Shown: piece after piece, positions 1 to 13,297 of the stretch | Position numbering within the stretch: the first letter of the stretch is position 1 | Layout: each line of letters begins with the position of its first letter | The notes under the pieces: generated by a model | Databases searched by the model: none | Told to the model about the DNA's origin: nothing | Seen by the model: only the letters and a program-made list of their open reading frames with translations | Program-made: the position numbers and the translations under genes | IMG/VR virus record: IMGVR_UViG_2541047827_000004 | Origin: a virus | Lineage: Duplodnaviria; Heunggongvirae; Uroviricota; Caudoviricetes | Length of the DNA stretch: 13,297 nt | Direction: 5' to 3' (one strand)

Positions 1-74
1 CGCGGATTCAGGTGCTGGTACTGAATTCACCGGGAGGCACCCGGCACCATGCAATGGCACATAGCGCCACTCTC

Positions 75-110
75 CAGCCCCTCTCCGGAGGGGCTGTTTA
101 TATTGATTTT
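75..110 (+). terminator. Intrinsic terminator-like hairpin, possibly the tR'-like late-leader terminator
   Basis: Perfect 9-bp stem CAGCCCCTC (75-83) / GAGGGGCTG (88-96) with a 4-nt loop, followed by TTTATATTGATTTT. The late promoter itself would lie upstream of the window. Confidence 0.5.
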
Positions 111-130
111 GTCAGATGTGAGTAAACTGC

Positions 131-466
131 TTATGGACTTTGTTGTTTTAGCCCATAAGGACATATTTGCAGAGTGCAACGGTTATTAAAGCATTCATTC
201 AATACGTTATCTGTATTTGTAGGGCATTCCTGGCTGTTTTTGATTAAATTCCAGAATGTTTTATTGAATGGTACTACGTTGTAAATGGTTACAGGTAGCA
301 CTTTGTTATTGAGCATGATACCTGTGTGAGTCAGTGTAAATATACTTTCAGGAGGTAAGAAAGCATCCGATTGATACCAGATTATTAATTTTATTTTACT
401 CCATATGACTGAAAAAGATATTCCGCATGATGGCTGGATAACTGTATCAATCACAATCCACTTCAT
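131..466 (-). CDS. Hypothetical protein (111 aa) in an AT-rich island; no recognisable domain
   Basis: Intact ORF with ATG at 466-464 preceded on the minus strand by AAGGAA about 5 nt upstream. Markedly AT-rich compared with flanking phage genes, and opposite in orientation to the late operon. Confidence 0.45.
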
Positions 467-726
467 TTAGTTTCCTTGTTTATGCCTTGCTGGTGATGTT
501 CTGAAAAGTATAAATGATATTTTTGATTGTAAACCATAGAGCAGAATTATTTTTCTGATGTTGTTTATTGTTTATTTAAATGCAGGGTGGTTTATATCTC
601 GTCTTGTAGTTTATCCATGCATATCTGCTTGATGATGAGGTTTTTATTTAAGGTATGGTTTTGTGTTTTTTCTGTATTACATGTCAGGTATTTTAAAGAA
701 TCATTTTTCAGATGGTGGAAAGAACC

Positions 727-915
727 ATGGCATTTAAACACTATGATGTTGTCAGGGCGGCGTCGCCGTCAGATCTTGCGGAAAAGCTGACACATAAACT
801 GAAAGAGGGCTGGCAGCCGTTTGGTAGTCCGGTGGCCATAACCCCTTATACCCTGATGCAGGCGATTGCAGCAGAAGGTGATGTGGTCGTCAGTGGTGCA
901 ACTGAGCCGGAGTGA
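727..915 (+). CDS. Small conserved lambdoid-phage protein (62 aa), possibly DUF1737-like (from memory, unverified)
   Basis: ATG at 727 (MAFKHYDVV...) within ORF 712..915. The sequence resembles small proteins I recall upstream of holin genes in E. coli prophages. Confidence 0.55.
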   Translation: MAFKHYDVVRAASPSDLAEKLTHKLKEGWQPFGSPVAITPYTLMQAIAAEGDVVVSGATEPE

Positions 916-1073
916 TACTACGTCATCGTACTGGCCCGGCATTCCAGGCCATAAAAGACGGTCTGGCAGTGGGACTAAATGCACTGACGCTGACGGATAT
1001 TACCAAAAATGCAACGTATGGCGTTGAGATAGAAAGTCTGGTGCTGGAGATAAATGCACCGGCATCATCATAA
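912..1073 (+). CDS. Possible small ORF (54 aa, GTG start) coupled to the upstream gene
   Basis: GTG at 912-914 overlaps the TGA stop of the preceding gene (GTGA overlap); open frame to TAA at 1071-1073. Not in the ORF track (under 60 aa) and no independent RBS. Confidence 0.25.
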
Positions 1074-1158
1074 AAAGTGAGCCAGTCAAATGGAAGGTAT
1101 CGTTAAACTCACCGGTAGTGTCAGTGGGTCGTCTGAGATGCCTGCATGAGTTATCAGA

Positions 1159-1190
1159 GCCATCAGTACTTAACTGGTGGCTTTTTTATT
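1159..1190 (+). terminator. Intrinsic terminator immediately upstream of the holin gene
   Basis: Stem GCCATCAG (1159-1166) / CTGGTGGC (1174-1181) with one G-U wobble and a 7-nt loop, followed by TTTTTTATTGTTG. It sits 33 nt before the holin start. Confidence 0.45.
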
Positions 1191-1222
1191 GTTGTCAGCT
1201 TCCGGATAACGGGAGACGGGGT

Positions 1223-1438
1223 ATGTACCAGATGGAAAAAATCACAACAGGTGTGTCATACACCACGTCAGCGGTGGGAACGGGCTACTGGTTCCTGCAG
1301 TTGCTGGACAGGGTTTCCCCGTCTCAGTGGGCGGCAATAGGCGTGCTGGGGAGTCTGCTGTTTGGGCTGCTGACATATCTGACTAACCTGTATTTCAAAA
1401 TCAAAGAGGACCGGCGTAAGGCGGCGCGGGGAGAGTAA
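1223..1438 (+). CDS. S: Class II holin (pinholin, phage 21 S21 / DLP12 EssD-like) with dual-start motif
   Basis: Translation [71 protein letters not shown] closely matches the remembered S21 pinholin. Two in-frame Met codons (1223 and 1232) give the antiholin/holin dual start. GGAG lies about 10 nt upstream. The long ORF 1118..1438 is an N-terminal over-extension. Confidence 0.9.
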
Positions 1439-1439
1439 A

Positions 1440-2333
1440 GTGATGAATAAAAAATATGAACTGGTTGTTAAGGGGATAAATAATTACGGGGATAAGGTTA
1501 CTGTTACTGTGAAGTCGGAAGGTGACGGGCAAGCGTCGCTGTTGTTGCCAGATGTGGCGATTAGTCTTGACCGTACTGAAGGTGCCACGCTGGAGTTTTA
1601 CGAAGCTGAGGCGAAAAAGCAGGCGAAGCAGTTTTTCATGGATGTTGCTGCCGGGTTATGTGAAGGGGATGAGCAGTCGCCGGAAAAGCGCCCCGTAATT
1701 TTAGAGGCGCAGGATGTGTTGATAACCTACAAAGGAAAGCTACCGGGAAGAATTACTTGTTCTCTGAAGATGCCGCCGTCAACACTGCGGTCAGAAAAAG
1801 ATGATGTTGAATCACGTATTGAAAAACTGGAGAGCTACGTCGTTGAGCTGAATAAGAAATGGTCGATATTGGTGCCTTCTGGCGATGAAAAGCAGTTTGC
1901 TGCGTTTGACGATTATTGTCGGAAAGTGATGAGCAGAAATCTCGCAGAGTGTTTCAGTATTCATAATGATAATTTCAGTGACCCGGAATGGGAGTGTAAC
2001 CGGCCATCCTTTGTTGTATCCGGTGATGCTGGGAAAATAACCATCTCAGAAAATGGGAAAGTAACACCTCCATCGCACCAGCACAGTGAGGAGCTCATTG
2101 AATTTGCCATTGATTACCTGAAGAACAATAAAAAGCAGGGGCTGATGAAGCGCGTTGGCCGTTGCATGGGATATCTTCAGGTAGCCGCTGAGATTGAAGC
2201 GCTGGCCAGTGGTGCTGATAAGGATGCAATTGTGCGGGAGGCTCTTCTTCGTGATTTTAATACTCCACCCTTTAAAAAAGGGCCGGCTTACTGGCTTCAT
2301 CCGGGGCTGACTTATCTTAAAGTGCGTATTTAG
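1440..2333 (+). CDS. Hypothetical soluble protein (296-297 aa) inserted between holin and endolysin; function unknown
   Basis: Long intact ORF. The likely start is ATG 1443 (GTG at 1440 also in frame), with GGGGAGAG 7 nt upstream, 4 nt after the holin stop. No predicted TM segment or signal peptide and no motif I recognise; six Cys residues. Confidence 0.75.
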   Translation: MMNKKYELVVKGINNYGDKVTVTVKSEGDGQASLLLPDVAISLDRTEGATLEFYEAEAKKQAKQFFMDVAAGLCEGDEQSPEKRPVILEAQDVLITYKGKLPGRITCSLKMPPSTLRSEKDDVESRIEKLESYVVELNKKWSILVPSGDEKQFAAFDDYCRKVMSRNLAECFSIHNDNFSDPEWECNRPSFVVSGDAGKITISENGKVTPPSHQHSEELIEFAIDYLKNNKKQGLMKRVGRCMGYLQVAAEIEALASGADKDAIVREALLRDFNTPPFKKGPAYWLHPGLTYLKVRI

Positions 2334-2369
2334 TGGGCCAGGGACAGCGGCTGAATATTTAATATATCC

Positions 2370-2903
2370 ATGAACACCAAAATCAAATACGGCCTGTCGG
2401 CTGCCGTTCTGGCGCTGATTGCCGCTGGTGCGCCTGCGCCTGACATTCTCGACCAGTTTCTGGATGAAAAGGAAGGTAACCACACCACGGCATACCGTGA
2501 TGGTGCAGGTATCTGGACCATCTGCCGTGGTGCCATCATGGTGGATGGCAAACCTGTCGTTCCGGGCATGAAGTTGTCGAAGGAAAAATGCGACCGGGTT
2601 AACGCCATTGAGCGTGATAAAGCGCTGGCGTGGGTGGAGAAAAACATCAGAGTGCCGCTGACCGAACCCCAGAAAGCGGGGATCGCGTCATTCTGTCCGT
2701 ACAACATTGGTCCCGGTAAGTGTTTCCCGTCGACGTTTTATAAACGAATTAATGCAGGTGATCGCAGGGGAGCGTGTGAGGCGATTCGCTGGTGGATTAA
2801 GGACGGTGGCAGAGACTGCCGTATTCGTTCAAACAACTGCTACGGTCAGGTATCCCGTCGTGACCAGGAGAGCGCGCTGGCGTGCTGGGGTATCGACAGA
2901 TAA
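2370..2903 (+). CDS. R: SAR endolysin (T4-lysozyme-like muramidase, phage 21 R21 / DLP12 RrrD-like)
   Basis: N-terminal weakly hydrophobic Ala/Gly-rich segment (GLSAAVLALIAAGAPAP) typical of a signal-anchor-release domain. Canonical lysozyme catalytic triad spacing E-x8-D-x5-T in EGNHTTAYRDGAGIWT. Close match to remembered RrrD. Confidence 0.9.
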   Translation: MNTKIKYGLSAAVLALIAAGAPAPDILDQFLDEKEGNHTTAYRDGAGIWTICRGAIMVDGKPVVPGMKLSKEKCDRVNAIERDKALAWVEKNIRVPLTEPQKAGIASFCPYNIGPGKCFPSTFYKRINAGDRRGACEAIRWWIKDGGRDCRIRSNNCYGQVSRRDQESALACWGIDR

Positions 2904-2992
2904 GCAGAATATTTTGCTGAAAAATAAGGTATGGCCACGCGGGCGGATAACACGAAATCCTGCGAACTGGCGAAACGTAAGTGAATAAAAGT

Positions 2993-3033
2993 AAAAACCC
3001 CGTTTGTTGGCACCAAGCGAGGTTTTGTGTTTC
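2993..3033 (+). terminator. Possible intrinsic terminator/attenuator downstream of the endolysin gene
   Basis: Imperfect stem AACCCCG (2996-3002) / CGAGGTT (3018-3024) with one mismatch, followed by a U-rich tract TTTTGTGTTTCT. Confidence 0.3.
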
Positions 3034-3059
3034 TGACCTTGAGTAAGGCAAGGGAGAAC

Positions 3060-3242
3060 ATGGCGAAGTGTAAACGAATTCTGTTGAGGTTGACTATGAA
3101 AAATGGCCTTGAACTGAAAGCGCCTGTAACTGATGACATCAGCAGAGCACTGGCTTTTGCCATTAAGTGGGTGGCGGTCGGTGTTGCTGTGTCCCCGATG
3201 CTGTATGGGCTGGCAAAACTGGTCATTGCGTTGAAATCGTGA
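3060..3242 (+). CDS. Small hypothetical protein (60 aa) with a C-terminal hydrophobic segment
   Basis: ATG at 3060 preceded by AGGGAGA. Translation [11 protein letters not shown]...[29 protein letters not shown] has a basic N-terminus and a hydrophobic C-terminus. Lies between endolysin and Rz. Confidence 0.4.
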
Positions 3243-3256
3243 AGGGAGGATTAAGC

Positions 3257-3388
3257 ATGTCAGACAAACTCATAACGCTGGCGAAGATCCTCTGTGTAAT
3301 TGTCGGCATTTCATTTTCACTAATGCTGGTTGCTCTTTTTCTTTCCATGGCCTGGATGATGTTGTCTTCGTCGGGGTTGCTGGGGTGA
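3257..3388 (+). CDS. Small hydrophobic single-TM protein (43 aa), stop overlapping the Rz start
   Basis: ATG at 3257 with GGGAGG 6 nt upstream. Translation [43 protein letters not shown]. Its TGA (3386-3388) overlaps the Rz GTG (3385-3387) as GTGA. Confidence 0.4.
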
Positions 3389-3858
3389 ACATAAACCGAA
3401 TGCTTTCCGCGTTTATCGTTATTCTGCTGGTGGCCTGTGGTGCGCTGTGGATGGCAACAGACCATTACCGTGATAACGCGATTACCTACAAAGCGCAGCG
3501 CGATAACAAAGCCAGTGAACTGAAGCTGGCGAACGCAACCATTACTGATATGCAGGTGCGCCAGCGCGATGTTGCTGCGCTCGATGCAAAATACTCGAGG
3601 GAATTAGCCGATGCGAGAGCTGAAAATGAAACTCTTCGCGCTGACGTTGCCGCTGGTCGTAAGCGCCTGCGGATCAACGCCACCTGTCCAGGCTCCGTGC
3701 GTGAAGCCCCCACCACCTCCGGCGTGGATAATGCAACCGGCCCCCAACTGGCAGACACCGTTACACGGGATTATTTCACCCTCAGAGAGCGGCTGATGAC
3801 GATGCAGAAGCAACTGGAAGGGGCGCAGGAATATATCCGTACTCAGTGCCTGAAATAA
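3385..3858 (+). CDS. Rz: Rz inner-membrane spanin (i-spanin)
   Basis: N-terminal TM followed by ...[51 protein letters not shown]..., near-identical to remembered lambda Rz. Start is GTG 3385 or ATG 3400. Confidence 0.9.
3626..3796 (+). CDS. Rz1: Rz1 outer-membrane lipoprotein spanin (o-spanin), embedded in the +1 frame of Rz
   Basis: [56 protein letters not shown]: lipobox VVSAC and proline-rich core matching remembered lambda Rz1 ([14 protein letters not shown]). Nested entirely within Rz. Confidence 0.85.
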
Positions 3859-4184
3859 GTTTTGTTGATGCGCCGTATCGTCGCTATATTCCCTCATTAA
3901 CAGAGACCGCAGCCCGACAGGGAGACTCCTCTGCGCGAGTGTGCGGGGATAATCAAAAACGATACACACCGGGGTTTACCGCGTTAACGGAGCGCGGCGT
4001 TGTCCCCTCATAGTCGCCTGTCCGGTGCGATGGTGGAAGAAACAGGAAGCTGTATTACAGAAAGTGCTACTACTGTATCCCGATGCGATGTATGTAATGT
4101 GAGTCAGATAATGGCACAGGATGTGGTGATGTGGCAGTCTGGAACACAGGATATATTGTCAGAATAAGACCCGTAGGAATAAAA

Positions 4185-4511
4185 ATGAAAAGACGCCTTT
4201 TACTACTTTTTCTGTTATCTGTCCTGGCAGTGGGATGCTCGCAGCAAAAAGCTGATGAGCCCCGGCAATTAGTGACGGTGTATCCACGATATCCGGAATA
4301 TGCTGCAGCAAATTATATCAAGGGGCTGGTTGAGGTTAAGTTCGATATTGGTGCTGATGGGACTGTGACACGGATCGTTTTTCTCCGCTCAGAGCCTCAT
4401 AATTTGTTTCGTGATGAAGTGGTGAAGGCCATGGCGAAATGGCGATTTGAAAAGAATCGCCCCTGTCAGGGAGTGAAGAGACAATTTATCTTTACGCCGT
4501 CACGTCCTTGA
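4185..4511 (+). CDS. Small lipoprotein with a TonB C-terminal-like domain (109 aa)
   Basis: ATG 4185 with AGGAA upstream. Signal peptide plus lipobox (LAVGC). The mature part, VYPRYPEYAAANYIKGLVEVKFDIGADGTVTRIVFLRSEPHNLFRDEVVKAMAKWRF, aligns motif-for-motif with the E. coli TonB C-terminal domain ([53 protein letters not shown]). Confidence 0.75.
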   Translation: MKRRLLLLFLLSVLAVGCSQQKADEPRQLVTVYPRYPEYAAANYIKGLVEVKFDIGADGTVTRIVFLRSEPHNLFRDEVVKAMAKWRFEKNRPCQGVKRQFIFTPSRP

Positions 4512-4603
4512 TGCTTCCAGGTAGAGAGGGGCTGGACGCAGGAGAAAAATGAAAGAGCCAGCGGTTATATTTTTGTCATGGCTGACGAGGAATGATGGAA
4601 GAA

Positions 4604-4626
4604 GGCGTTGTATGCCACACAACGCC
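4604..4626. terminator. Hairpin between convergent genes (possible bidirectional terminator)
   Basis: Perfect 8-bp stem GGCGTTGT (4604-4611) / ACAACGCC (4619-4626) with a 7-nt loop; T-rich sequence follows on the + strand. The U tracts are interrupted, so it is weak as a canonical terminator. Confidence 0.3.
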
Positions 4627-4633
4627 TCACTGT

Positions 4634-4813
4634 TCATTTCTTCTTTTTCTCTGGTGGAACCCGATGAATAAGAGTTGCACTGGTTTCCGATGAGATGGCG
4701 ATATACTCGGGCAAAGTATGCTGGCAGTTTTCCAACTGGTCAAAAATACCTGCTCTCGTCTGTTGCAATGCCTGCAGCATGCGGCGGCAATGCGCCTTGC
4801 TTTTACTAACCAT
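4634..4813 (-). CDS. Hypothetical small protein (59 aa)
   Basis: ATG at 4813-4811 preceded on the minus strand by GAGGAAGGAAAG. The longer 117-aa ORF (4634..4987) overlaps the next minus-strand gene and is probably an over-extension. Confidence 0.3.
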   Translation of the reverse strand: MVSKSKAHCRRMLQALQQTRAGIFDQLENCQHTLPEYIAISSETSATLIHRVPPEKKKK

Positions 4814-4874
4814 CTTTCCTTCCTCTATCAGTCGCTGCGTGAACTCATCATGTAATACCAGGTAAATGCGGATG

Positions 4875-5126
4875 TTATCGGTTTTGGCTACGCAGCATAG
4901 TACAAAACGGACAGGTGCATCCCGGGACGGGGGAGGCGTCACATGTCCCTGTGATGGTTGTTCCGGGTAATGCACTGTGTGGGGCATAAAAATGTCCGAT
5001 AATTTTACTTTCTACCGCAGTTAGTTGATTCGTTGGTCCTGGTAGCACATTGGGCGAGGATTTAAATGCCAGGCAACTGAAGGATGATGTTGCAAGGGAG
5101 ATAGCGAGAATATTTCTGATTTTCAT
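4875..5126 (-). CDS. Hypothetical secreted Cys-rich small protein (83 aa)
   Basis: ATG at 5126-5124 with AGAGG about 9 nt upstream. N-terminal signal-peptide-like MKIRNILAISLATSSFSCLA; C-terminal Cys cluster TGTCDASPVPGCTCPFC. Lies just inside cos in the bor-like moron slot. Confidence 0.4.
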   Translation of the reverse strand: MKIRNILAISLATSSFSCLAFKSSPNVLPGPTNQLTAVESKIIGHFYAPHSALPGTTITGTCDASPVPGCTCPFCTMLRSQNR

Positions 5127-5262
5127 TTGATGATGCCTCTGTGTGAAATGACGGTAAACGACGCACTTGTGCCGGCACATAATAGCAAGCACCATAATAG
5201 ATCAGATTCGATTCTTGCTGTAAGTGATAATTATTCTCGTTTTCGGGTCCTTTCCGTCGATC

Positions 5263-5425
5263 CAACAGGTTACGGGGCGGCGACCTCGCGGGTTTTCGCT
5301 ATTTATGAAAATTTTCCGGGAACCATGTCCGGTTTCTCTTCAAGTTAACTATATGAAAAATAAAAAAAGAGGTCTTCTGTGAACCGGACATGCACAAAAA
5401 ATAGACATGTAAGCCGGACATGACC
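5263..5425 (+). promoter_or_regulatory. cos: cos site: cosN cohesive-end site (GGGCGGCGACCT, 5275..5286) plus cosB with three terminase-binding-like repeats
   Basis: CAGGTTACGGGGCGGCGACCTCGCGGGTTTTCGCTATTTATGAAAATTTTCCGG matches the lambda cos sequence as I remember it. Downstream repeats CATGTCCGG (5324-5332, inverted) and CCGGACATG (5384-5392 and 5414-5422) flank an AT-rich spacer. Located immediately upstream of the terminase genes. Confidence 0.85.
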
Positions 5426-5469
5426 GGTTTTGTTGTGATTGTGAAGTGAGAGTTTTTGCGAGGTGAGGA

Positions 5470-5979
5470 GTGGCTACGCAGACTGAAGTTGCCAGGCATT
5501 TAAGTCTGACCGATCGCCAGCTTCGCAGATTGCAGAAATTGCCGGGTGCCCCGATATCGAATAAGCGAGGGCAACTGGATCTGGATGCCTGGCGCGATTT
5601 TTACATATCGTATCTGAGAAGAAGTAAAAACGATGTGCCTGATGGCGATAGCGAAGACGACTATGAGGAGAAATTGCTTATTGCCAGATGGGAACTGACA
5701 GCAGAACAGGCTGTTACACAGCAGTTAAAAAATGAGGTGTCAAAAGGAAAACTTATTGATACCGGGTTCTGTATTTTTGCCCTCAGCAAGCTGGCAATGG
5801 CGTTATCCAGTACGCTTGATTCCATCCCTTTATCCATGCAGCGACAGTTTCCTGATTTAACACCGCGCCATCTTGACCATCTGAAAACCCTTATTGCGAA
5901 GGGGGCAAATCAGTGTGCGCGGGCGGGGGATAAATTACCGGATTTACTCGATGAATATATCAGAGCAACAACTGAATAA
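5470..5979 (+). CDS. nu1: Terminase small subunit (Nu1 / phage 21 gp1 family)
   Basis: GTG start at 5470 with GAGGTGAGGAG upstream. The C-terminal two-thirds resemble Nu1-family proteins; the N-terminal putative DNA-binding region is divergent. The 3' end overlaps the terminase large subunit start, as in lambda. Confidence 0.8.
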   Translation: MATQTEVARHLSLTDRQLRRLQKLPGAPISNKRGQLDLDAWRDFYISYLRRSKNDVPDGDSEDDYEEKLLIARWELTAEQAVTQQLKNEVSKGKLIDTGFCIFALSKLAMALSSTLDSIPLSMQRQFPDLTPRHLDHLKTLIAKGANQCARAGDKLPDLLDEYIRATTE

Positions 5980-7879
5980 TATGATGAGTGCTGTCACAAC
6001 AGCATTACAGCCCCTGATAAGGGCATTGCCGGTGACGCCAGTTGAATGGGCTGATCAAAATTATTATCTGCCTAAAGAATCTTCATATGGTGAGGGAGAA
6101 TGGAAAACGCTGCCGTTCCAGATCGCCATCATGAACAGCATGGGGAATGATCAGATCCGGACTGTTAATCTGATTAAATCTGCCCGTGTTGGCTATACAA
6201 AGATGTTGCTGGGGGTGGTCGGGTATTTTATTGAGCATAAATCCCGAAACAGTCTGCTTTTTCAGCCCACGGATTCTGCCGCTGAAGATTTTATGAAGTC
6301 TCACGTGGAGGCGACGATTCGGGATGTGCCATGTCTGAAAGACCTTTTTCCATGGCTGGGGCGTAAACATCGTGACAATACCCTCACGCTGAAACGCTTT
6401 TCATCGGGTGTGGGTTTCTGGTGCCTGGGCGGCGCTGCCGCCAAAAACTACCGTGAAAAATCCGTGGACGTGGTCTGCTATGACGAACTTTCCTCGTTCG
6501 AACCGGATGTCGAAAAAGAGGGTTCGCCAACCCTGCTTGGGGATAAACGTATTGAGGGCTCTGTATGGCCCAAATCCATTCGCGGCTCGACGCCTAAAAT
6601 CAAAGGCACCTGCCAGATCGAAAAAGCGGCCAACGAGTCGGCGCATTTCATGCGTTTTTATGTGCCCTGCCCACACTGTGGGGAGGAGCAGTATCTGAAA
6701 TTTGGCGATGAATCCACGCCTTTTGGCCTTAAATGGGAGAAGGACAGCCCCGAAAGCGTTTTCTACCTCTGTGAACATCATGGCTGCGTGATCCATCAGT
6801 CTGAGCTTGACCAGAGCAACGGGCGGTGGATCTGTGAAAACACGGGGATGTGGACCCGTGACGGTCTGACGTTTTTCAGCGCCGCGGATAATGAAATTCC
6901 GCCGCCGCGCTCCATCACGTTCCATATCTGGACGGCGTACAGTCCGTTCACCACCTGGGTACAGATAGTCTATGACTGGCTGGATGCACTGAAAGATCCC
7001 AACGGCCTGAAAACCTTTGTGAACACCACGCTGGGCGAGACCTGGGAAGAGGCCGTGGGCGAAAAACTCGATCACCAGGTACTGATGGATAAGGTCGTGC
7101 ATTACACGGCGGCGGTGCCAGCCCGGGTGGTTTATCTGACGGCGGGCATTGACTCGCAGCGAAACCGTTTTGAGATGTATGTCTGGGGATGGGCACCGGG
7201 AGAGGAAGCTTTTCTGGTGGATAAAATCATCATTATGGGCCGTCCCGATGAGGAAGAGACGCTGTTACGTGTGGATGCGGCGATCAACAAAAAATACTGC
7301 CATGCAGACGGAACCGAAATGACCATTTCCCGTGTCTGCTGGGACACCGGGGGGATCGATGGTGAAATTGTCTATCAGAGGTCAAAAAAACACGGTGTTT
7401 TCCGTGTGCTGCCGGTAAAAGGCGCGTCTGTCTATGGCAAGCCGGTGATCACCATGCCGAAAACCCGCAATCAGCGGGGCGTGTATCTGTGTGAAGTGGG
7501 GACGGACACCGCAAAAGAAATTCTCTATGCCCGTATGAAAGCCGATCCCACGCCTGCGGATGAAGCCACGTCGTATGCCATCCGTTTTCCTGATGATCCG
7601 GAGATTTTTTCGCAGACAGAGGCGCAGCAACTGGTCGCGGAAGAGCTTGTGGAGAAGTGGGAAAAAGGAAAGATGCGTCTGCTGTGGGATAACAAAAAGC
7701 GGCGTAACGAAGCGCTGGACTGCCTGGTGTATGCCTATGCGGCATTACGTGTGTCCGTGCAACGCTGGCAGCTTGATCTGGCTGTACTGGCAAAATCCCG
7801 GGAAGAAGAGACGACCCGGCCAACCCTTAAAGAACTGGCAGCGAAGCTGTCCGGAGGAGTGAATGGTTACAGTCGCTGA
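5951..7879 (+). CDS. A: Terminase large subunit (lambda gpA-like)
   Basis: From ATG 5951 (MNISEQQLNN...) the translation is collinear with remembered lambda gpA (VEWADQNYYLPKESSYGEGEWKTLPFQ..., KNYREKSVDV, C-terminal KKRRNEALDC). The track ORF 5894..7879 has an over-extended N-terminus. Confidence 0.95.
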   Translation: MNISEQQLNNMMSAVTTALQPLIRALPVTPVEWADQNYYLPKESSYGEGEWKTLPFQIAIMNSMGNDQIRTVNLIKSARVGYTKMLLGVVGYFIEHKSRNSLLFQPTDSAAEDFMKSHVEATIRDVPCLKDLFPWLGRKHRDNTLTLKRFSSGVGFWCLGGAAAKNYREKSVDVVCYDELSSFEPDVEKEGSPTLLGDKRIEGSVWPKSIRGSTPKIKGTCQIEKAANESAHFMRFYVPCPHCGEEQYLKFGDESTPFGLKWEKDSPESVFYLCEHHGCVIHQSELDQSNGRWICENTGMWTRDGLTFFSAADNEIPPPRSITFHIWTAYSPFTTWVQIVYDWLDALKDPNGLKTFVNTTLGETWEEAVGEKLDHQVLMDKVVHYTAAVPARVVYLTAGIDSQRNRFEMYVWGWAPGEEAFLVDKIIIMGRPDEEETLLRVDAAINKKYCHADGTEMTISRVCWDTGGIDGEIVYQRSKKHGVFRVLPVKGASVYGKPVITMPKTRNQRGVYLCEVGTDTAKEILYARMKADPTPADEATSYAIRFPDDPEIFSQTEAQQLVAEELVEKWEKGKMRLLWDNKKRRNEALDCLVYAYAALRVSVQRWQLDLAVLAKSREEETTRPTLKELAAKLSGGVNGYSR

Positions 7880-8069
7880 ACTACAGGCGCTGCGTCAGGC
7901 GCGCCTTGATTTATTAACCGGTAAACGGGTGGTGTCTGTCCAGAAAGATGGTCGCAGAATTGAATATACGGCGGCCTCTCTGGATGAGCTTAACCGTGCG
8001 ATCAATGATGCTGAGTTGGTACTGGGGACAACCCGCCGTCGCCGTCGTCCGCTGGGAGTGAGGTTATGA
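7863..8069 (+). CDS. W: Head-tail joining protein W
   Basis: 68 aa; LLTGKRVVSVQKDGRRIEYTAASL matches lambda gpW ([23 protein letters not shown]). GGAGGAG RBS; start overlaps the terminase 3' end. Confidence 0.9.
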   Translation: MVTVAELQALRQARLDLLTGKRVVSVQKDGRRIEYTAASLDELNRAINDAELVLGTTRRRRRPLGVRL

Positions 8070-9658
8070 AACGAACGCCTGTCCTGATTGATGTGAACGG
8101 CGTTCCGCTTCGTGAGAGTCTCAGCTACAACGGGGGCGGCGCAGGATTTGGCGGGCAAATGGCGGAGTGGTTGCCACCGGCGCAGAGTGCCGATGCGGCC
8201 CTGCTACCCGCGTTGCGTCTGGGGAATGCCCGGGCAGATGATCTGGTGCGCAATAACGGAATAGCGGCTAATGCGGTGGCTCTGCATAAGGATCACATTG
8301 TCGGGCATATGTTTCTTATCAGCTACCGCCCGAACTGGCGCTGGTTGGGGATGCGGGAGACCGCGACAAAAAGTTTTGTCGATGAGGTGGAGGCGGCCTG
8401 GTCAGAATACGCAGAAGGGGTGTTTGGCGAGATCGACGTGGAAGGGAAACGCACGTTTACAGAATTTATTCGTGAAGGTGTGGGCGTTCATGCGTTTAAC
8501 GGCGAAATCTTTGTGCAGCCGGTCTGGGATACGGAAACCACGCAGTTATTCCGTACGCGTTTTAAAGCCGTGAGTCCGAAACGGGTGGACACGCCTGGAC
8601 ACGGTATGGGGAACCGTTTTCTGCGGGCCGGGGTGGAGGTCGATCGATATGGTCGTGCCGTTGCGTACCATATCTGTGAGGATGATTTTCCGTTCTCCGG
8701 GAGTGGACGATGGGAACGGATCCCGCGTGAACTTCCCACCGGGCGTCCGGCCATGCTGCATATTTTCGAGCCGGTGGAGGACGGGCAGACCCGTGGGGCT
8801 AATCAGTTTTACAGCGTCATGGAACGGCTGAAGATGCTCGATTCCCTGCAGGCAACACAGCTTCAGTCGGCCATAGTGAAGGCGATGTATGCAGCGACGA
8901 TTGAAAGTGAACTTGATACCGAAAAGGCCTTTGAATATATCGCCGGTGCGCCGCAGGGGCAGAAGGATAATCCGCTTATTAATATTCTGGATAAGTTCTC
9001 CACCTGGTATGACACGAATCACGTGACGCTGGGCGGTGTCAAAATTCCGCACCTTTTCCCCGGTGATGATCTGAAACTTCAGACCGCGCAGGATTCAGAC
9101 AATGGATTTTCGGCGCTTGAACAGGCGCTGCTGCGGTATATCGCCGCCGGTCTTGGCGTTTCCTACGAACAGTTGTCCCGTGATTACTCGAAGGTCAGTT
9201 ATTCAAGTGCCCGCGCATCCGCCAATGAGTCGTGGCGCTATTTTATGGGGCGGCGAAAATTTATTGCGTCCCGGCTGGCCACGCAGATGTTTTCCTGCTG
9301 GCTGGAAGAGGCACTTCTTCGGGGGATTATTCGTCCGCCACGGGCACGTTTTGATTTTTATCAGGCGCGATCAGCCTGGTCACGGGCTGAGTGGATTGGA
9401 GCCGGAAGAATGGCCATTGACGGGCTCAAGGAGGTTCAGGAATCAGTGATGCGCATTGAGGCCGGACTGAGCACGTATGAGAAAGAGCTGGCGCTGATGG
9501 GCGAGGATTATCAGGACATTTTCCGCCAGCAGGTCAGGGAATCTGCAGAGCGGGAAAAAGCCGGACTCTCACGTCCGGTGTGGATAGCGCAGGCGTATCA
9601 GCAGCAGATAGCGGAGAGTCGCAGGCCGGAAGAGGAGACAACACCACGTGAGACGTAA
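8066..9658 (+). CDS. B: Portal protein (lambda gpB-like)
   Basis: 530 aa in the lambda B position; ATG overlaps the W stop (ATGA). Size and synteny fit the lambda portal. Confidence 0.9.
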   Translation: MKRTPVLIDVNGVPLRESLSYNGGGAGFGGQMAEWLPPAQSADAALLPALRLGNARADDLVRNNGIAANAVALHKDHIVGHMFLISYRPNWRWLGMRETATKSFVDEVEAAWSEYAEGVFGEIDVEGKRTFTEFIREGVGVHAFNGEIFVQPVWDTETTQLFRTRFKAVSPKRVDTPGHGMGNRFLRAGVEVDRYGRAVAYHICEDDFPFSGSGRWERIPRELPTGRPAMLHIFEPVEDGQTRGANQFYSVMERLKMLDSLQATQLQSAIVKAMYAATIESELDTEKAFEYIAGAPQGQKDNPLINILDKFSTWYDTNHVTLGGVKIPHLFPGDDLKLQTAQDSDNGFSALEQALLRYIAAGLGVSYEQLSRDYSKVSYSSARASANESWRYFMGRRKFIASRLATQMFSCWLEEALLRGIIRPPRARFDFYQARSAWSRAEWIGAGRMAIDGLKEVQESVMRIEAGLSTYEKELALMGEDYQDIFRQQVRESAEREKAGLSRPVWIAQAYQQQIAESRRPEEETTPRET

Positions 9659-11096
9659 TCTTTCACACATTATTGCCGCAGCATTCAATGAACCGCTGCT
9701 TCTGGAGCCCGCCTATGCGCGGGTTTTCTTTTGCGCGCTCGGGCGCGAGATGGGGGCAGCAAGTCTTTCGGTACCACAACAACAGGTACAGCTTGATGCT
9801 CCCGGAATGCTGGCTGAAACGGACGAGTACATGGCCGGAGGTAAACGACCGGCCCGTGTTTACCGGGTGGTGAACGGTATTGCGGTACTGCCGGTGAGCG
9901 GCACGCTGGTGCACCGGCTGGGCGGTATGCGGCCATTTTCCGGAATGACAGGCTATGACGGCATTGTCGCCTGTCTTCAGCAGGCAATGGCAGATAGCCA
10001 GGTGCGGGGCATACTGCTGGACATTGACAGTCCGGGCGGGCAGGCCGCCGGCGCGTTTGACTGCGCTGACATGATTTACCGCCTCCGTCAGCAGAAGCCG
10101 GTCTGGGCACTGTGCAATGACACGGCCTGTTCTGCAGCCATGCTGCTGGCGTCGGCCTGCTCCCGACGGCTGGTTACCCAGACATCCCGTATCGGCTCCA
10201 TTGGCGTGATGATGAGCCATGTCAGCTATGCCGGTCATCTGGCGCAGGCCGGTGTGGATATCACGCTGATTTATGCCGGGGCGCACAAGGTGGATGGCAA
10301 TCAGTTTGAAGCGTTGCCGGCAGAGGTTCGCCAGGATATGCAGCAGCGGATTGATGCGGCGCACCGGATGTTTGCCGAAAAAGTGGCGATGTATACCGGG
10401 TTGTCTGTGGATGCGGTCACGGGAACAGAGGCCGCCGTTTTTGAAGGTCAGTCCGGCATTGAGGCCGGGCTGGCGGATGAATTAATCAATGCGTCGGATG
10501 CCATCAGTGTGATGGCCACGGCGCTGAACAGTAATGTCAGAGGAGGCACTATGCCGCAATTAACTGCAACGGAAGCCGCCGTGCAGGAGAACCAGCGAGT
10601 GATGGGGATCCTGACATGCCAGGAAGCGAAAGGACGTGAACAGCTTGCCACGATGCTGGCAGGGCAACAGGGCATGAGCGTTGAACAGGCCCGGGCGATT
10701 CTGGCCGCGGCGGCACCGCAGCAGCCGGTGGCATCCGCGCAGAGTGAAGCCGATCGCATTATGGCGTGTGAAGAAGCGAACGGTCGTGAACAACTGGCGG
10801 CTGCACCACTGGCGGATGCCGGGCCCTCACTTCGTGATCAGATCATGGCCCTGGATGAGGCAAAAGGGGCAGAAGCGCAGGCTGAAAAACTGGCGGCCTG
10901 CCCGGGAATGACCGTGGAGAGCGCCCGGGCTGTGCTGGCTGCGGGATCAGGTAAGGCCGAACCGGTCTCTGCATCCACAACCGCCCTGTTTGAACATTTC
11001 ATGGCGAACCATTCACCGGCTGCGGTCCAGGGGGGCGTGTCACAGGCGTCAGAAGACGGTGATGCGGACGTGAAAATGCTCATGGCCATGCCATGA
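9648..11096 (+). CDS. C: Head maturation protease / scaffold fusion protein C (S49 ClpP-like peptidase domain plus Nu3-like C-terminal domain)
   Basis: GTG start overlapping the portal stop. N-terminus IAAAFNEPLLLEPAYARVFFCA matches lambda gpC. Length 482 aa versus roughly 439 in lambda, with repeated Nu3-type motifs in the C-terminal domain. Confidence 0.9.
   Translation: MRRNLSHIIAAAFNEPLLLEPAYARVFFCALGREMGAASLSVPQQQVQLDAPGMLAETDEYMAGGKRPARVYRVVNGIAVLPVSGTLVHRLGGMRPFSGMTGYDGIVACLQQAMADSQVRGILLDIDSPGGQAAGAFDCADMIYRLRQQKPVWALCNDTACSAAMLLASACSRRLVTQTSRIGSIGVMMSHVSYAGHLAQAGVDITLIYAGAHKVDGNQFEALPAEVRQDMQQRIDAAHRMFAEKVAMYTGLSVDAVTGTEAAVFEGQSGIEAGLADELINASDAISVMATALNSNVRGGTMPQLTATEAAVQENQRVMGILTCQEAKGREQLATMLAGQQGMSVEQARAILAAAAPQQPVASAQSEADRIMACEEANGREQLAAAPLADAGPSLRDQIMALDEAKGAEAQAEKLAACPGMTVESARAVLAAGSGKAEPVSASTTALFEHFMANHSPAAVQGGVSQASEDGDADVKMLMAMP
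10551..11096 (+). CDS. nu3: Nu3-like scaffolding protein from an in-frame internal start within C (nested gene)
   Basis: Internal ATG at 10551, in frame with C, preceded by a strong AGGAGG 4 nt upstream. Lambda Nu3 is produced by the same nested-start arrangement. Confidence 0.6.
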   Translation: MPQLTATEAAVQENQRVMGILTCQEAKGREQLATMLAGQQGMSVEQARAILAAAAPQQPVASAQSEADRIMACEEANGREQLAAAPLADAGPSLRDQIMALDEAKGAEAQAEKLAACPGMTVESARAVLAAGSGKAEPVSASTTALFEHFMANHSPAAVQGGVSQASEDGDADVKMLMAMP

Positions 11097-11132
11097 AGTC
11101 AGTGCTGAACATCAATACGAGGTTTTTACAAT

Positions 11133-11480
11133 ATGGTGACGAAAACCATCACTGAACAGCGTGCGGAAGTACGTATTTTTGCCGGTAATGATCCGGCTCA
11201 CACCGCCACAGGCAGCAGCGGGATTTCTTCCGCAACACCGGCTCTGACGCCCCTGATGCTGGATGAAGCCACCGGGAAACTGGTGGTCTGGGATGGACAG
11301 AAAGCCGGTAGTGCGGTTGGCATACTGGTACTGCCGCTTGAAGGCACAGAGGCGGTGCTGACCTATTACAAGTCGGGGACCTTTGCGACGGAGGCAATCC
11401 ACTGGCCTGAAAGTGTGGATGAACACAAAAAGGCAAATGCCTTTGCCGGCACAGCCCTGAGTCACGCGGCTCTGCCGTAA
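11133..11480 (+). CDS. D: Head decoration protein D
   Basis: 115 aa; DPAHTATG, TPLMLD, WDG and LTYYKSGTF motifs match lambda gpD. Confidence 0.9.
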   Translation: MVTKTITEQRAEVRIFAGNDPAHTATGSSGISSATPALTPLMLDEATGKLVVWDGQKAGSAVGILVLPLEGTEAVLTYYKSGTFATEAIHWPESVDEHKKANAFAGTALSHAALP

Positions 11481-11537
11481 CACGTTATCAGGCCACCATG
11501 GTGGCCTGACTGATTTCTGAATGAAAGGAACTGATTT

Positions 11538-12566
11538 ATGGGATTGTTTACGACCCGCCAGTTACTCGGTTATACCGAACAAAAAGTTAAATTCCGTGCG
11601 CTGTTTCTGGAGCTGTTTTTCCGCCGTACGGTGAATTTCCACACCGAAGAGGTGATGCTGGACAAAATTACCGGAAAAACGCCGGTGGCGGCCTATGTCT
11701 CCCCGATCGTTGAAGGAAAAGTGCTTCGCCATCGCGGTGGTGAAACCCGCGTGTTACGTCCGGGCTACGTCAAGCCCAAACACGAATTTAATTACCAGCA
11801 GGCGGTTGAGCGCCTTCCTGGTGAAGATCCGGCTCAGCTGAACGACCCGGCCTACCGTCGTCTGCGTATCATTACCGATAACCTCAAACAGGAAGAGCAC
11901 GCCATTGTCCAGGTGGAAGAAATGCAGGCGGTGAATGCCGTGCTGTATGGCAAATACACCATGGAAGGGGATCAGTTTGATACTGTCGAGGTGGATTTCG
12001 GGCGCTCTGAAGGAAATAACATTGAGCAGGCTGACGGTAAAAAATGGTCTGAGCAGGACCGTGATACGTTTGATCCGACGCATGATATTGACCTCTACTG
12101 CGATCAGGCCAGCGGCCTTGTGAATATCGCCATTATGGACGGTACGGTCTGGCGTCTGCTGAATGGCTTTAAGCTGTTCCGCGAAAAACTGGATACCCGT
12201 CGCGGCTCAAATTCACAACTCGAAACGGCAGTGAAAGACCTGGGGGCGGTGGTGTCCTTCAAGGGGTATTACGGCGATCTGGCCATTGTGGTGGCGAAAA
12301 CGTCTTATGTGGCAGAAGACGGTACCGAAAAACGTTATCTGCCGGAGGGCACACTGGTCCTGGGGAATACGGCAGCAGAGGGCATTCGTTGCTATGGTGC
12401 CATTCAGGATGCGCAGGCGTTGTCCGAAGGTGTGGTGGCCTCTTCCCGTTACCCGAAACACTGGCTGACCGTGGGCGATCCGGCCCGTGAATTCACCATG
12501 ACGCAGTCCGCACCGCTGATGGTGCTGCCGGATCCGGATGAGTTTGTGGTGGTACAGGTGAAATAA
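11538..12566 (+). CDS. E: Major capsid protein E
   Basis: 342 aa; extensive collinear identity to lambda gpE (YVSPIV, PGYVKPKHE, EDPAQLNDPAYRRLRII, GDPAREFTMTQSAPLM, DPDEFV). Confidence 0.95.
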   Translation: MGLFTTRQLLGYTEQKVKFRALFLELFFRRTVNFHTEEVMLDKITGKTPVAAYVSPIVEGKVLRHRGGETRVLRPGYVKPKHEFNYQQAVERLPGEDPAQLNDPAYRRLRIITDNLKQEEHAIVQVEEMQAVNAVLYGKYTMEGDQFDTVEVDFGRSEGNNIEQADGKKWSEQDRDTFDPTHDIDLYCDQASGLVNIAIMDGTVWRLLNGFKLFREKLDTRRGSNSQLETAVKDLGAVVSFKGYYGDLAIVVAKTSYVAEDGTEKRYLPEGTLVLGNTAAEGIRCYGAIQDAQALSEGVVASSRYPKHWLTVGDPAREFTMTQSAPLMVLPDPDEFVVVQVK

Positions 12567-12574
12567 TCCGTGAG

Positions 12575-12603
12575 CGGGGGCGAAATGCCCCCGTGTCTTT
12601 TTT
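12575..12603 (+). terminator. Hairpin plus T-run between E and FI (intrinsic terminator/attenuator)
   Basis: Stem CGGGGGC (12575-12581) / GCCCCCG (12587-12593) with a 5-nt loop, followed by TGTCTTTTTT. Confidence 0.5.
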
Positions 12604-12617
12604 CACAGGAGGCTGAG

Positions 12618-13001
12618 ATGGCAACAAAAGAAGAAAATCTGAATCGTCTTCGTCAACTGGCTGGCCTGCTGGGGCGCGAGGCGGATATGTCGGGGAGTGC
12701 TGCGGATATTGCTCAACGTGTGTCTGAGTGGGAAGAGGAGCTTGCTGTTTCCCCGGAGGGCATTATGCACTCTGATGAGAGCGGGGCTGATCAAAATCAC
12801 ACAGACGATGGTGAGCAGTTGAACAACACGGATGCTCCGGATGATGTTAAAGCCGTCCGGGTACGGAAGTGCCTGCAAGTAATGGGGTATTGCCCGGAGA
12901 CAGGTCGTCCCGTTGAGCTGGCGTTACGGGGTATGCGTGTTCTGGTGCCATCATCACTGGCAACGGCCATGATACAGCACGGAACGGCTGAGCATGCGTG
13001 A
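12618..13001 (+). CDS. FI: DNA packaging protein FI-like
   Basis: ATG 12618 with AGGAGG upstream. Position between E and FII and an acidic, low-complexity composition like lambda gpFI. The track ORF start at 12570 runs through the terminator hairpin. Confidence 0.75.
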   Translation: MATKEENLNRLRQLAGLLGREADMSGSAADIAQRVSEWEEELAVSPEGIMHSDESGADQNHTDDGEQLNNTDAPDDVKAVRVRKCLQVMGYCPETGRPVELALRGMRVLVPSSLATAMIQHGTAEHA

Positions 13002-13297
13002 TTTTCAGAATGCCTTTGATGCTGCCCTCGCCGGGGTGGACAGTACGATCGTTGAAGTGATGGGGATCCGTGCGCAGTTCACCTCCGGAGCACAACGTGG
13101 CGGCGAAGTTCAGGGGGTTTTTGACGATCCGGAGTCGCTGGGTTTTGCCGGTGGCGGGGTCCGTATTGAAGGAAGCAGCCCGTCATTATTTGTGCGGACG
13201 GACATAAGGATCACATTGTCGGGCATATGTTTCTTATCAGCTACCGCCCGAACTGGCGCTGGTTGGGGATGCGGGAGACCGCGACAAAAAGTTTTGT
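12994..13297 (+). CDS. FII: Head-tail connector FII-like, 5' part only; lambda-like sequence ends at 13203 where a duplicated portal fragment begins
   Basis: ATG 12994 overlaps the FI stop. GVFDDPESLGFAGGGVRIEGSSPSLFVRTD matches lambda FII (GVFDDPENISYAGQGVRVEGSSPSLFVRTD) through codon 70. From 13203 the DNA is identical to portal positions 8285..8379. Confidence 0.65.
   Translation, partial: MRDFQNAFDAALAGVDSTIVEVMGIRAQFTSGAQRGGEVQGVFDDPESLGFAGGGVRIEGSSPSLFVRTDIRITLSGICFLSATARTGAGWGCGRPRQKVL
13203..13297 (+). repeat. 95-bp exact direct repeat of an internal portal-gene segment (8285..8379)
   Basis: Base-for-base identity between 13203..13297 and 8285..8379, read directly from the sequence. 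Confidence 0.9.

Follow-up and report, generated by a model that had tools for sequence, protein, structure and literature searches.

The window, by which we mean the whole 13,297-nt stretch of tailed-phage DNA analyzed here (Caudoviricetes, IMG/VR record IMGVR_UViG_2541047827_000004), carries at its left end the 3′ part of a small RNA gene, a leftward gene lying in an AT-rich cassette and the remnant of an esterase gene, upstream of the holin and lysozyme genes of a lambdoid prophage (Table 1).

Table 1 Features at the left end of the window, with their positions, strands and the evidence used for each
Feature	Position	Strand	Evidence
3′ part of an STnc100 (RF02076)/PasD-related prophage sRNA gene	1..105	+	cmscan; hairpin 75–96 and T run
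AT-rich iraL cassette (approximate limits)	96..725	.	GC 0.32; PhiR5_1 empty-site comparison
Coding sequence assigned to iraL, 111 aa, IraM-family RssB anti-adaptor	131..466	-	CFT073 identity, NF007393, 8TWD
Predicted iraL 5′ UTR, 33 nt, with AAGGA	467..499	-	RACE sequence of CFT073
Putative sigma-70 promoter: TTTACA 533..528, 15-nt spacer, TATACT 512..507	507..533	-	Read from sequence
Upstream regulatory region, equivalent to −100..−1	500..599	-	CFT073 complementing fragment
nanS-p remnant (DUF1737 and SASA esterase; NanS-p sialate esterase)	727..1073	+	Pfam, L006 alignment

The segment from 97 to 725 has a GC content of 0.324, against 0.528 for positions 727–13297. It is the lowest-GC 630-bp stretch of the 13.3 kb, the next lowest outside it reaching 0.446. 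The phage PhiR5_1 has no iraL and offers an empty site: it resembles the window up to 95 and again from 726 on, and has between these points 233 bp of DNA that is unrelated and visibly richer in G+C. As judged from these breaks in homology, the iraL cassette would span about 96–725, between the hairpin of the sRNA and the start codon of nanS-p.

The leftward open reading frame (ORF) of the cassette starts with ATG, 7–11 nt downstream of an AAGGA ribosome-binding site. Its length alone is modest support for a gene: when the island was shuffled 2000 times with its composition kept, 21 shuffles (1%) gave a stop-free run as long as this, so the ORF is only mildly unusual for its composition, and it is homology that settles its status. 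The encoded protein is identical at 111 of 111 positions to IraL of the uropathogenic E. coli strain CFT073 (WP_000871291.1), with two mismatches in the coding DNA, which places the gene within the definition of iraL used in PMC4045071 (the entire coding sequence no less than 95% identical to that of CFT073). The NCBIfam model NF007393, “anti-adapter protein IraM” (PRK09919), matches with 162 bits for a curated cut-off of 121, residues 1–110 of the protein aligning to profile positions 1–113 of 114. A phmmer search retrieves the crystallized IraM fragment (PDB 8TWD, chain A; E = 9.1e-32) over residues 1–78 with no gaps, and by this alignment residues 1–78 appear homologous to the IraM β-barrel that binds RssB. 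No family was found for the 111-aa protein in a Pfam scan. An earlier sequence-only reading of this DNA had picked out the AT-rich island after the hairpin, up to position 726, and in it the 111-aa reverse-strand ORF with its own ribosome-binding site. Both stand, the comparison with PhiR5_1 setting the right edge at about 725, in agreement with them. That reading had recognized no domain in the protein and had proposed a profile search. The search returned the NCBIfam IraM model above its cut-off and, with the match to 8TWD and the identity to the CFT073 protein, it gives the product both a family, that of the IraM-type RssB anti-adaptors, and a name. We found nothing that contradicts this identification, and consider it very probable that the gene is iraL itself, not merely a relative: a “moron”-like accessory gene of the lysogen, situated between Q and the lysis genes, whose product would block RssB.

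IraM touches RssB through three clusters of residues (PMC10844676). Ten of the 14 contact residues listed there are identical in IraL, including all five of cluster I (I4, I6, W22, K26, and I42); the four changes, whose effect on binding is not readable from sequence, are T13S, H63N, I64V, and L75I and lie in the clusters that touch the C-terminal domain and the linker of RssB. The two proteins have been stated in print to differ in how they bind RssB, and these changes are consistent with that.

The 5′-RACE product of CFT073 iraL begins ACATCACCAGCAAGGCATAAACAAGGAAACCA (PMC4045071), a sequence that corresponds to the minus strand of the window at 499..468 with 31 of 32 bases matching and a single mismatch at 469. 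By this match the start of iraL transcription maps to position 499 (−), which would leave a leader of 33 nt. Predicted −10 and −35 elements of iraL are reported in PMC4045071; the hexamers that we tentatively assign (TTTACA and TATACT) are both identical in CFT073 and are separated by a short spacer. A fragment extending from −100 to +33 complemented an iraL deletion of CFT073 and restored RpoS stability (PMC4045071). Its counterpart in the window, 599..467, is identical to it at 130 of 133 bases, so that the promoter and start are of the iraL type by their identity of at least 96% to CFT073. The three substitutions, at 469 (+31), 500 (−1), and 527 (spacer), all lie outside the hexamers and could alter promoter strength. 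A generic σ70 scan missed the promoter upstream of the published start, and two other σ70-like sites on the minus strand (574..546 and 415..388) were discarded, as such sites are no more frequent there than in shuffles. [quoted passage not shown]

The same gene order is found in the phage vB_EcoS-640R1 (L001) and in the strains CFT073 (L002), CFSAN061761 (L006), and NR363 (L007): Q, variable small genes and tRNA genes, one or two copies of STnc100, iraL on the minus strand, nanS-p or its remnant, holin, YdfR or the DUF1327 protein, and lysozyme. The closest relative overall is NR363, with 98.4% identity over the window, the best full-window matches lying at 98.4–98.5%. In a Stx2a phage (L004), the homologous slot lies directly after stx2AB. 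In CFT073, the “potB genomic island” of PMC4045071 corresponds to a complete lambdoid prophage next to potB, with iraL in the same slot as in the window; it differs from the window in that the stretch from Q to the sRNA holds IS200C and three tRNA genes, and in that YdfR (a 345-nt gene) takes the place of a 297-aa DUF1327 protein. Among 5426 complete E. coli genomes, 1446 carry the iraL cassette, which is 90–99.8% identical in them and reaches three copies per genome at most. Its gene is annotated there as an anti-adapter protein, and in every locus examined it occupies the Q-to-lysis slot of a lambdoid prophage. This agrees with the sequence-only reading, which had placed the gene in the Q-to-S slot where lambdoid phages carry cargo, and had suggested a promoter of its own and possibly expression in the lysogen; the promoter and expression find support in the 5′-RACE start and the log-phase phenotype published for the identical CFT073 gene (PMC4045071). 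Three observations had been named as capable of overturning that reading, namely absence of conservation in related prophages, decay from a larger gene and lack of a minus-strand transcript. None of them is borne out: the ORF recurs in 1446 genomes, is full length with respect to both IraM and IraL, and has a published transcript in CFT073.

To the right of the cassette, the ORF at 727–915 (62 aa, DUF1737, Pfam 62.5 bits) and that at 912–1073 (53 aa) are the N-terminal and C-terminal stubs of nanS-p. Window positions 1–946 align to 3902–4847 of the CFSAN061761 locus at 99.5%, and positions 931–1778 to 6342–7190; this split points to a deletion of about 1.5 kb in nanS-p. At 913–915 the window has a TGA where the full-length protein of CFSAN061761 has a Trp. 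A second terminator-like hairpin, at 1156–1184 (+), consists of a 12-bp stem followed by TTTATTGTTG and lies about 40 nt 5′ of the holin start; phage 640R1 and CFT073 share it, save for a single changed base in its loop. Between holin and lysozyme, the gene at 1440–2333 (+) encodes the 297-aa protein, whose N-terminal part is DUF1327; its position is taken by the short YdfR in CFT073 and in CFSAN061761, and by a truncated YdfR pseudogene in NR363. CFT073 also has a match to the STnc490 Hfq-binding RNA (146 bits) at L002:11568–11691 (+); it adjoins the transposase gene of IS200C, in the part of the same prophage that is bounded by Q and the tRNA genes.

The hairpin to the left of the cassette, at 75–96, has a 4-nt loop and a 9-bp stem with seven G–C pairs, followed by a T run, TTTATATTGATTTT; the folding energy of 60–115 is −20.8 kcal/mol (z = −3.3 against shuffles). 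With cmscan, positions 1–105 of the window match Rfam family RF02076 (STnc100) at 73.8 bits, for a gathering score of 47. The match covers model positions 96–206, which is the 3′ half of the RNA, the 5′ part being cut by the start of the window. Full-length copies occur at the same place in L001, L002, L004, L005 (PhiR5_1), L006, and L007, at 132–154 bits (132.4 bits in L007, the closest relative), and in the structure line of RF02076 the 75–96 hairpin is the terminal stem-loop of the sRNA. In lambda and the Stx phages, the first intrinsic terminator that transcription from pR′ meets is tR′, which directly follows Q and ends a short leader RNA. The sequence-only reading had taken the 75–96 hairpin for this late-leader terminator, an assignment that we reject on account of its position relative to Q and of the Rfam match. 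Across L001, L002, L006, and L007, the hairpin is separated from Q by about 725 nt to 2.6 kb, and tRNA genes intervene in L001, L002, and L006 (1.2–2.6 kb). In L007 the distance from the Q stop codon is about 725 nt, and two terminator-like hairpins on the plus strand (4421–4433 and 4749–4764) are nearer to Q, the first of them only 70 nt after it. The 75–96 hairpin is instead the 3′ terminator of an STnc100-family sRNA gene, and belongs to a series of terminators through which Q-modified polymerase has to read. According to a 2026 preprint, STnc100 is an sRNA that prophages encode; it is related to PasD and often found in Stx-type phages. Tandem copies about 280 bp apart are seen in L001 (5448–5641 and 5917–6105) and in L006 (3349–3542 and 3818–4006). 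The sRNA gene is convergent with iraL, and the minus-strand pseudo-CDS annotated over it in RefSeq records is probably spurious.

The function of IraL has been established in CFT073, where it binds RssB and slows the degradation of RpoS by ClpXP (Hryckowian et al. 2014, mBio; PMC4045071). The RssB–IraL interaction was shown by two-hybrid and pulldown assays, and the half-life of RpoS is about 5 min in CFT073 vs about 2.5 min in the iraL deletion, IraL raising RpoS in unstressed, exponential-phase cells (PMC4045071). In the lysogen, the prophage iraL would accordingly be read leftwards, against phage late transcription, from the σ70-type promoter with its start at 499; the 111-aa product would bind the adaptor RssB, which could then no longer hand RpoS to the ClpXP protease, and RpoS would be stabilized even in unstressed, exponentially growing cells. 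The copy in the window is presumably expressed and active in its own host. The hairpins at 75–96 and 1156–1184 may keep plus-strand transcription from reading into the cassette in the lysogen; once the prophage is induced, late transcription modified by Q would be expected to run antisense across iraL.

The gene is thus already known and characterized: the island feature is real, but already explained. With the lambdoid-phage morons of the Q–S region (stx, bor, lom type) it shares a foreign composition, its own promoter, an accessory function in the lysogen and a place among the late genes; of the features of Hendrix-type morons, the composition (GC 0.32 vs 0.53) is seen in the window and the promoter comes from the literature. 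It differs from these morons in running opposite to late transcription and in having no clear minus-strand terminator, the hairpin read as 96..75 being devoid of a U run. IraL has been associated with Shigella as well as with uropathogenic E. coli, and its presence marks a strain in which the general stress response is already armed in part. What a genome scan gains here is correct labels: IraL instead of a generic “IraM” or an unknown protein, a prophage sRNA for the upstream hairpin and a gene fragment for the neighboring DUF1737 ORF.

One may also suppose that iraL chiefly serves the phage, RpoS tuning the maintenance or induction of the prophage and antisense late transcription shutting iraL off. 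Every locus examined has the gene fixed between Q and the lysis genes and facing late transcription, which would fit such a role, and the 72% co-divergence of the whole block, including the flanking sRNA and nanS-p, suggests a long residence in phage genomes. We regard this as unlikely to be its chief role, although some weight must be given to it, and it is compatible with, not exclusive of, a lysogen gene that blocks RssB.

A much less probable reading is that the gene is IraM proper, controlled by PhoP/PhoQ, induced by Mg2+ starvation and regulated as iraM of K-12. RefSeq and phage records do name it “anti-adapter protein IraM”, the NCBIfam model being common to both proteins, and a PhoP-box-like sequence, TGTTTAttgttTATTTA, with one mismatch lies at 562–578 (+), 63–79 bp upstream of the start. 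IraL and K-12 IraM (YcgW, 8TWD) belong to one family, share the fold region 1–78, four cysteines in the tail and the target RssB, and have been described as paralogs with 58.9% amino-acid identity (PMC4045071). However, the protein is 62% identical to K-12 IraM in our own alignment, with 4 of 14 contact residues changed, vs 100% identical to IraL. PhoP-like matches are no more numerous in the window than expected by chance (four found vs 2.4 expected), the pattern itself being a weak test, as the region upstream of K-12 iraM yields only sites with two mismatches. At the DNA level, similarity to K-12 iraM is restricted to the coding region (window 147–468, 71%), and the upstream regions cannot be aligned. 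In keeping with this, the two genes are reported to be regulated differently: the K-12 iraM promoter is unrelated, PhoP-dependent, and stress-induced, whereas iraL is expressed in log phase and acts in unstressed cells (PMC4045071).

In the 13-kb locus around K-12 iraM, no STnc100 match exceeded the Rfam gathering score. In the region L003:6681–8108, K-12 iraM is found a little way past the annotated end of e14, on the far side of the icdC pseudogene, and adjoins the DUF1398 gene ycgX; another DUF1398 gene, ydfO, is present in the CFT073 prophage. This location, together with the DUF1398 gene in the CFT073 prophage, suggests that the DNA around K-12 iraM was left by a different lambdoid prophage and is not part of e14.

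That the ORF is a chance one, or an inactive remnant in AT-rich junk DNA that recombination between prophages left behind, has almost no credence left, for although it adjoins the decayed nanS-p stub in AT-rich DNA and shuffles match its length at the 1% rate given above, it is not shortened against either IraL (111 aa) or IraM (107 aa), is found in 1446 genomes with its start, ribosome-binding site, and promoter intact in the window, keeps its reading frame in the 72%-identical whole-block allele of Stx2 phages, and is in effect placed beyond such doubt by its identity to a protein with a demonstrated phenotype.

By tblastn, IraM-family genes were found in 46 phage records: IraL in four, a third type in 41 records of Stx2a and Stx2c phages, and a distant fragment from Salmonella in the remaining one. 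Proteins of the third type have 107 aa and are 73% identical to IraL and 65% to K-12 IraM. Its slot and orientation in phages such as Stx2_EH2246, phage 2851, and phage 1717 (STnc100, ira on the minus strand, nanS-p, holin) are those of the window, and the block aligns to window positions 1–946 at 72% DNA identity. In L004, it lies at 3619–3942 (−), directly downstream of stx2AB and STnc100 and upstream of nanS-p. The Stx2-phage ira differs from iraL in its promoter, with TATAAT as −10 and a −35 region unlike that of iraL. It is mostly unannotated in the phage records, and we found no characterization of it in the literature examined.

Besides the uncharacterized Stx2-phage allele, two minor leads arise at this locus, the convergent sRNA and the conserved cysteine tail. 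As iraL has no U-tract terminator, its mRNA may extend antisense into the convergent STnc100-family sRNA gene and could pair with the sRNA or titrate it. After induction, Q-modified late transcription must pass the sRNA terminator and would cross iraL antisense, which would end RpoS stabilization exactly at the lytic switch. The four-cysteine tail could, for its part, be a metal- or redox-sensing site that tunes the activity or stability of the anti-adaptor. Taken jointly, with iraL wired to the prophage state by antisense transcription and the tail forming a separate metal or redox site, these proposals are speculative and, to our mind, rather improbable. The tail comprises residues 81–111 (window 131–226, −), with cysteines at C81-P, C92, C97, and C102-P-Y-G-L. 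It was removed from IraM for crystallography and called less conserved (PMC10844676). Its four cysteines do not vary among the three E. coli types (IraL, IraM, and that of the Stx phages), with P-Y/F-G-L at the end of the motif. RssC of Salmonella is counted in the same IraL/IraM-like anti-adaptor family (PMC4045071); it comes from a different genus and is distant in sequence, and the Salmonella fragment (L008), which is 35% identical to IraL, keeps the tail cysteines as well.

Follow-up and report, generated by a model that had tools for sequence, protein, structure and literature searches.

A predicted lambdoid lysis module of the 933W/Qin type with accessory genes in two slots

Gene content of the lysis region

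The DNA analysed here (the window) is a stretch of 13,297 nucleotides from a Caudoviricetes virus (IMG/VR record IMGVR_UViG_2541047827_000004). By sequence, positions 1223-3858 of the window make up the lysis module of an E. coli prophage of the lambdoid kind, similar to 933W and Qin, with a known layout and nothing unusual in it. The + strand of this region encodes a pinholin, a YdfR-family protein, a SAR-type lysozyme, two small proteins called orfA and orfB, and Rz with an embedded Rz1. These assignments came from Pfam and PHROG profile searches with scores far beyond chance. The features are as follows.

1-105, + strand: 3' part of an STnc100-family RNA, its 5' end cut off (Rfam RF02076, 73.8 bits, E 1.5e-14)
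131-466, - strand (opposite to the lysis genes): IraM gene, cargo near the cassette
1223-1438, + strand: S, S21-type class II holin (pinholin), 71 aa (PF04971, E 7e-33)
1440-2333, + strand: long form of a YdfR-family (DUF1327) gene, 894-bp ORF (PF07041, E 2.8e-39; phrog_1085, E 1e-188)
2370-2903, + strand: R, SAR-type endolysin, GH24 lysozyme of the RrrQ/933W R lineage, 177 aa (PF00959, E 7e-24)
3060-3242, + strand: orfA, 60 aa (phrog_1115, E 1.9e-46)
3257-3388, + strand: orfB, 43 aa (phrog_4906, E 2e-23)
3385-3858, + strand: Rz i-spanin (PF03245, E 2.2e-47; phrog_13)
3611-3796, + strand: Rz1 o-spanin lipoprotein, inside Rz in a different frame (PF06085, E 4.4e-20)
4185-4511: TonB-like (TonB_C) lipoprotein gene, cargo near the cassette, where 933W, 434 and DLP12 have bor

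The original prediction of a pinholin, SAR endolysin and Rz/Rz1 cassette was upheld by profile, PDB and identity matches, and all of its genes were located at the positions that it gave, in one orientation on the + strand. The 0.9-kb gene said to part the pinholin from the endolysin is the 894-bp ORF, and the approximately 480 bp with two small ORFs between endolysin and Rz is an interval of 481 bp (2904-3384) that holds orfA and orfB. The description of minimal intergenic gaps throughout was too strong. S and ydfR are 4 nt apart, orfA and orfB 14 nt, and at the next junction the GTG that opens Rz overlaps the stop codon of orfB, but 36 nt separate ydfR from R and 156 nt separate R from orfA.

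S is 100% identical to 933W S, 92% identical to a phage 434 protein annotated as a pinholin and 82% identical to EssD of DLP12, and its PF04971 match (E 7.2e-33) spans 63 of the 64 profile positions. In a test at the level of composition only, S had the two transmembrane (TM) domains of a pinholin. In pinholins generally, a weakly hydrophobic TMD1, rich in Gly/Ala/Ser/Thr and able to leave the membrane, is followed by a hydrophobic TMD2 and a charged tail, and the small holes that they make depolarise the membrane without letting endolysin through. TMD2 (21 residues; hydrophobicity 1.7) alone passes the cut-off, TMD1 (residues 8-28) is weakly hydrophobic, and the C-terminal tail has 13 residues. 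Initiation at another in-frame start, at 1232, would shorten the protein to 68 aa. In S21, the dual-start motif Met-Lys-Ser-Met allows a longer product, an antiholin that carries an additional positive charge. The MKSM start is present in EssD and EssQ; the in-frame Met codons of S are M1 and M4, with an extension of Met-Tyr-Gln that lacks Lys, and M1 is absent from the 434 and H-19B holins. A role of the accessory genes in making up for the lack of a Lys-bearing antiholin start in the holin was rejected, because holins with MKSM, with MYQM and without M1 each occur with and without a DUF1327 gene.

R is 93% identical to 933W R and 89% to RrrQ, and 33% to RrrD and 434 R. Its PDB matches were a 165-aa lysozyme chain, 3HDE (E 8e-16), which we take to be phage 21 R, and RrrD, 4ZPU (E 1.6e-15). 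After a basic MNTKIK, residues 7-24 (YGLSAAVLALIAAGAPAP) form an Ala/Gly-rich, weakly hydrophobic segment of the SAR type. The catalytic triad E35-x8-D44-x5-T50 is present, and its three residues are invariant when R is aligned with RrrD and the R of 434. Because the SAR segment contains no Cys, regulation of R would be R21-style and not the disulfide caging of P1 Lyz. The R start, behind the 36-nt gap, has no Shine-Dalgarno sequence. In 933W the end of S supplies the Shine-Dalgarno sequence of R; this is lost where a DUF1327 gene is present, and R there has either a conserved AU-rich leader, AAATATCC-ATG, or an overlap with the ydfR stop codon.

The spanin genes have the embedded two-component architecture, Rz1 (3611-3796) lying wholly within Rz (3385-3858). 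Rz has an N-terminal TM segment (TM window KD 2.46) and an alternative start at ATG 3400, and the sequence of Rz1 shows a signal peptide with a VSAC lipobox ahead of a mature part rich in Pro.

Related lysis regions and distribution

The contiguous S-R-Rz order that the original prediction took as normal was seen in phages 434 and DLP12. Phage 21, DLP12 and 434 resemble the window in holin family (82-92% identity), mechanism class and Rz/Rz1 family (83% nucleotide identity from window position 3463), but their genes are contiguous and overlapping and their lysozyme, of 165 aa and 33% identity, belongs to another lineage. Compared with 434 and DLP12, the region from the S stop codon to the inside of Rz (1441-3463) was replaced, and not altered by two simple insertions. 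In 933W the order is S - R - ant - Rz/Rz1 - bor. This phage is like the window in S and R (100% and 93% identical), in the type of Rz/Rz1, in having cargo between R and Rz, and in having an orfB homologue directly before Rz. It differs in that S and R are adjacent (4-nt gap) without a DUF1327 gene, ant occupies the R|Rz interval in place of orfA, and bor stands where the window has the TonB_C lipoprotein gene. Relative to 933W the YdfR gene of the window is a clean extra gene, 4 nt past S. The term "inserted" is too simple a description of these differences.

The unusual layout implied for the cassette was not borne out. Qin, one of the comparators suggested with the prediction, has ydfR between essQ and rrrQ (essQ-ydfR-rrrQ-rzpQ/rzoQ), and in both Qin and the Qin-like phage Tritos the order of S21-type holin, DUF1327 gene and 177-aa lysozyme (89% identical to R) is that of the window. 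Unlike the window, the Qin YdfR consists of the N-domain only (103 aa), its stop codon overlaps the rrrQ start, no small ORFs precede the Qin spanin genes, and the i-spanin is of the DUF2514 type and not PF03245. The S-DUF1327-R order is also found in mEp460, H-19B, BP-4795 and many Stx phages. The lysis regions of H-19B, BP-4795 and Stx1a phages carry S, a DUF1327 gene, R, a small TM ORF and Rz, with approximately 90% nucleotide identity to the window over S, the N-terminal part of the DUF1327 gene, R and Rz. However, the DUF1327 gene of H-19B is a short form whose homology to the window stops at 1778, and a different 32-aa TM peptide precedes Rz, without orfA and orfB. The homology breakpoints against H-19B (1778, 2364, 3058 and 3379) fall at gene or module borders.

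Among phage records, this holin type is present in 434 records, DUF1327 in at least 101 and orfB-like DNA in 276; approximately three quarters of the records having this holin type show no DUF1327 match. Accessory genes are present in the phage genome records PhiR12_1, mEp460, Tritos, H-19B and BP-4795. Among 5426 complete E. coli genomes, 405 carry the 3.5-kb block, with an identity of about 98.5%. NZ_CP030768 (L003) is 99.07% identical to the window over 7.6 kb. Close relatives that carry the same genes in a well-characterised module of known function had been named as evidence against the prediction; relatives do carry the genes in a conserved module, the function of which is not well characterised.

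In a survey of 80 IMG/VR loci, the long YdfR gene was always located between S and R wherever the contig reached. The content of the R|Rz interval differed among these loci, with other cargo elsewhere including Ant and an N6_N4 methyltransferase. A small TM ORF of some kind preceded Rz in 63 of the 65 loci with Rz in range, and R was followed directly by Rz with nothing between them in two loci. The dN/dS ratios of S and R (0.05-0.13) indicate strong purifying selection, which is weaker on the accessory genes (0.21-0.62). The YdfR and orfB families are confined to Escherichia and Shigella, the orfB family to E. coli. On these comparisons the cassette is a known one, and its S|R and R|Rz intervals are two slots that tolerate recombination.

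The accessory proteins

The YdfR-family ORF encodes 296 aa from the likely start, ATG 1443, or 297 aa from GTG 1440. The protein is soluble and consists of a DUF1327 N-domain (approximately residues 1-75), a linker with a coiled coil, and a conserved C-terminal module (approximately residues 185-296). The PF07041 match covers residues 2-101, and the phrog_1085 match is full-length, end to end. Relatives at only 28-30% identity retain the two-domain architecture with 16 invariant columns, all of them in the C-terminal module, for which dN/dS is 0.21 (0.5-0.6 for the N-domain). The ORF is intact in the window and in L003, and the differences between them are in-frame substitutions only. In NZ_CP030768 PGAP labels the homologue "YdfR family protein, incomplete, missing C-terminus". 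The RefSeq "YdfR pseudogene" call for the 297-aa ORF has the look of an artefact of annotation: the long form with two domains is probably ancestral, and the much-cited 103-aa YdfR of K-12 a truncation.

The best lead to a function of the cargo is a 2026 study, which reported that residues 1-72 of the Qin YdfR bind Rng and the RNase E catalytic half (Rne 1-597), that RNA is co-purified with YdfR and that few transcripts responded to its overexpression (PMC13232886). The interaction with RNase E was shown for the 103-aa Qin protein only, which is 43% identical to the N-domain of the window protein. A structural model of this domain has a beta-beta-beta-alpha topology with recurrent matches to dsRBD, uS5 and a hibernation factor, and this weakly dsRBD-like fold would fit the report on RNase E and RNA. 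The DUF1327 N-domain is therefore predicted, as the most likely reading of the model and of the analogy with Qin, to be an RNA- and RNase E/G-binding module, and because of this the YdfR-family protein would more plausibly act on late-infection RNA metabolism than on the envelope. No PDB match better than E 0.1 was obtained in a sequence profile search with the family alignment, and the C-terminal module had no meaningful Pfam match at E up to 10. An exhaustive HMMER search of 1.84 billion proteins with this module returned 18 representatives only and no informative remote homologue, and a scan of species-representative genomes found 3 loci, all in Escherichia or Shigella. NCBIfam contained no family for any of the accessory proteins, and no PADLOC defence family matched them. 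In the literature searched, DUF1327 is mentioned once, in a single paper, and no paper named ydfR together with a holin.

In the R|Rz slot, orfA is basic at its N-terminus and has a single TM segment at the C-terminal end (TM window KD 1.88). Its ATG 3060 is preceded by a GGGAG Shine-Dalgarno sequence; GTG 3027 and ATG 3096 are alternative starts. It is annotated as hypothetical in L003 and PhiR12_1, and a 37-aa relative lies immediately before Rz in other prophages. orfB, with a GGGAGG Shine-Dalgarno sequence, is a predicted single-pass membrane protein (TM window KD 2.89) of a family whose length is held at 43-44 aa over 129 clusters. Its 933W homologue is an intact, unannotated ORF of 44 aa directly before Rz. 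Neither orfA nor orfB had a meaningful Pfam match at E up to 10. In P2, lysA has the endolysin gene on one side and the spanin genes on the other; in Mu, a releasin serves a SAR endolysin. By analogy only, P2 LysA, Mu releasin and T4 RI are, like orfA and orfB, small inner-membrane proteins whose genes neighbour endolysin or spanin genes within lysis cassettes; no sequence similarity to them was found, and membership of these groups is not claimed.

Probable co-transcribed cargo and the alternatives

Given the identities, order, conservation and distribution of its genes, the region is very probably a lambdoid lysis module on a Q-dependent late transcript, with the accessory genes as facultative, co-transcribed cargo in two slots. 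In L003 (99% identical) a Q antiterminator gene is located just upstream of the RNA region at 1-105, the 3' end of which has a strong, terminator-like hairpin and T-run at 75-96. We infer that this RNA is probably the short leader/terminator of a Q-dependent late promoter, and that the lysis genes at 1223-3858 would be read through it within the late transcript. According to the phage 21 paradigm, which is applied here by homology, pinholin S would build up in the inner membrane, trigger and collapse the membrane potential. Depolarisation would release and activate the SAR lysozyme R, tethered to the membrane in a Sec-dependent manner, and the Rz/Rz1 spanin complex would then disrupt the outer membrane. 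The cargo in the S|R slot is here the full-length two-domain YdfR-family protein, soluble and cytoplasmic, and that in the R|Rz slot the small inner-membrane proteins orfA and orfB; in other phages the latter slot has Ant, a DNA methyltransferase or other tiny TM ORFs, or is empty. The accessory genes would be co-transcribed with the lysis genes and dispensable for the basic lysis pathway.

It is rather unlikely that the genes in the two slots serve specifically to regulate the timing of lysis by the pinholin/SAR-endolysin pathway. In that case orfA and orfB would be inner-membrane factors of an antiholin-like, release-controlling or spanin-modulating kind, and YdfR would tune R expression, for instance if RNase E cut the AU-rich R leader that lacks a Shine-Dalgarno sequence. 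The position and orientation of the genes within the cassette, the single TM segment in each of orfA and orfB and the complete (100%) linkage of long YdfR to S and R are consistent with such roles. The tight junctions (the 4-nt gap after S, the overlap of orfB with Rz) could point to a dedicated lysis role and away from passive cargo, and so could the near-universal small TM ORF before Rz, found in 63 of 65 IMG/VR loci and in 933W. Also in favour are the exchange by R of its Shine-Dalgarno sequence for an AU-rich leader or a ydfR overlap where a DUF1327 gene is present, and the precedents of P2 lysA and Mu releasin. The RNase E binding of the Qin YdfR adds to this side (PMC13232886). However, the genes are facultative: S and R are adjacent in 434, DLP12 and 933W, about three quarters of the phage records that carry this holin lack a DUF1327 match, two IMG/VR loci pass directly from R to Rz, and unrelated cargo (Ant, methyltransferase) occupies the same slot elsewhere. 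The genes are also under less stringent purifying selection than S and R. The presence of DUF1327 does not follow the N-terminal start type of the holin, and the gene therefore does not look like a replacement for a lost antiholin start.

In a wider form of this proposal, the two-domain YdfR and the small TM ORFs before Rz would constitute an unrecognised regulatory layer of pinholin/SAR-endolysin lysis, which we regard as unlikely. Through YdfR, the expression of R would be tied to the processing of the late transcript by RNase E, and the small TM proteins would time holin triggering, SAR release or spanin activation. The RNase E-YdfR report offers a way to test whether lysis is connected with the RNA metabolism of late genes. 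If confirmed, such a connection would matter for when Shiga toxin is released, since cassettes of this kind have the stx genes immediately upstream.

That the genes are instead lysogenic-conversion or defence morons, expressed from the prophage and unrelated to lysis like bor, lom, IraM and the TonB-like lipoprotein, is improbable. The surroundings are rich in such cargo (IraM at 131-466, the TonB_C lipoprotein at 4185-4511), Ant or a methyltransferase is found in the slots elsewhere, and the family is confined to Escherichia and Shigella, as might suit morons. Internal promoters or terminators that would mark morons gained little support: a crude consensus search of the + strand (1-5600) found no sigma-70-like promoter and the accessory genes are flanked by no convincing terminators, only by weak hairpins at 2292-2309 and 3001-3019. 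The late-operon orientation, the 4-nt and overlapping junctions and the lack of a match among PADLOC defence families also argue against this explanation, as do the almost absent ydfR reads in K-12 under standard growth (PMC13232886).

A further reading, in which the additional ORFs are remnants in decay or spacers that code for nothing and the ORF of 297 aa is a pseudogene, is very improbable: the "incomplete" PGAP label on the NZ_CP030768 homologue, truncated forms such as the 103-aa Qin YdfR and the N-domain dN/dS of 0.5-0.6 are outweighed by the intact ORF in the window and L003 with in-frame substitutions only, the end-to-end phrog_1085 match, the two domains kept at 28-30% identity with invariant C-terminal columns, the C-module dN/dS of 0.21, the constant orfB length over 129 clusters and the occurrence of the genes in PhiR12_1, mEp460, Tritos, H-19B and BP-4795.

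For annotation, the cassette is to be read as a standard Stx-phage/Qin-type lysis module in which the "split" layout is common. A comparative paper on Stx phages described the pinholin/SAR cassette and did not discuss the intervening genes. The sole mildly new point is that small membrane ORFs of the orfB type before Rz are widespread and often unannotated; the 43-aa membrane ORF directly before Rz lacks annotation in the 933W reference record and in many Stx-phage records.

Genes of the lysis cassette

We identified a lysis cassette whose pattern is not due to chance. All of the gene elements, coordinates and + strand assignments of the original prediction, which placed the cassette at 1223-3858, were borne out by a six-frame ORF list and profile searches.

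Genes of the lysis cassette
1223-1438, + strand: holin S, 71 aa; PF04971 'Bacteriophage P21 holin S', E 7e-33
1440/1443-2333, + strand: YdfR-family ORF, 297/296 aa; first ~100 residues PF07041 DUF1327, E 2.8e-39
2370-2903, + strand: lysozyme R, 177 aa; PF00959, E 7e-24
2904-3384, + strand: R-to-Rz interval, 481 bp, with two small ORFs inside
3060-3242, + strand: orfA; phrog_1115
3257-3388, + strand: orfB; phrog_4906
3385-3858, + strand: Rz; PF03245, E 2e-47
3611-3796, + strand: Rz1, embedded in Rz; PF06085, E 4e-20

The genes share one orientation as expected, but the gaps are not all minimal (4 nt, 36 nt, 156 nt, 14 nt and one overlap). In the profile search, the phrog_1085 match spanned the entire 297-aa ORF (E 1e-188).

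Assignment to the pinholin/SAR-endolysin/spanin type was correct, as judged from the homology of the holin, lysozyme and Rz/Rz1 and from sequence features. The holin matches 933W S at 100% identity, a phage 434 protein regarded as a pinholin by its annotators at 92% and DLP12 EssD at 82%; of its two transmembrane (TM) segments, the second is hydrophobic and the first only weakly so. Lysozyme identity is 93% with 933W R and 89% with K-12 RrrQ, but just 33% with RrrD and 434 R. Among PDB chains, it matched the 165-aa lysozyme 3HDE, which we take to be phage 21 R (E 8e-16), and the RrrD structure 4ZPU (E 1.6e-15). The N-terminal segment of the lysozyme is Ala/Gly-rich (YGLSAAVLALIAAGAPAP) and the E-x8-D-x5-T triad is present. 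A TM segment lies at the N-terminus of Rz; Rz1 shows a lipobox, and its mature part is rich in proline. By homology to phage 21, triggering of the pinholin would be followed by membrane depolarisation, release of the SAR endolysin and, finally, disruption of the outer membrane by the spanin. In a comparison of 279 Stx phages, the pin-holin and SAR endolysin are described as the conserved lysis cassette (PMC8136144).

A known layout with two variable slots

The splitting of the cassette by intervening genes had been considered noteworthy. This view did not hold, since the layout is found in K-12, reference phage genomes and hundreds of other genomes. Of 5426 complete E. coli genomes, 405 have the 3.5-kb block 1100-4600 at ~98.5% identity. 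The gene order is essQ-ydfR-rrrQ-rzpQ in the K-12 Qin prophage, a layout shared by phage Tritos, and a DUF1327 gene lies directly 3' of the holin gene in H-19B, BP-4795, mEp460, YYZ-2008 and many Stx1a/Stx2c phages. Within the phage collection, this holin type was present in 434 records and DUF1327 in at least 101. The arrangement is already known, and the intervening genes are annotated as 'YdfR family' or 'hypothetical protein'. In contrast, S adjoins R in 933W, where ant and an unannotated orfB homologue lie between R and Rz, whereas DLP12 and 434 have contiguous S-R-Rz with a lysozyme from another lineage.

The window shares 1229-1778, 2364-3058 and 3379-3848 with H-19B; therefore, variation is confined to orfA, orfB and the portion of the 297-aa ORF that encodes its C-terminal two thirds. 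Only S and Rz from 3463 on are common to the window and 434, so that the middle is a replacement in this comparison rather than two simple insertions. Across 80 IMG/VR loci that carry YdfR in its long form, S was always 5' and R always 3' wherever the contig reached. The R-Rz slot of these loci held orfA and orfB, orfB with a 37-aa orfA-like ORF, or a 32-aa H-19B-type TM ORF, and was empty in two; in other loci it also held Ant or an N6_N4 DNA methyltransferase. Taken together, the shared layouts, breakpoints and varying contents show that S-R and R-Rz are two recombination-tolerant slots in a well-known cassette.

The accessory genes are under constraint, weaker than that on the core genes: rough pairwise dN/dS values were 0.05 for S, 0.07-0.13 for R, 0.21 for the YdfR C-module, 0.43 for orfB, 0.53-0.62 for the YdfR N-part and 0.37-0.44 for Rz, the last being raised by the embedded Rz1. 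These cargo genes could also regulate pinholin/SAR lysis as a layer that has so far gone unrecognised, but this is unlikely.

The YdfR-family protein and its junction with R

The YdfR family occurs only in Escherichia and Shigella, and no TM segment was found in the 296/297-aa protein. Four parts can be told apart in the alignment: an N-terminal DUF1327 domain, a coiled-coil-containing linker, a middle stretch that varies, and a C-terminal module that is conserved. All of the 16 invariant columns lie in the C-module, including H214, G239-R240, L245-Q246, A248-A249, P276, K278, W284, P287-G288 and Y291-L292. An exhaustive search among 1.84 billion proteins yielded only 18 C-module representatives, the remotest of which (28-30% identity) keep the two-domain architecture. 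In some prophages, the N- and C-modules are separate adjoining genes in reversed order, still between S and R. Since distant relatives have two domains and the modules also occur as split genes, the long form looks ancestral and the 103-aa K-12 YdfR a truncation.

In three E. coli prophages (L012-L014, 3001-4189), the C-module is a separate 213-aa gene directly 3' of S; next come a 75-aa DUF1327 gene that has diverged strongly and, on the opposite strand, a 95-aa ORF; the R-Rz slot of L013 holds an N6_N4 DNA methyltransferase 3' of the orfB homologue.

RefSeq/PGAP treats the homologous ORF of the closest E. coli genome, NZ_CP030768 (L003 3344-3679, corresponding to window 1443-2333), as a partial YdfR pseudogene, 'incomplete, missing C-terminus'. 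This label is an artefact because the ORF is intact, with 297 codons; the reference family model was probably built on short forms.

Two-hybrid assays showed binding of Qin YdfR residues 1-72 to both RNase E 1-597 and RNase G (PMC13232886, 2026). Strep-YdfR co-purifies Rne 1-598 and also nucleic acid resistant to DNase, while YdfR overexpression alters few transcripts (PMC13232886). By analogy with this 43%-identical homologue, and from a weak fold match, we favour a putative RNA/RNase E-directed role for the window protein late in infection.

R has no Shine-Dalgarno sequence wherever a DUF1327 gene precedes it (window 2334-2369; compared loci L007, L010 and L005), whereas in 933W the 3' end of S gives R its Shine-Dalgarno sequence, GGGGAGAG. 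After a DUF1327 gene, the R start follows a conserved AU-rich leader (AAATATCC-ATG) or, in Qin, overlaps the ydfR stop codon. This junction may alter R translation or form an RNase E-sensitive site.

Small ORFs, transcription and surroundings

OrfA (60 aa) is basic at its N-terminus and carries a TM segment at the C-terminal end, and orfB (43 aa) is hardly more than a single TM segment. Each has a good Shine-Dalgarno sequence, and the stop codon of orfB overlaps the GTG with which Rz starts. OrfB-like DNA occurs in 276 phage records; the protein family comprises 129 clusters, in E. coli only, at a constant 43-44 aa. At the orfA/orfB position, H-19B and Stx2_95 have a different 32-aa TM ORF, and other prophages a 37-aa orfA-like ORF. 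It is possible that orfA and orfB modulate lysis timing or the spanin. The orfB homologue of 933W (MISDKLITLVKSLCVLVGISFLVMLVAIFFSTAWRVLTLSGLVG; L008 2598-2732; record ~27435-27569) is an intact ORF of 44 aa situated between ant and Rz; 7 nt separate its end from the Rz start as annotated, and it is itself without annotation in NC_000924.1.

The 5' end of the window falls within an STnc100-family RNA (1-105; Rfam 73.8 bits; 5' end cut off), which is closed by a strong terminator hairpin and T-run at 75-96. This RNA is probably a short late-promoter leader and terminator, read through under Q antitermination; an E. coli genome of 99.07% identity has a Q antiterminator gene just 5' of this region. 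A scan of the + strand at 1-5600 found no sigma-70-like promoter. Therefore, the simplest reading is that the lysis and intervening genes would be co-transcribed from the late promoter.

On the - strand 5' of S, a 111-aa ORF (131-466) lies in a low-GC (31-35%) island. Its counterpart in NZ_CP030768 (99% identical) carries the annotation anti-adapter protein IraM; placed between Q and the genes for lysis, the ORF looks like a moron of the host-regulator type. A DUF1737 ORF (712-915) and a second ORF (912-1073) match phrog_143 (634 aa) over its first ~58 and its last ~50 positions, respectively. Both align to the two ends of the phage 434 SASA-family carbohydrate (sialate O-acetyl) esterase gene, the usual occupant 5' of S in Stx-type phages; thus, the esterase gene of the window has an internal deletion of ~1.5 kb.

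The cassette is followed 3' by a TonB_C lipoprotein gene and then by lambda-like terminase and head genes. The lipoprotein (4185-4511, 108 aa) has a TonB C-terminal domain (PF03544, E 7e-13), and 933W, 434 and DLP12 instead have bor on the opposite strand. The PHROGs name for this protein family (phrog_1267), 'Rz-like spanin', is apparently a wrong label. Within 1100-4600, the only place where the window differs appreciably from the closest E. coli genome is a 17-nt indel (~3985-4001), flanked by mismatches, in non-coding DNA between Rz and the lipoprotein gene.

Follow-up and report, generated by a model that had tools for sequence, protein, structure and literature searches.

The prototype of the family to which the gene analyzed here belongs is ydfR of the cryptic prophage Qin in Escherichia coli K-12, whose 103-residue product (P76160) is encoded in the arrangement essQ-ydfR-rrrQ, between genes for an S21-type holin and a Qin-type lysozyme. 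A 2026 report describes YdfR as binding the catalytic half of RNase E and co-purifying with RNA (PMC13232886). In two-hybrid assays, residues 1-72 are enough to give a signal with both Rne(1-597) and Rng, and Strep-YdfR co-purifies Rne(1-598) together with DNase-resistant nucleic acid, although the authors could not exclude a contaminant as the cause of RNA retention; overproduction of YdfR is not toxic and changes few transcripts (PMC13232886). The same report places interactors of the N-terminal half of RNase E, which are RapZ-like, in a 'group II' (PMC13232886). RNase E and RNA binding are reported for K-12 YdfR only, in one paper, and the N-terminal domain of the protein described here is 47% identical to it (residues 1-74, BLASTP E 6e-21).

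We have examined the corresponding gene in a 13,297-nucleotide stretch of Caudoviricetes DNA (IMG/VR record IMGVR_UViG_2541047827_000004), which we refer to as the window. The gene occupies the same slot as K-12 ydfR, and its junction with the holin gene, including the embedded Shine-Dalgarno sequence, is the same (Table 1). The two loci differ at the other end, in that the K-12 ydfR stop overlaps the rrrQ start (ATGA), whereas the window ORF ends 36 nt before the lysozyme gene. The products differ as well: K-12 YdfR consists of the N-terminal domain and an unrelated 30-residue tail, whereas the 296-residue window protein continues into a linker, a helical hairpin and a C-terminal domain of ~110 residues.

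Table 1. Coordinates of the YdfR-family gene, its predicted domains and the adjoining lysis genes in the window.
Feature	Position	Strand	Details
S21-type class II (pin)holin, 71 aa	1223..1438	+	PF04971 E 7.2e-33; PHROG holin
GGGGAGAG Shine-Dalgarno of the ORF, within the last codons of the holin gene	1428..1435	+	anti-SD duplex -8.5 kcal/mol
YdfR-family ORF	1443..2333	+	296 aa; stop TAG 2331-2333
N-terminal DUF1327 domain, residues 1-73	1443..1661	+	PF07041 E 2.8e-39; AF2 pLDDT 61-87
Linker, residues 74-120, predicted disordered	1662..1802	+	AF2 pLDDT 21-36
Helical hairpin/coiled-coil region, residues 121-172	1803..1958	+	AF2 helices 122-146, 149-171, pLDDT 54-66
Conserved C-terminal domain, residues 186-296, without a family name	1998..2330	+	AF2 pLDDT; nearly invariant alignment columns
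A/T-rich spacer, 36 nt, ORF stop to lysozyme start	2334..2369	+	no Shine-Dalgarno
Qin-type (rrrQ-like) phage lysozyme, 177 aa, SAR-like hydrophobic N-terminus	2370..2903	+	PF00959 E 7e-24; start ATG 2370

The ORF at 1440-2333 on the + strand is a genuine, intact coding gene, as reflected in dN/dS values of 0.17-0.25 over its C-terminal 118 codons in comparisons with homologues. It can be read from a GTG at 1440 (297 codons) or an ATG at 1443 (296 aa), and the ATG is most likely the translation start because both the Pfam and PHROG matches open at residue 2 of the longer product and the homologous RefSeq coding sequence starts there. An earlier note on this DNA, made from the letters alone, gave bounds with a small inconsistency: a start 4 nt past the holin stop agrees with ATG 1443, but a start at 1440 and a length of 297 aa agree with the GTG. 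That note was right that the ORF is intact and that exactly 36 nt separate it from the endolysin start, and computed values uphold its impression that the gene is more AT-rich than the flanking lysis genes (GC 46.5% and GC3 46.8%, compared with 54.2% and 68.1% for the holin and 54.9% and 60.7% for the lysozyme). The predicted product (~33 kDa) is soluble and cytoplasmic, and the note's statement that it lacks a transmembrane segment and Walker A or HEPN motifs is borne out by hydropathy analysis, with a maximum Kyte-Doolittle 19-mer of 0.75 (holin, 1.70; lysozyme, 1.74 at residue 9), and by regular-expression scans of the ORF for Walker A (GxxxxGK[ST]), HEPN (Rx4-6H) and CxxC motifs, none of which was found.

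By its profile matches, the product belongs over its full length to YdfR (DUF1327), a family of proteins from lambdoid prophages. The DUF1327 match (PF07041) scores 133.7 bits against a gathering cutoff of 25 and spans residues 2-101 in GTG numbering (1-100 in ATG numbering), PHROG 1085 aligns residues 2-297 (GTG numbering) with profile positions 1-296 of 296 (E 1e-188), and RefSeq applies the label 'YdfR family protein' to hundreds of near-identical loci. The description of the gene in the earlier note as unknown, in the sense of unrecognizable, thus fails, and the gene is no orphan; what survives of that description is that no biochemical function is attached to the family. Searches of Pfam, NCBIfam, PADLOC and PHROGs with the whole protein, the C-terminal domain and 13 relatives gave no characterized family, the sole matches being DUF1327 and PHROGs labeled 'unknown function'. 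As to identity there is therefore nothing new: the family is common, already catalogued in Pfam, PHROGs and RefSeq, and uncharacterized, and the gene is an ordinary accessory gene and not a new type of system.

The protein occurs in a large share of E. coli genomes. Of 5426 complete ones, 496 carry at least 80% of the ORF, and the intact 296-aa form makes up the largest cluster, with 962 member sequences. The 296-aa proteins of PHROG 1085 and RefSeq (the NZ_OZ001728.1 and NZ_CP053251.2 copies) are 97-99% identical to the window protein over their full length, with no substantive difference. Truncated, frameshifted and fragmentary versions are also common (L016, L018 and short clusters). RefSeq annotates only the first 112 codons of intact long ORFs, as a 'partial' pseudogene, and we reject this call for the copy in the best-matching genome, where the ORF is intact and encodes 296 aa; the two copies that were read through (L006 and L015) are likewise intact. 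Since RefSeq often marks the intact long ORF in this way, the gene is hidden from protein-based surveys. A scan of species-representative genomes finds the gene in Escherichia and Shigella only, and the divergent relatives are encoded on prophage contigs of metagenomic origin or Salmonella type, such that the family is nearly confined to Escherichia and Shigella with a few Salmonella-type relatives.

The predicted structure (AF2, moderately confident with a mean pLDDT of 63.8) suggests two folded domains joined by flexible and helical segments. The N-terminal domain is modeled as three beta-strands and one long helix, with a hypervariable loop at approximately residues 24-38, and its dN/dS is 0.61 relative to the L015 copy. 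In alignments, the linker holds a 'PEKRPVILEAQDVLITYKGKLPGRIT' module that is present or absent depending on the relative, and the helical hairpin region is a site of insertions and deletions. The C-terminal domain is modeled as three short strands plus helices, with pLDDT of 76-93 at residues 191-270 and 57-64 in the last 26 residues, and carries the motifs HxH, GRCMGxLQxAAEIE, NPPFK and W..PG..YLK.R; it has only 39 matches among 1.84 billion representative proteins and no Pfam, PDB or fold match. Relatives at ~30% identity retain the N-terminal domain, the coiled coil and the C-terminal domain, and their N-terminal domains are related to DUF1327 (hhalign probability 87%, E 3.7e-6).

Sequence searches of the PDB, with the single sequence and with a profile, returned only noise (LSm3, E 1.4, and oligopeptidase A, E 0.066, as the best matches). 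The structural-homology search suggested in the earlier note, with Foldseek against the PDB, matched no characterized fold, the best E being 0.49 for the better model and 0.27 for a first, poor model (pLDDT 51). In these searches, the RNase E regulators of solved structure, RraA, RraB, RapZ and Dip, showed no sequence or fold similarity to the product. The similar strand-strand-strand-helix order of the two domains in the model raised an internal duplication, which we reject (hhalign probability 0.6%), and a passing impression of a HicB-like fold was supported by no search.

Comparison of junctions indicates that the ORF is an optional cassette inserted exactly between the pinholin and endolysin genes, and no part of the core lysis machinery. 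The slot is hypervariable, ranging in length from -1 to 1316 nt, and is empty in 933W and DLP12, which have the same types of holin and lysozyme. Stx-type prophages carry a split form in the same slot, bounded by the same types of holin and lysozyme gene, with the order of the modules reversed: a gene for the C-module (213 aa) precedes one for DUF1327 (75 aa). Over 354 nt, the DNA encoding the C-terminal domain there is 87.6% identical to that of the window; the DUF1327 copy has diverged strongly, and next to it comes a 95-aa ORF in antisense orientation. Some prophages (L017) have the C-module alone with no DUF1327 gene and K-12 has the N-terminal domain alone, so we reject the notion that the two modules always travel together. 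The C-terminal domain, although it has no family name, thus behaves as an independent module that occurs fused, split, permuted or alone. Two comparative studies of the lysis region in Stx phages make no mention of a gene between S and R.

The position of the cassette has consequences for translation of its neighbors. The holin gene has a dual-start motif (ATG 1223 and ATG 1232; stop TAA 1436-1438), and the Shine-Dalgarno sequence within its last codons serves the ORF in the window, whereas comparison of the junctions of 933W, K-12 Qin and other loci shows the same element serving endolysin R directly in phage 933W. The lysozyme start has an anti-SD duplex energy of +0.4 kcal/mol, the weakest among 15 starts tested in the window, and its leader, '...aatatcc ATG', is conserved and recurs in other YdfR-bearing cassettes. 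Both the junction sequences and the difference in duplex energies indicate that the cassette has captured the holin-embedded signal, so that the endolysin start has none. Ribosomes translating the ORF probably then reach the endolysin start in cis, although a 36-nt gap is long for reinitiation. Because the cassette takes the holin-coupled ribosome binding site, polarity on the endolysin has to be controlled for in any deletion study, the published K-12 knockout screens among them.

These features raise the question of whether the protein has any function in trans, or whether the gene is decaying or selfish filler whose effect, if it has one, is confined to that of a translated spacer setting the level of endolysin translation. 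The abundance of degraded versions, the empty slot in fully functional phages, and an endolysin start for which upstream translation may be what counts are all consistent with filler. However, the C-terminal domain is under purifying selection, other prophage lineages retain the two-domain architecture at ~30% identity and at different genomic positions, the intact form makes up the largest cluster, 496 complete genomes carry at least 80% of the ORF, and both copies that were read through are intact; we regard filler as quite improbable.

The location between holin and endolysin genes, with translation from the holin-embedded signal, would also suit a regulator of lysis timing, that is, a cytoplasmic protein that would delay triggering or make it sharper by binding either the pinholin's cytoplasmic tail or nascent SAR endolysin, in functional analogy to cytoplasmic antiholin helpers of the T4 RIII type. 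In nine of ten retrieved contexts of the identical lysozyme, a DUF1327 gene precedes it in spite of differing packaging modules (the tenth contains the same 296-aa ORF, with no Pfam match on record), and a genetic screen tied K-12 ydfR to envelope integrity (cited in PMC13232886), although that phenotype could be polar on rrrQ given the overlap of its start with the ydfR stop. 933W and DLP12 combine an S21-type holin with a lysozyme in the absence of the gene, which is thus not needed for lysis, and while the holin and lysozyme are nearly invariant (dN 0-0.03, dN/dS 0-0.09), the ORF is variable and exchanges modules behind an unchanged holin. The E. coli members lie directly 3' of an S21-type holin gene; distant relatives lie between Q and the holin, separated from the holin or within the lysis genes, and are paired with a different holin family (PF16080), and another follows a DUF4406 gene on a short contig that shows no holin gene. 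The product also has no transmembrane segment and no match to a Pfam or PHROG lysis family at E <= 0.1. A dedicated role in lysis timing is weakened, both by the phages in which these types of holin and lysozyme function in its absence and by the relatives away from the holin, and we consider it unlikely.

The rapid divergence of the gene invites a further interpretation, in which the product is a counter-defense factor made at the start of the late transcript, neutralizing host abortive-infection systems ahead of any build-up of the structural proteins by which they are triggered. The dN/dS values of both the N-terminal domain (0.61) and the C-terminal domain (0.17-0.25) exceed those of the holin and lysozyme, and all eight differences from a 99% identical copy are in amino-acid-changing codons, with six of the eight falling in two short patches. 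The shuffled, split and permuted modules, a base composition that suggests acquisition separate from the surroundings, and the 5'-proximal position on the late transcript fit as well. We note, however, that fast evolution and mosaicism are equally expected of a weakly constrained accessory gene, that near-confinement to Escherichia and Shigella says nothing about the target, and that the product resembles no characterized protein; PADLOC returned only PbeC (E 0.018) in the coiled-coil region, and nothing for the C-terminal domain or the relatives. Counter-defense is therefore an improbable explanation.

Synteny, the lack of any promoter-like site on the + strand in 500-4600 and a terminator-like hairpin at 1156-1184 suggest that the ORF is transcribed late and in a Q-dependent manner, in which case its product would be made together with the lysis proteins from the late transcript. 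The Q gene itself is absent from the window, and distant relatives likewise lie 3' of Q, either ahead of the lysis genes or among them. Expression from the prophage, as would be expected of a lysogenic-conversion or defense moron that protects or benefits the host, is highly improbable. Morons abound in the neighborhood, an IraM-like gene and a gene for a TonB_C lipoprotein among them, and the greater AT content of the ORF would be in keeping with such an origin, but the ORF lacks its own promoter-like site, is tightly flanked by late genes, and has no meaningful PADLOC match, and K-12 ydfR has almost no reads in growing cells (PMC13232886).

Of the three roles put forward in the earlier note, lysis timing, anti-defense and another late-acting accessory function, the last fits best. 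The explanation that we tentatively favor, with rather less than even confidence, is that the gene encodes a dispensable, fast-evolving, late-expressed cytoplasmic protein that acts through binding and not through catalysis, with RNase E or RNA as the target of its N-terminal domain. We prefer binding to catalysis because there is no catalytic motif and no relationship to an enzyme family by sequence or fold. By analogy with the report on K-12 YdfR, the N-terminal domain would most likely target the catalytic N-terminal half of the host's RNase E, RNA, or both, and docking on RNase E would tune RNA decay in late development; the helical region may mediate oligomerization, and the C-terminal domain may supply a second binding specificity. 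The occurrence of the C-module without any DUF1327 gene in some prophages indicates that the C-terminal domain can act independently of the N-terminal domain. We note that the fast evolution of the N-terminal domain (dN/dS ~0.6) is unexpected for a protein binding a highly conserved host enzyme, and casts doubt on RNase E as the target.

An extension of this binding-protein model that we consider unlikely is a two-headed late host-takeover factor, in which the DUF1327 head sits on the catalytic half of RNase E and the C-terminal domain recruits a second partner, the two jointly reprogramming RNA decay as late transcription begins. Many Stx-converting phages encode the family near stx and the lysis genes, on the late transcript, and such a factor could therefore influence late-mRNA stability, toxin yield and lysis timing. 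In either form of the model, the gene is very common in lambdoid prophages, Stx-converting ones included, and the sole experimental lead on it is the binding of RNase E by the K-12 prototype.

The accessory lysis genes of other phages offer one point of reference. T4 RI and RIII, P2 LysA and LysB, and P1 LydB are likewise encoded in or beside lysis cassettes and are dispensable for lysis itself, but the window protein differs from them in having neither a transmembrane segment nor a lysis-family match, and in that linkage to a holin is not constant among its relatives. RNase E-targeting phage proteins offer another, among them T4 Srd and T7 gp0.7, which, together with Dip, act early and belong to virulent phages. 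The window gene has no sequence or fold similarity to these that we could find and, unlike them, is late and prophage-borne. If the K-12 result transfers to the window protein, phiKZ Dip would be a similar case of a small phage protein that docks on RNase E and alters RNA decay in the infected cell (PMC4980113), although Dip binds the C-terminal scaffold of the enzyme, whereas YdfR reportedly binds the N-terminal half (PMC4980113; PMC13232886).

The open reading frame between the holin and lysozyme genes of the window is a member of a known and abundant prophage family without characterised function. Its assignment to the YdfR family is nearly certain: the Pfam domain DUF1327 matches residues 1-100 of the product with 133.7 bits (gathering cutoff 25), PHROG 1085, labelled 'unknown function', aligns end to end with the whole protein, and homologous genes are named 'YdfR family protein' in RefSeq. 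The earlier note's 'unknown gene' is thus readily recognisable, although it has no characterised relative by Pfam, NCBIfam or PADLOC (searched with the protein, its C-terminal domain and its relatives), by PDB sequence and profile searches, or by Foldseek of both structural models against the PDB (best E 0.27 and 0.49). The confident match to a characterised family against which that note had staked its reading was accordingly not found by either profile or fold searches. At least 80% of the ORF is present in 496 of 5426 complete E. coli genomes, the best match is at least 99% identical in 372 records, and some related sequence occurs in 3148 of the genomes. Inducible lambdoid phages, Stx-converting ones among them, frequently carry the family, annotated always as 'hypothetical protein'.

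The ORF was carefully and correctly described from the sequence, including its position and its 4 and 36 nt gaps (the former counted from ATG 1443). This ATG directly follows GTG 1440, and the product is most likely 296 residues long, because the Pfam and PHROG alignments begin at residue 2 and the homologous RefSeq CDS starts at the matching position. With a pI of 5.8 the protein is acidic, and it lacks hydrophobic segments (maximum Kyte-Doolittle 19-mer 0.75, vs 1.70 for the holin and 1.74 for the lysozyme) as well as Walker A, HEPN and CxxC motifs, in agreement with the absence of a transmembrane segment noted before. The impression of AT-richness is also borne out, with GC and GC3 of 46.5% and 46.8% in the ORF, 54.2% and 68.1% in the holin gene, and 54.9% and 60.7% in the lysozyme gene; Rz is encoded further downstream. 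Homologues at L006:12344-13234 and L015:2501-3391 translate as uninterrupted 296-aa ORFs. RefSeq/PGAP annotates only the first 112 codons of each, as 'YdfR family protein, incomplete, missing C-terminus', and this pseudogene call is likely to be an artefact that arises because the short form supplies the name.

Features of the window and domains of the YdfR-family protein
Feature	Position	Strand	Remarks
Moron ORF, 111 aa	131-466	-	Very AT-rich stretch, GC 31-35%; upstream of lysis genes
DUF1737 ORF, 67 aa	712-915	+	E 4e-17
Terminator-like hairpin	1156-1184	+	Strong, 12 pairs then T-run; ~40 nt upstream of holin start
S21-type class II holin	upstream neighbour of ORF	+	PF04971, E 7e-33
Shine-Dalgarno GGGGAGAG	1428-1435	+	Within last holin codons; predicted anti-SD pairing -8.5 kcal/mol
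Holin stop TAA	1436-1438	+	4 nt before ATG 1443
YdfR-family ORF	1440-2333	+	297 codons counted from GTG 1440
N-domain	residues 5-73		Three strands and long helix; pLDDT 61-87
Linker	residues 74-120		Disordered; pLDDT 21-36
Helical hairpin	residues 122-171		pLDDT 54-66
C-domain	residues 190-272		Three short strands and several helices; pLDDT 76-93
ORF stop TAG	2331-2333	+	36 nt before lysozyme ATG
Phage lysozyme	ATG 2370, downstream neighbour	+	PF00959, E 7e-24; hydrophobic N-terminus
Two small ORFs, 60 and 43 aa	3060-3242, 3257-3388	+	Obvious hydrophobic segments; between lysozyme and Rz
Lipoprotein-like ORF, 108 aa	4185-4511	+	Lipobox-like ...LAVGC; TonB C-terminal domain PF03544, E 7e-13

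An AlphaFold2 model built from an alignment with divergent relatives is moderately confident (mean pLDDT 63.8). The C-domain carries nearly invariant motifs (HxH, GRCMGxLQxAAEIE, NPPFK and W..PG..YLK.R), has no family name and behaves as an independent module, and no relation between it and the N-domain was detectable. A profile of the C-terminal half matched just 39 proteins among 1.84 billion cluster representatives, and several of these are full-length relatives, about 30% identical, that keep the plan of N-domain, coiled coil and C-domain and whose N-domains are related to DUF1327 by hhalign (87% probability, E 3.7e-6). These relatives show that the two-domain architecture is old, and the short K-12 YdfR is a truncated derivative of it.

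We found one functional study of YdfR in the literature, and two comparative accounts of Stx-phage lysis regions leave the gene between holin and lysozyme unmentioned. A two-hybrid screen that used RNase G as the bait recovered K-12 YdfR, whose residues 1-72 are enough to give a signal against Rne(1-597), full-length Rne and Rng (PMC13232886, RNA Biol 2026). Rne(1-598) co-purifies with Strep-YdfR, as do large amounts of DNase-resistant nucleic acid, for which a contaminant may be responsible according to the authors; YdfR overproduction is non-toxic and alters few transcripts, ydfR gives almost no reads in growing cells, and a screen cited there ties the gene to envelope integrity (PMC13232886). 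The protein described here is a late-region, optional, soluble and modular YdfR-family member without a catalytic signature, and we infer that it acts by binding, the best supported of five steps that follow in falling order. By analogy with the K-12 homologue, the N-domain would dock on RNase E, at its catalytic half, and/or on RNA, a testable lead that is possible if rather doubtful; the helical region may mediate oligomerisation, the C-domain could supply a second binding specificity, and, in cis, ORF translation would feed the endolysin start. As a whole we put this account forward tentatively, as a reasonable prospect that stops short of being probable.

Nei-Gojobori estimates of dN/dS are 0.17-0.25 over 118 codons of the C-domain (dS 0.18-0.44) and 0.61 for the N-domain against a 97% identical copy, and range from 0 to 0.09 in the holin and lysozyme genes of the same genome pairs. 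All eight nucleotide differences from the L006 copy (99.1% identical) lie in codons with a changed amino acid, six of them within two short stretches (ORF nt 230-236 and 540-542), a pattern that points to patchwise recombination or diversifying selection and not to neutral drift. Together these comparisons show that the ORF is a coding gene under constraint, clearest in the C-domain, and that it changes by patchwise exchange and far more quickly than the core lysis genes. Purifying selection and the deeply conserved architecture contradict a filler without function, or a spacer acting in cis only, and we regard either as highly unlikely. The evolutionary tempo fits a counter-defence factor, as the earlier note had also considered, and we judge that role distinctly unlikely.

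The + strand of the window showed no promoter-like site from 500 to 4600, and the hairpin before the holin gene presumably does not stop antiterminated late transcription; both features fit read-through of this kind. Q-dependence is predicted from synteny, the Q gene lying outside the window. That the ORF is a moron expressed in the lysogen is very improbable, given that it has no promoter of its own and that the K-12 gene is nearly silent during growth.

The cis component of the binding-protein account draws on the junction sequences. In 933W, cggggagagTAAgctgATG leads directly to R, whereas the nearly identical cggggagagTAAagtgATG of the window leads to the ORF, so the cassette has taken over the holin-embedded Shine-Dalgarno used by the lysozyme in 933W. 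The A/T-rich leader before the window lysozyme, ...ttaatatatccATG (2334-2369), contains no Shine-Dalgarno and is found again in other YdfR-bearing cassettes, and the anti-SD duplex at the lysozyme start (+0.4 kcal/mol) is the weakest among 15 window starts tested. In K-12 Qin, the ydfR stop and rrrQ start overlap as ATGA. This suggests translational coupling, in which endolysin translation would depend at least partly on ribosomes that have just translated the ORF before it; deletions of the ORF or of ydfR are thus likely to be polar on the endolysin, and the capture bears on how such knockouts are read.

Several other window genes deserve comment. The moron ORF has no Pfam match at E <= 0.1; its homologue is named 'anti-adapter protein IraM' in RefSeq (L006) and has a PmrD Pfam hit in L024. 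The DUF1737 ORF looks like the N-terminal remnant of a NanS-p-type SASA esterase of about 650 aa, an enzyme that Stx-type prophages (L001-L004) encode ahead of the holin gene, and the DUF1378 and DUF826 genes that usually come next are missing in the window. The two small ORFs are 'hypothetical protein' in RefSeq relatives. The lysozyme-Rz interval that holds them is a second variable slot of the lysis cassette, because other prophages carry an Ant antirepressor or DNA methyltransferase there instead. The lipoprotein-like ORF, which many related prophages also have, occupies the interval from Rz to the small terminase, the position of bor in lambda.

The holin-lysozyme junction is a hypervariable insertion site, whose content is a mosaic of modules among the prophages compared. 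Besides the long fused form of the window there are forms with extra inserts (325-333 aa) and forms whose C-termini are unrelated (183, 211 and 305 aa); L016 and L018 have copies that are frameshifted or truncated, and L017 has only the C-module. In Stx-type prophages the modules are separate genes: the one for the C-module (213 aa) comes first, then a divergent DUF1327 gene of 75 aa, and after it an ORF of 95 aa in antisense orientation. Split or truncated cassettes have such antisense ORFs between the DUF1327 gene and lysozyme (L001-L004:4902-5189 and L018:2964-3239, both on the - strand); they are 91-95 aa long and gave no Pfam match. The window's exact lysozyme was retrieved in ten different contexts, nine with a DUF1327 gene between it and the holin and the tenth with the same 296-aa ORF and no Pfam hit on record. 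Since slot content is kept in front of the same lysozyme despite differing downstream packaging modules, holin, cassette and lysozyme travel as one block. Distant relatives are late-region genes, yet lie outside the lysis cassette: on Gifsy-2/Fels-1-like prophages they have Q and a HicAB pair on one side and a holin of another family on the other, and elsewhere they lie two genes ahead of an S21-type holin or follow a DUF4406 gene. The HicA/HicB toxin-antitoxin pair lies at L012-L014:4127-4781 (-) in Salmonella-type prophages, between Q and the YdfR-like gene.

A trans-acting regulator of lysis timing, the first role suggested by the earlier note, would suit a gene within a lysis cassette, but this gene is dispensable, holin and lysozyme are invariant while the cassette varies, and some relatives are positioned away from holins, which makes such a role unlikely. 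The holin-lysozyme slot is empty in DLP12, where the holin stop overlaps the lysozyme start, and in 933W the two genes are separated by 4 nt; the gap is 316 nt in K-12 Qin, 931 nt in the window, and 603, 868, 1028 and 1316 nt in other prophages. K-12 ydfR occupies the same slot, in the order essQ-ydfR-rrrQ, and its product is 47% identical to that of the ORF over residues 1-74.

Follow-up and report, generated by a model that had tools for sequence, protein, structure and literature searches.

What are two very small genes doing between the endolysin and the inner-membrane spanin of a phage lysis cassette? The question is raised by a 13,297-nucleotide stretch of caudoviral DNA (the window), in which ORF A and ORF B lie between the endolysin gene R and Rz (Table 1), at the positions and with the lengths given in a preliminary description of the sequence. 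ORFs of this size are unremarkable (42 of at least 30 aa occur within 3.5 kb), and it is conservation, not size, that argues for ORF A and ORF B being real. Literature searches with their accessions, peptide strings and gene position returned no paper mentioning either ORF.

The findings indicate that this cassette, of the pinholin / SAR-endolysin type, encodes two small membrane peptides with a single helix each. Below, we describe the genes, their surroundings and the roles that they may have.

Table 1. Features of the lysis region, with positions in the window.
Feature	Position	Strand	Basis
S21-type class II (pin)holin, 71 aa	1223..1438	+	Pfam PF04971 E 2e-32; PHROG holin families
DUF1327 / YdfR-like gene, 297 aa	1440..2333	+	Pfam PF07041 E 3e-39; phrog_1085 full length
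Endolysin R, 177 aa, SAR-type N-terminus MNTKIKYG followed by LSAAVLALIAAGAPAP	2370..2903	+	Phage_lysozyme E 7e-24 (Pfam)
Conserved stem-loop GCGGAUAACACGAAAUCCUGC in the leader travelling with ORF A	2943..2963	+	
Intrinsic-terminator hairpin (A-tract, 9-bp GC stem, T-tract) directly 5' of ORF A	2993..3033	+	
ORF A, long form, 60 aa	3060..3242	+	PGAP WP_001446668.1; phrog_1115; pN/pS 0.24; AlphaFold2 helices
Predicted antisense sigma-70-like promoter position	3067..3096	-	TAGTCA-18-TATACT in relatives
Putative ORF A short form, 48 aa, from Met13	3096..3242	+	RBS GAGG 3087-3090
ORF B ribosome-binding site GGGAGGA	3244..3250	+	6 nt 5' of ATG, read from sequence
ORF B, 43 aa, single strongly hydrophobic helix (phrog_4906)	3257..3388	+	PGAP WP_001280932.1
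Rz inner-membrane spanin	3385..3858	+	Pfam PF03245 E 2e-47; junction alleles
Rz1 outer-membrane spanin, embedded in Rz, lipobox LVVSAC	3611..3796	+	ORF and translation

Two conserved small genes in a variable slot

The cassette opens with the holin, which PGAP labels 'class II holin family protein' in a related locus (L001), and the YdfR-like gene is wedged between it and the endolysin. The N-terminal segment of the endolysin is weakly hydrophobic (KD 1.74, dG(octanol) +1.3 kcal/mol), and Rz1 is similar to its lambda counterpart. The gap between R and Rz is a variable slot that also houses antirepressor genes of two types, as many as four tiny ORFs and, in other prophages, truncated fragments termed A' and p28. 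Qin of K-12 has R joined directly to Rz with neither ORF A nor ORF B between them, and the two genes are likewise joined in lambda. The exact sequences of ORF A and ORF B each occur on at least 1000 public contigs, and in about one fifth of the complete E. coli genomes (990 of 5426) the coverage of the A-B arrangement is 80% or more.

ORF A is a conserved coding frame under purifying selection. Its pN/pS ratio is 0.24, compared with 0.9-3 in the other frames, and the controls from the same loci gave 0.11 for R and 0.43 for Rz. Variable sites show a third-position bias (16/9/34 by codon position), E. coli and Salmonella versions differ with dS ~0.52 and dN ~0.13, and the N-terminal motif is retained via synonymous changes in distant relatives. 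About 3% of the copies are frameshifted. The protein is identical to WP_001446668.1, annotated by PGAP and listed at NCBI as hypothetical, and it matches phrog_1115 over residues 1-60 (E 3.7e-42). This family is labeled 'unknown function', and the other PHROGs of the ORF A family, phrog_4493 and phrog_3246, also lack functional annotation. The peptide is built from a basic amphipathic N-terminal helix (net +4), a 10-residue linker and a weakly hydrophobic C-terminal helix, in agreement with the basic N-terminus and hydrophobic C-terminus described previously; the best 19-mer has a dG(octanol) of -4.1 kcal/mol. AlphaFold2 places helices at residues 2-15 and 23-59. The C-terminal helix, which has a conserved Lys/Arg, is marginally hydrophobic, as are the dynamic helices of pinholins and SAR endolysins.

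ORF B is more hydrophobic, its membrane stretch reaching a dG(octanol) of -13.6 kcal/mol versus -9.7 for the membrane helix of Rz, and AlphaFold2 predicts one helix from residue 2 to 38 (pLDDT 90). The protein, described earlier as essentially one transmembrane helix, is identical to the PGAP-annotated WP_001280932.1 (a hypothetical protein at NCBI) and matches phrog_4906, also labeled 'unknown function', over residues 1-43 (E 2.1e-23). In the window it has one start only. All 198 copies compared are intact and end at the same stop, across 31 haplotypes and ~25% nucleotide divergence. The sequence is under weak constraint, with a pN/pS ratio of 0.53, and of 0.79 in the C-terminal tail. Synonymous changes are not in excess (17 observed versus 16.3 expected), variable sites are spread over codon positions as 18/15/17, and the central codons are near-invariant at the nucleotide level, with variation arranged in mosaic blocks. 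Amino acid replacements are biased toward hydrophobicity: the mean change is +0.50 versus -1.25 under the null, a value reached by none of 5000 simulations, and polar changes number 3 versus 7.5 expected.

Each gene has a ribosome-binding site, as was first noted: that of ORF A (GGGAG, 3052-3056) is just 3 nt 5' of the ATG, and that of ORF B (Table 1) is retained in three upstream contexts, namely A, p31 and Ant. The preliminary description had proposed a check of conservation and codon-level selection, and by that measure both are conserved coding frames. Its alternative, a non-coding spacer with an Rz leader, is excluded for ORF A and is unlikely for ORF B, which we consider a coding gene.

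The distributions of the two genes differ. ORF B lies just 5' of Rz in 276 phage records, including that of 933W, where it is unannotated, as it is in most Stx phage records. In phage records and genome copies alike it is always in the R-Rz gap and never elsewhere. An R-type endolysin precedes 190 of 200 copies, 164 of these 190 also have an S21-like holin within the flanking sequence examined, and the remaining 10 have neither there; a lambda-S-type holin accompanies none of the 200. The gene is confined to prophages of the E. coli type. A profile search with it returned matches from E. coli, Shigella and one Citrobacter only, among which no larger protein included ORF B as a domain. Plasmid matches to ORF B added nothing further.

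The family of ORF A is small, with members of 48-64 aa from enterobacterial phages. Their genes adjoin lysis genes in 12 of 16 distinct lineages and lie directly 5' of inner-membrane spanin genes in 9 of the 16. The spanins encoded 3' of ORF A are translationally coupled and come from unrelated families (Rz/PF03245, DUF2514/phrog_312 and phrog_214), and upstream lie holins of three families and endolysins of at least four types. That these holins, endolysins and spanins are unrelated speaks against a specific protein partner of ORF A. Four lineages have the gene in tail or baseplate modules, in tail-fiber, tail-chaperone and baseplate neighborhoods, so co-location with lysis genes is not obligatory.

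Leader, alternative starts and the junction with Rz

ORF A travels with its leader. The stem-loop downstream of R recurs 3' of non-homologous endolysin genes in Salmonella and has no match in Rfam. A 17-codon ORF at 2931-2984 was discarded because its frame is not kept in Salmonella relatives. The conserved leader was also considered as one of the known prophage small RNAs (AsxR, AgvB, Pas), but these have published positions upstream of the holin.

All lineages whose ORF A is full-length have the terminator hairpin 5' of it, and the stem sequence of the hairpin differs across at least five lineages. In the window allele, which has a G-to-A stem mismatch, the hairpin folds at -12 kcal/mol (z -1.6), compared with -19 to -24 kcal/mol (z -3.7 to -5.5) in relatives. 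All lineages have an A-tract 5' of the stem, and termination is potentially bidirectional. No plus-strand sigma-70-like promoter is predicted between the terminator and ORF A or ORF B.

On the minus strand, a promoter-like site is found at the same position within ORF A in 21 of 28 distinct A-family loci. The promoter scan called it in two of the loci (L035 and L209) and did not call it in the window, where the -10 is degraded to TACACT by Cys4 (TGT). An antisense promoter in ORF A is a hypothesis only, as the positional signal is confounded by protein conservation.

ORF A is likely made as two isoforms, of 60 and 48 aa, because the conserved Met13 is preceded by a ribosome-binding site derived from an invariant rare Arg codon, AGG. 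In the window this gives GAGG, and GAGG or GGAG stands 6-9 nt 5' of Met13 in 22 of 23 lineage representatives, with neighboring synonymous sites varying. Many pipelines annotate the 48-aa form.

At the other end of the slot, the preliminary description had the ORF B stop overlapping the Rz start as GTGA. This holds for a GTG at 3385, which opens the Rz frame and overlaps the TGA of ORF B (3386-3388); PGAP starts Rz at ATG 3400. We favor the GTG because it restores the MN(x)NR basic N-terminus of other Rz alleles and because one haplotype (L126) has ATT in place of ATG 3400. Whichever Rz start holds, the ORF B stop is at most 12 nt away. Stop/start overlaps (GTGA, TGATG) chain ant or A to B, and B to A' or Rz, and in non-overlapping junction alleles Rz has its own ribosome-binding site.

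Possible roles of the two peptides

So, are these lysis proteins? At somewhat less than even chances, we tentatively prefer to see A and B as accessory membrane peptides that are expressed late and modulate lysis, with translation continuing into Rz. They would be unrelated, independently mobile cargo genes at the endolysin/spanin junction of a phage-21-type cassette. Both would be made only from the Q-antiterminated late transcript, along with the lysis proteins; this late-only expression is suggested because no sense promoter is predicted and a terminator precedes ORF A. Translation would pass from B to Rz via the GTGA overlap. ORF A would yield a 48-aa form that starts at Met13 and a 60-aa form whose N-terminal extension is amphipathic and has a charge of +4. 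It may resemble a holin/antiholin pair in having a probable dual start and a conserved Lys/Arg in its marginally hydrophobic helix. In the weakest step of the model, A and B would insert in the inner membrane with the N-terminus inside and serve as non-essential accessory lysis factors. That they are dispensable is suggested because Qin and lambda join R to Rz and because some ORF A copies are frameshifted. ORF A might be a generic membrane-active modulator, independent of holin, endolysin and spanin family, and ORF B might pair helix to helix within the pinholin / SAR-endolysin / Rz set specifically. Jointly, the two peptides could adjust the timing or sharpness of the membrane step of lysis. 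Precedents for such a role may be seen in P2 lysA, in hokW-sokW of prophage Sp5 and in the Mu releasin gp25, all compared below.

A rival account sees the peptides as late-expressed cargo with no part in lysis, placed at the R-Rz junction simply because it tolerates insertions. They would act on some other membrane process of the host or the phage; for example, they might exclude superinfecting DNA, inhibit a transporter, protease or stress sensor of the host, or help in virion assembly. In bacteria, many small membrane proteins act as regulators of larger ones, the slot accepts antirepressors and tiny ORFs, and the ORF A family is also found near tail-fiber, tail-chaperone and baseplate genes and is independent of holin, endolysin and spanin family. 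We nevertheless consider this account doubtful, given that 12 of 16 ORF A lineages adjoin lysis genes versus ~8% for random insertion (a rough estimate) and that ORF B never occurs outside the gap. Exclusion factors, which the preliminary description had listed as a possibility, are normally expressed from the prophage, and they fit poorly with a promoterless, terminator-insulated ORF A; no prophage-state promoter is predicted, and PADLOC defense families gave no match to either ORF. A more skeptical view concerns ORF B and the truncated A-like copies, which could be near-neutral relics with a functionless peptide, their frames kept open as a coupling relay of ribosomes to the Rz start or by homogenizing recombination. 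The lack of a synonymous excess in ORF B, its even codon-position pattern and relaxed C-terminal tail, the near-invariant central codons and mosaic variation, and the stop/start overlaps chained toward Rz are all compatible with this. The A' and p28 fragments show the gap collecting recombination debris, and lambda and Qin cope without either gene. However, relics would hardly be expected to stay intact in every copy at ~25% divergence, with replacements biased to hydrophobicity and a good ribosome-binding site kept in three contexts, and Rz has its own ribosome-binding site in the non-overlapping alleles. We therefore judge the relic explanation improbable for ORF B; for ORF A it is excluded by the pN/pS ratio.

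The resemblance to type I toxins drawn in the preliminary description was for ORF B, and it was not borne out there: no promoter-like site was found at ORF B on either strand across 2300-4300, and neither Rfam nor the toxin families gave a match. The layout of ORF A appears more toxin-like, as a prediction only, with its bidirectional-looking terminator and positionally conserved antisense site. ORF A might thus be the toxin of a type I toxin-antitoxin-like module, in which a constitutive antisense RNA would run from the first ORF A codons, across the ribosome-binding site and leader, to the bidirectional terminator. This RNA would silence leaky toxin expression in the lysogen, and the toxin would be made only upon antiterminated late transcription, for prophage stability, abortive infection or a hokW-like boost to lysis. 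The minus-strand site is conserved in position in 21 of the 28 loci with a -10 of TATACT or TATAAT, and 20 of 21 Tyr representatives use TAT for the Tyr codon that gives the key -10 base (one has TAC), with nearby synonymous sites varying. E. coli and Salmonella have the same nucleotides in codons 5-14, compared with dS ~0.5 elsewhere, the terminator A-tract present in all lineages permits two-way termination, and the peptide is small and membrane-bound by hydropathy and AlphaFold2. There is a precedent in hokW-sokW of Sp5 (PMC8621323). These points are offset by the composition of the hexamers, which are built from conserved codons (K/N-Y-K and L-T-M), so that protein conservation may explain their position. 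The -35 is weak (4-5 of 6) with an 18-nt spacer, a single site is not above chance in scans (1 found versus 0.5 expected), and both the -10 and the terminator stem are weakened in the window allele. A toxin-mRNA promoter is not predicted, Rfam, Pfam and NCBIfam gave no toxin or antitoxin match, and published prophage small-RNA maps put the RNAs upstream of the holin. Overall, we give the toxin module a low probability. Similarly small is the chance that we attach to a bolder combination, in which ORF A would be an undescribed module, a tiny membrane toxin that brings its own bidirectional terminator and has two gates: only late RNA polymerase that has been antiterminated could transcribe it, and a cis-antisense RNA arising within its first codons would silence it in the lysogen. 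Its two isoforms, the core and the form with the +4 extension, would be antagonists in the manner of holin and antiholin, and the module would fit any cassette. ORF B would be a helix partner in the pinholin cassette, tuning lysis and thereby the release of Shiga toxin for most Stx phages.

Burst size depends on when lysis occurs, and in Stx phages so does the moment of Shiga toxin release. If A or B shifts the triggering of the pinholin / SAR-endolysin pathway, the lysis model of the medically foremost lambdoid phages misses a component. The annotation of the 933W reference genome does not include ORF B, although the gene is present there. The ORF A family would be a compact case, with a terminator gate, two putative starts and a conserved basic residue in a marginally hydrophobic helix, and could show how phages silence a membrane-active peptide in the lysogen and use it late. 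Should the peptides be inert, the value is one of annotation, with the R/Rz junction as a recombination slot that gathers tiny membrane ORFs.

Comparison with known classes and named systems

ORF A and ORF B fall outside the tested defining features of holins, releasins, spanins and known type I toxins. Like holins, they are small proteins with at least one transmembrane helix encoded beside an endolysin (by hydropathy, AlphaFold2 and position). The charged C-terminal tail of holins is absent from both, ORF A ending in ...VIALKS and ORF B in ...SSSGLLG with no charged residue after position 10. Neither matches the holin families of Pfam, PHROG or NCBIfam, whereas the true holin of the window scores 2e-32 (PF04971), and in Pfam and PHROG neither matched any other family of lysis proteins. 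Searches of Pfam, NCBIfam, PADLOC and Rfam with A, B, p31 and p28 returned nothing. When toxin families were sought in Pfam, NCBIfam and PADLOC, the only near-match was DUF3930 (E 0.08, below threshold), and no antitoxin RNA family matched in Rfam at E up to 1. As small hydrophobic membrane peptides, A (60/48 aa) and B (43 aa) comply with one trait of type I toxins, and the toxin-mRNA promoter that is another such trait is predicted for neither. The releasin domain DUF2730 gave no match, and at 43-60 aa both peptides are without the ~70-aa acidic cytoplasmic domain. Spanins have either an N-terminal helix with a long periplasmic coiled-coil, in the inner-membrane subunit, or a lipobox, in the outer-membrane one; both peptides are too short and have no lipobox.

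Several derivations were considered and rejected. ORF B or p31 as a remnant of a spanin N-terminal helix is not upheld, as no significant similarity to the N-termini of Rz, phrog_214, DUF2514 and RzpQ was detected; in 28 tests of A and B against the N-terminal helices of these four families, the lowest shuffle p was 0.007, which is not significant. Homology of the ORF A helix to TMD2 of pinholin S21 is unconvincing: a weak local match (shuffle p 0.005, uncorrected, 5 tests) and one holin/A chimera on a 554-nt metagenome contig are leads and not evidence. A moron arrangement does not fit, as the terminator is upstream and not downstream of ORF A, no promoter is predicted, and ORF B runs into Rz.

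Four named systems invite comparison. P2 LysA is said, in work by Ziermann and colleagues from 1994, to be a non-essential membrane protein that affects the timing of lysis but not lysis as such, its gene lying between endolysin K and lysB. It shares with ORF A a slot between the endolysin and the inner-membrane spanin (the slot of ORF A in most lineages), but at ~140 aa it has several helices, no sequence similarity, no upstream terminator and no dual start. The likeness is one of position and presumed role only.

The holin/antiholin pairs of lambda (S107/S105) and phage 21 (S21-71/68) use dual starts, the longer form having more N-terminal positive charge. The pinholin pathway has been summarized (PMC6139136). 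ORF A likewise has two in-frame starts, Met1 and Met13, each with a ribosome-binding site, and an extension of net +4. Unlike these holins, its starts are 12 codons apart rather than 2-3, its helix is C-terminal with no charged tail, it has no Pfam or PHROG holin match, and a genuine holin is already encoded upstream. From the arrangement of its starts, we infer that ORF A may use them in the manner of the S107/S105-type pairs.

Mu gp25, the releasin (DUF2730), controls the membrane step of lysis without being a holin; it has 99 aa in an N-out/C-in orientation, with an N-terminal helix and a 73-aa acidic cytoplasmic domain (PMC9239132). The likeness to A and B is that gp25 is small, tethered to the membrane and accessory to lysis, with its gene close to those for a SAR endolysin and spanins. 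A and B differ in their size (43-60 aa), predicted opposite orientation and lack of both the acidic domain and DUF2730.

Finally, hokW-sokW of the Stx2 prophage Sp5 produces, upon induction, a peptide that speeds growth arrest and aids phage release (PMC8621323). It is comparable as a membrane peptide of small size that a lambdoid Stx prophage encodes. Toxins of the Hok family, however, are transcribed from a promoter of their own, follow a mok leader and are paired with a demonstrated Sok RNA, and the locus lies outside the lysis cassette; A and B gave no match to Hok or to other toxin families. If ORF A is antisense-controlled, hokW-sokW would be its nearest analogue.

Coding status of the two small genes

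The window covers the late region of an E. coli lambdoid prophage (table). The two small ORFs that the preliminary description placed between the endolysin (R) and the inner-membrane spanin (Rz), here ORF A and ORF B, are present exactly as claimed, each with a ribosome-binding site (GGGAG at 3052-3056 and GGGAGGA at 3244-3250, respectively), and the ORF B stop does overlap a GTG at 3385 in the Rz frame. Rz likely starts at this GTG rather than at the ATG at 3400 chosen by PGAP, since initiation there restores the basic N-terminus (MNINR) typical of Rz relatives, and one Rz haplotype lacks the ATG entirely. PGAP annotates sequences identical to both ORFs as hypothetical proteins, and at least 1000 public contigs carry each exact protein, under names such as ‘Transmembrane protein’ and ‘Uncharacterized protein’.

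Coordinates of the lysis region and of related features in the compared prophage loci (L-numbers)
Feature	Position	Strand	Remarks
IraM anti-adapter gene	131-466	minus	PGAP name in the near-identical L001
S21-type class II holin	1223-1438		
DUF1327/YdfR-like gene	1440-2333		297 aa; phrog_1085 over full length; between holin and endolysin
Lysozyme-type endolysin (R)	2370-2903		177 aa; SAR-like N-terminus
Leader region	2904-3033		stem-loop 2943-2963; terminator 2993-3033
ORF A	3060-3242		60 aa
Predicted antisense promoter-like site	3067-3096	minus	
ORF B	3257-3388		43 aa
Rz	3385 or 3400 to 3858		
Rz1	3611-3796		embedded in Rz
Lipoprotein	4185-4511	plus	108 aa; TonB C-terminal domain (TonB_C); lipobox LAVGC
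Terminase and head genes	after the lipoprotein gene		
A-family gene coupled to small lipoprotein	L007 2655-2837; L223 3767-3949; L232 3620-3799		
8-codon upstream ORF	L209, L215-L221, L230		
Tiny-ORF arrays	L005 2403-2849; L057 and L064; L108		

ORF length is by itself uninformative on coding status here, so conservation was taken as the coding test. Across 23 intact full-length ORF A haplotypes (E. coli and Salmonella), the annotated frame has a pN/pS of 0.24, against 0.9-3 in the others (phase-locked antisense frame excepted), and its variable sites are distributed 16/9/34 over the three codon positions; control values from the same loci are 0.11 for R and 0.43 for Rz. Frameshifts occur in ~ 3% of ORF A copies. 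ORF B is intact in 198 of 198 copies (31 haplotypes), with an identical stop codon. This conservation leads us to reject the earlier alternative of a non-coding spacer, which is ruled out for ORF A and improbable for ORF B.

No synonymous excess was found among the 198 ORF B copies, where variable sites fall 18/15/17 by codon position and pN/pS is 0.53 (0.41 in the helix core, codons 9-30, and 0.79 in the last 13 codons). Replacements shift Kyte-Doolittle hydropathy by a mean of +0.50, which none of 5000 simulations reached, versus -1.25 for random mutations. Because replacements preserve hydrophobicity, and polar or charged changes (3 observed, 7.5 expected) and stops (0 observed, 1.9 expected) are depleted, ORF B behaves like a membrane helix that is translated and selected for its character, not its exact sequence. 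It is predicted to be one very hydrophobic helix (dG(octanol) -13.6 kcal/mol; AlphaFold2 helix 2-38, pLDDT 90). In the ORF A model, a loop connects a basic amphipathic helix (2-15) to a longer one (23-59), which contains a conserved Lys/Arg and whose hydrophobic part is marginal (-4.1 kcal/mol), falling between R's SAR domain (+1.3) and TMD2 of the holin (-8.8).

Genomic neighbourhoods

Among 1.84 billion cluster representatives, a profile search recovered only 23 clusters related to ORF A, all of 20-87 aa. They share the motifs (K/R)Y(K/R)RILLRLT-MKNGLExxAP and AFAI(K/R), and a hydrophobic C-terminal helix ending in ALKS or RWW. Members in prophages of Salmonella and other enterobacteria immediately precede an inner-membrane spanin gene, whose start is usually 0-10 nt away. 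The spanins come from three unrelated families (Rz/PF03245, DUF2514/phrog_312 and phrog_214), and the genes upstream encode holins of three families and several kinds of endolysin (lysozymes of 161-189 aa, GH19, and a 140-aa type). Other lineages place the gene upstream of a holin (once), between an endolysin and a small lipoprotein (three times) or in tail/baseplate modules (four times). By our count, lysis genes adjoin the family in 12 of 16 lineages, an adjacency that far exceeds random placement, though it is not universal. Some phages instead show translational coupling of the A-family gene to a ~ 60-aa lipoprotein without PHROG function (one example matches phrog_7528), with no obvious inner-membrane spanin nearby; such lipoproteins could be unrecognised outer-membrane or single-component spanins.

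The ORF B family is limited to E. coli, Shigella and one Citrobacter, was never found inside a larger protein, and is full-length in 276 phage records by tblastn, mostly Stx phages, including 933W, where the position lacks any annotation. It always occupies the R-Rz gap, preceded by ORF A (as in the window), an antirepressor gene (933W type) or a 31-aa membrane ORF. An R-type endolysin lies upstream in 190 of 200 copies, 164 of which also have an S21-type holin within the stretch examined; none of the 200 has a lambda-S-type holin. In K-12 Qin, R adjoins the spanin gene directly, so ORF A, ORF B and the other gap genes are accessory.

Other E. coli prophages carry up to four tiny membrane ORFs in this gap (p31, B, A' and p28), chained by overlapping GTGA or TGATG stop/start codons. 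Here p31 is MKMIKMDWKFLLVWLIPFLWVVAQLITAIKG; p28, MSAELIRAMAFAIRIVAIAVLVWAIRWW, is the C-terminus of an RWW-type A-family protein; and A' is a truncated 38-40-aa copy whose GTG start overlaps the B stop. Several database proteins are B-A' fusions from 1-nt frameshifts. In the metagenomic protein P0239 (554-nt ENA contig), the N-terminal half of an S21-type holin is fused to the last 23 residues of ORF A (SPSQW|VAVGVAVSP), which could reflect either misassembly or genuine recombination. The window's holin TMD2 and the ORF A helix share weak local similarity (shuffle p 0.005).

Elsewhere in the window, the DUF1327/YdfR-like gene starts with GTG 1 nt past the holin stop, in a slot occupied by shorter YdfR homologues in K-12 Qin and Stx phages. 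The TonB_C lipoprotein holds the slot downstream of Rz/Rz1 where lambda and 933W have bor. The IraM gene lies upstream of the lysis cassette on the opposite strand, beside partial DUF1737 and hypothetical genes.

Leader, start sites and a putative antisense RNA

All full-length ORF A copies follow a strong intrinsic-terminator hairpin flanked by A- and T-tracts (-19 to -24 kcal/mol), with a stem sequence that varies by lineage. Given this terminator and no sense promoter predicted between it and ORF A, expression should depend on antiterminated late transcription. Two isoforms are likely, a long form and a 48-aa form from Met13. Met13 is conserved, and every lineage uses the rare AGG for the Arg two codons ahead of it, while adjacent synonymous sites vary; a GAGG ribosome-binding site thereby arises 6 nt from Met13. 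Distant relatives likewise retain the N-terminal extension at the protein level. Salmonella-type homologues have an 8-codon upstream ORF (ATGTGTAGGGAGGTGTATTCCCTGTGA) about 30 nt upstream, whose stop overlaps the long-form GTG start in another GTGA coupling. In most lineages a small hairpin, CCTTG-N6-7-CAAGG, directly adjoins the ribosome-binding site.

A ~ 90-nt leader that contains a conserved stem-loop (loop AACACRAA) and is followed by the bidirectional-looking terminator accompanies ORF A in E. coli and Salmonella, where the endolysin or antirepressor genes preceding it are non-homologous. Rfam gave no match, and the small RNAs AsxR, AgvB and Pas have published positions other than this one. 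The element may represent a small RNA derived from the 3'UTR of the endolysin message, or else the terminator for an antisense RNA.

On the minus strand, 21 of 28 lineages have a predicted promoter-like site (TAGTCA-18-TATACT or TATAAT) at one shared position, directed towards this terminator. In the window haplotype, common to ~ 25-28 sampled loci, Cys4 (TGT) turns the predicted -10 from TATACT into TACACT and a G-to-A stem mismatch at 3020 weakens the terminator (-12 vs -19 kcal/mol), which leaves the putative antisense gene weakened in both its parts at once.

Possible roles in lysis

The reading we take as most likely is that ORF A and ORF B are accessory peptides of the inner membrane, expressed late as part of the lysis programme, although the step to function is tentative and somewhat short of an even chance. 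ORF A would be a generic membrane-active modulator, possibly with two isoforms, and ORF B a helix specific to the pinholin/SAR-endolysin/Rz cassette. Alternatively, the pair may be late cargo with no lysis role; some A-family lineages do sit in tail or baseplate modules, but most adjoin lysis genes. ORF B may also be a near-neutral relay for coupling, as its overlap with Rz and lack of synonymous excess might suggest, set against its retained hydrophobicity and depleted stops.

ORF A may instead belong to an antisense-controlled toxin module, given that the predicted promoter and terminator would give a layout resembling type I toxin-antitoxin systems. We treat this layout as hypothetical because the promoter hexamers consist of conserved codons.

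Neither protein has the charged C-terminal tail or family match of a holin, and the defining features tested for releasins (DUF2730), spanins and morons were not found in them, nor were the family match and the toxin-mRNA promoter of known type I toxins. Neither is mentioned in the literature searched. By position or logic, the nearest analogues of ORF A and ORF B are P2 LysA, dual-start holin/antiholin pairs, Mu gp25 and the hokW-sokW system of Sp5.

Follow-up and report, generated by a model that had tools for sequence, protein, structure and literature searches.

A lambda-like E. coli prophage carries at its right end, between lysis cassette and terminase genes, a small gene for a predicted lipoprotein whose only folded part is a TonB C-terminal domain (CTD); it is referred to below as the TonB_C lipoprotein. 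The window in which it was analysed is the whole stretch of 13,297 nucleotides from the IMG/VR virus record IMGVR_UViG_2541047827_000004. The following features were located:

3385-3858, plus strand: Rz i-spanin gene with the embedded Rz1 o-spanin gene (3611-3796), end of the lysis cassette.
4022-5274, plus strand: mobile module near-identical to phage 21 (4 differences per ~1250 nt).
4157-4170, plus strand: TGtCAGAAT, an extended -10-like element overlapping AGAATAAGAC (motif scan and comparison with the 72% allele).
4175-4178, plus strand: putative Shine-Dalgarno sequence AGGA, 6 nt 5' of ATG 4185, read from the sequence.
4185-4511, plus strand: TonB_C lipoprotein coding sequence, from ATG 4185 to TGA 4509-4511, 108 amino acids plus stop.
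4185-4238, plus strand: predicted signal peptide with lipobox, residues 1-18 (LAVG followed by C; rule check, invariant Cys).
4239-4259, plus strand: linker SQQKADE, residues 19-25, between lipid anchor and folded domain (from pLDDT and the start of the alignment).
4260-4499, plus strand: TonB C-terminal domain, residues 26-105 (profile, phmmer, AlphaFold2 model and Foldseek).
4603-4627, plus strand: GC-rich 9-bp hairpin 3' of the gene (z = -2.3), with a U-rich run ~13 nt past the stem.
5470-5979, plus strand: terminase small subunit gene, the first packaging/head gene and right border of the slot.

The gene starts 326 nt past Rz. Rz and Rz1 end the lysis cassette and show that a spanin function is already supplied in the window. 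An initial sequence-only reading had placed the phage-encoded gene in the post-Rz slot where lambda carries the moron bor. The moron-like position is supported by the presence or absence of the gene between conserved neighbours and by a deviating base composition, the GC content of the 4022-5274 module being 0.465 versus 0.549 for the head genes. The assignment to the post-Rz slot also held, with both Rz and Rz1 upstream, but the implied replacement of bor did not. Although bor is not present in the window, bor/iss and the TonB_C lipoprotein gene coexist in this slot in phage 21 and E. coli Nissle, and the gene is therefore a neighbour of bor rather than its substitute.

The product is 100% identical to CPT_21_73 of phage 21 (RefSeq WP_000830178.1). 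Complete identity of the open reading frame, against ~94% for the head genes, could be mistaken for gene-specific conservation. This interpretation was rejected, because the entire block from the module junction at ~4022 to its right border, which on the phage 21 genome is the right cohesive end (cos), differs from phage 21 at only 4 positions; the block thus represents a recently shared module and not an island of conservation. The upstream open reading frame 4030-4167 (CPT_21_72 of phage 21) was also discarded as probably not a gene, its frame not being kept in the 72% allele and PHROG matches being absent. An Rfam scan of positions 3300-5600 gave zero family matches.

The predicted signal peptide and lipobox of the sequence-only reading were borne out. 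Residues 1-18, MKRRLLLLFLLSVLAVGC, conform to a PROSITE-type lipobox rule ({DERK}(6)-[LIVMFWSTAG](2)-[LIVMFYSTAGCQ]-[AGS]-C, with the Cys at 15-35 and a K or R among the first 7 residues): the stretch LFLLSVLAVGC occupies residues 8-18, and 3 K/R residues fall within the first 7. The lipobox Cys is kept in all 14 aligned family members. Cys18 is thus predicted to be the lipidated N-terminus of the mature protein. In Lol sorting, Asp at position +2 serves as the avoidance signal. Here, the +2 residue is Ser, and it is S, T or A but never Asp in the family members, so that a Lol-avoidance signal is lacking; from the Ser at +2, sorting of the lipoprotein to the outer membrane is predicted. The extent of the linker follows from a pLDDT of 56 for residues 1-20, rising to 82 and then 96 in the following blocks, and from the alignment with TonB, which begins at residues 23-26.

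Profile and structure comparisons converge on the identity of the folded part. The protein matches Pfam TonB_C (PF03544; E=7e-13, 49.2 bits, cutoff 24.6) and TIGR01352 (47.4 bits, cutoff 27.1), both above the curated thresholds, and a phmmer search against the PDB aligned its residues 23-103 with residues 150-230 of E. coli TonB (E~1e-14; identity 38-40%). The YP motif, VKFD..DG.V and F.(R/E)EV..AM..WR were all found in this alignment. The remainder of TonB is absent: the 108-residue protein has neither the N-terminal transmembrane anchor for ExbB/ExbD coupling nor the proline-rich spacer. In agreement with this, it scores at best 69.2 bits with the models for full-length TonB equivalogs (NCBIfam PRK10819), below all of their cutoffs of 265-448 bits, and this match is confined to the final ~85 profile positions.

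The AlphaFold2 model (mean pLDDT 87.6; 80 residues with pLDDT >90) has the alpha/beta fold of the TonB CTD, a three-stranded sheet with two helices, made up of beta0 (28-30), alpha1 (38-42), beta1 (47-55), beta2 (61-70), alpha2 (76-83) and beta3 (94-103). The top Foldseek matches were the TonB structures 1u07, 2gsk_B, 1xx3 and 2grx_C, with rmsd values of 0.7-1.2 A. The model superimposes on the TonB CTD 1u07 with an rmsd of 0.8 A over 81 columns and on BtuB-bound TonB (2gsk_B) with a TM score of 0.92. The beta3 strand is present and equivalent to TonB 221-230, the aromatic core is kept (F53/F75/W86/F88/F103 for TonB F180/F202/W213/Y215/F230), and Y36-P37 correspond to TonB Y163-P164. However, the TonB residues tied to contact with the TonB box or FhuA, R158, Q160, Q162 and R166, are not kept and are replaced by T, Y, R and Y, respectively. 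TonB boxes bind by parallel beta-augmentation of TonB beta3, and secondary structure matters more than side chains for the activity of a TonB box (Braun review PMC11658791).

Relatives were collected by cluster look-up and IMG/VR scans. The allele of the window is present in 1225 of 5426 complete E. coli genomes (~23%), and a second allele in ~8%; the gene occurs in the classic phage 21 and in the probiotic strain Nissle 1917, and its carriers thus include siderophore-dependent strains such as the latter. The family extends over E. coli, Salmonella, Klebsiella, Rahnella, Erwinia/Pantoea and Gibbsiella. Among phages of E. coli, Salmonella, Klebsiella and Rahnella, at least five types have relatives at 35-72% identity in the same lysis-cassette-to-terminase slot, and slot and orientation remain constant across several unrelated head/terminase module types. 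Some relatives are chromosomal or plasmid-borne. Comparison of the window allele with the 72% allele gave a dN/dS of 0.12 at a dS of ~1.5, showing that the gene is under purifying selection. The literature searched contained no functional study of the gene or the family, the phage 21 genome announcement merely listing the gene, and no PADLOC defence model matched the protein.

Linkage with sitABCD was considered as a possible rule and rejected. The sitABCD genes are present in all 7 phage records that have the identical allele, but the window-type prophage of strain NR363 has no sit genes, and 20 of the 27 sitABCD-carrying lambdoid phage records are without the TonB_C lipoprotein gene, which is found in only 7 of them. 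This is therefore a linkage within one lineage.

The upstream regions of the relatives point to regulation by iron. Most relatives have a near-perfect Fur box just 5' of the start codon: at least 14 of 19 consensus positions are matched within 112 nt upstream in 8 of the 13 lineages (range 14-16/19), the box is usually the best match of the entire locus, and the binomial tail is ~1e-11. The candidate sites are TGATAATtATTATCA, and some relatives have perfect TGATAATnATTATCA sites. Non-phage chromosomal relatives in Gibbsiella and Erwinia/Pantoea also have such boxes. Located at the starts of these genes, the boxes would make the family part of the iron-starvation regulon to which TonB and its transporters also belong.

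The window allele is different. Its best upstream match is 10/19, which equals background, and it has lost the Fur box that most relatives keep; scans for sigma-70, Fur and CRP motifs 5' of the gene likewise gave nothing above background. The sequence AGAATAAGAC, which the element at 4157-4170 overlaps, is the left half of a palindrome, AGAATAAGaCTTATTCT, that lies in the same place in the 72% allele, its right half being absent from the window; the element may be a remnant operator or promoter. Downstream, the hairpin at 4603-4627 is a possible weak terminator that the terminator scan did not call. A Fur-like 15/19 match at 5226-5244 on the minus strand was rejected as a Fur box, since it is located at cosQ and the right end of the phage 21 map, and is probably a packaging-site element. 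The window allele may be expressed in lysogens, or its product may be made solely from the late lytic transcript.

Taken together, we regard the family as widespread phage accessory genes, many of them apparently iron-regulated, whose products probably interfere with TonB-dependent traffic across the outer membrane. The best-supported mechanism, already proposed in the sequence-only reading, which we favour tentatively and rate at somewhat under an even chance, is that of a TonB decoy tethered to the outer membrane and competing for TonB boxes. The lipoprotein would reside in the inner leaflet of the outer membrane, with a complete TonB CTD on a 7-residue tether as its sole folded part. On so short a connection to the lipidated Cys, the domain would be kept close to the inner face of the outer membrane. 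It is there that TonB boxes emerge, both those of TonB-dependent transporters and those of group-B colicins on their way in. The domain would most likely capture these boxes as TonB does, by beta-strand addition to the edge of its own beta3. Without a link to ExbB/ExbD it would be unable to pull, and boxes held in this way would be competed away from host TonB, thereby reducing energy-dependent passage. TonB-dependent phages would be hindered in irreversible adsorption and DNA entry, colicins and microcins would be hindered in their import, and siderophore uptake would suffer in part. In most relatives of this moron of the lysis-to-terminase slot, iron starvation would turn the gene on via Fur at the time when the transporters are derepressed.

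What the data show is the gene with its architecture and fold, its distribution, the purifying selection on it and the Fur boxes of its relatives; lipidation and sorting to the outer membrane, TonB-box binding, the phenotype and the expression of the window allele in lysogens are inferences. The retention of the entire CTD fold in the AlphaFold2 model, with beta3 as the strand for pairing with TonB boxes, is compatible with a decoy. Periplasmic TonB fragments 33-239, 103-239 and 122-239 inhibit TonB-system activity and ferrichrome transport (bioRxiv 10.1101/2020.01.05.895219), and the action of Llp and Cor on FhuA provides a phage precedent for lipoproteins at the periplasmic face of a TonB-dependent transporter. 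A more far-reaching version, in which temperate phages of Enterobacterales carry a lipid-tethered and usually Fur-controlled mimic of the TonB docking domain that gives lysogens broad, receptor-independent protection against all TonB-dependent phages, group-B colicins and siderophore-mimicking microcins, by capturing TonB boxes before TonB does and exactly when iron starvation derepresses the receptors, appears rather doubtful to us.

Several observations speak against a decoy. The TonB-box contact residues of TonB have been exchanged, and the window allele has neither a Fur box nor a convincing sigma-70 promoter. If iron starvation induced a general inhibitor of TonB, iron uptake would suffer; nevertheless, almost a quarter of the complete E. 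coli genomes carry the gene. Lastly, the Fur-boxed chromosomal relatives in Gibbsiella and Erwinia/Pantoea suit a housekeeping role in iron metabolism at least as well as a role in defence. Such relatives suggest that the role of the protein may lie in iron physiology rather than, or besides, phage exclusion.

Comparison with known systems helps to place the protein. With the CTD of E. coli TonB (residues 150-239; 1u07, 2gsk, 2grx) it shares the fold, at rmsd values of 0.8-1.2 A, as well as the YP motif, the aromatic core, the beta3 strand and a similar net positive charge, and its C-terminus is equivalent to TonB residue 235. It differs from TonB in being phage-encoded, in lacking the N-terminal transmembrane helix, the proline-rich rod, the ExbB/ExbD link and the TonB residues R158, Q160 and R166, and in its anchor, which is predicted to be in the outer membrane instead of the inner membrane. 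The engineered periplasmic TonB fragments resemble it in that a TonB CTD is placed in the periplasm uncoupled from the energy source. However, these dominant-negative fragments are artificial, soluble and over-expressed, whereas the phage lipoprotein is natural, shorter (CTD only) and, as predicted, lipid-tethered at the outer membrane.

As is predicted for the TonB_C lipoprotein, the superinfection-exclusion proteins Llp of T5 and Cor of phi80, N15 and HK022 are small phage-encoded lipoproteins of the inner leaflet of the outer membrane, and the binding of Llp and of TonB to FhuA is mutually exclusive. The analogy is limited to the outcome because the folds are unrelated: Llp (8A60) was not among the 50 PDB matches listed for our model, and BFVD, where the Llp fold is reported to be common, contained no match to the model at E<=1e-3. 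Moreover, Llp and Cor are specific for FhuA and act allosterically on its surface loops, whereas the target of a TonB mimic would be the TonB box, with many transporters potentially affected. Bor/Iss of lambda and other morons between the lysis genes and cos share with the gene the slot, the encoding of a small outer-membrane lipoprotein, a GC content below that of the structural genes and presence or absence among otherwise similar phages, but they are unrelated in sequence and fold, and bor has a promoter of its own and is encoded on the other strand, whereas the TonB_C lipoprotein gene runs in the direction of the late operon. Fur-controlled prophage cargo has precedents in the stx1 promoter and in sitABCD. 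The consensus Fur boxes at the start of the related genes suggest a cargo that, like these, reads the iron status of the host, with the differences that the window allele has lost the box and that the gene encodes no toxin or transporter.

Among the alternatives to a decoy, the one that survives best, although we consider it unlikely, is that the TonB_C fold of an outer-membrane lipoprotein serves another target, such as peptidoglycan, Lpp/OmpA or a host factor, which would make the gene, like Bor/Iss, a moron with an envelope or virulence function. It would accommodate the shared slot with bor/iss in phage 21 and Nissle and the loss of the TonB-box contact residues, and folds of the TonB_C/TolA type do serve other partners, as in FusB CTD-ferredoxin (9hi3) and TolA-g3p. 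It fits less well with the nearest structures, all of which are genuine TonB CTDs at ~1 A rmsd and not TolA, and with the Fur boxes that link the family to the iron/TonB regulon.

Binding of TonB boxes could also serve iron physiology rather than defence, which would make the protein a phage-borne fitness factor for the lysogen. For example, by covering the TonB boxes of transporters that stand idle, it might reserve scarce TonB for loaded ones, or it might tune uptake in another way under iron starvation. Fur boxes in phage copies and non-phage chromosomal copies alike would be in line with this, as would the iron/manganese importer sitABCD in each of the phage records with the identical allele. 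However, no mechanism of this type is known, linkage to sit is confined to one lineage (with NR363 as the exception noted above), and a Fur box is missing from the window allele. We judge such a role to be distinctly unlikely.

Alternatively, the lipoprotein might not bind transporters but trap host TonB at the outer membrane by forming a heterodimer with its CTD. TonB CTDs form dimers in crystal structures (the matches include 1u07 and 1ihr), and aromatic residues implicated in TonB-TonB contacts are conserved. Nevertheless, this seems improbable: the physiological relevance of CTD dimers is disputed, and since TonB is much scarcer than its transporters, the block would be efficient but very costly.

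Very little speaks for a lysis accessory or spanin-type protein, as which the PHROGs label would have it. The match to PHROG 1267 ('Rz-like spanin') is strong (E=5e-43), and such a role would suit a gene that encodes a predicted outer-membrane lipoprotein and follows the spanin genes immediately, in the orientation of the late operon. O-spanins, however, are short proline-rich lipoproteins whose genes are embedded in, overlap or abut the i-spanin gene, and u-spanins are lipoproteins with a C-terminal transmembrane segment. The TonB_C lipoprotein answers to neither description, having a globular domain of 90 amino acids and no C-terminal transmembrane segment; in addition, a complete Rz/Rz1 (or LysB/LysC) pair is already found upstream in the window and in the relatives, and the relatives are probably Fur-regulated and in some cases chromosomal or plasmid-borne. 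The PHROGs label is a mislabel. Finally, a non-functional captured fragment of host tonB, as brought to mind by the coverage of just the last third of TonB and by the names 'Partial tonB-like', 'TonB fragment' and 'truncated TonB-like' that databases use besides 'TonB family protein', is effectively refuted by the selection and conservation data, i.e. the low dN/dS, an open reading frame intact in more than 1200 genomes, a mere 38-40% identity to E. coli TonB, a signal peptide and lipobox that were gained and are conserved across genera, and regulated promoters that are conserved in relatives.

Despite the carriage of its two alleles by ~23% and ~8% of the complete E. coli genomes, no published function was found for this gene. 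If it encodes a TonB decoy, it would represent a new kind of exclusion or immunity factor that acts on a shared energy-coupling step and not on one receptor; should the doubtful reading of broad protection be true, both superinfection exclusion and immunity to bacteriocins would gain a new principle, mimicry of the host energy transducer as opposed to the masking of single receptors. A decoy would affect the sensitivity of its carriers to therapeutic TonB-dependent phages, to the colicins and microcins of gut competition and to siderophore-conjugated antibiotics that require TonB. It would also be a natural minimal inhibitor of the interaction between TonB and its transporters, an interaction already being pursued as an antibacterial target. 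The Fur boxes in the relatives, for their part, offer a clean and testable case of phage cargo that is wired into the iron regulon of the host.

The sequence-only reading had placed in the window a phage lipoprotein made almost entirely of a TonB C-terminal-like domain, and this was confirmed at the following coordinates by the open reading frame, the lipoprotein rule and the TonB_C profiles.

4185 to 4509-4511, plus strand: coding sequence (ATG to TGA) of the TonB_C lipoprotein, 108 residues
4175-4178, plus strand: Shine-Dalgarno-type AGGA 5' of this ATG

Residues 1-18 (MKRRLLLLFLLSVLAVGC) conform to the PROSITE-type lipoprotein rule: the n-region is basic, the h-region carries no charge, and the sequence L-A-V-G-C puts the lipobox Cys at position 18. 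The next residue is Ser. The protein scored 49.2 bits with Pfam TonB_C (cutoff 24.6) and 47.4 bits with TIGR01352 (cutoff 27.1). A phmmer search against PDB sequences aligned residues 23-103 with E. coli TonB 150-230 without gaps (E ~1e-14), and all motifs named in the sequence-only reading were found in this segment. An AlphaFold2 model, obtained with an input alignment of 27 sequences, has 80 residues with pLDDT >90 and matched E. coli TonB C-terminal domain structures, including TonB in complex with BtuB and with FhuA, at 0.7-1.2 Å rmsd (Foldseek). The YP motif, all five core aromatic residues and the beta3 strand (residues 94-103, TonB 221-230) are kept, and the C-terminus is equivalent to TonB residue 235. 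By its domain, the protein belongs to TonB_C. It is not a TonB energy transducer, since the defining features failed: it reached only 69 bits with the full-length TonB equivalog models (cutoffs 265-448), and the predicted lack of a membrane anchor and proline-rich spacer was borne out. The loop before beta3 contains an unpaired Cys94 (4464-4466) in the window/phage 21 allele, a position occupied by R, Y, S, T or V in other alleles; an intermolecular disulfide could form here in the periplasm.

The window covers the late part of a lambda-like prophage.

1223-1438: P21-type holin
1440-2333, plus strand: ORF of 297 aa with an N-terminal DUF1327 domain, between holin and endolysin
2370-2903: lysozyme
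3385-3858: Rz
3611-3796: Rz1, embedded in Rz
3' of the TonB_C lipoprotein gene, in this order: terminase, portal, protease/scaffold, decoration and major capsid genes

In the window-type prophage of strain NR363, the counterpart of the DUF1327 ORF is listed as a pseudogene, a truncated member of the YdfR family. The ORF at 131-466 (minus strand) matches a gene annotated in NR363 as anti-adapter IraM, an RpoS stabiliser, and represents another cargo gene, which precedes the lysis cassette and runs in the opposite direction. The ORF at 4634-4813 (minus strand) matches PHROG 4843, of unknown function (E=3e-46); overlapping plus-strand ORFs, such as 4718-4855, are annotated instead in RefSeq and the phage 21 record.

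The gene is 100% identical to phage 21 CPT_21_73 ('TonB C-terminal domain protein') and WP_000830178.1 ('TonB family protein'). Of 5426 complete E. coli genomes, 1225 contain it, nearly always with ≥99% identity; another 415 genomes, as well as Stx1a phages, have an allele that is 72% identical. The proposed location in the slot of the lambda lipoprotein gene bor was correct. The window lacks bor, but phage 21 and Nissle 1917 carry bor/iss between Rz and the TonB_C gene, so that the two are neighbours and not alternatives. Positions 4022-5274 show only 4 differences from phage 21, compared to 44 in the preceding 150 nt, and stop where the phage 21 genome has its right cohesive end; we conclude that a cos-proximal module of ~1.25 kb carries the gene between phages. 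The module has a lower GC content (0.465) than the head genes (0.549). All seven phage records with an identical TonB_C gene also carry, as cargo, the Fe/Mn importer sitABCD, which follows the side tail fibre (21967-25416 in the phage 21 record OL657228, which is 9968-13417 of locus L016). The TonB_C gene is absent from 20 other sit-positive phages, and sit from the NR363 prophage. A TonB-independent metal importer alongside a putative TonB inhibitor is suggestive, yet looks like lineage linkage.

An exhaustive HMMER search returned ~2800 TonB_C proteins, the closest of which include many short ones (107-133 aa) that match from residue 1, most with a lipobox and a few with an ordinary signal peptide. 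Upstream regions of relatives were read side by side and then scored against the classical Fur consensus, which is GATAATGATAATCATTATC.

Examined relatives: identity to the window protein, context and upstream Fur match
P0037: 44%; Salmonella enterica prophage; 3' of DUF2514 spanin, 5' of HNH/Terminase_4/HK97-type head
P0042: 38%; Klebsiella prophage; holin, GH108 endolysin, spanins, gene, Terminase_2/6N (same slot in Klebsiella phage ST13-OXA48phi12.4)
P0089: 31-32%; Rahnella prophage; holin, GH19, Rz, gene, DUF1441/GpA terminase
L031-L036 clade (IMG/VR): 39-43% to P0037; Q, holin, lysozyme, LysB/LysC, gene, metallopeptidase, DUF2280, Terminase_3; TGAAAATcATTATCA, 15-16/19
72% allele: 72%; E. 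coli; 3' of Rz1, 5' of HNH; palindrome AGAATAAGaCTTATTCT, 13/19
P0041: 42%; Gibbsiella, chromosomal; 15/19
P0050: 35%; chromosomal; 14/19
P0117: 35%; Erwinia/Pantoea, no phage association; TGAGAATgATTATCA, 15/19
P0071: 36-37%; ParM/StbB plasmid, beside KAP-NTPase and QatB defence genes; 13/19
Salmonella phages: TGATAATtATTATCA, perfect 7-1-7 site, 15/19
IMG/VR locus L030: TGATAATcATTATCA, 16/19
P0040: 15/19
P0039: 14/19

The highest-scoring Fur match of a whole locus is situated 10-44 nt 5' of the start codon in most lineages. A match of at least 14/19 within 112 nt upstream was found in 8 of 13 lineages (binomial tail ~1e-11 against a pooled background from the same loci, which is overstated because the Salmonella-type promoters are homologous and only ~5 lineages are clearly independent). 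From these sites we infer Fur binding in the relatives; if this holds, the family would be turned on together with TonB and its transporters. The window (phage 21), Klebsiella and Rahnella alleles are exceptions. The best match upstream of the window gene is 10/19, and only the left half of the palindrome of the 72% allele is kept (AGAATAAGAC, 4161-4170). The gene is co-oriented with the late operon, a terminator scan predicted no terminator between Rz and the gene, and the extended -10-like element (TGtCAGAAT, 4157-4165) is weak at best. The block TGTGA...GTC(A/G)GATAAT (4098-4112, with homologous sites at loci L117 and L012), ~75 nt 5' of the start, is kept in three E. coli alleles despite diverged surroundings and could be the actual -10 region or an operator. 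The top Fur-consensus match of the window (5226-5244, minus strand, 15/19, GAAAACGAGAATAATTATC) adjoins the annotated cosQ, ~30-50 nt from the equivalent of the phage 21 right cos end (~5274), and probably represents an element of the packaging site, not a Fur site. It lies upstream of an unannotated minus-strand ORF (4875-5195) whose product has a Cys-rich tail and a segment resembling a signal peptide.

When TonB is complexed with FhuA or BtuB, the TonB box joins its beta3 as a parallel strand, an interaction in which secondary structure counts more than side chains (PMC11658791). The phage domain keeps TonB's docking elements. The linker between lipid anchor and fold has only 7 residues, and the domain would thus be confined to partners close to the inner surface of the outer membrane, where the TonB boxes of transporters and incoming group-B colicins appear. 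Without a connection to ExbB/ExbD the domain could not transmit force, and it would bind TonB boxes competitively and non-productively, as a decoy. Given the kept docking elements, the short tether and the missing ExbB/ExbD link, this is the simplest reading, and we tentatively favour it as the mechanism, with somewhat less than even confidence. Any exclusion would be aimed at other phages and bacteriocins and not at phage 21, because the latter uses LamB as its receptor.

Periplasmic TonB fragments (33-239, 103-239 and 122-239) that inhibit TonB-system activity and abolish ferrichrome transport provide a precedent (bioRxiv 10.1101/2020.01.05.895219), and the phage outer-membrane lipoproteins Llp and Cor, at the periplasmic face of FhuA, provide one for deployment there by phages; binding of TonB and Llp to FhuA is mutually exclusive. 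Llp (8A60) was absent among the 50 PDB matches listed for our model and BFVD gave no match at E≤1e-3, which places the protein outside the Llp/Cor fold family. No PADLOC defence model matched it. The plasmid-borne P0071 gene lies directly 5' of genes of the Qat defence system, for DUF6694, a KAP-family NTPase and QatB (region 5001-9646 of contig L021), which weakly backs a defence role by guilt-by-association.

Several points count against a decoy. At the positions of TonB R158, Q160, Q162 and R166, which have been linked to contacts with the TonB box or FhuA, the phage protein has T, Y, R and Y, respectively. A pan-TonB inhibitor induced under iron starvation would be costly, and the Fur-boxed chromosomal relatives point to a function in the iron economy of the cell itself. 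It is rather unlikely that the target is an outer-membrane component other than TonB boxes, with the protein being a Bor-like envelope or virulence factor. A TonB-box binder that tunes iron uptake instead of defending the cell is a possibility that we consider more doubtful still. Sequestration of host TonB itself by heterodimerisation appears improbable. A lysis accessory or spanin is very improbable: the family corresponds to PHROG 1267 (E=5e-43), labelled 'Rz-like spanin', but complete Rz/Rz1 or LysB/LysC pairs are already present 5' of the gene and the protein has a globular domain, and the label looks like an annotation error spread from position and lipobox. A dead tonB fragment is hardly credible in view of selection and conservation; with a dN/dS of 0.12 at dS ~1.5 between the window and 72% alleles, the family consists of selected, mobile genes.

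The ORF itself is already in databases, and the bare observation is hence not new. Its lipoprotein nature, the fixed slot of the family across phage types, the Fur boxes and any function were not found in the literature available to search. Some phages may also encode full-length TonB-like proteins, as PHROG 34172, a phage family of 251 positions, matches the TonB_C domain at its C-terminus (E=2.5e-15). Under the competitive decoy reading, the TonB_C lipoprotein would rank with the outer-membrane lipoprotein morons by which phages target TonB-dependent transporters.

What the first reader, a model, noticed from the sequence alone, without database searches (positions are those of the whole stretch)
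13203..13297. FII interrupted by an exact 95-bp copy of an internal portal segment at the window edge
The lambda-like FII sequence stops after codon 70 (...SSPSLFVRTD), and from 13203 to the window end the DNA is identical to 8285..8379 inside the portal gene. This is either a genuine rearrangement or duplication that would inactivate FII and make the prophage defective, or an assembly or contig-join artifact. The window ends before the far side of the junction.
Basis: seen in the sequence. Interest (0 to 1): 0.5.

Follow-up and report, generated by a model that had tools for sequence, protein, structure and literature searches.

The report
Assembly artefact at a contig end
The 95-base portal copy that seems to cut the phage FII gene is the last graph edge of a short-read contig that ends at a scaffold gap, in a region where two near-identical prophages were merged, so it is most likely an assembly artefact and not a broken gene.

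Summary
Window 13203-13297 is an exact 95-nt copy of 8285-8379, and FII homology stops at 13202 (codon 70). The window is one whole contig of the gapped scaffold KE700617.1 of E. coli HVH 183, with N runs on both sides. Ten Ns follow base 13297. The next contig then carries a second E-FI-FII set with an intact 117-aa FII. The number 95 is K-1 for the K=96 unipath graph of ALLPATHS-LG. It appears at three contig ends: the window start, the window end and the start of the next contig. The two E-FI-FII alleles match, at 100%, two separate normal prophages of the complete genome CP030768. Between them the window is a private-variant-free mosaic of those two prophages. This points to a collapse of two prophages. 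The junction joins 13202 to 8285, which lie 4,918 bp apart on the same strand in end-to-start order with no microhomology. That is the shape expected from a circularised 2-10 kb jumping-library fragment, and ALLPATHS-LG uses such reads unpaired to patch its graph. No other public sequence searched carries the junction. A real 4.9-kb tandem duplication is not excluded (about 12%). Even then an intact FII would remain. Interest is low.

The parts
12994..13202 (+). 5' part of the FII (head-tail joining, gpFII-like) gene, codons 1-70
   Evidence: Pfam PF05354 matches residues 7-70 and profile positions 3-63 of 99. The stretch is 100% identical to the FII of prophage L001 in CP030768.
13203..13297 (+). 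95-nt terminal copy of a portal-gene segment. It is the K-1 overlap of the last graph edge with the portal unipath, and it is followed by NNNNNNNNNN in the source scaffold.
   Evidence: Exact repeat. The 10-N run follows directly in L003 at 13651-13660. K=96 in ALLPATHS-LG (PMC3483556). The tail is 100% identical to the L004-type portal and has 6 mismatches to the L001-type portal.
8285..8379 (+). Original copy of the 95-nt segment, inside the portal gene (codons 74-105)
8066..9658 (+). Lambda-family portal gene (530 aa), intact
   Evidence: PF05136, E=7.5e-100. Annotated as portal in the reference genomes.
13108..13297 (+). Inferred junction edge of the K=96 graph: the 95 96-mers that span 13202|13203, spelling 95+95 = 190 nt
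   Evidence: Inference from K=96. None of these 95 96-mers occurs in the proxy prophages L001 or L004.
13051..13202 (+). 152-nt stretch identical in both FII alleles (this contig and the next contig), just upstream of the junction
   Evidence: The last difference between the A and B alleles is at 13050.
11603..13050 (+). 'A allele' of E-FI-FII5', about 90% identical to the 'B allele' on the next contig and 100% identical to prophage L001 of CP030768
11508..11602 (+). 95 nt identical to the first 95 nt of the next contig in the scaffold (a second K-1 signature)
   Evidence: The first mismatch between this contig and the next is at base 96 of the next contig.
1..95 (+). 95 nt shared with the L001-type prophage before the two types diverge at base 96 (a third K-1 signature). 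It is preceded by a 6,870-N gap in the scaffold.
6033..11602 (+). Head-gene region (terminase large subunit, W, portal, S49 protease/scaffold, D) that is an allele mosaic of L001-type and L004-type prophages with no private variants. It is probably a collapsed consensus of two co-resident prophages.

Best explanation
The window is one complete contig (13,297 bp) inside the gapped draft scaffold KE700617.1 of Escherichia coli HVH 183 (4-3205932). The strain carries at least two closely related lambdoid prophages, and the short-read assembler partly merged them. The 95 nt at the contig end is not a measured piece of duplicated DNA. It is the K-1 overlap (K=96, ALLPATHS-LG) that any graph edge shares with the edge it runs into. 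An edge made of the 95 96-mers that span the join 13202|8285 leaves the FII sequence and re-enters the portal unipath. That unipath had already been used, so the contig stops there and the scaffolder wrote a minimal 10-N gap. Those steps are shown or follow directly from the data. The next step is inferred. The junction most likely came from a jumping-library (mate-pair) molecule. In that protocol a genomic fragment of about 4.9 kb spanning 8285..13202 is circularised, which joins its end to its start, and a read across that ligation point reads '...13202|8285...'. ALLPATHS-LG uses jumping reads unpaired to patch its unipath graph, so such a read can create a spurious edge. On this reading FII is not interrupted in the cell. 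The intact FII lies on the next contig.
For: (1) The window equals L003 354-13650 and is flanked by N runs on both sides, 6,870 N on the left and exactly 10 N on the right. (2) After the 10 Ns the next contig starts in the D-E spacer and carries E'-FI'(124 aa)-FII'(117 aa, intact, PF05354 positions 3-96 of 99)-Z-U-V and onward. (3) There are three independent 95-nt signatures. Window 1-95 is identical to the L001-type prophage and diverges at base 96. The first 95 nt of the next contig equal window 11508-11602, with the first mismatch at base 96. The tail after the junction is exactly 95 nt. (4) Ribeiro et al. 2012 (PMC3483556) state that the ALLPATHS-LG unipath graph uses K=96, that gaps in it are filled with jumping reads 'ignoring their pairing', that jump fragments are about 3 kb with a 2-10 kb spread, and that reads are 101 nt. 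(5) Jumping libraries bring fragment ends together by circularisation (PMC3483553). The junction has that topology: same strand, end joined to start, 4,918 bp apart, and no microhomology, as expected for blunt ligation. (6) The complete genome CP030768 carries both alleles in two separate normal prophages about 230 kb apart. The A allele (11603-13202) is 100% identical to L001, and the first 1,839 nt of the next contig are 100% identical to L004. Both prophages have an intact FII. (7) Window 6033-11602 is a mosaic of L001 and L004 alleles with 0 private sites. A natural complete prophage (L002) has 78 private or third-state sites in the same test. No complete genome exceeds 99.0% identity over 6900-11602, although the flanking alleles have 100% matches. 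(8) The junction is absent from 5,426 complete E. coli genomes, 50,697 phage records, the GTDB species representatives, IMG/VR and the JGI metagenomes. The 101-aa fusion product EQT38479.1 is a singleton cluster among about 15 billion proteins. (9) A graph path from the junction through 8380-11507 to the next contig would be 3,128 bp. The assembler neither filled it nor sized the gap near 3.1 kb, although other gaps in the same scaffold carry estimated sizes such as 6,870.
Against: No reads were available, so nothing shows directly that the junction is missing from the genomic DNA. A real tandem duplication of 8285-13202 would give exactly the same graph and the same contig end. The use of ALLPATHS-LG for this assembly is inferred from the 95-nt signatures and, from my own knowledge, from the Broad Institute origin of the HVH strain series; I could not read it from the record. 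ALLPATHS-LG error-corrects reads and normally discards one-off chimeric reads, so survival of the edge needs either PCR duplicates or the patching step. 16% of the 96-mers in 6033-11602 are absent from L001 and L004, so the two prophages of HVH 183 are not exactly those proxies, and the cause of the mosaic is not proven. My calculation shows that the 10-N gap is expected under the two-prophage model (implied gap about -1.8 kb), but a duplication would also give mixed link signals, so the gap size is only weak evidence.
Confidence: 0.8

Rival explanations
1. There is a genuine direct tandem duplication of the 4,918-bp segment 8285-13202 (portal codon 74 through FII codon 70) in one of the prophages of HVH 183, formed by homology-free illegitimate recombination. 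The assembler could not walk the repeat twice and stopped 95 nt into the second copy.
For: The end-to-start, same-strand topology is equally what a tandem duplication predicts. The gap is flanked by overlaps with the two ends of the same repeated edge, 8285-8379 and 11508-11602, which fits a path A-S-junction-repeat-B. The assembler kept the edge through its clean-up steps.
Against: The junction occurs in none of 5,426 complete E. coli genomes, although about 1,840 of them carry this FI-FII region, and in no other collection searched. There is no microhomology, whereas RecA-independent duplications usually show some (own knowledge). The two E-FI-FII alleles are already explained by two separate normal prophages, as in CP030768, so the duplication would be an extra rare event. 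The gap was written as 10 N and was not filled or sized near 3.1 kb. The portal tail is L004-type while the E-FI sequence upstream of the junction is L001-type, so the contig as written mixes two prophages anyway.
Confidence: 0.12
2. The junction comes from a random chimeric molecule in the ordinary fragment library (ligation of two unrelated fragments, or PCR template switching) and not from a jumping-library circle.
For: Library chimeras exist in all Illumina preparations (own knowledge). The result would also be a spurious graph edge ending 95 nt after the join.
Against: By my estimate, a random join would fall within 10 kb, on the same strand and in back-jump order less than about 0.1% of the time in a 5-Mb genome. 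Template switching needs homology at the join, and there is none.
Confidence: 0.04
3. A minority DNA species in the sequenced culture carried the join, for example a 4.9-kb circle or a rearranged copy that arose during prophage induction. The junction would then be real but not part of the main chromosome.
For: It has the same topology as a circle junction. Lambdoid prophages induce spontaneously (own knowledge).
Against: No known lambda process excises a portal-to-FII segment. There is no repeat or recombination site at either breakpoint. No replication or recombination function is encoded in 8285-13202.
Confidence: 0.03

Closest known systems
K-1 terminal overlaps of de Bruijn/unipath graph edges (ALLPATHS-LG, K=96)
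   Same: The overlap length of exactly 95 = K-1 appears at the window start, the window end and the start of the next contig. The contig stops where the path re-enters a sequence already used. K=96 is documented in PMC3483556.
   Different: Normally the overlap is with the true neighbouring sequence. Here the last edge leads 4.9 kb backwards into the same contig, which needs junction-spanning reads of some origin.
Circularisation-junction (chimeric) reads of mate-pair / jumping libraries
   Same: The fragment end is joined to the fragment start on the same strand. The distance of 4,918 bp lies within the 2-10 kb jump range. The join is seamless with no microhomology.
   Different: This is not demonstrated from reads. 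Such reads are normally filtered out or used only for pairing.
Collapsed or mis-scaffolded co-resident lambdoid prophages in short-read E. coli drafts
   Same: Two alleles of E-FI-FII are placed one after the other across a minimal gap. The shared head genes are represented once, as a mosaic. The contig breaks lie exactly at points where the two prophage types diverge. Complete genomes have a median of 2 such loci per genome.
   Different: None of substance. This is the ordinary failure mode.
Genuine tandem duplications in phage lambda genomes (own knowledge; classical lambda duplication mutants)
   Same: They have a head-to-tail novel joint and leave one intact copy of every gene.
   Different: Nothing here supports the joint beyond one draft contig end, and there is no second occurrence in any collection searched.

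Membership tests
Lambda gpFII-like head-tail joining protein (Pfam PF05354 Phage_attach) | Full-length match to the Phage_attach profile (about 99 positions) in a protein of about 117 aa, encoded directly after FI | tested here: not met
   The window ORF matches only profile positions 3-63 (residues 7-70) at 29 bits, just above the cut-off of 26, so it is a fragment. The copy on the next contig (L003 15138-15491) matches positions 3-96 at 66.8 bits and sits after FI'.
Lambda-family portal protein (Pfam PF05136) | Full-length profile match, with the gene lying between gpW and the S49 protease | tested here: met
   Window 8066-9658 matches profile positions 2-354 of 354 at E=7.5e-100. The gene order W-portal-protease is confirmed. 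The 95-nt tail is only a fragment of this gene and is read out of frame.
Assembly-graph K-1 overlap at a contig end | The sequence lies at a contig terminus next to a gap or record end | tested here: met
   10 Ns follow base 13297 in KE700617.1.
Assembly-graph K-1 overlap at a contig end | The length equals K-1 of the assembler, and the same length recurs at other contig ends of the same assembly | tested here: met
   The length is 95 nt at three ends. K=96 for ALLPATHS-LG. That this particular assembly used ALLPATHS-LG is inferred and was not read from the record.
Jumping-library circularisation chimera | Same-strand end-to-start join of two points separated by the library insert size (2-10 kb) | tested here: met
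   13202 is joined to 8285, 4,918 bp apart, on the + strand.
Jumping-library circularisation chimera | Junction-spanning reads occur only in the jumping library, often as PCR duplicates, and are absent from the fragment library | not testable with these tools
Genuine tandem duplication | The novel joint is supported by independent molecules, with raised read depth over the duplicated segment | not testable with these tools
   There are no reads. Indirectly, the joint is absent from every other public sequence searched.
Genuine tandem duplication | A second full copy of the segment follows the joint | tested here: inconclusive
   Only 95 nt follow the joint, then Ns. The next contig resumes at the position equivalent to 11508, with a different (90% identical) E-FI allele.

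The most novel reading that the evidence does not exclude
One of the two lambdoid prophages of E. coli HVH 183 really carries a 4.9-kb head-to-tail duplication of portal'-protease-D-E-FI-FII', created by homology-free illegitimate recombination. This would give an out-of-frame FII(1-70)::portal fusion ORF of 165 aa and an oversized but still gene-complete prophage.
Probability: 0.12. Interest if true: 0.2.

Novelty: not a real feature. Interest (0 to 1): 0.05.

Why it matters
The biological importance is small. The practical importance is for data quality. The GenBank proteins derived from this contig end and its surroundings are probably assembly products and should not be read as natural variants or as evidence of a defective prophage. 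They are EQT38479.1, a 101-aa FII-fragment fusion labelled 'portal protein, partial', and possibly the unique portal EQT38474.1 and protease EQT38475.1. The case also gives a simple recognisable signature for such artefacts in ALLPATHS-LG drafts: an exact 95-nt (K-1) stretch at a contig end next to a 10-N gap.

Tried and rejected
(1) I searched for the junction sequence elsewhere. Exact-pattern scans of the GTDB representative genomes, IMG/VR and the JGI metagenomes found nothing. BLAST against complete E. coli genomes and phage records found no record crossing 13202|13203.

(2) Literature look-ups for the accession numbers found nothing. The original ALLPATHS-LG paper (PMC3029755) is not held. 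K=96 and the use of jumping reads were therefore taken from Ribeiro et al. 2012.

(3) I considered whether the junction coincides with a point where the two prophage types diverge, which would make it a by-product of the graph. This is rejected. The two FII types are identical from 13051 on for about 550 nt, well past 13202.

(4) I tested whether the window is a simple K=96 graph path through the two proxy prophages L001 and L004. This is rejected as an exact model. Only 84% of the 96-mers in 6033-11602 are present in them, although 99.9% of the 24-mers are.

(5) I tried the second Broad scaffold (L006) as a clean single-prophage control. It is not clean, because it shows the same mosaic without private variants and ends inside gene E.

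(6) The gap size cannot decide between the models. My calculation of the implied link distances gives about -1.8 kb under the two-prophage model and mixed values (-1.8 and +3.1 kb) under a duplication, so 10 N is only weak evidence.

(7) The inverted repeat 10037-10067 / 10874-10904 (74% complementary) was judged a chance match and not pursued.

Full report
**Observation**

The last 95 bases of the window (13203-13297) are an exact copy of 8285-8379. This is the only direct repeat of at least 20 nt in the window. The number of such repeats expected by chance is about 6e-50. The copy at 8285-8379 lies inside a complete lambda-family portal gene (8066-9658; PF05136, E=7.5e-100).

The FII-like ORF starts at 12994. 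Its Pfam match (PF05354) covers only residues 7-70, which are profile positions 3-63 of 99. BLAST against 5,426 complete E. coli genomes finds the FI-FII region in about 1,840 of them. In 859 genomes a single alignment covers at least 80% of the query, and all 25 top-ranked hits end at window base 13202. Reference prophages read ...GCGGACGGA|TACGGTG..., while the window reads ...GCGGACGGA|CATAAGG....

There is no shared base on either side of the join, so there is no microhomology. After the join the frame is out of register with the portal frame.

**Where the window comes from**

The exact S49 protease of the window exists on a single public contig. Fetching that contig shows that the window equals positions 354-13650 of locus L003. 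This is scaffold KE700617.1 (761,124 bp) of GCA_000458725.1. The strain is Escherichia coli HVH 183 (4-3205932), and from my own knowledge the HVH series belongs to a Broad Institute collection.

The window is bounded by runs of N on both sides, 6,870 N on the left and exactly 10 N on the right. It is therefore one whole contig of a gapped draft scaffold. The 95-nt copy is the very end of that contig, and nothing beyond it exists in the record.

**What lies after the gap**

The next contig begins in the D-E spacer. It carries a second major capsid gene E', a 124-aa FI', a complete 117-aa FII' (PF05354 positions 3-96 of 99, 66.8 bits) and then the tail genes Z, U, V, G, T, H and onward.

Its E'-FI' sequence is only about 90% identical to the E-FI of the window. 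The two alleles become identical again at 13051, so that 13051-13202 (152 nt) is shared. The next contig then continues with the normal FII sequence.

**The meaning of 95**

The first 95 nt of the next contig are identical to window 11508-11602, and the first difference is at its base 96. The first 95 nt of the window are identical to the homologous stretch of another prophage type (L001), and the two diverge at base 96. The tail after the FII|portal join is also exactly 95 nt.

Three contig ends with the same 95-nt shared stretch are the signature of a de Bruijn or unipath graph with K=96, in which adjacent edges overlap by K-1. Ribeiro et al. 2012 state that ALLPATHS-LG builds its unipath graph with K=96 from 180-bp fragment pairs read at 101 nt (PMC3483556).

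An edge made of the 95 96-mers that span a novel join spells 95 nt on each side of it. Its last 95 nt necessarily coincide with the sequence it merges into. The 95-nt copy therefore says only that some input sequence contained the join. It says nothing about how far a second portal copy extends. None of those 95 junction 96-mers is present in the proxy prophages.

**Two prophages merged**

The complete genome CP030768 (strain 2017C-4173W12) carries both alleles in two separate, normally organised lambdoid prophages about 230 kb apart.

- Locus L001 is 100% identical to window 11603-13202.
- Locus L004 is 100% identical to the first 1,839 nt of the next contig. It also shares the window's left arm and its 482-aa protease variant.

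Both prophages have an intact FII.

Over 6033-13202 the window carries either the L001 allele or the L004 allele at every one of 578 informative alignment columns. It switches between them about 24 times, all before 11603, and it has no private or third-state site. A natural complete prophage (L002, strain NR363) has 78 such sites in the same test.

The clusters of mismatches to L004 in the left arm fall in intervals where L001 is homologous. The stretch 4501-6500, most of which has no L001 homologue, has no mismatch to L004.

No complete genome exceeds 99.0% identity over 6900-11602, whereas the flanking alleles have many 100% matches. The exact portal and protease proteins are essentially unique to this assembly, on 2 contigs and 1 contig respectively. 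The E and FI proteins occur on about 1,000 contigs each.

The simplest reading is that HVH 183 has an L001-like and an L004-like prophage, and that the assembler represented their shared head genes once, as a mixed consensus. It then placed the two diverged E-FI-FII5' alleles one after the other across a minimal gap. This reading is not proven. 16% of the 96-mers in the mosaic region are absent from the two proxies, so the real prophages differ somewhat from them, or the consensus was mixed at a finer scale.

**Origin of the join**

Two normal prophages cannot by themselves produce 96-mers that span 13202|8285, so some input molecule carried the join. Its geometry is specific. The two points lie on the same strand, the downstream point (13202) is joined to the upstream point (8285), they are 4,918 bp apart, and the join is seamless.

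Only two processes predict this geometry. The first is a head-to-tail tandem duplication or a circle. The second is the circularisation step of a jumping (mate-pair) library, which ligates the end of a size-selected fragment to its start (PMC3483553). Ribeiro et al. report jump fragments of about 3 kb with a 2-10 kb spread. [quoted passage not shown]

A random fragment-library chimera would have this geometry less than about 0.1% of the time, by my estimate. Template switching would need homology at the join, and there is none.

Several points count against a real duplication.

- The join occurs nowhere else: not in complete E. coli genomes, phage records, GTDB representatives, IMG/VR or JGI metagenomes.
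- Its 101-aa product EQT38479.1 is a singleton among about 15 billion proteins.
- The two alleles are already explained without a duplication.
- The portal tail is L004-type while the E-FI sequence upstream of the join is L001-type, so the contig as written mixes two prophages.
- The assembler neither filled nor sized a 3.1-kb gap, although other gaps in the same scaffold carry estimates.

None of these points is decisive without reads. I put the artefact reading at about 0.8 and a real duplication at about 0.12.

The 'assembly or contig-join artefact' alternative is supported. The alternative 'inactivates FII and makes the prophage defective' is not supported. An intact FII lies about 1.8 kb downstream in the same scaffold. 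Even a real tandem duplication would keep one intact copy of portal, protease, D, E, FI and FII.

**Comparison with what is known, and novelty**

This is the familiar behaviour of short-read graph assemblers in near-identical co-resident prophages, combined with a probable mate-pair chimera. It is not a new biological feature. Its only value is as a data-quality flag for the derived GenBank proteins and as an easily recognised signature: an exact K-1 tail next to a 10-N gap.

Noticed in passing
window 6033-11602 (also 2360-4047): The window is an allele mosaic of the two prophages of the complete genome CP030768 (L001 and L004). It has 0 private or third-state sites and about 24 switches. A natural prophage (L002) has 78 private or third-state sites in the same test. 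The exact portal (EQT38474.1) and protease (EQT38475.1) proteins are essentially unique to this assembly and may be in-silico chimeras.
   Followed up: partly
window ~10798 (S49 protease/scaffold gene 9648-11096): The gene is 57 bp (19 codons) shorter, in frame, than in L001 and L002 (482 aa against 501 aa). This is a natural length variant and not a private deletion, because prophage L004 of CP030768 also has a 482-aa protease.
   Followed up: yes
L005 1689-8558 (left of window base 1): The scaffold gap to the left of the window is 6,870 N. In the reference prophages L002 and L004 only about 650 bp separate the Q gene from the window start. The 1,554-bp contig before the gap carries a different Q allele. 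This suggests mis-scaffolding or a mis-sized gap in the same prophage tangle.
   Followed up: partly
L006 5735 (scaffold KB732853.1 of GCA_000351745.1): A second draft scaffold from another strain, also gapped with N runs, has a contig that starts at exactly the same base as the window, after a 4,025-N gap. It shows the same L001/L004 allele mosaic with no private sites. This points to a recurrent assembly breakpoint at this prophage repeat boundary.
   Followed up: partly
window 1443-2333 (+): There is an intact 296-aa DUF1327 (PF07041, YdfR-like) ORF between the holin and the lysozyme. RefSeq annotates the homologous gene in NR363 and 2017C-4173W12 as a truncated 'YdfR family' pseudogene of about 336 bp.
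   Followed up: no
window 131-466 (-): A prophage-borne anti-adapter IraM / PmrD-family gene (111 aa) lies upstream of the lysis cassette, as in the reference prophages.
   Followed up: no
window 13203-13297 / GenBank EQT38479.1: The 101-aa product of the truncated FII plus the out-of-frame portal tail is deposited as 'portal protein, partial'. That label is misleading, because 70 of its 101 residues are FII and the rest is portal DNA read out of frame.
   Followed up: yes
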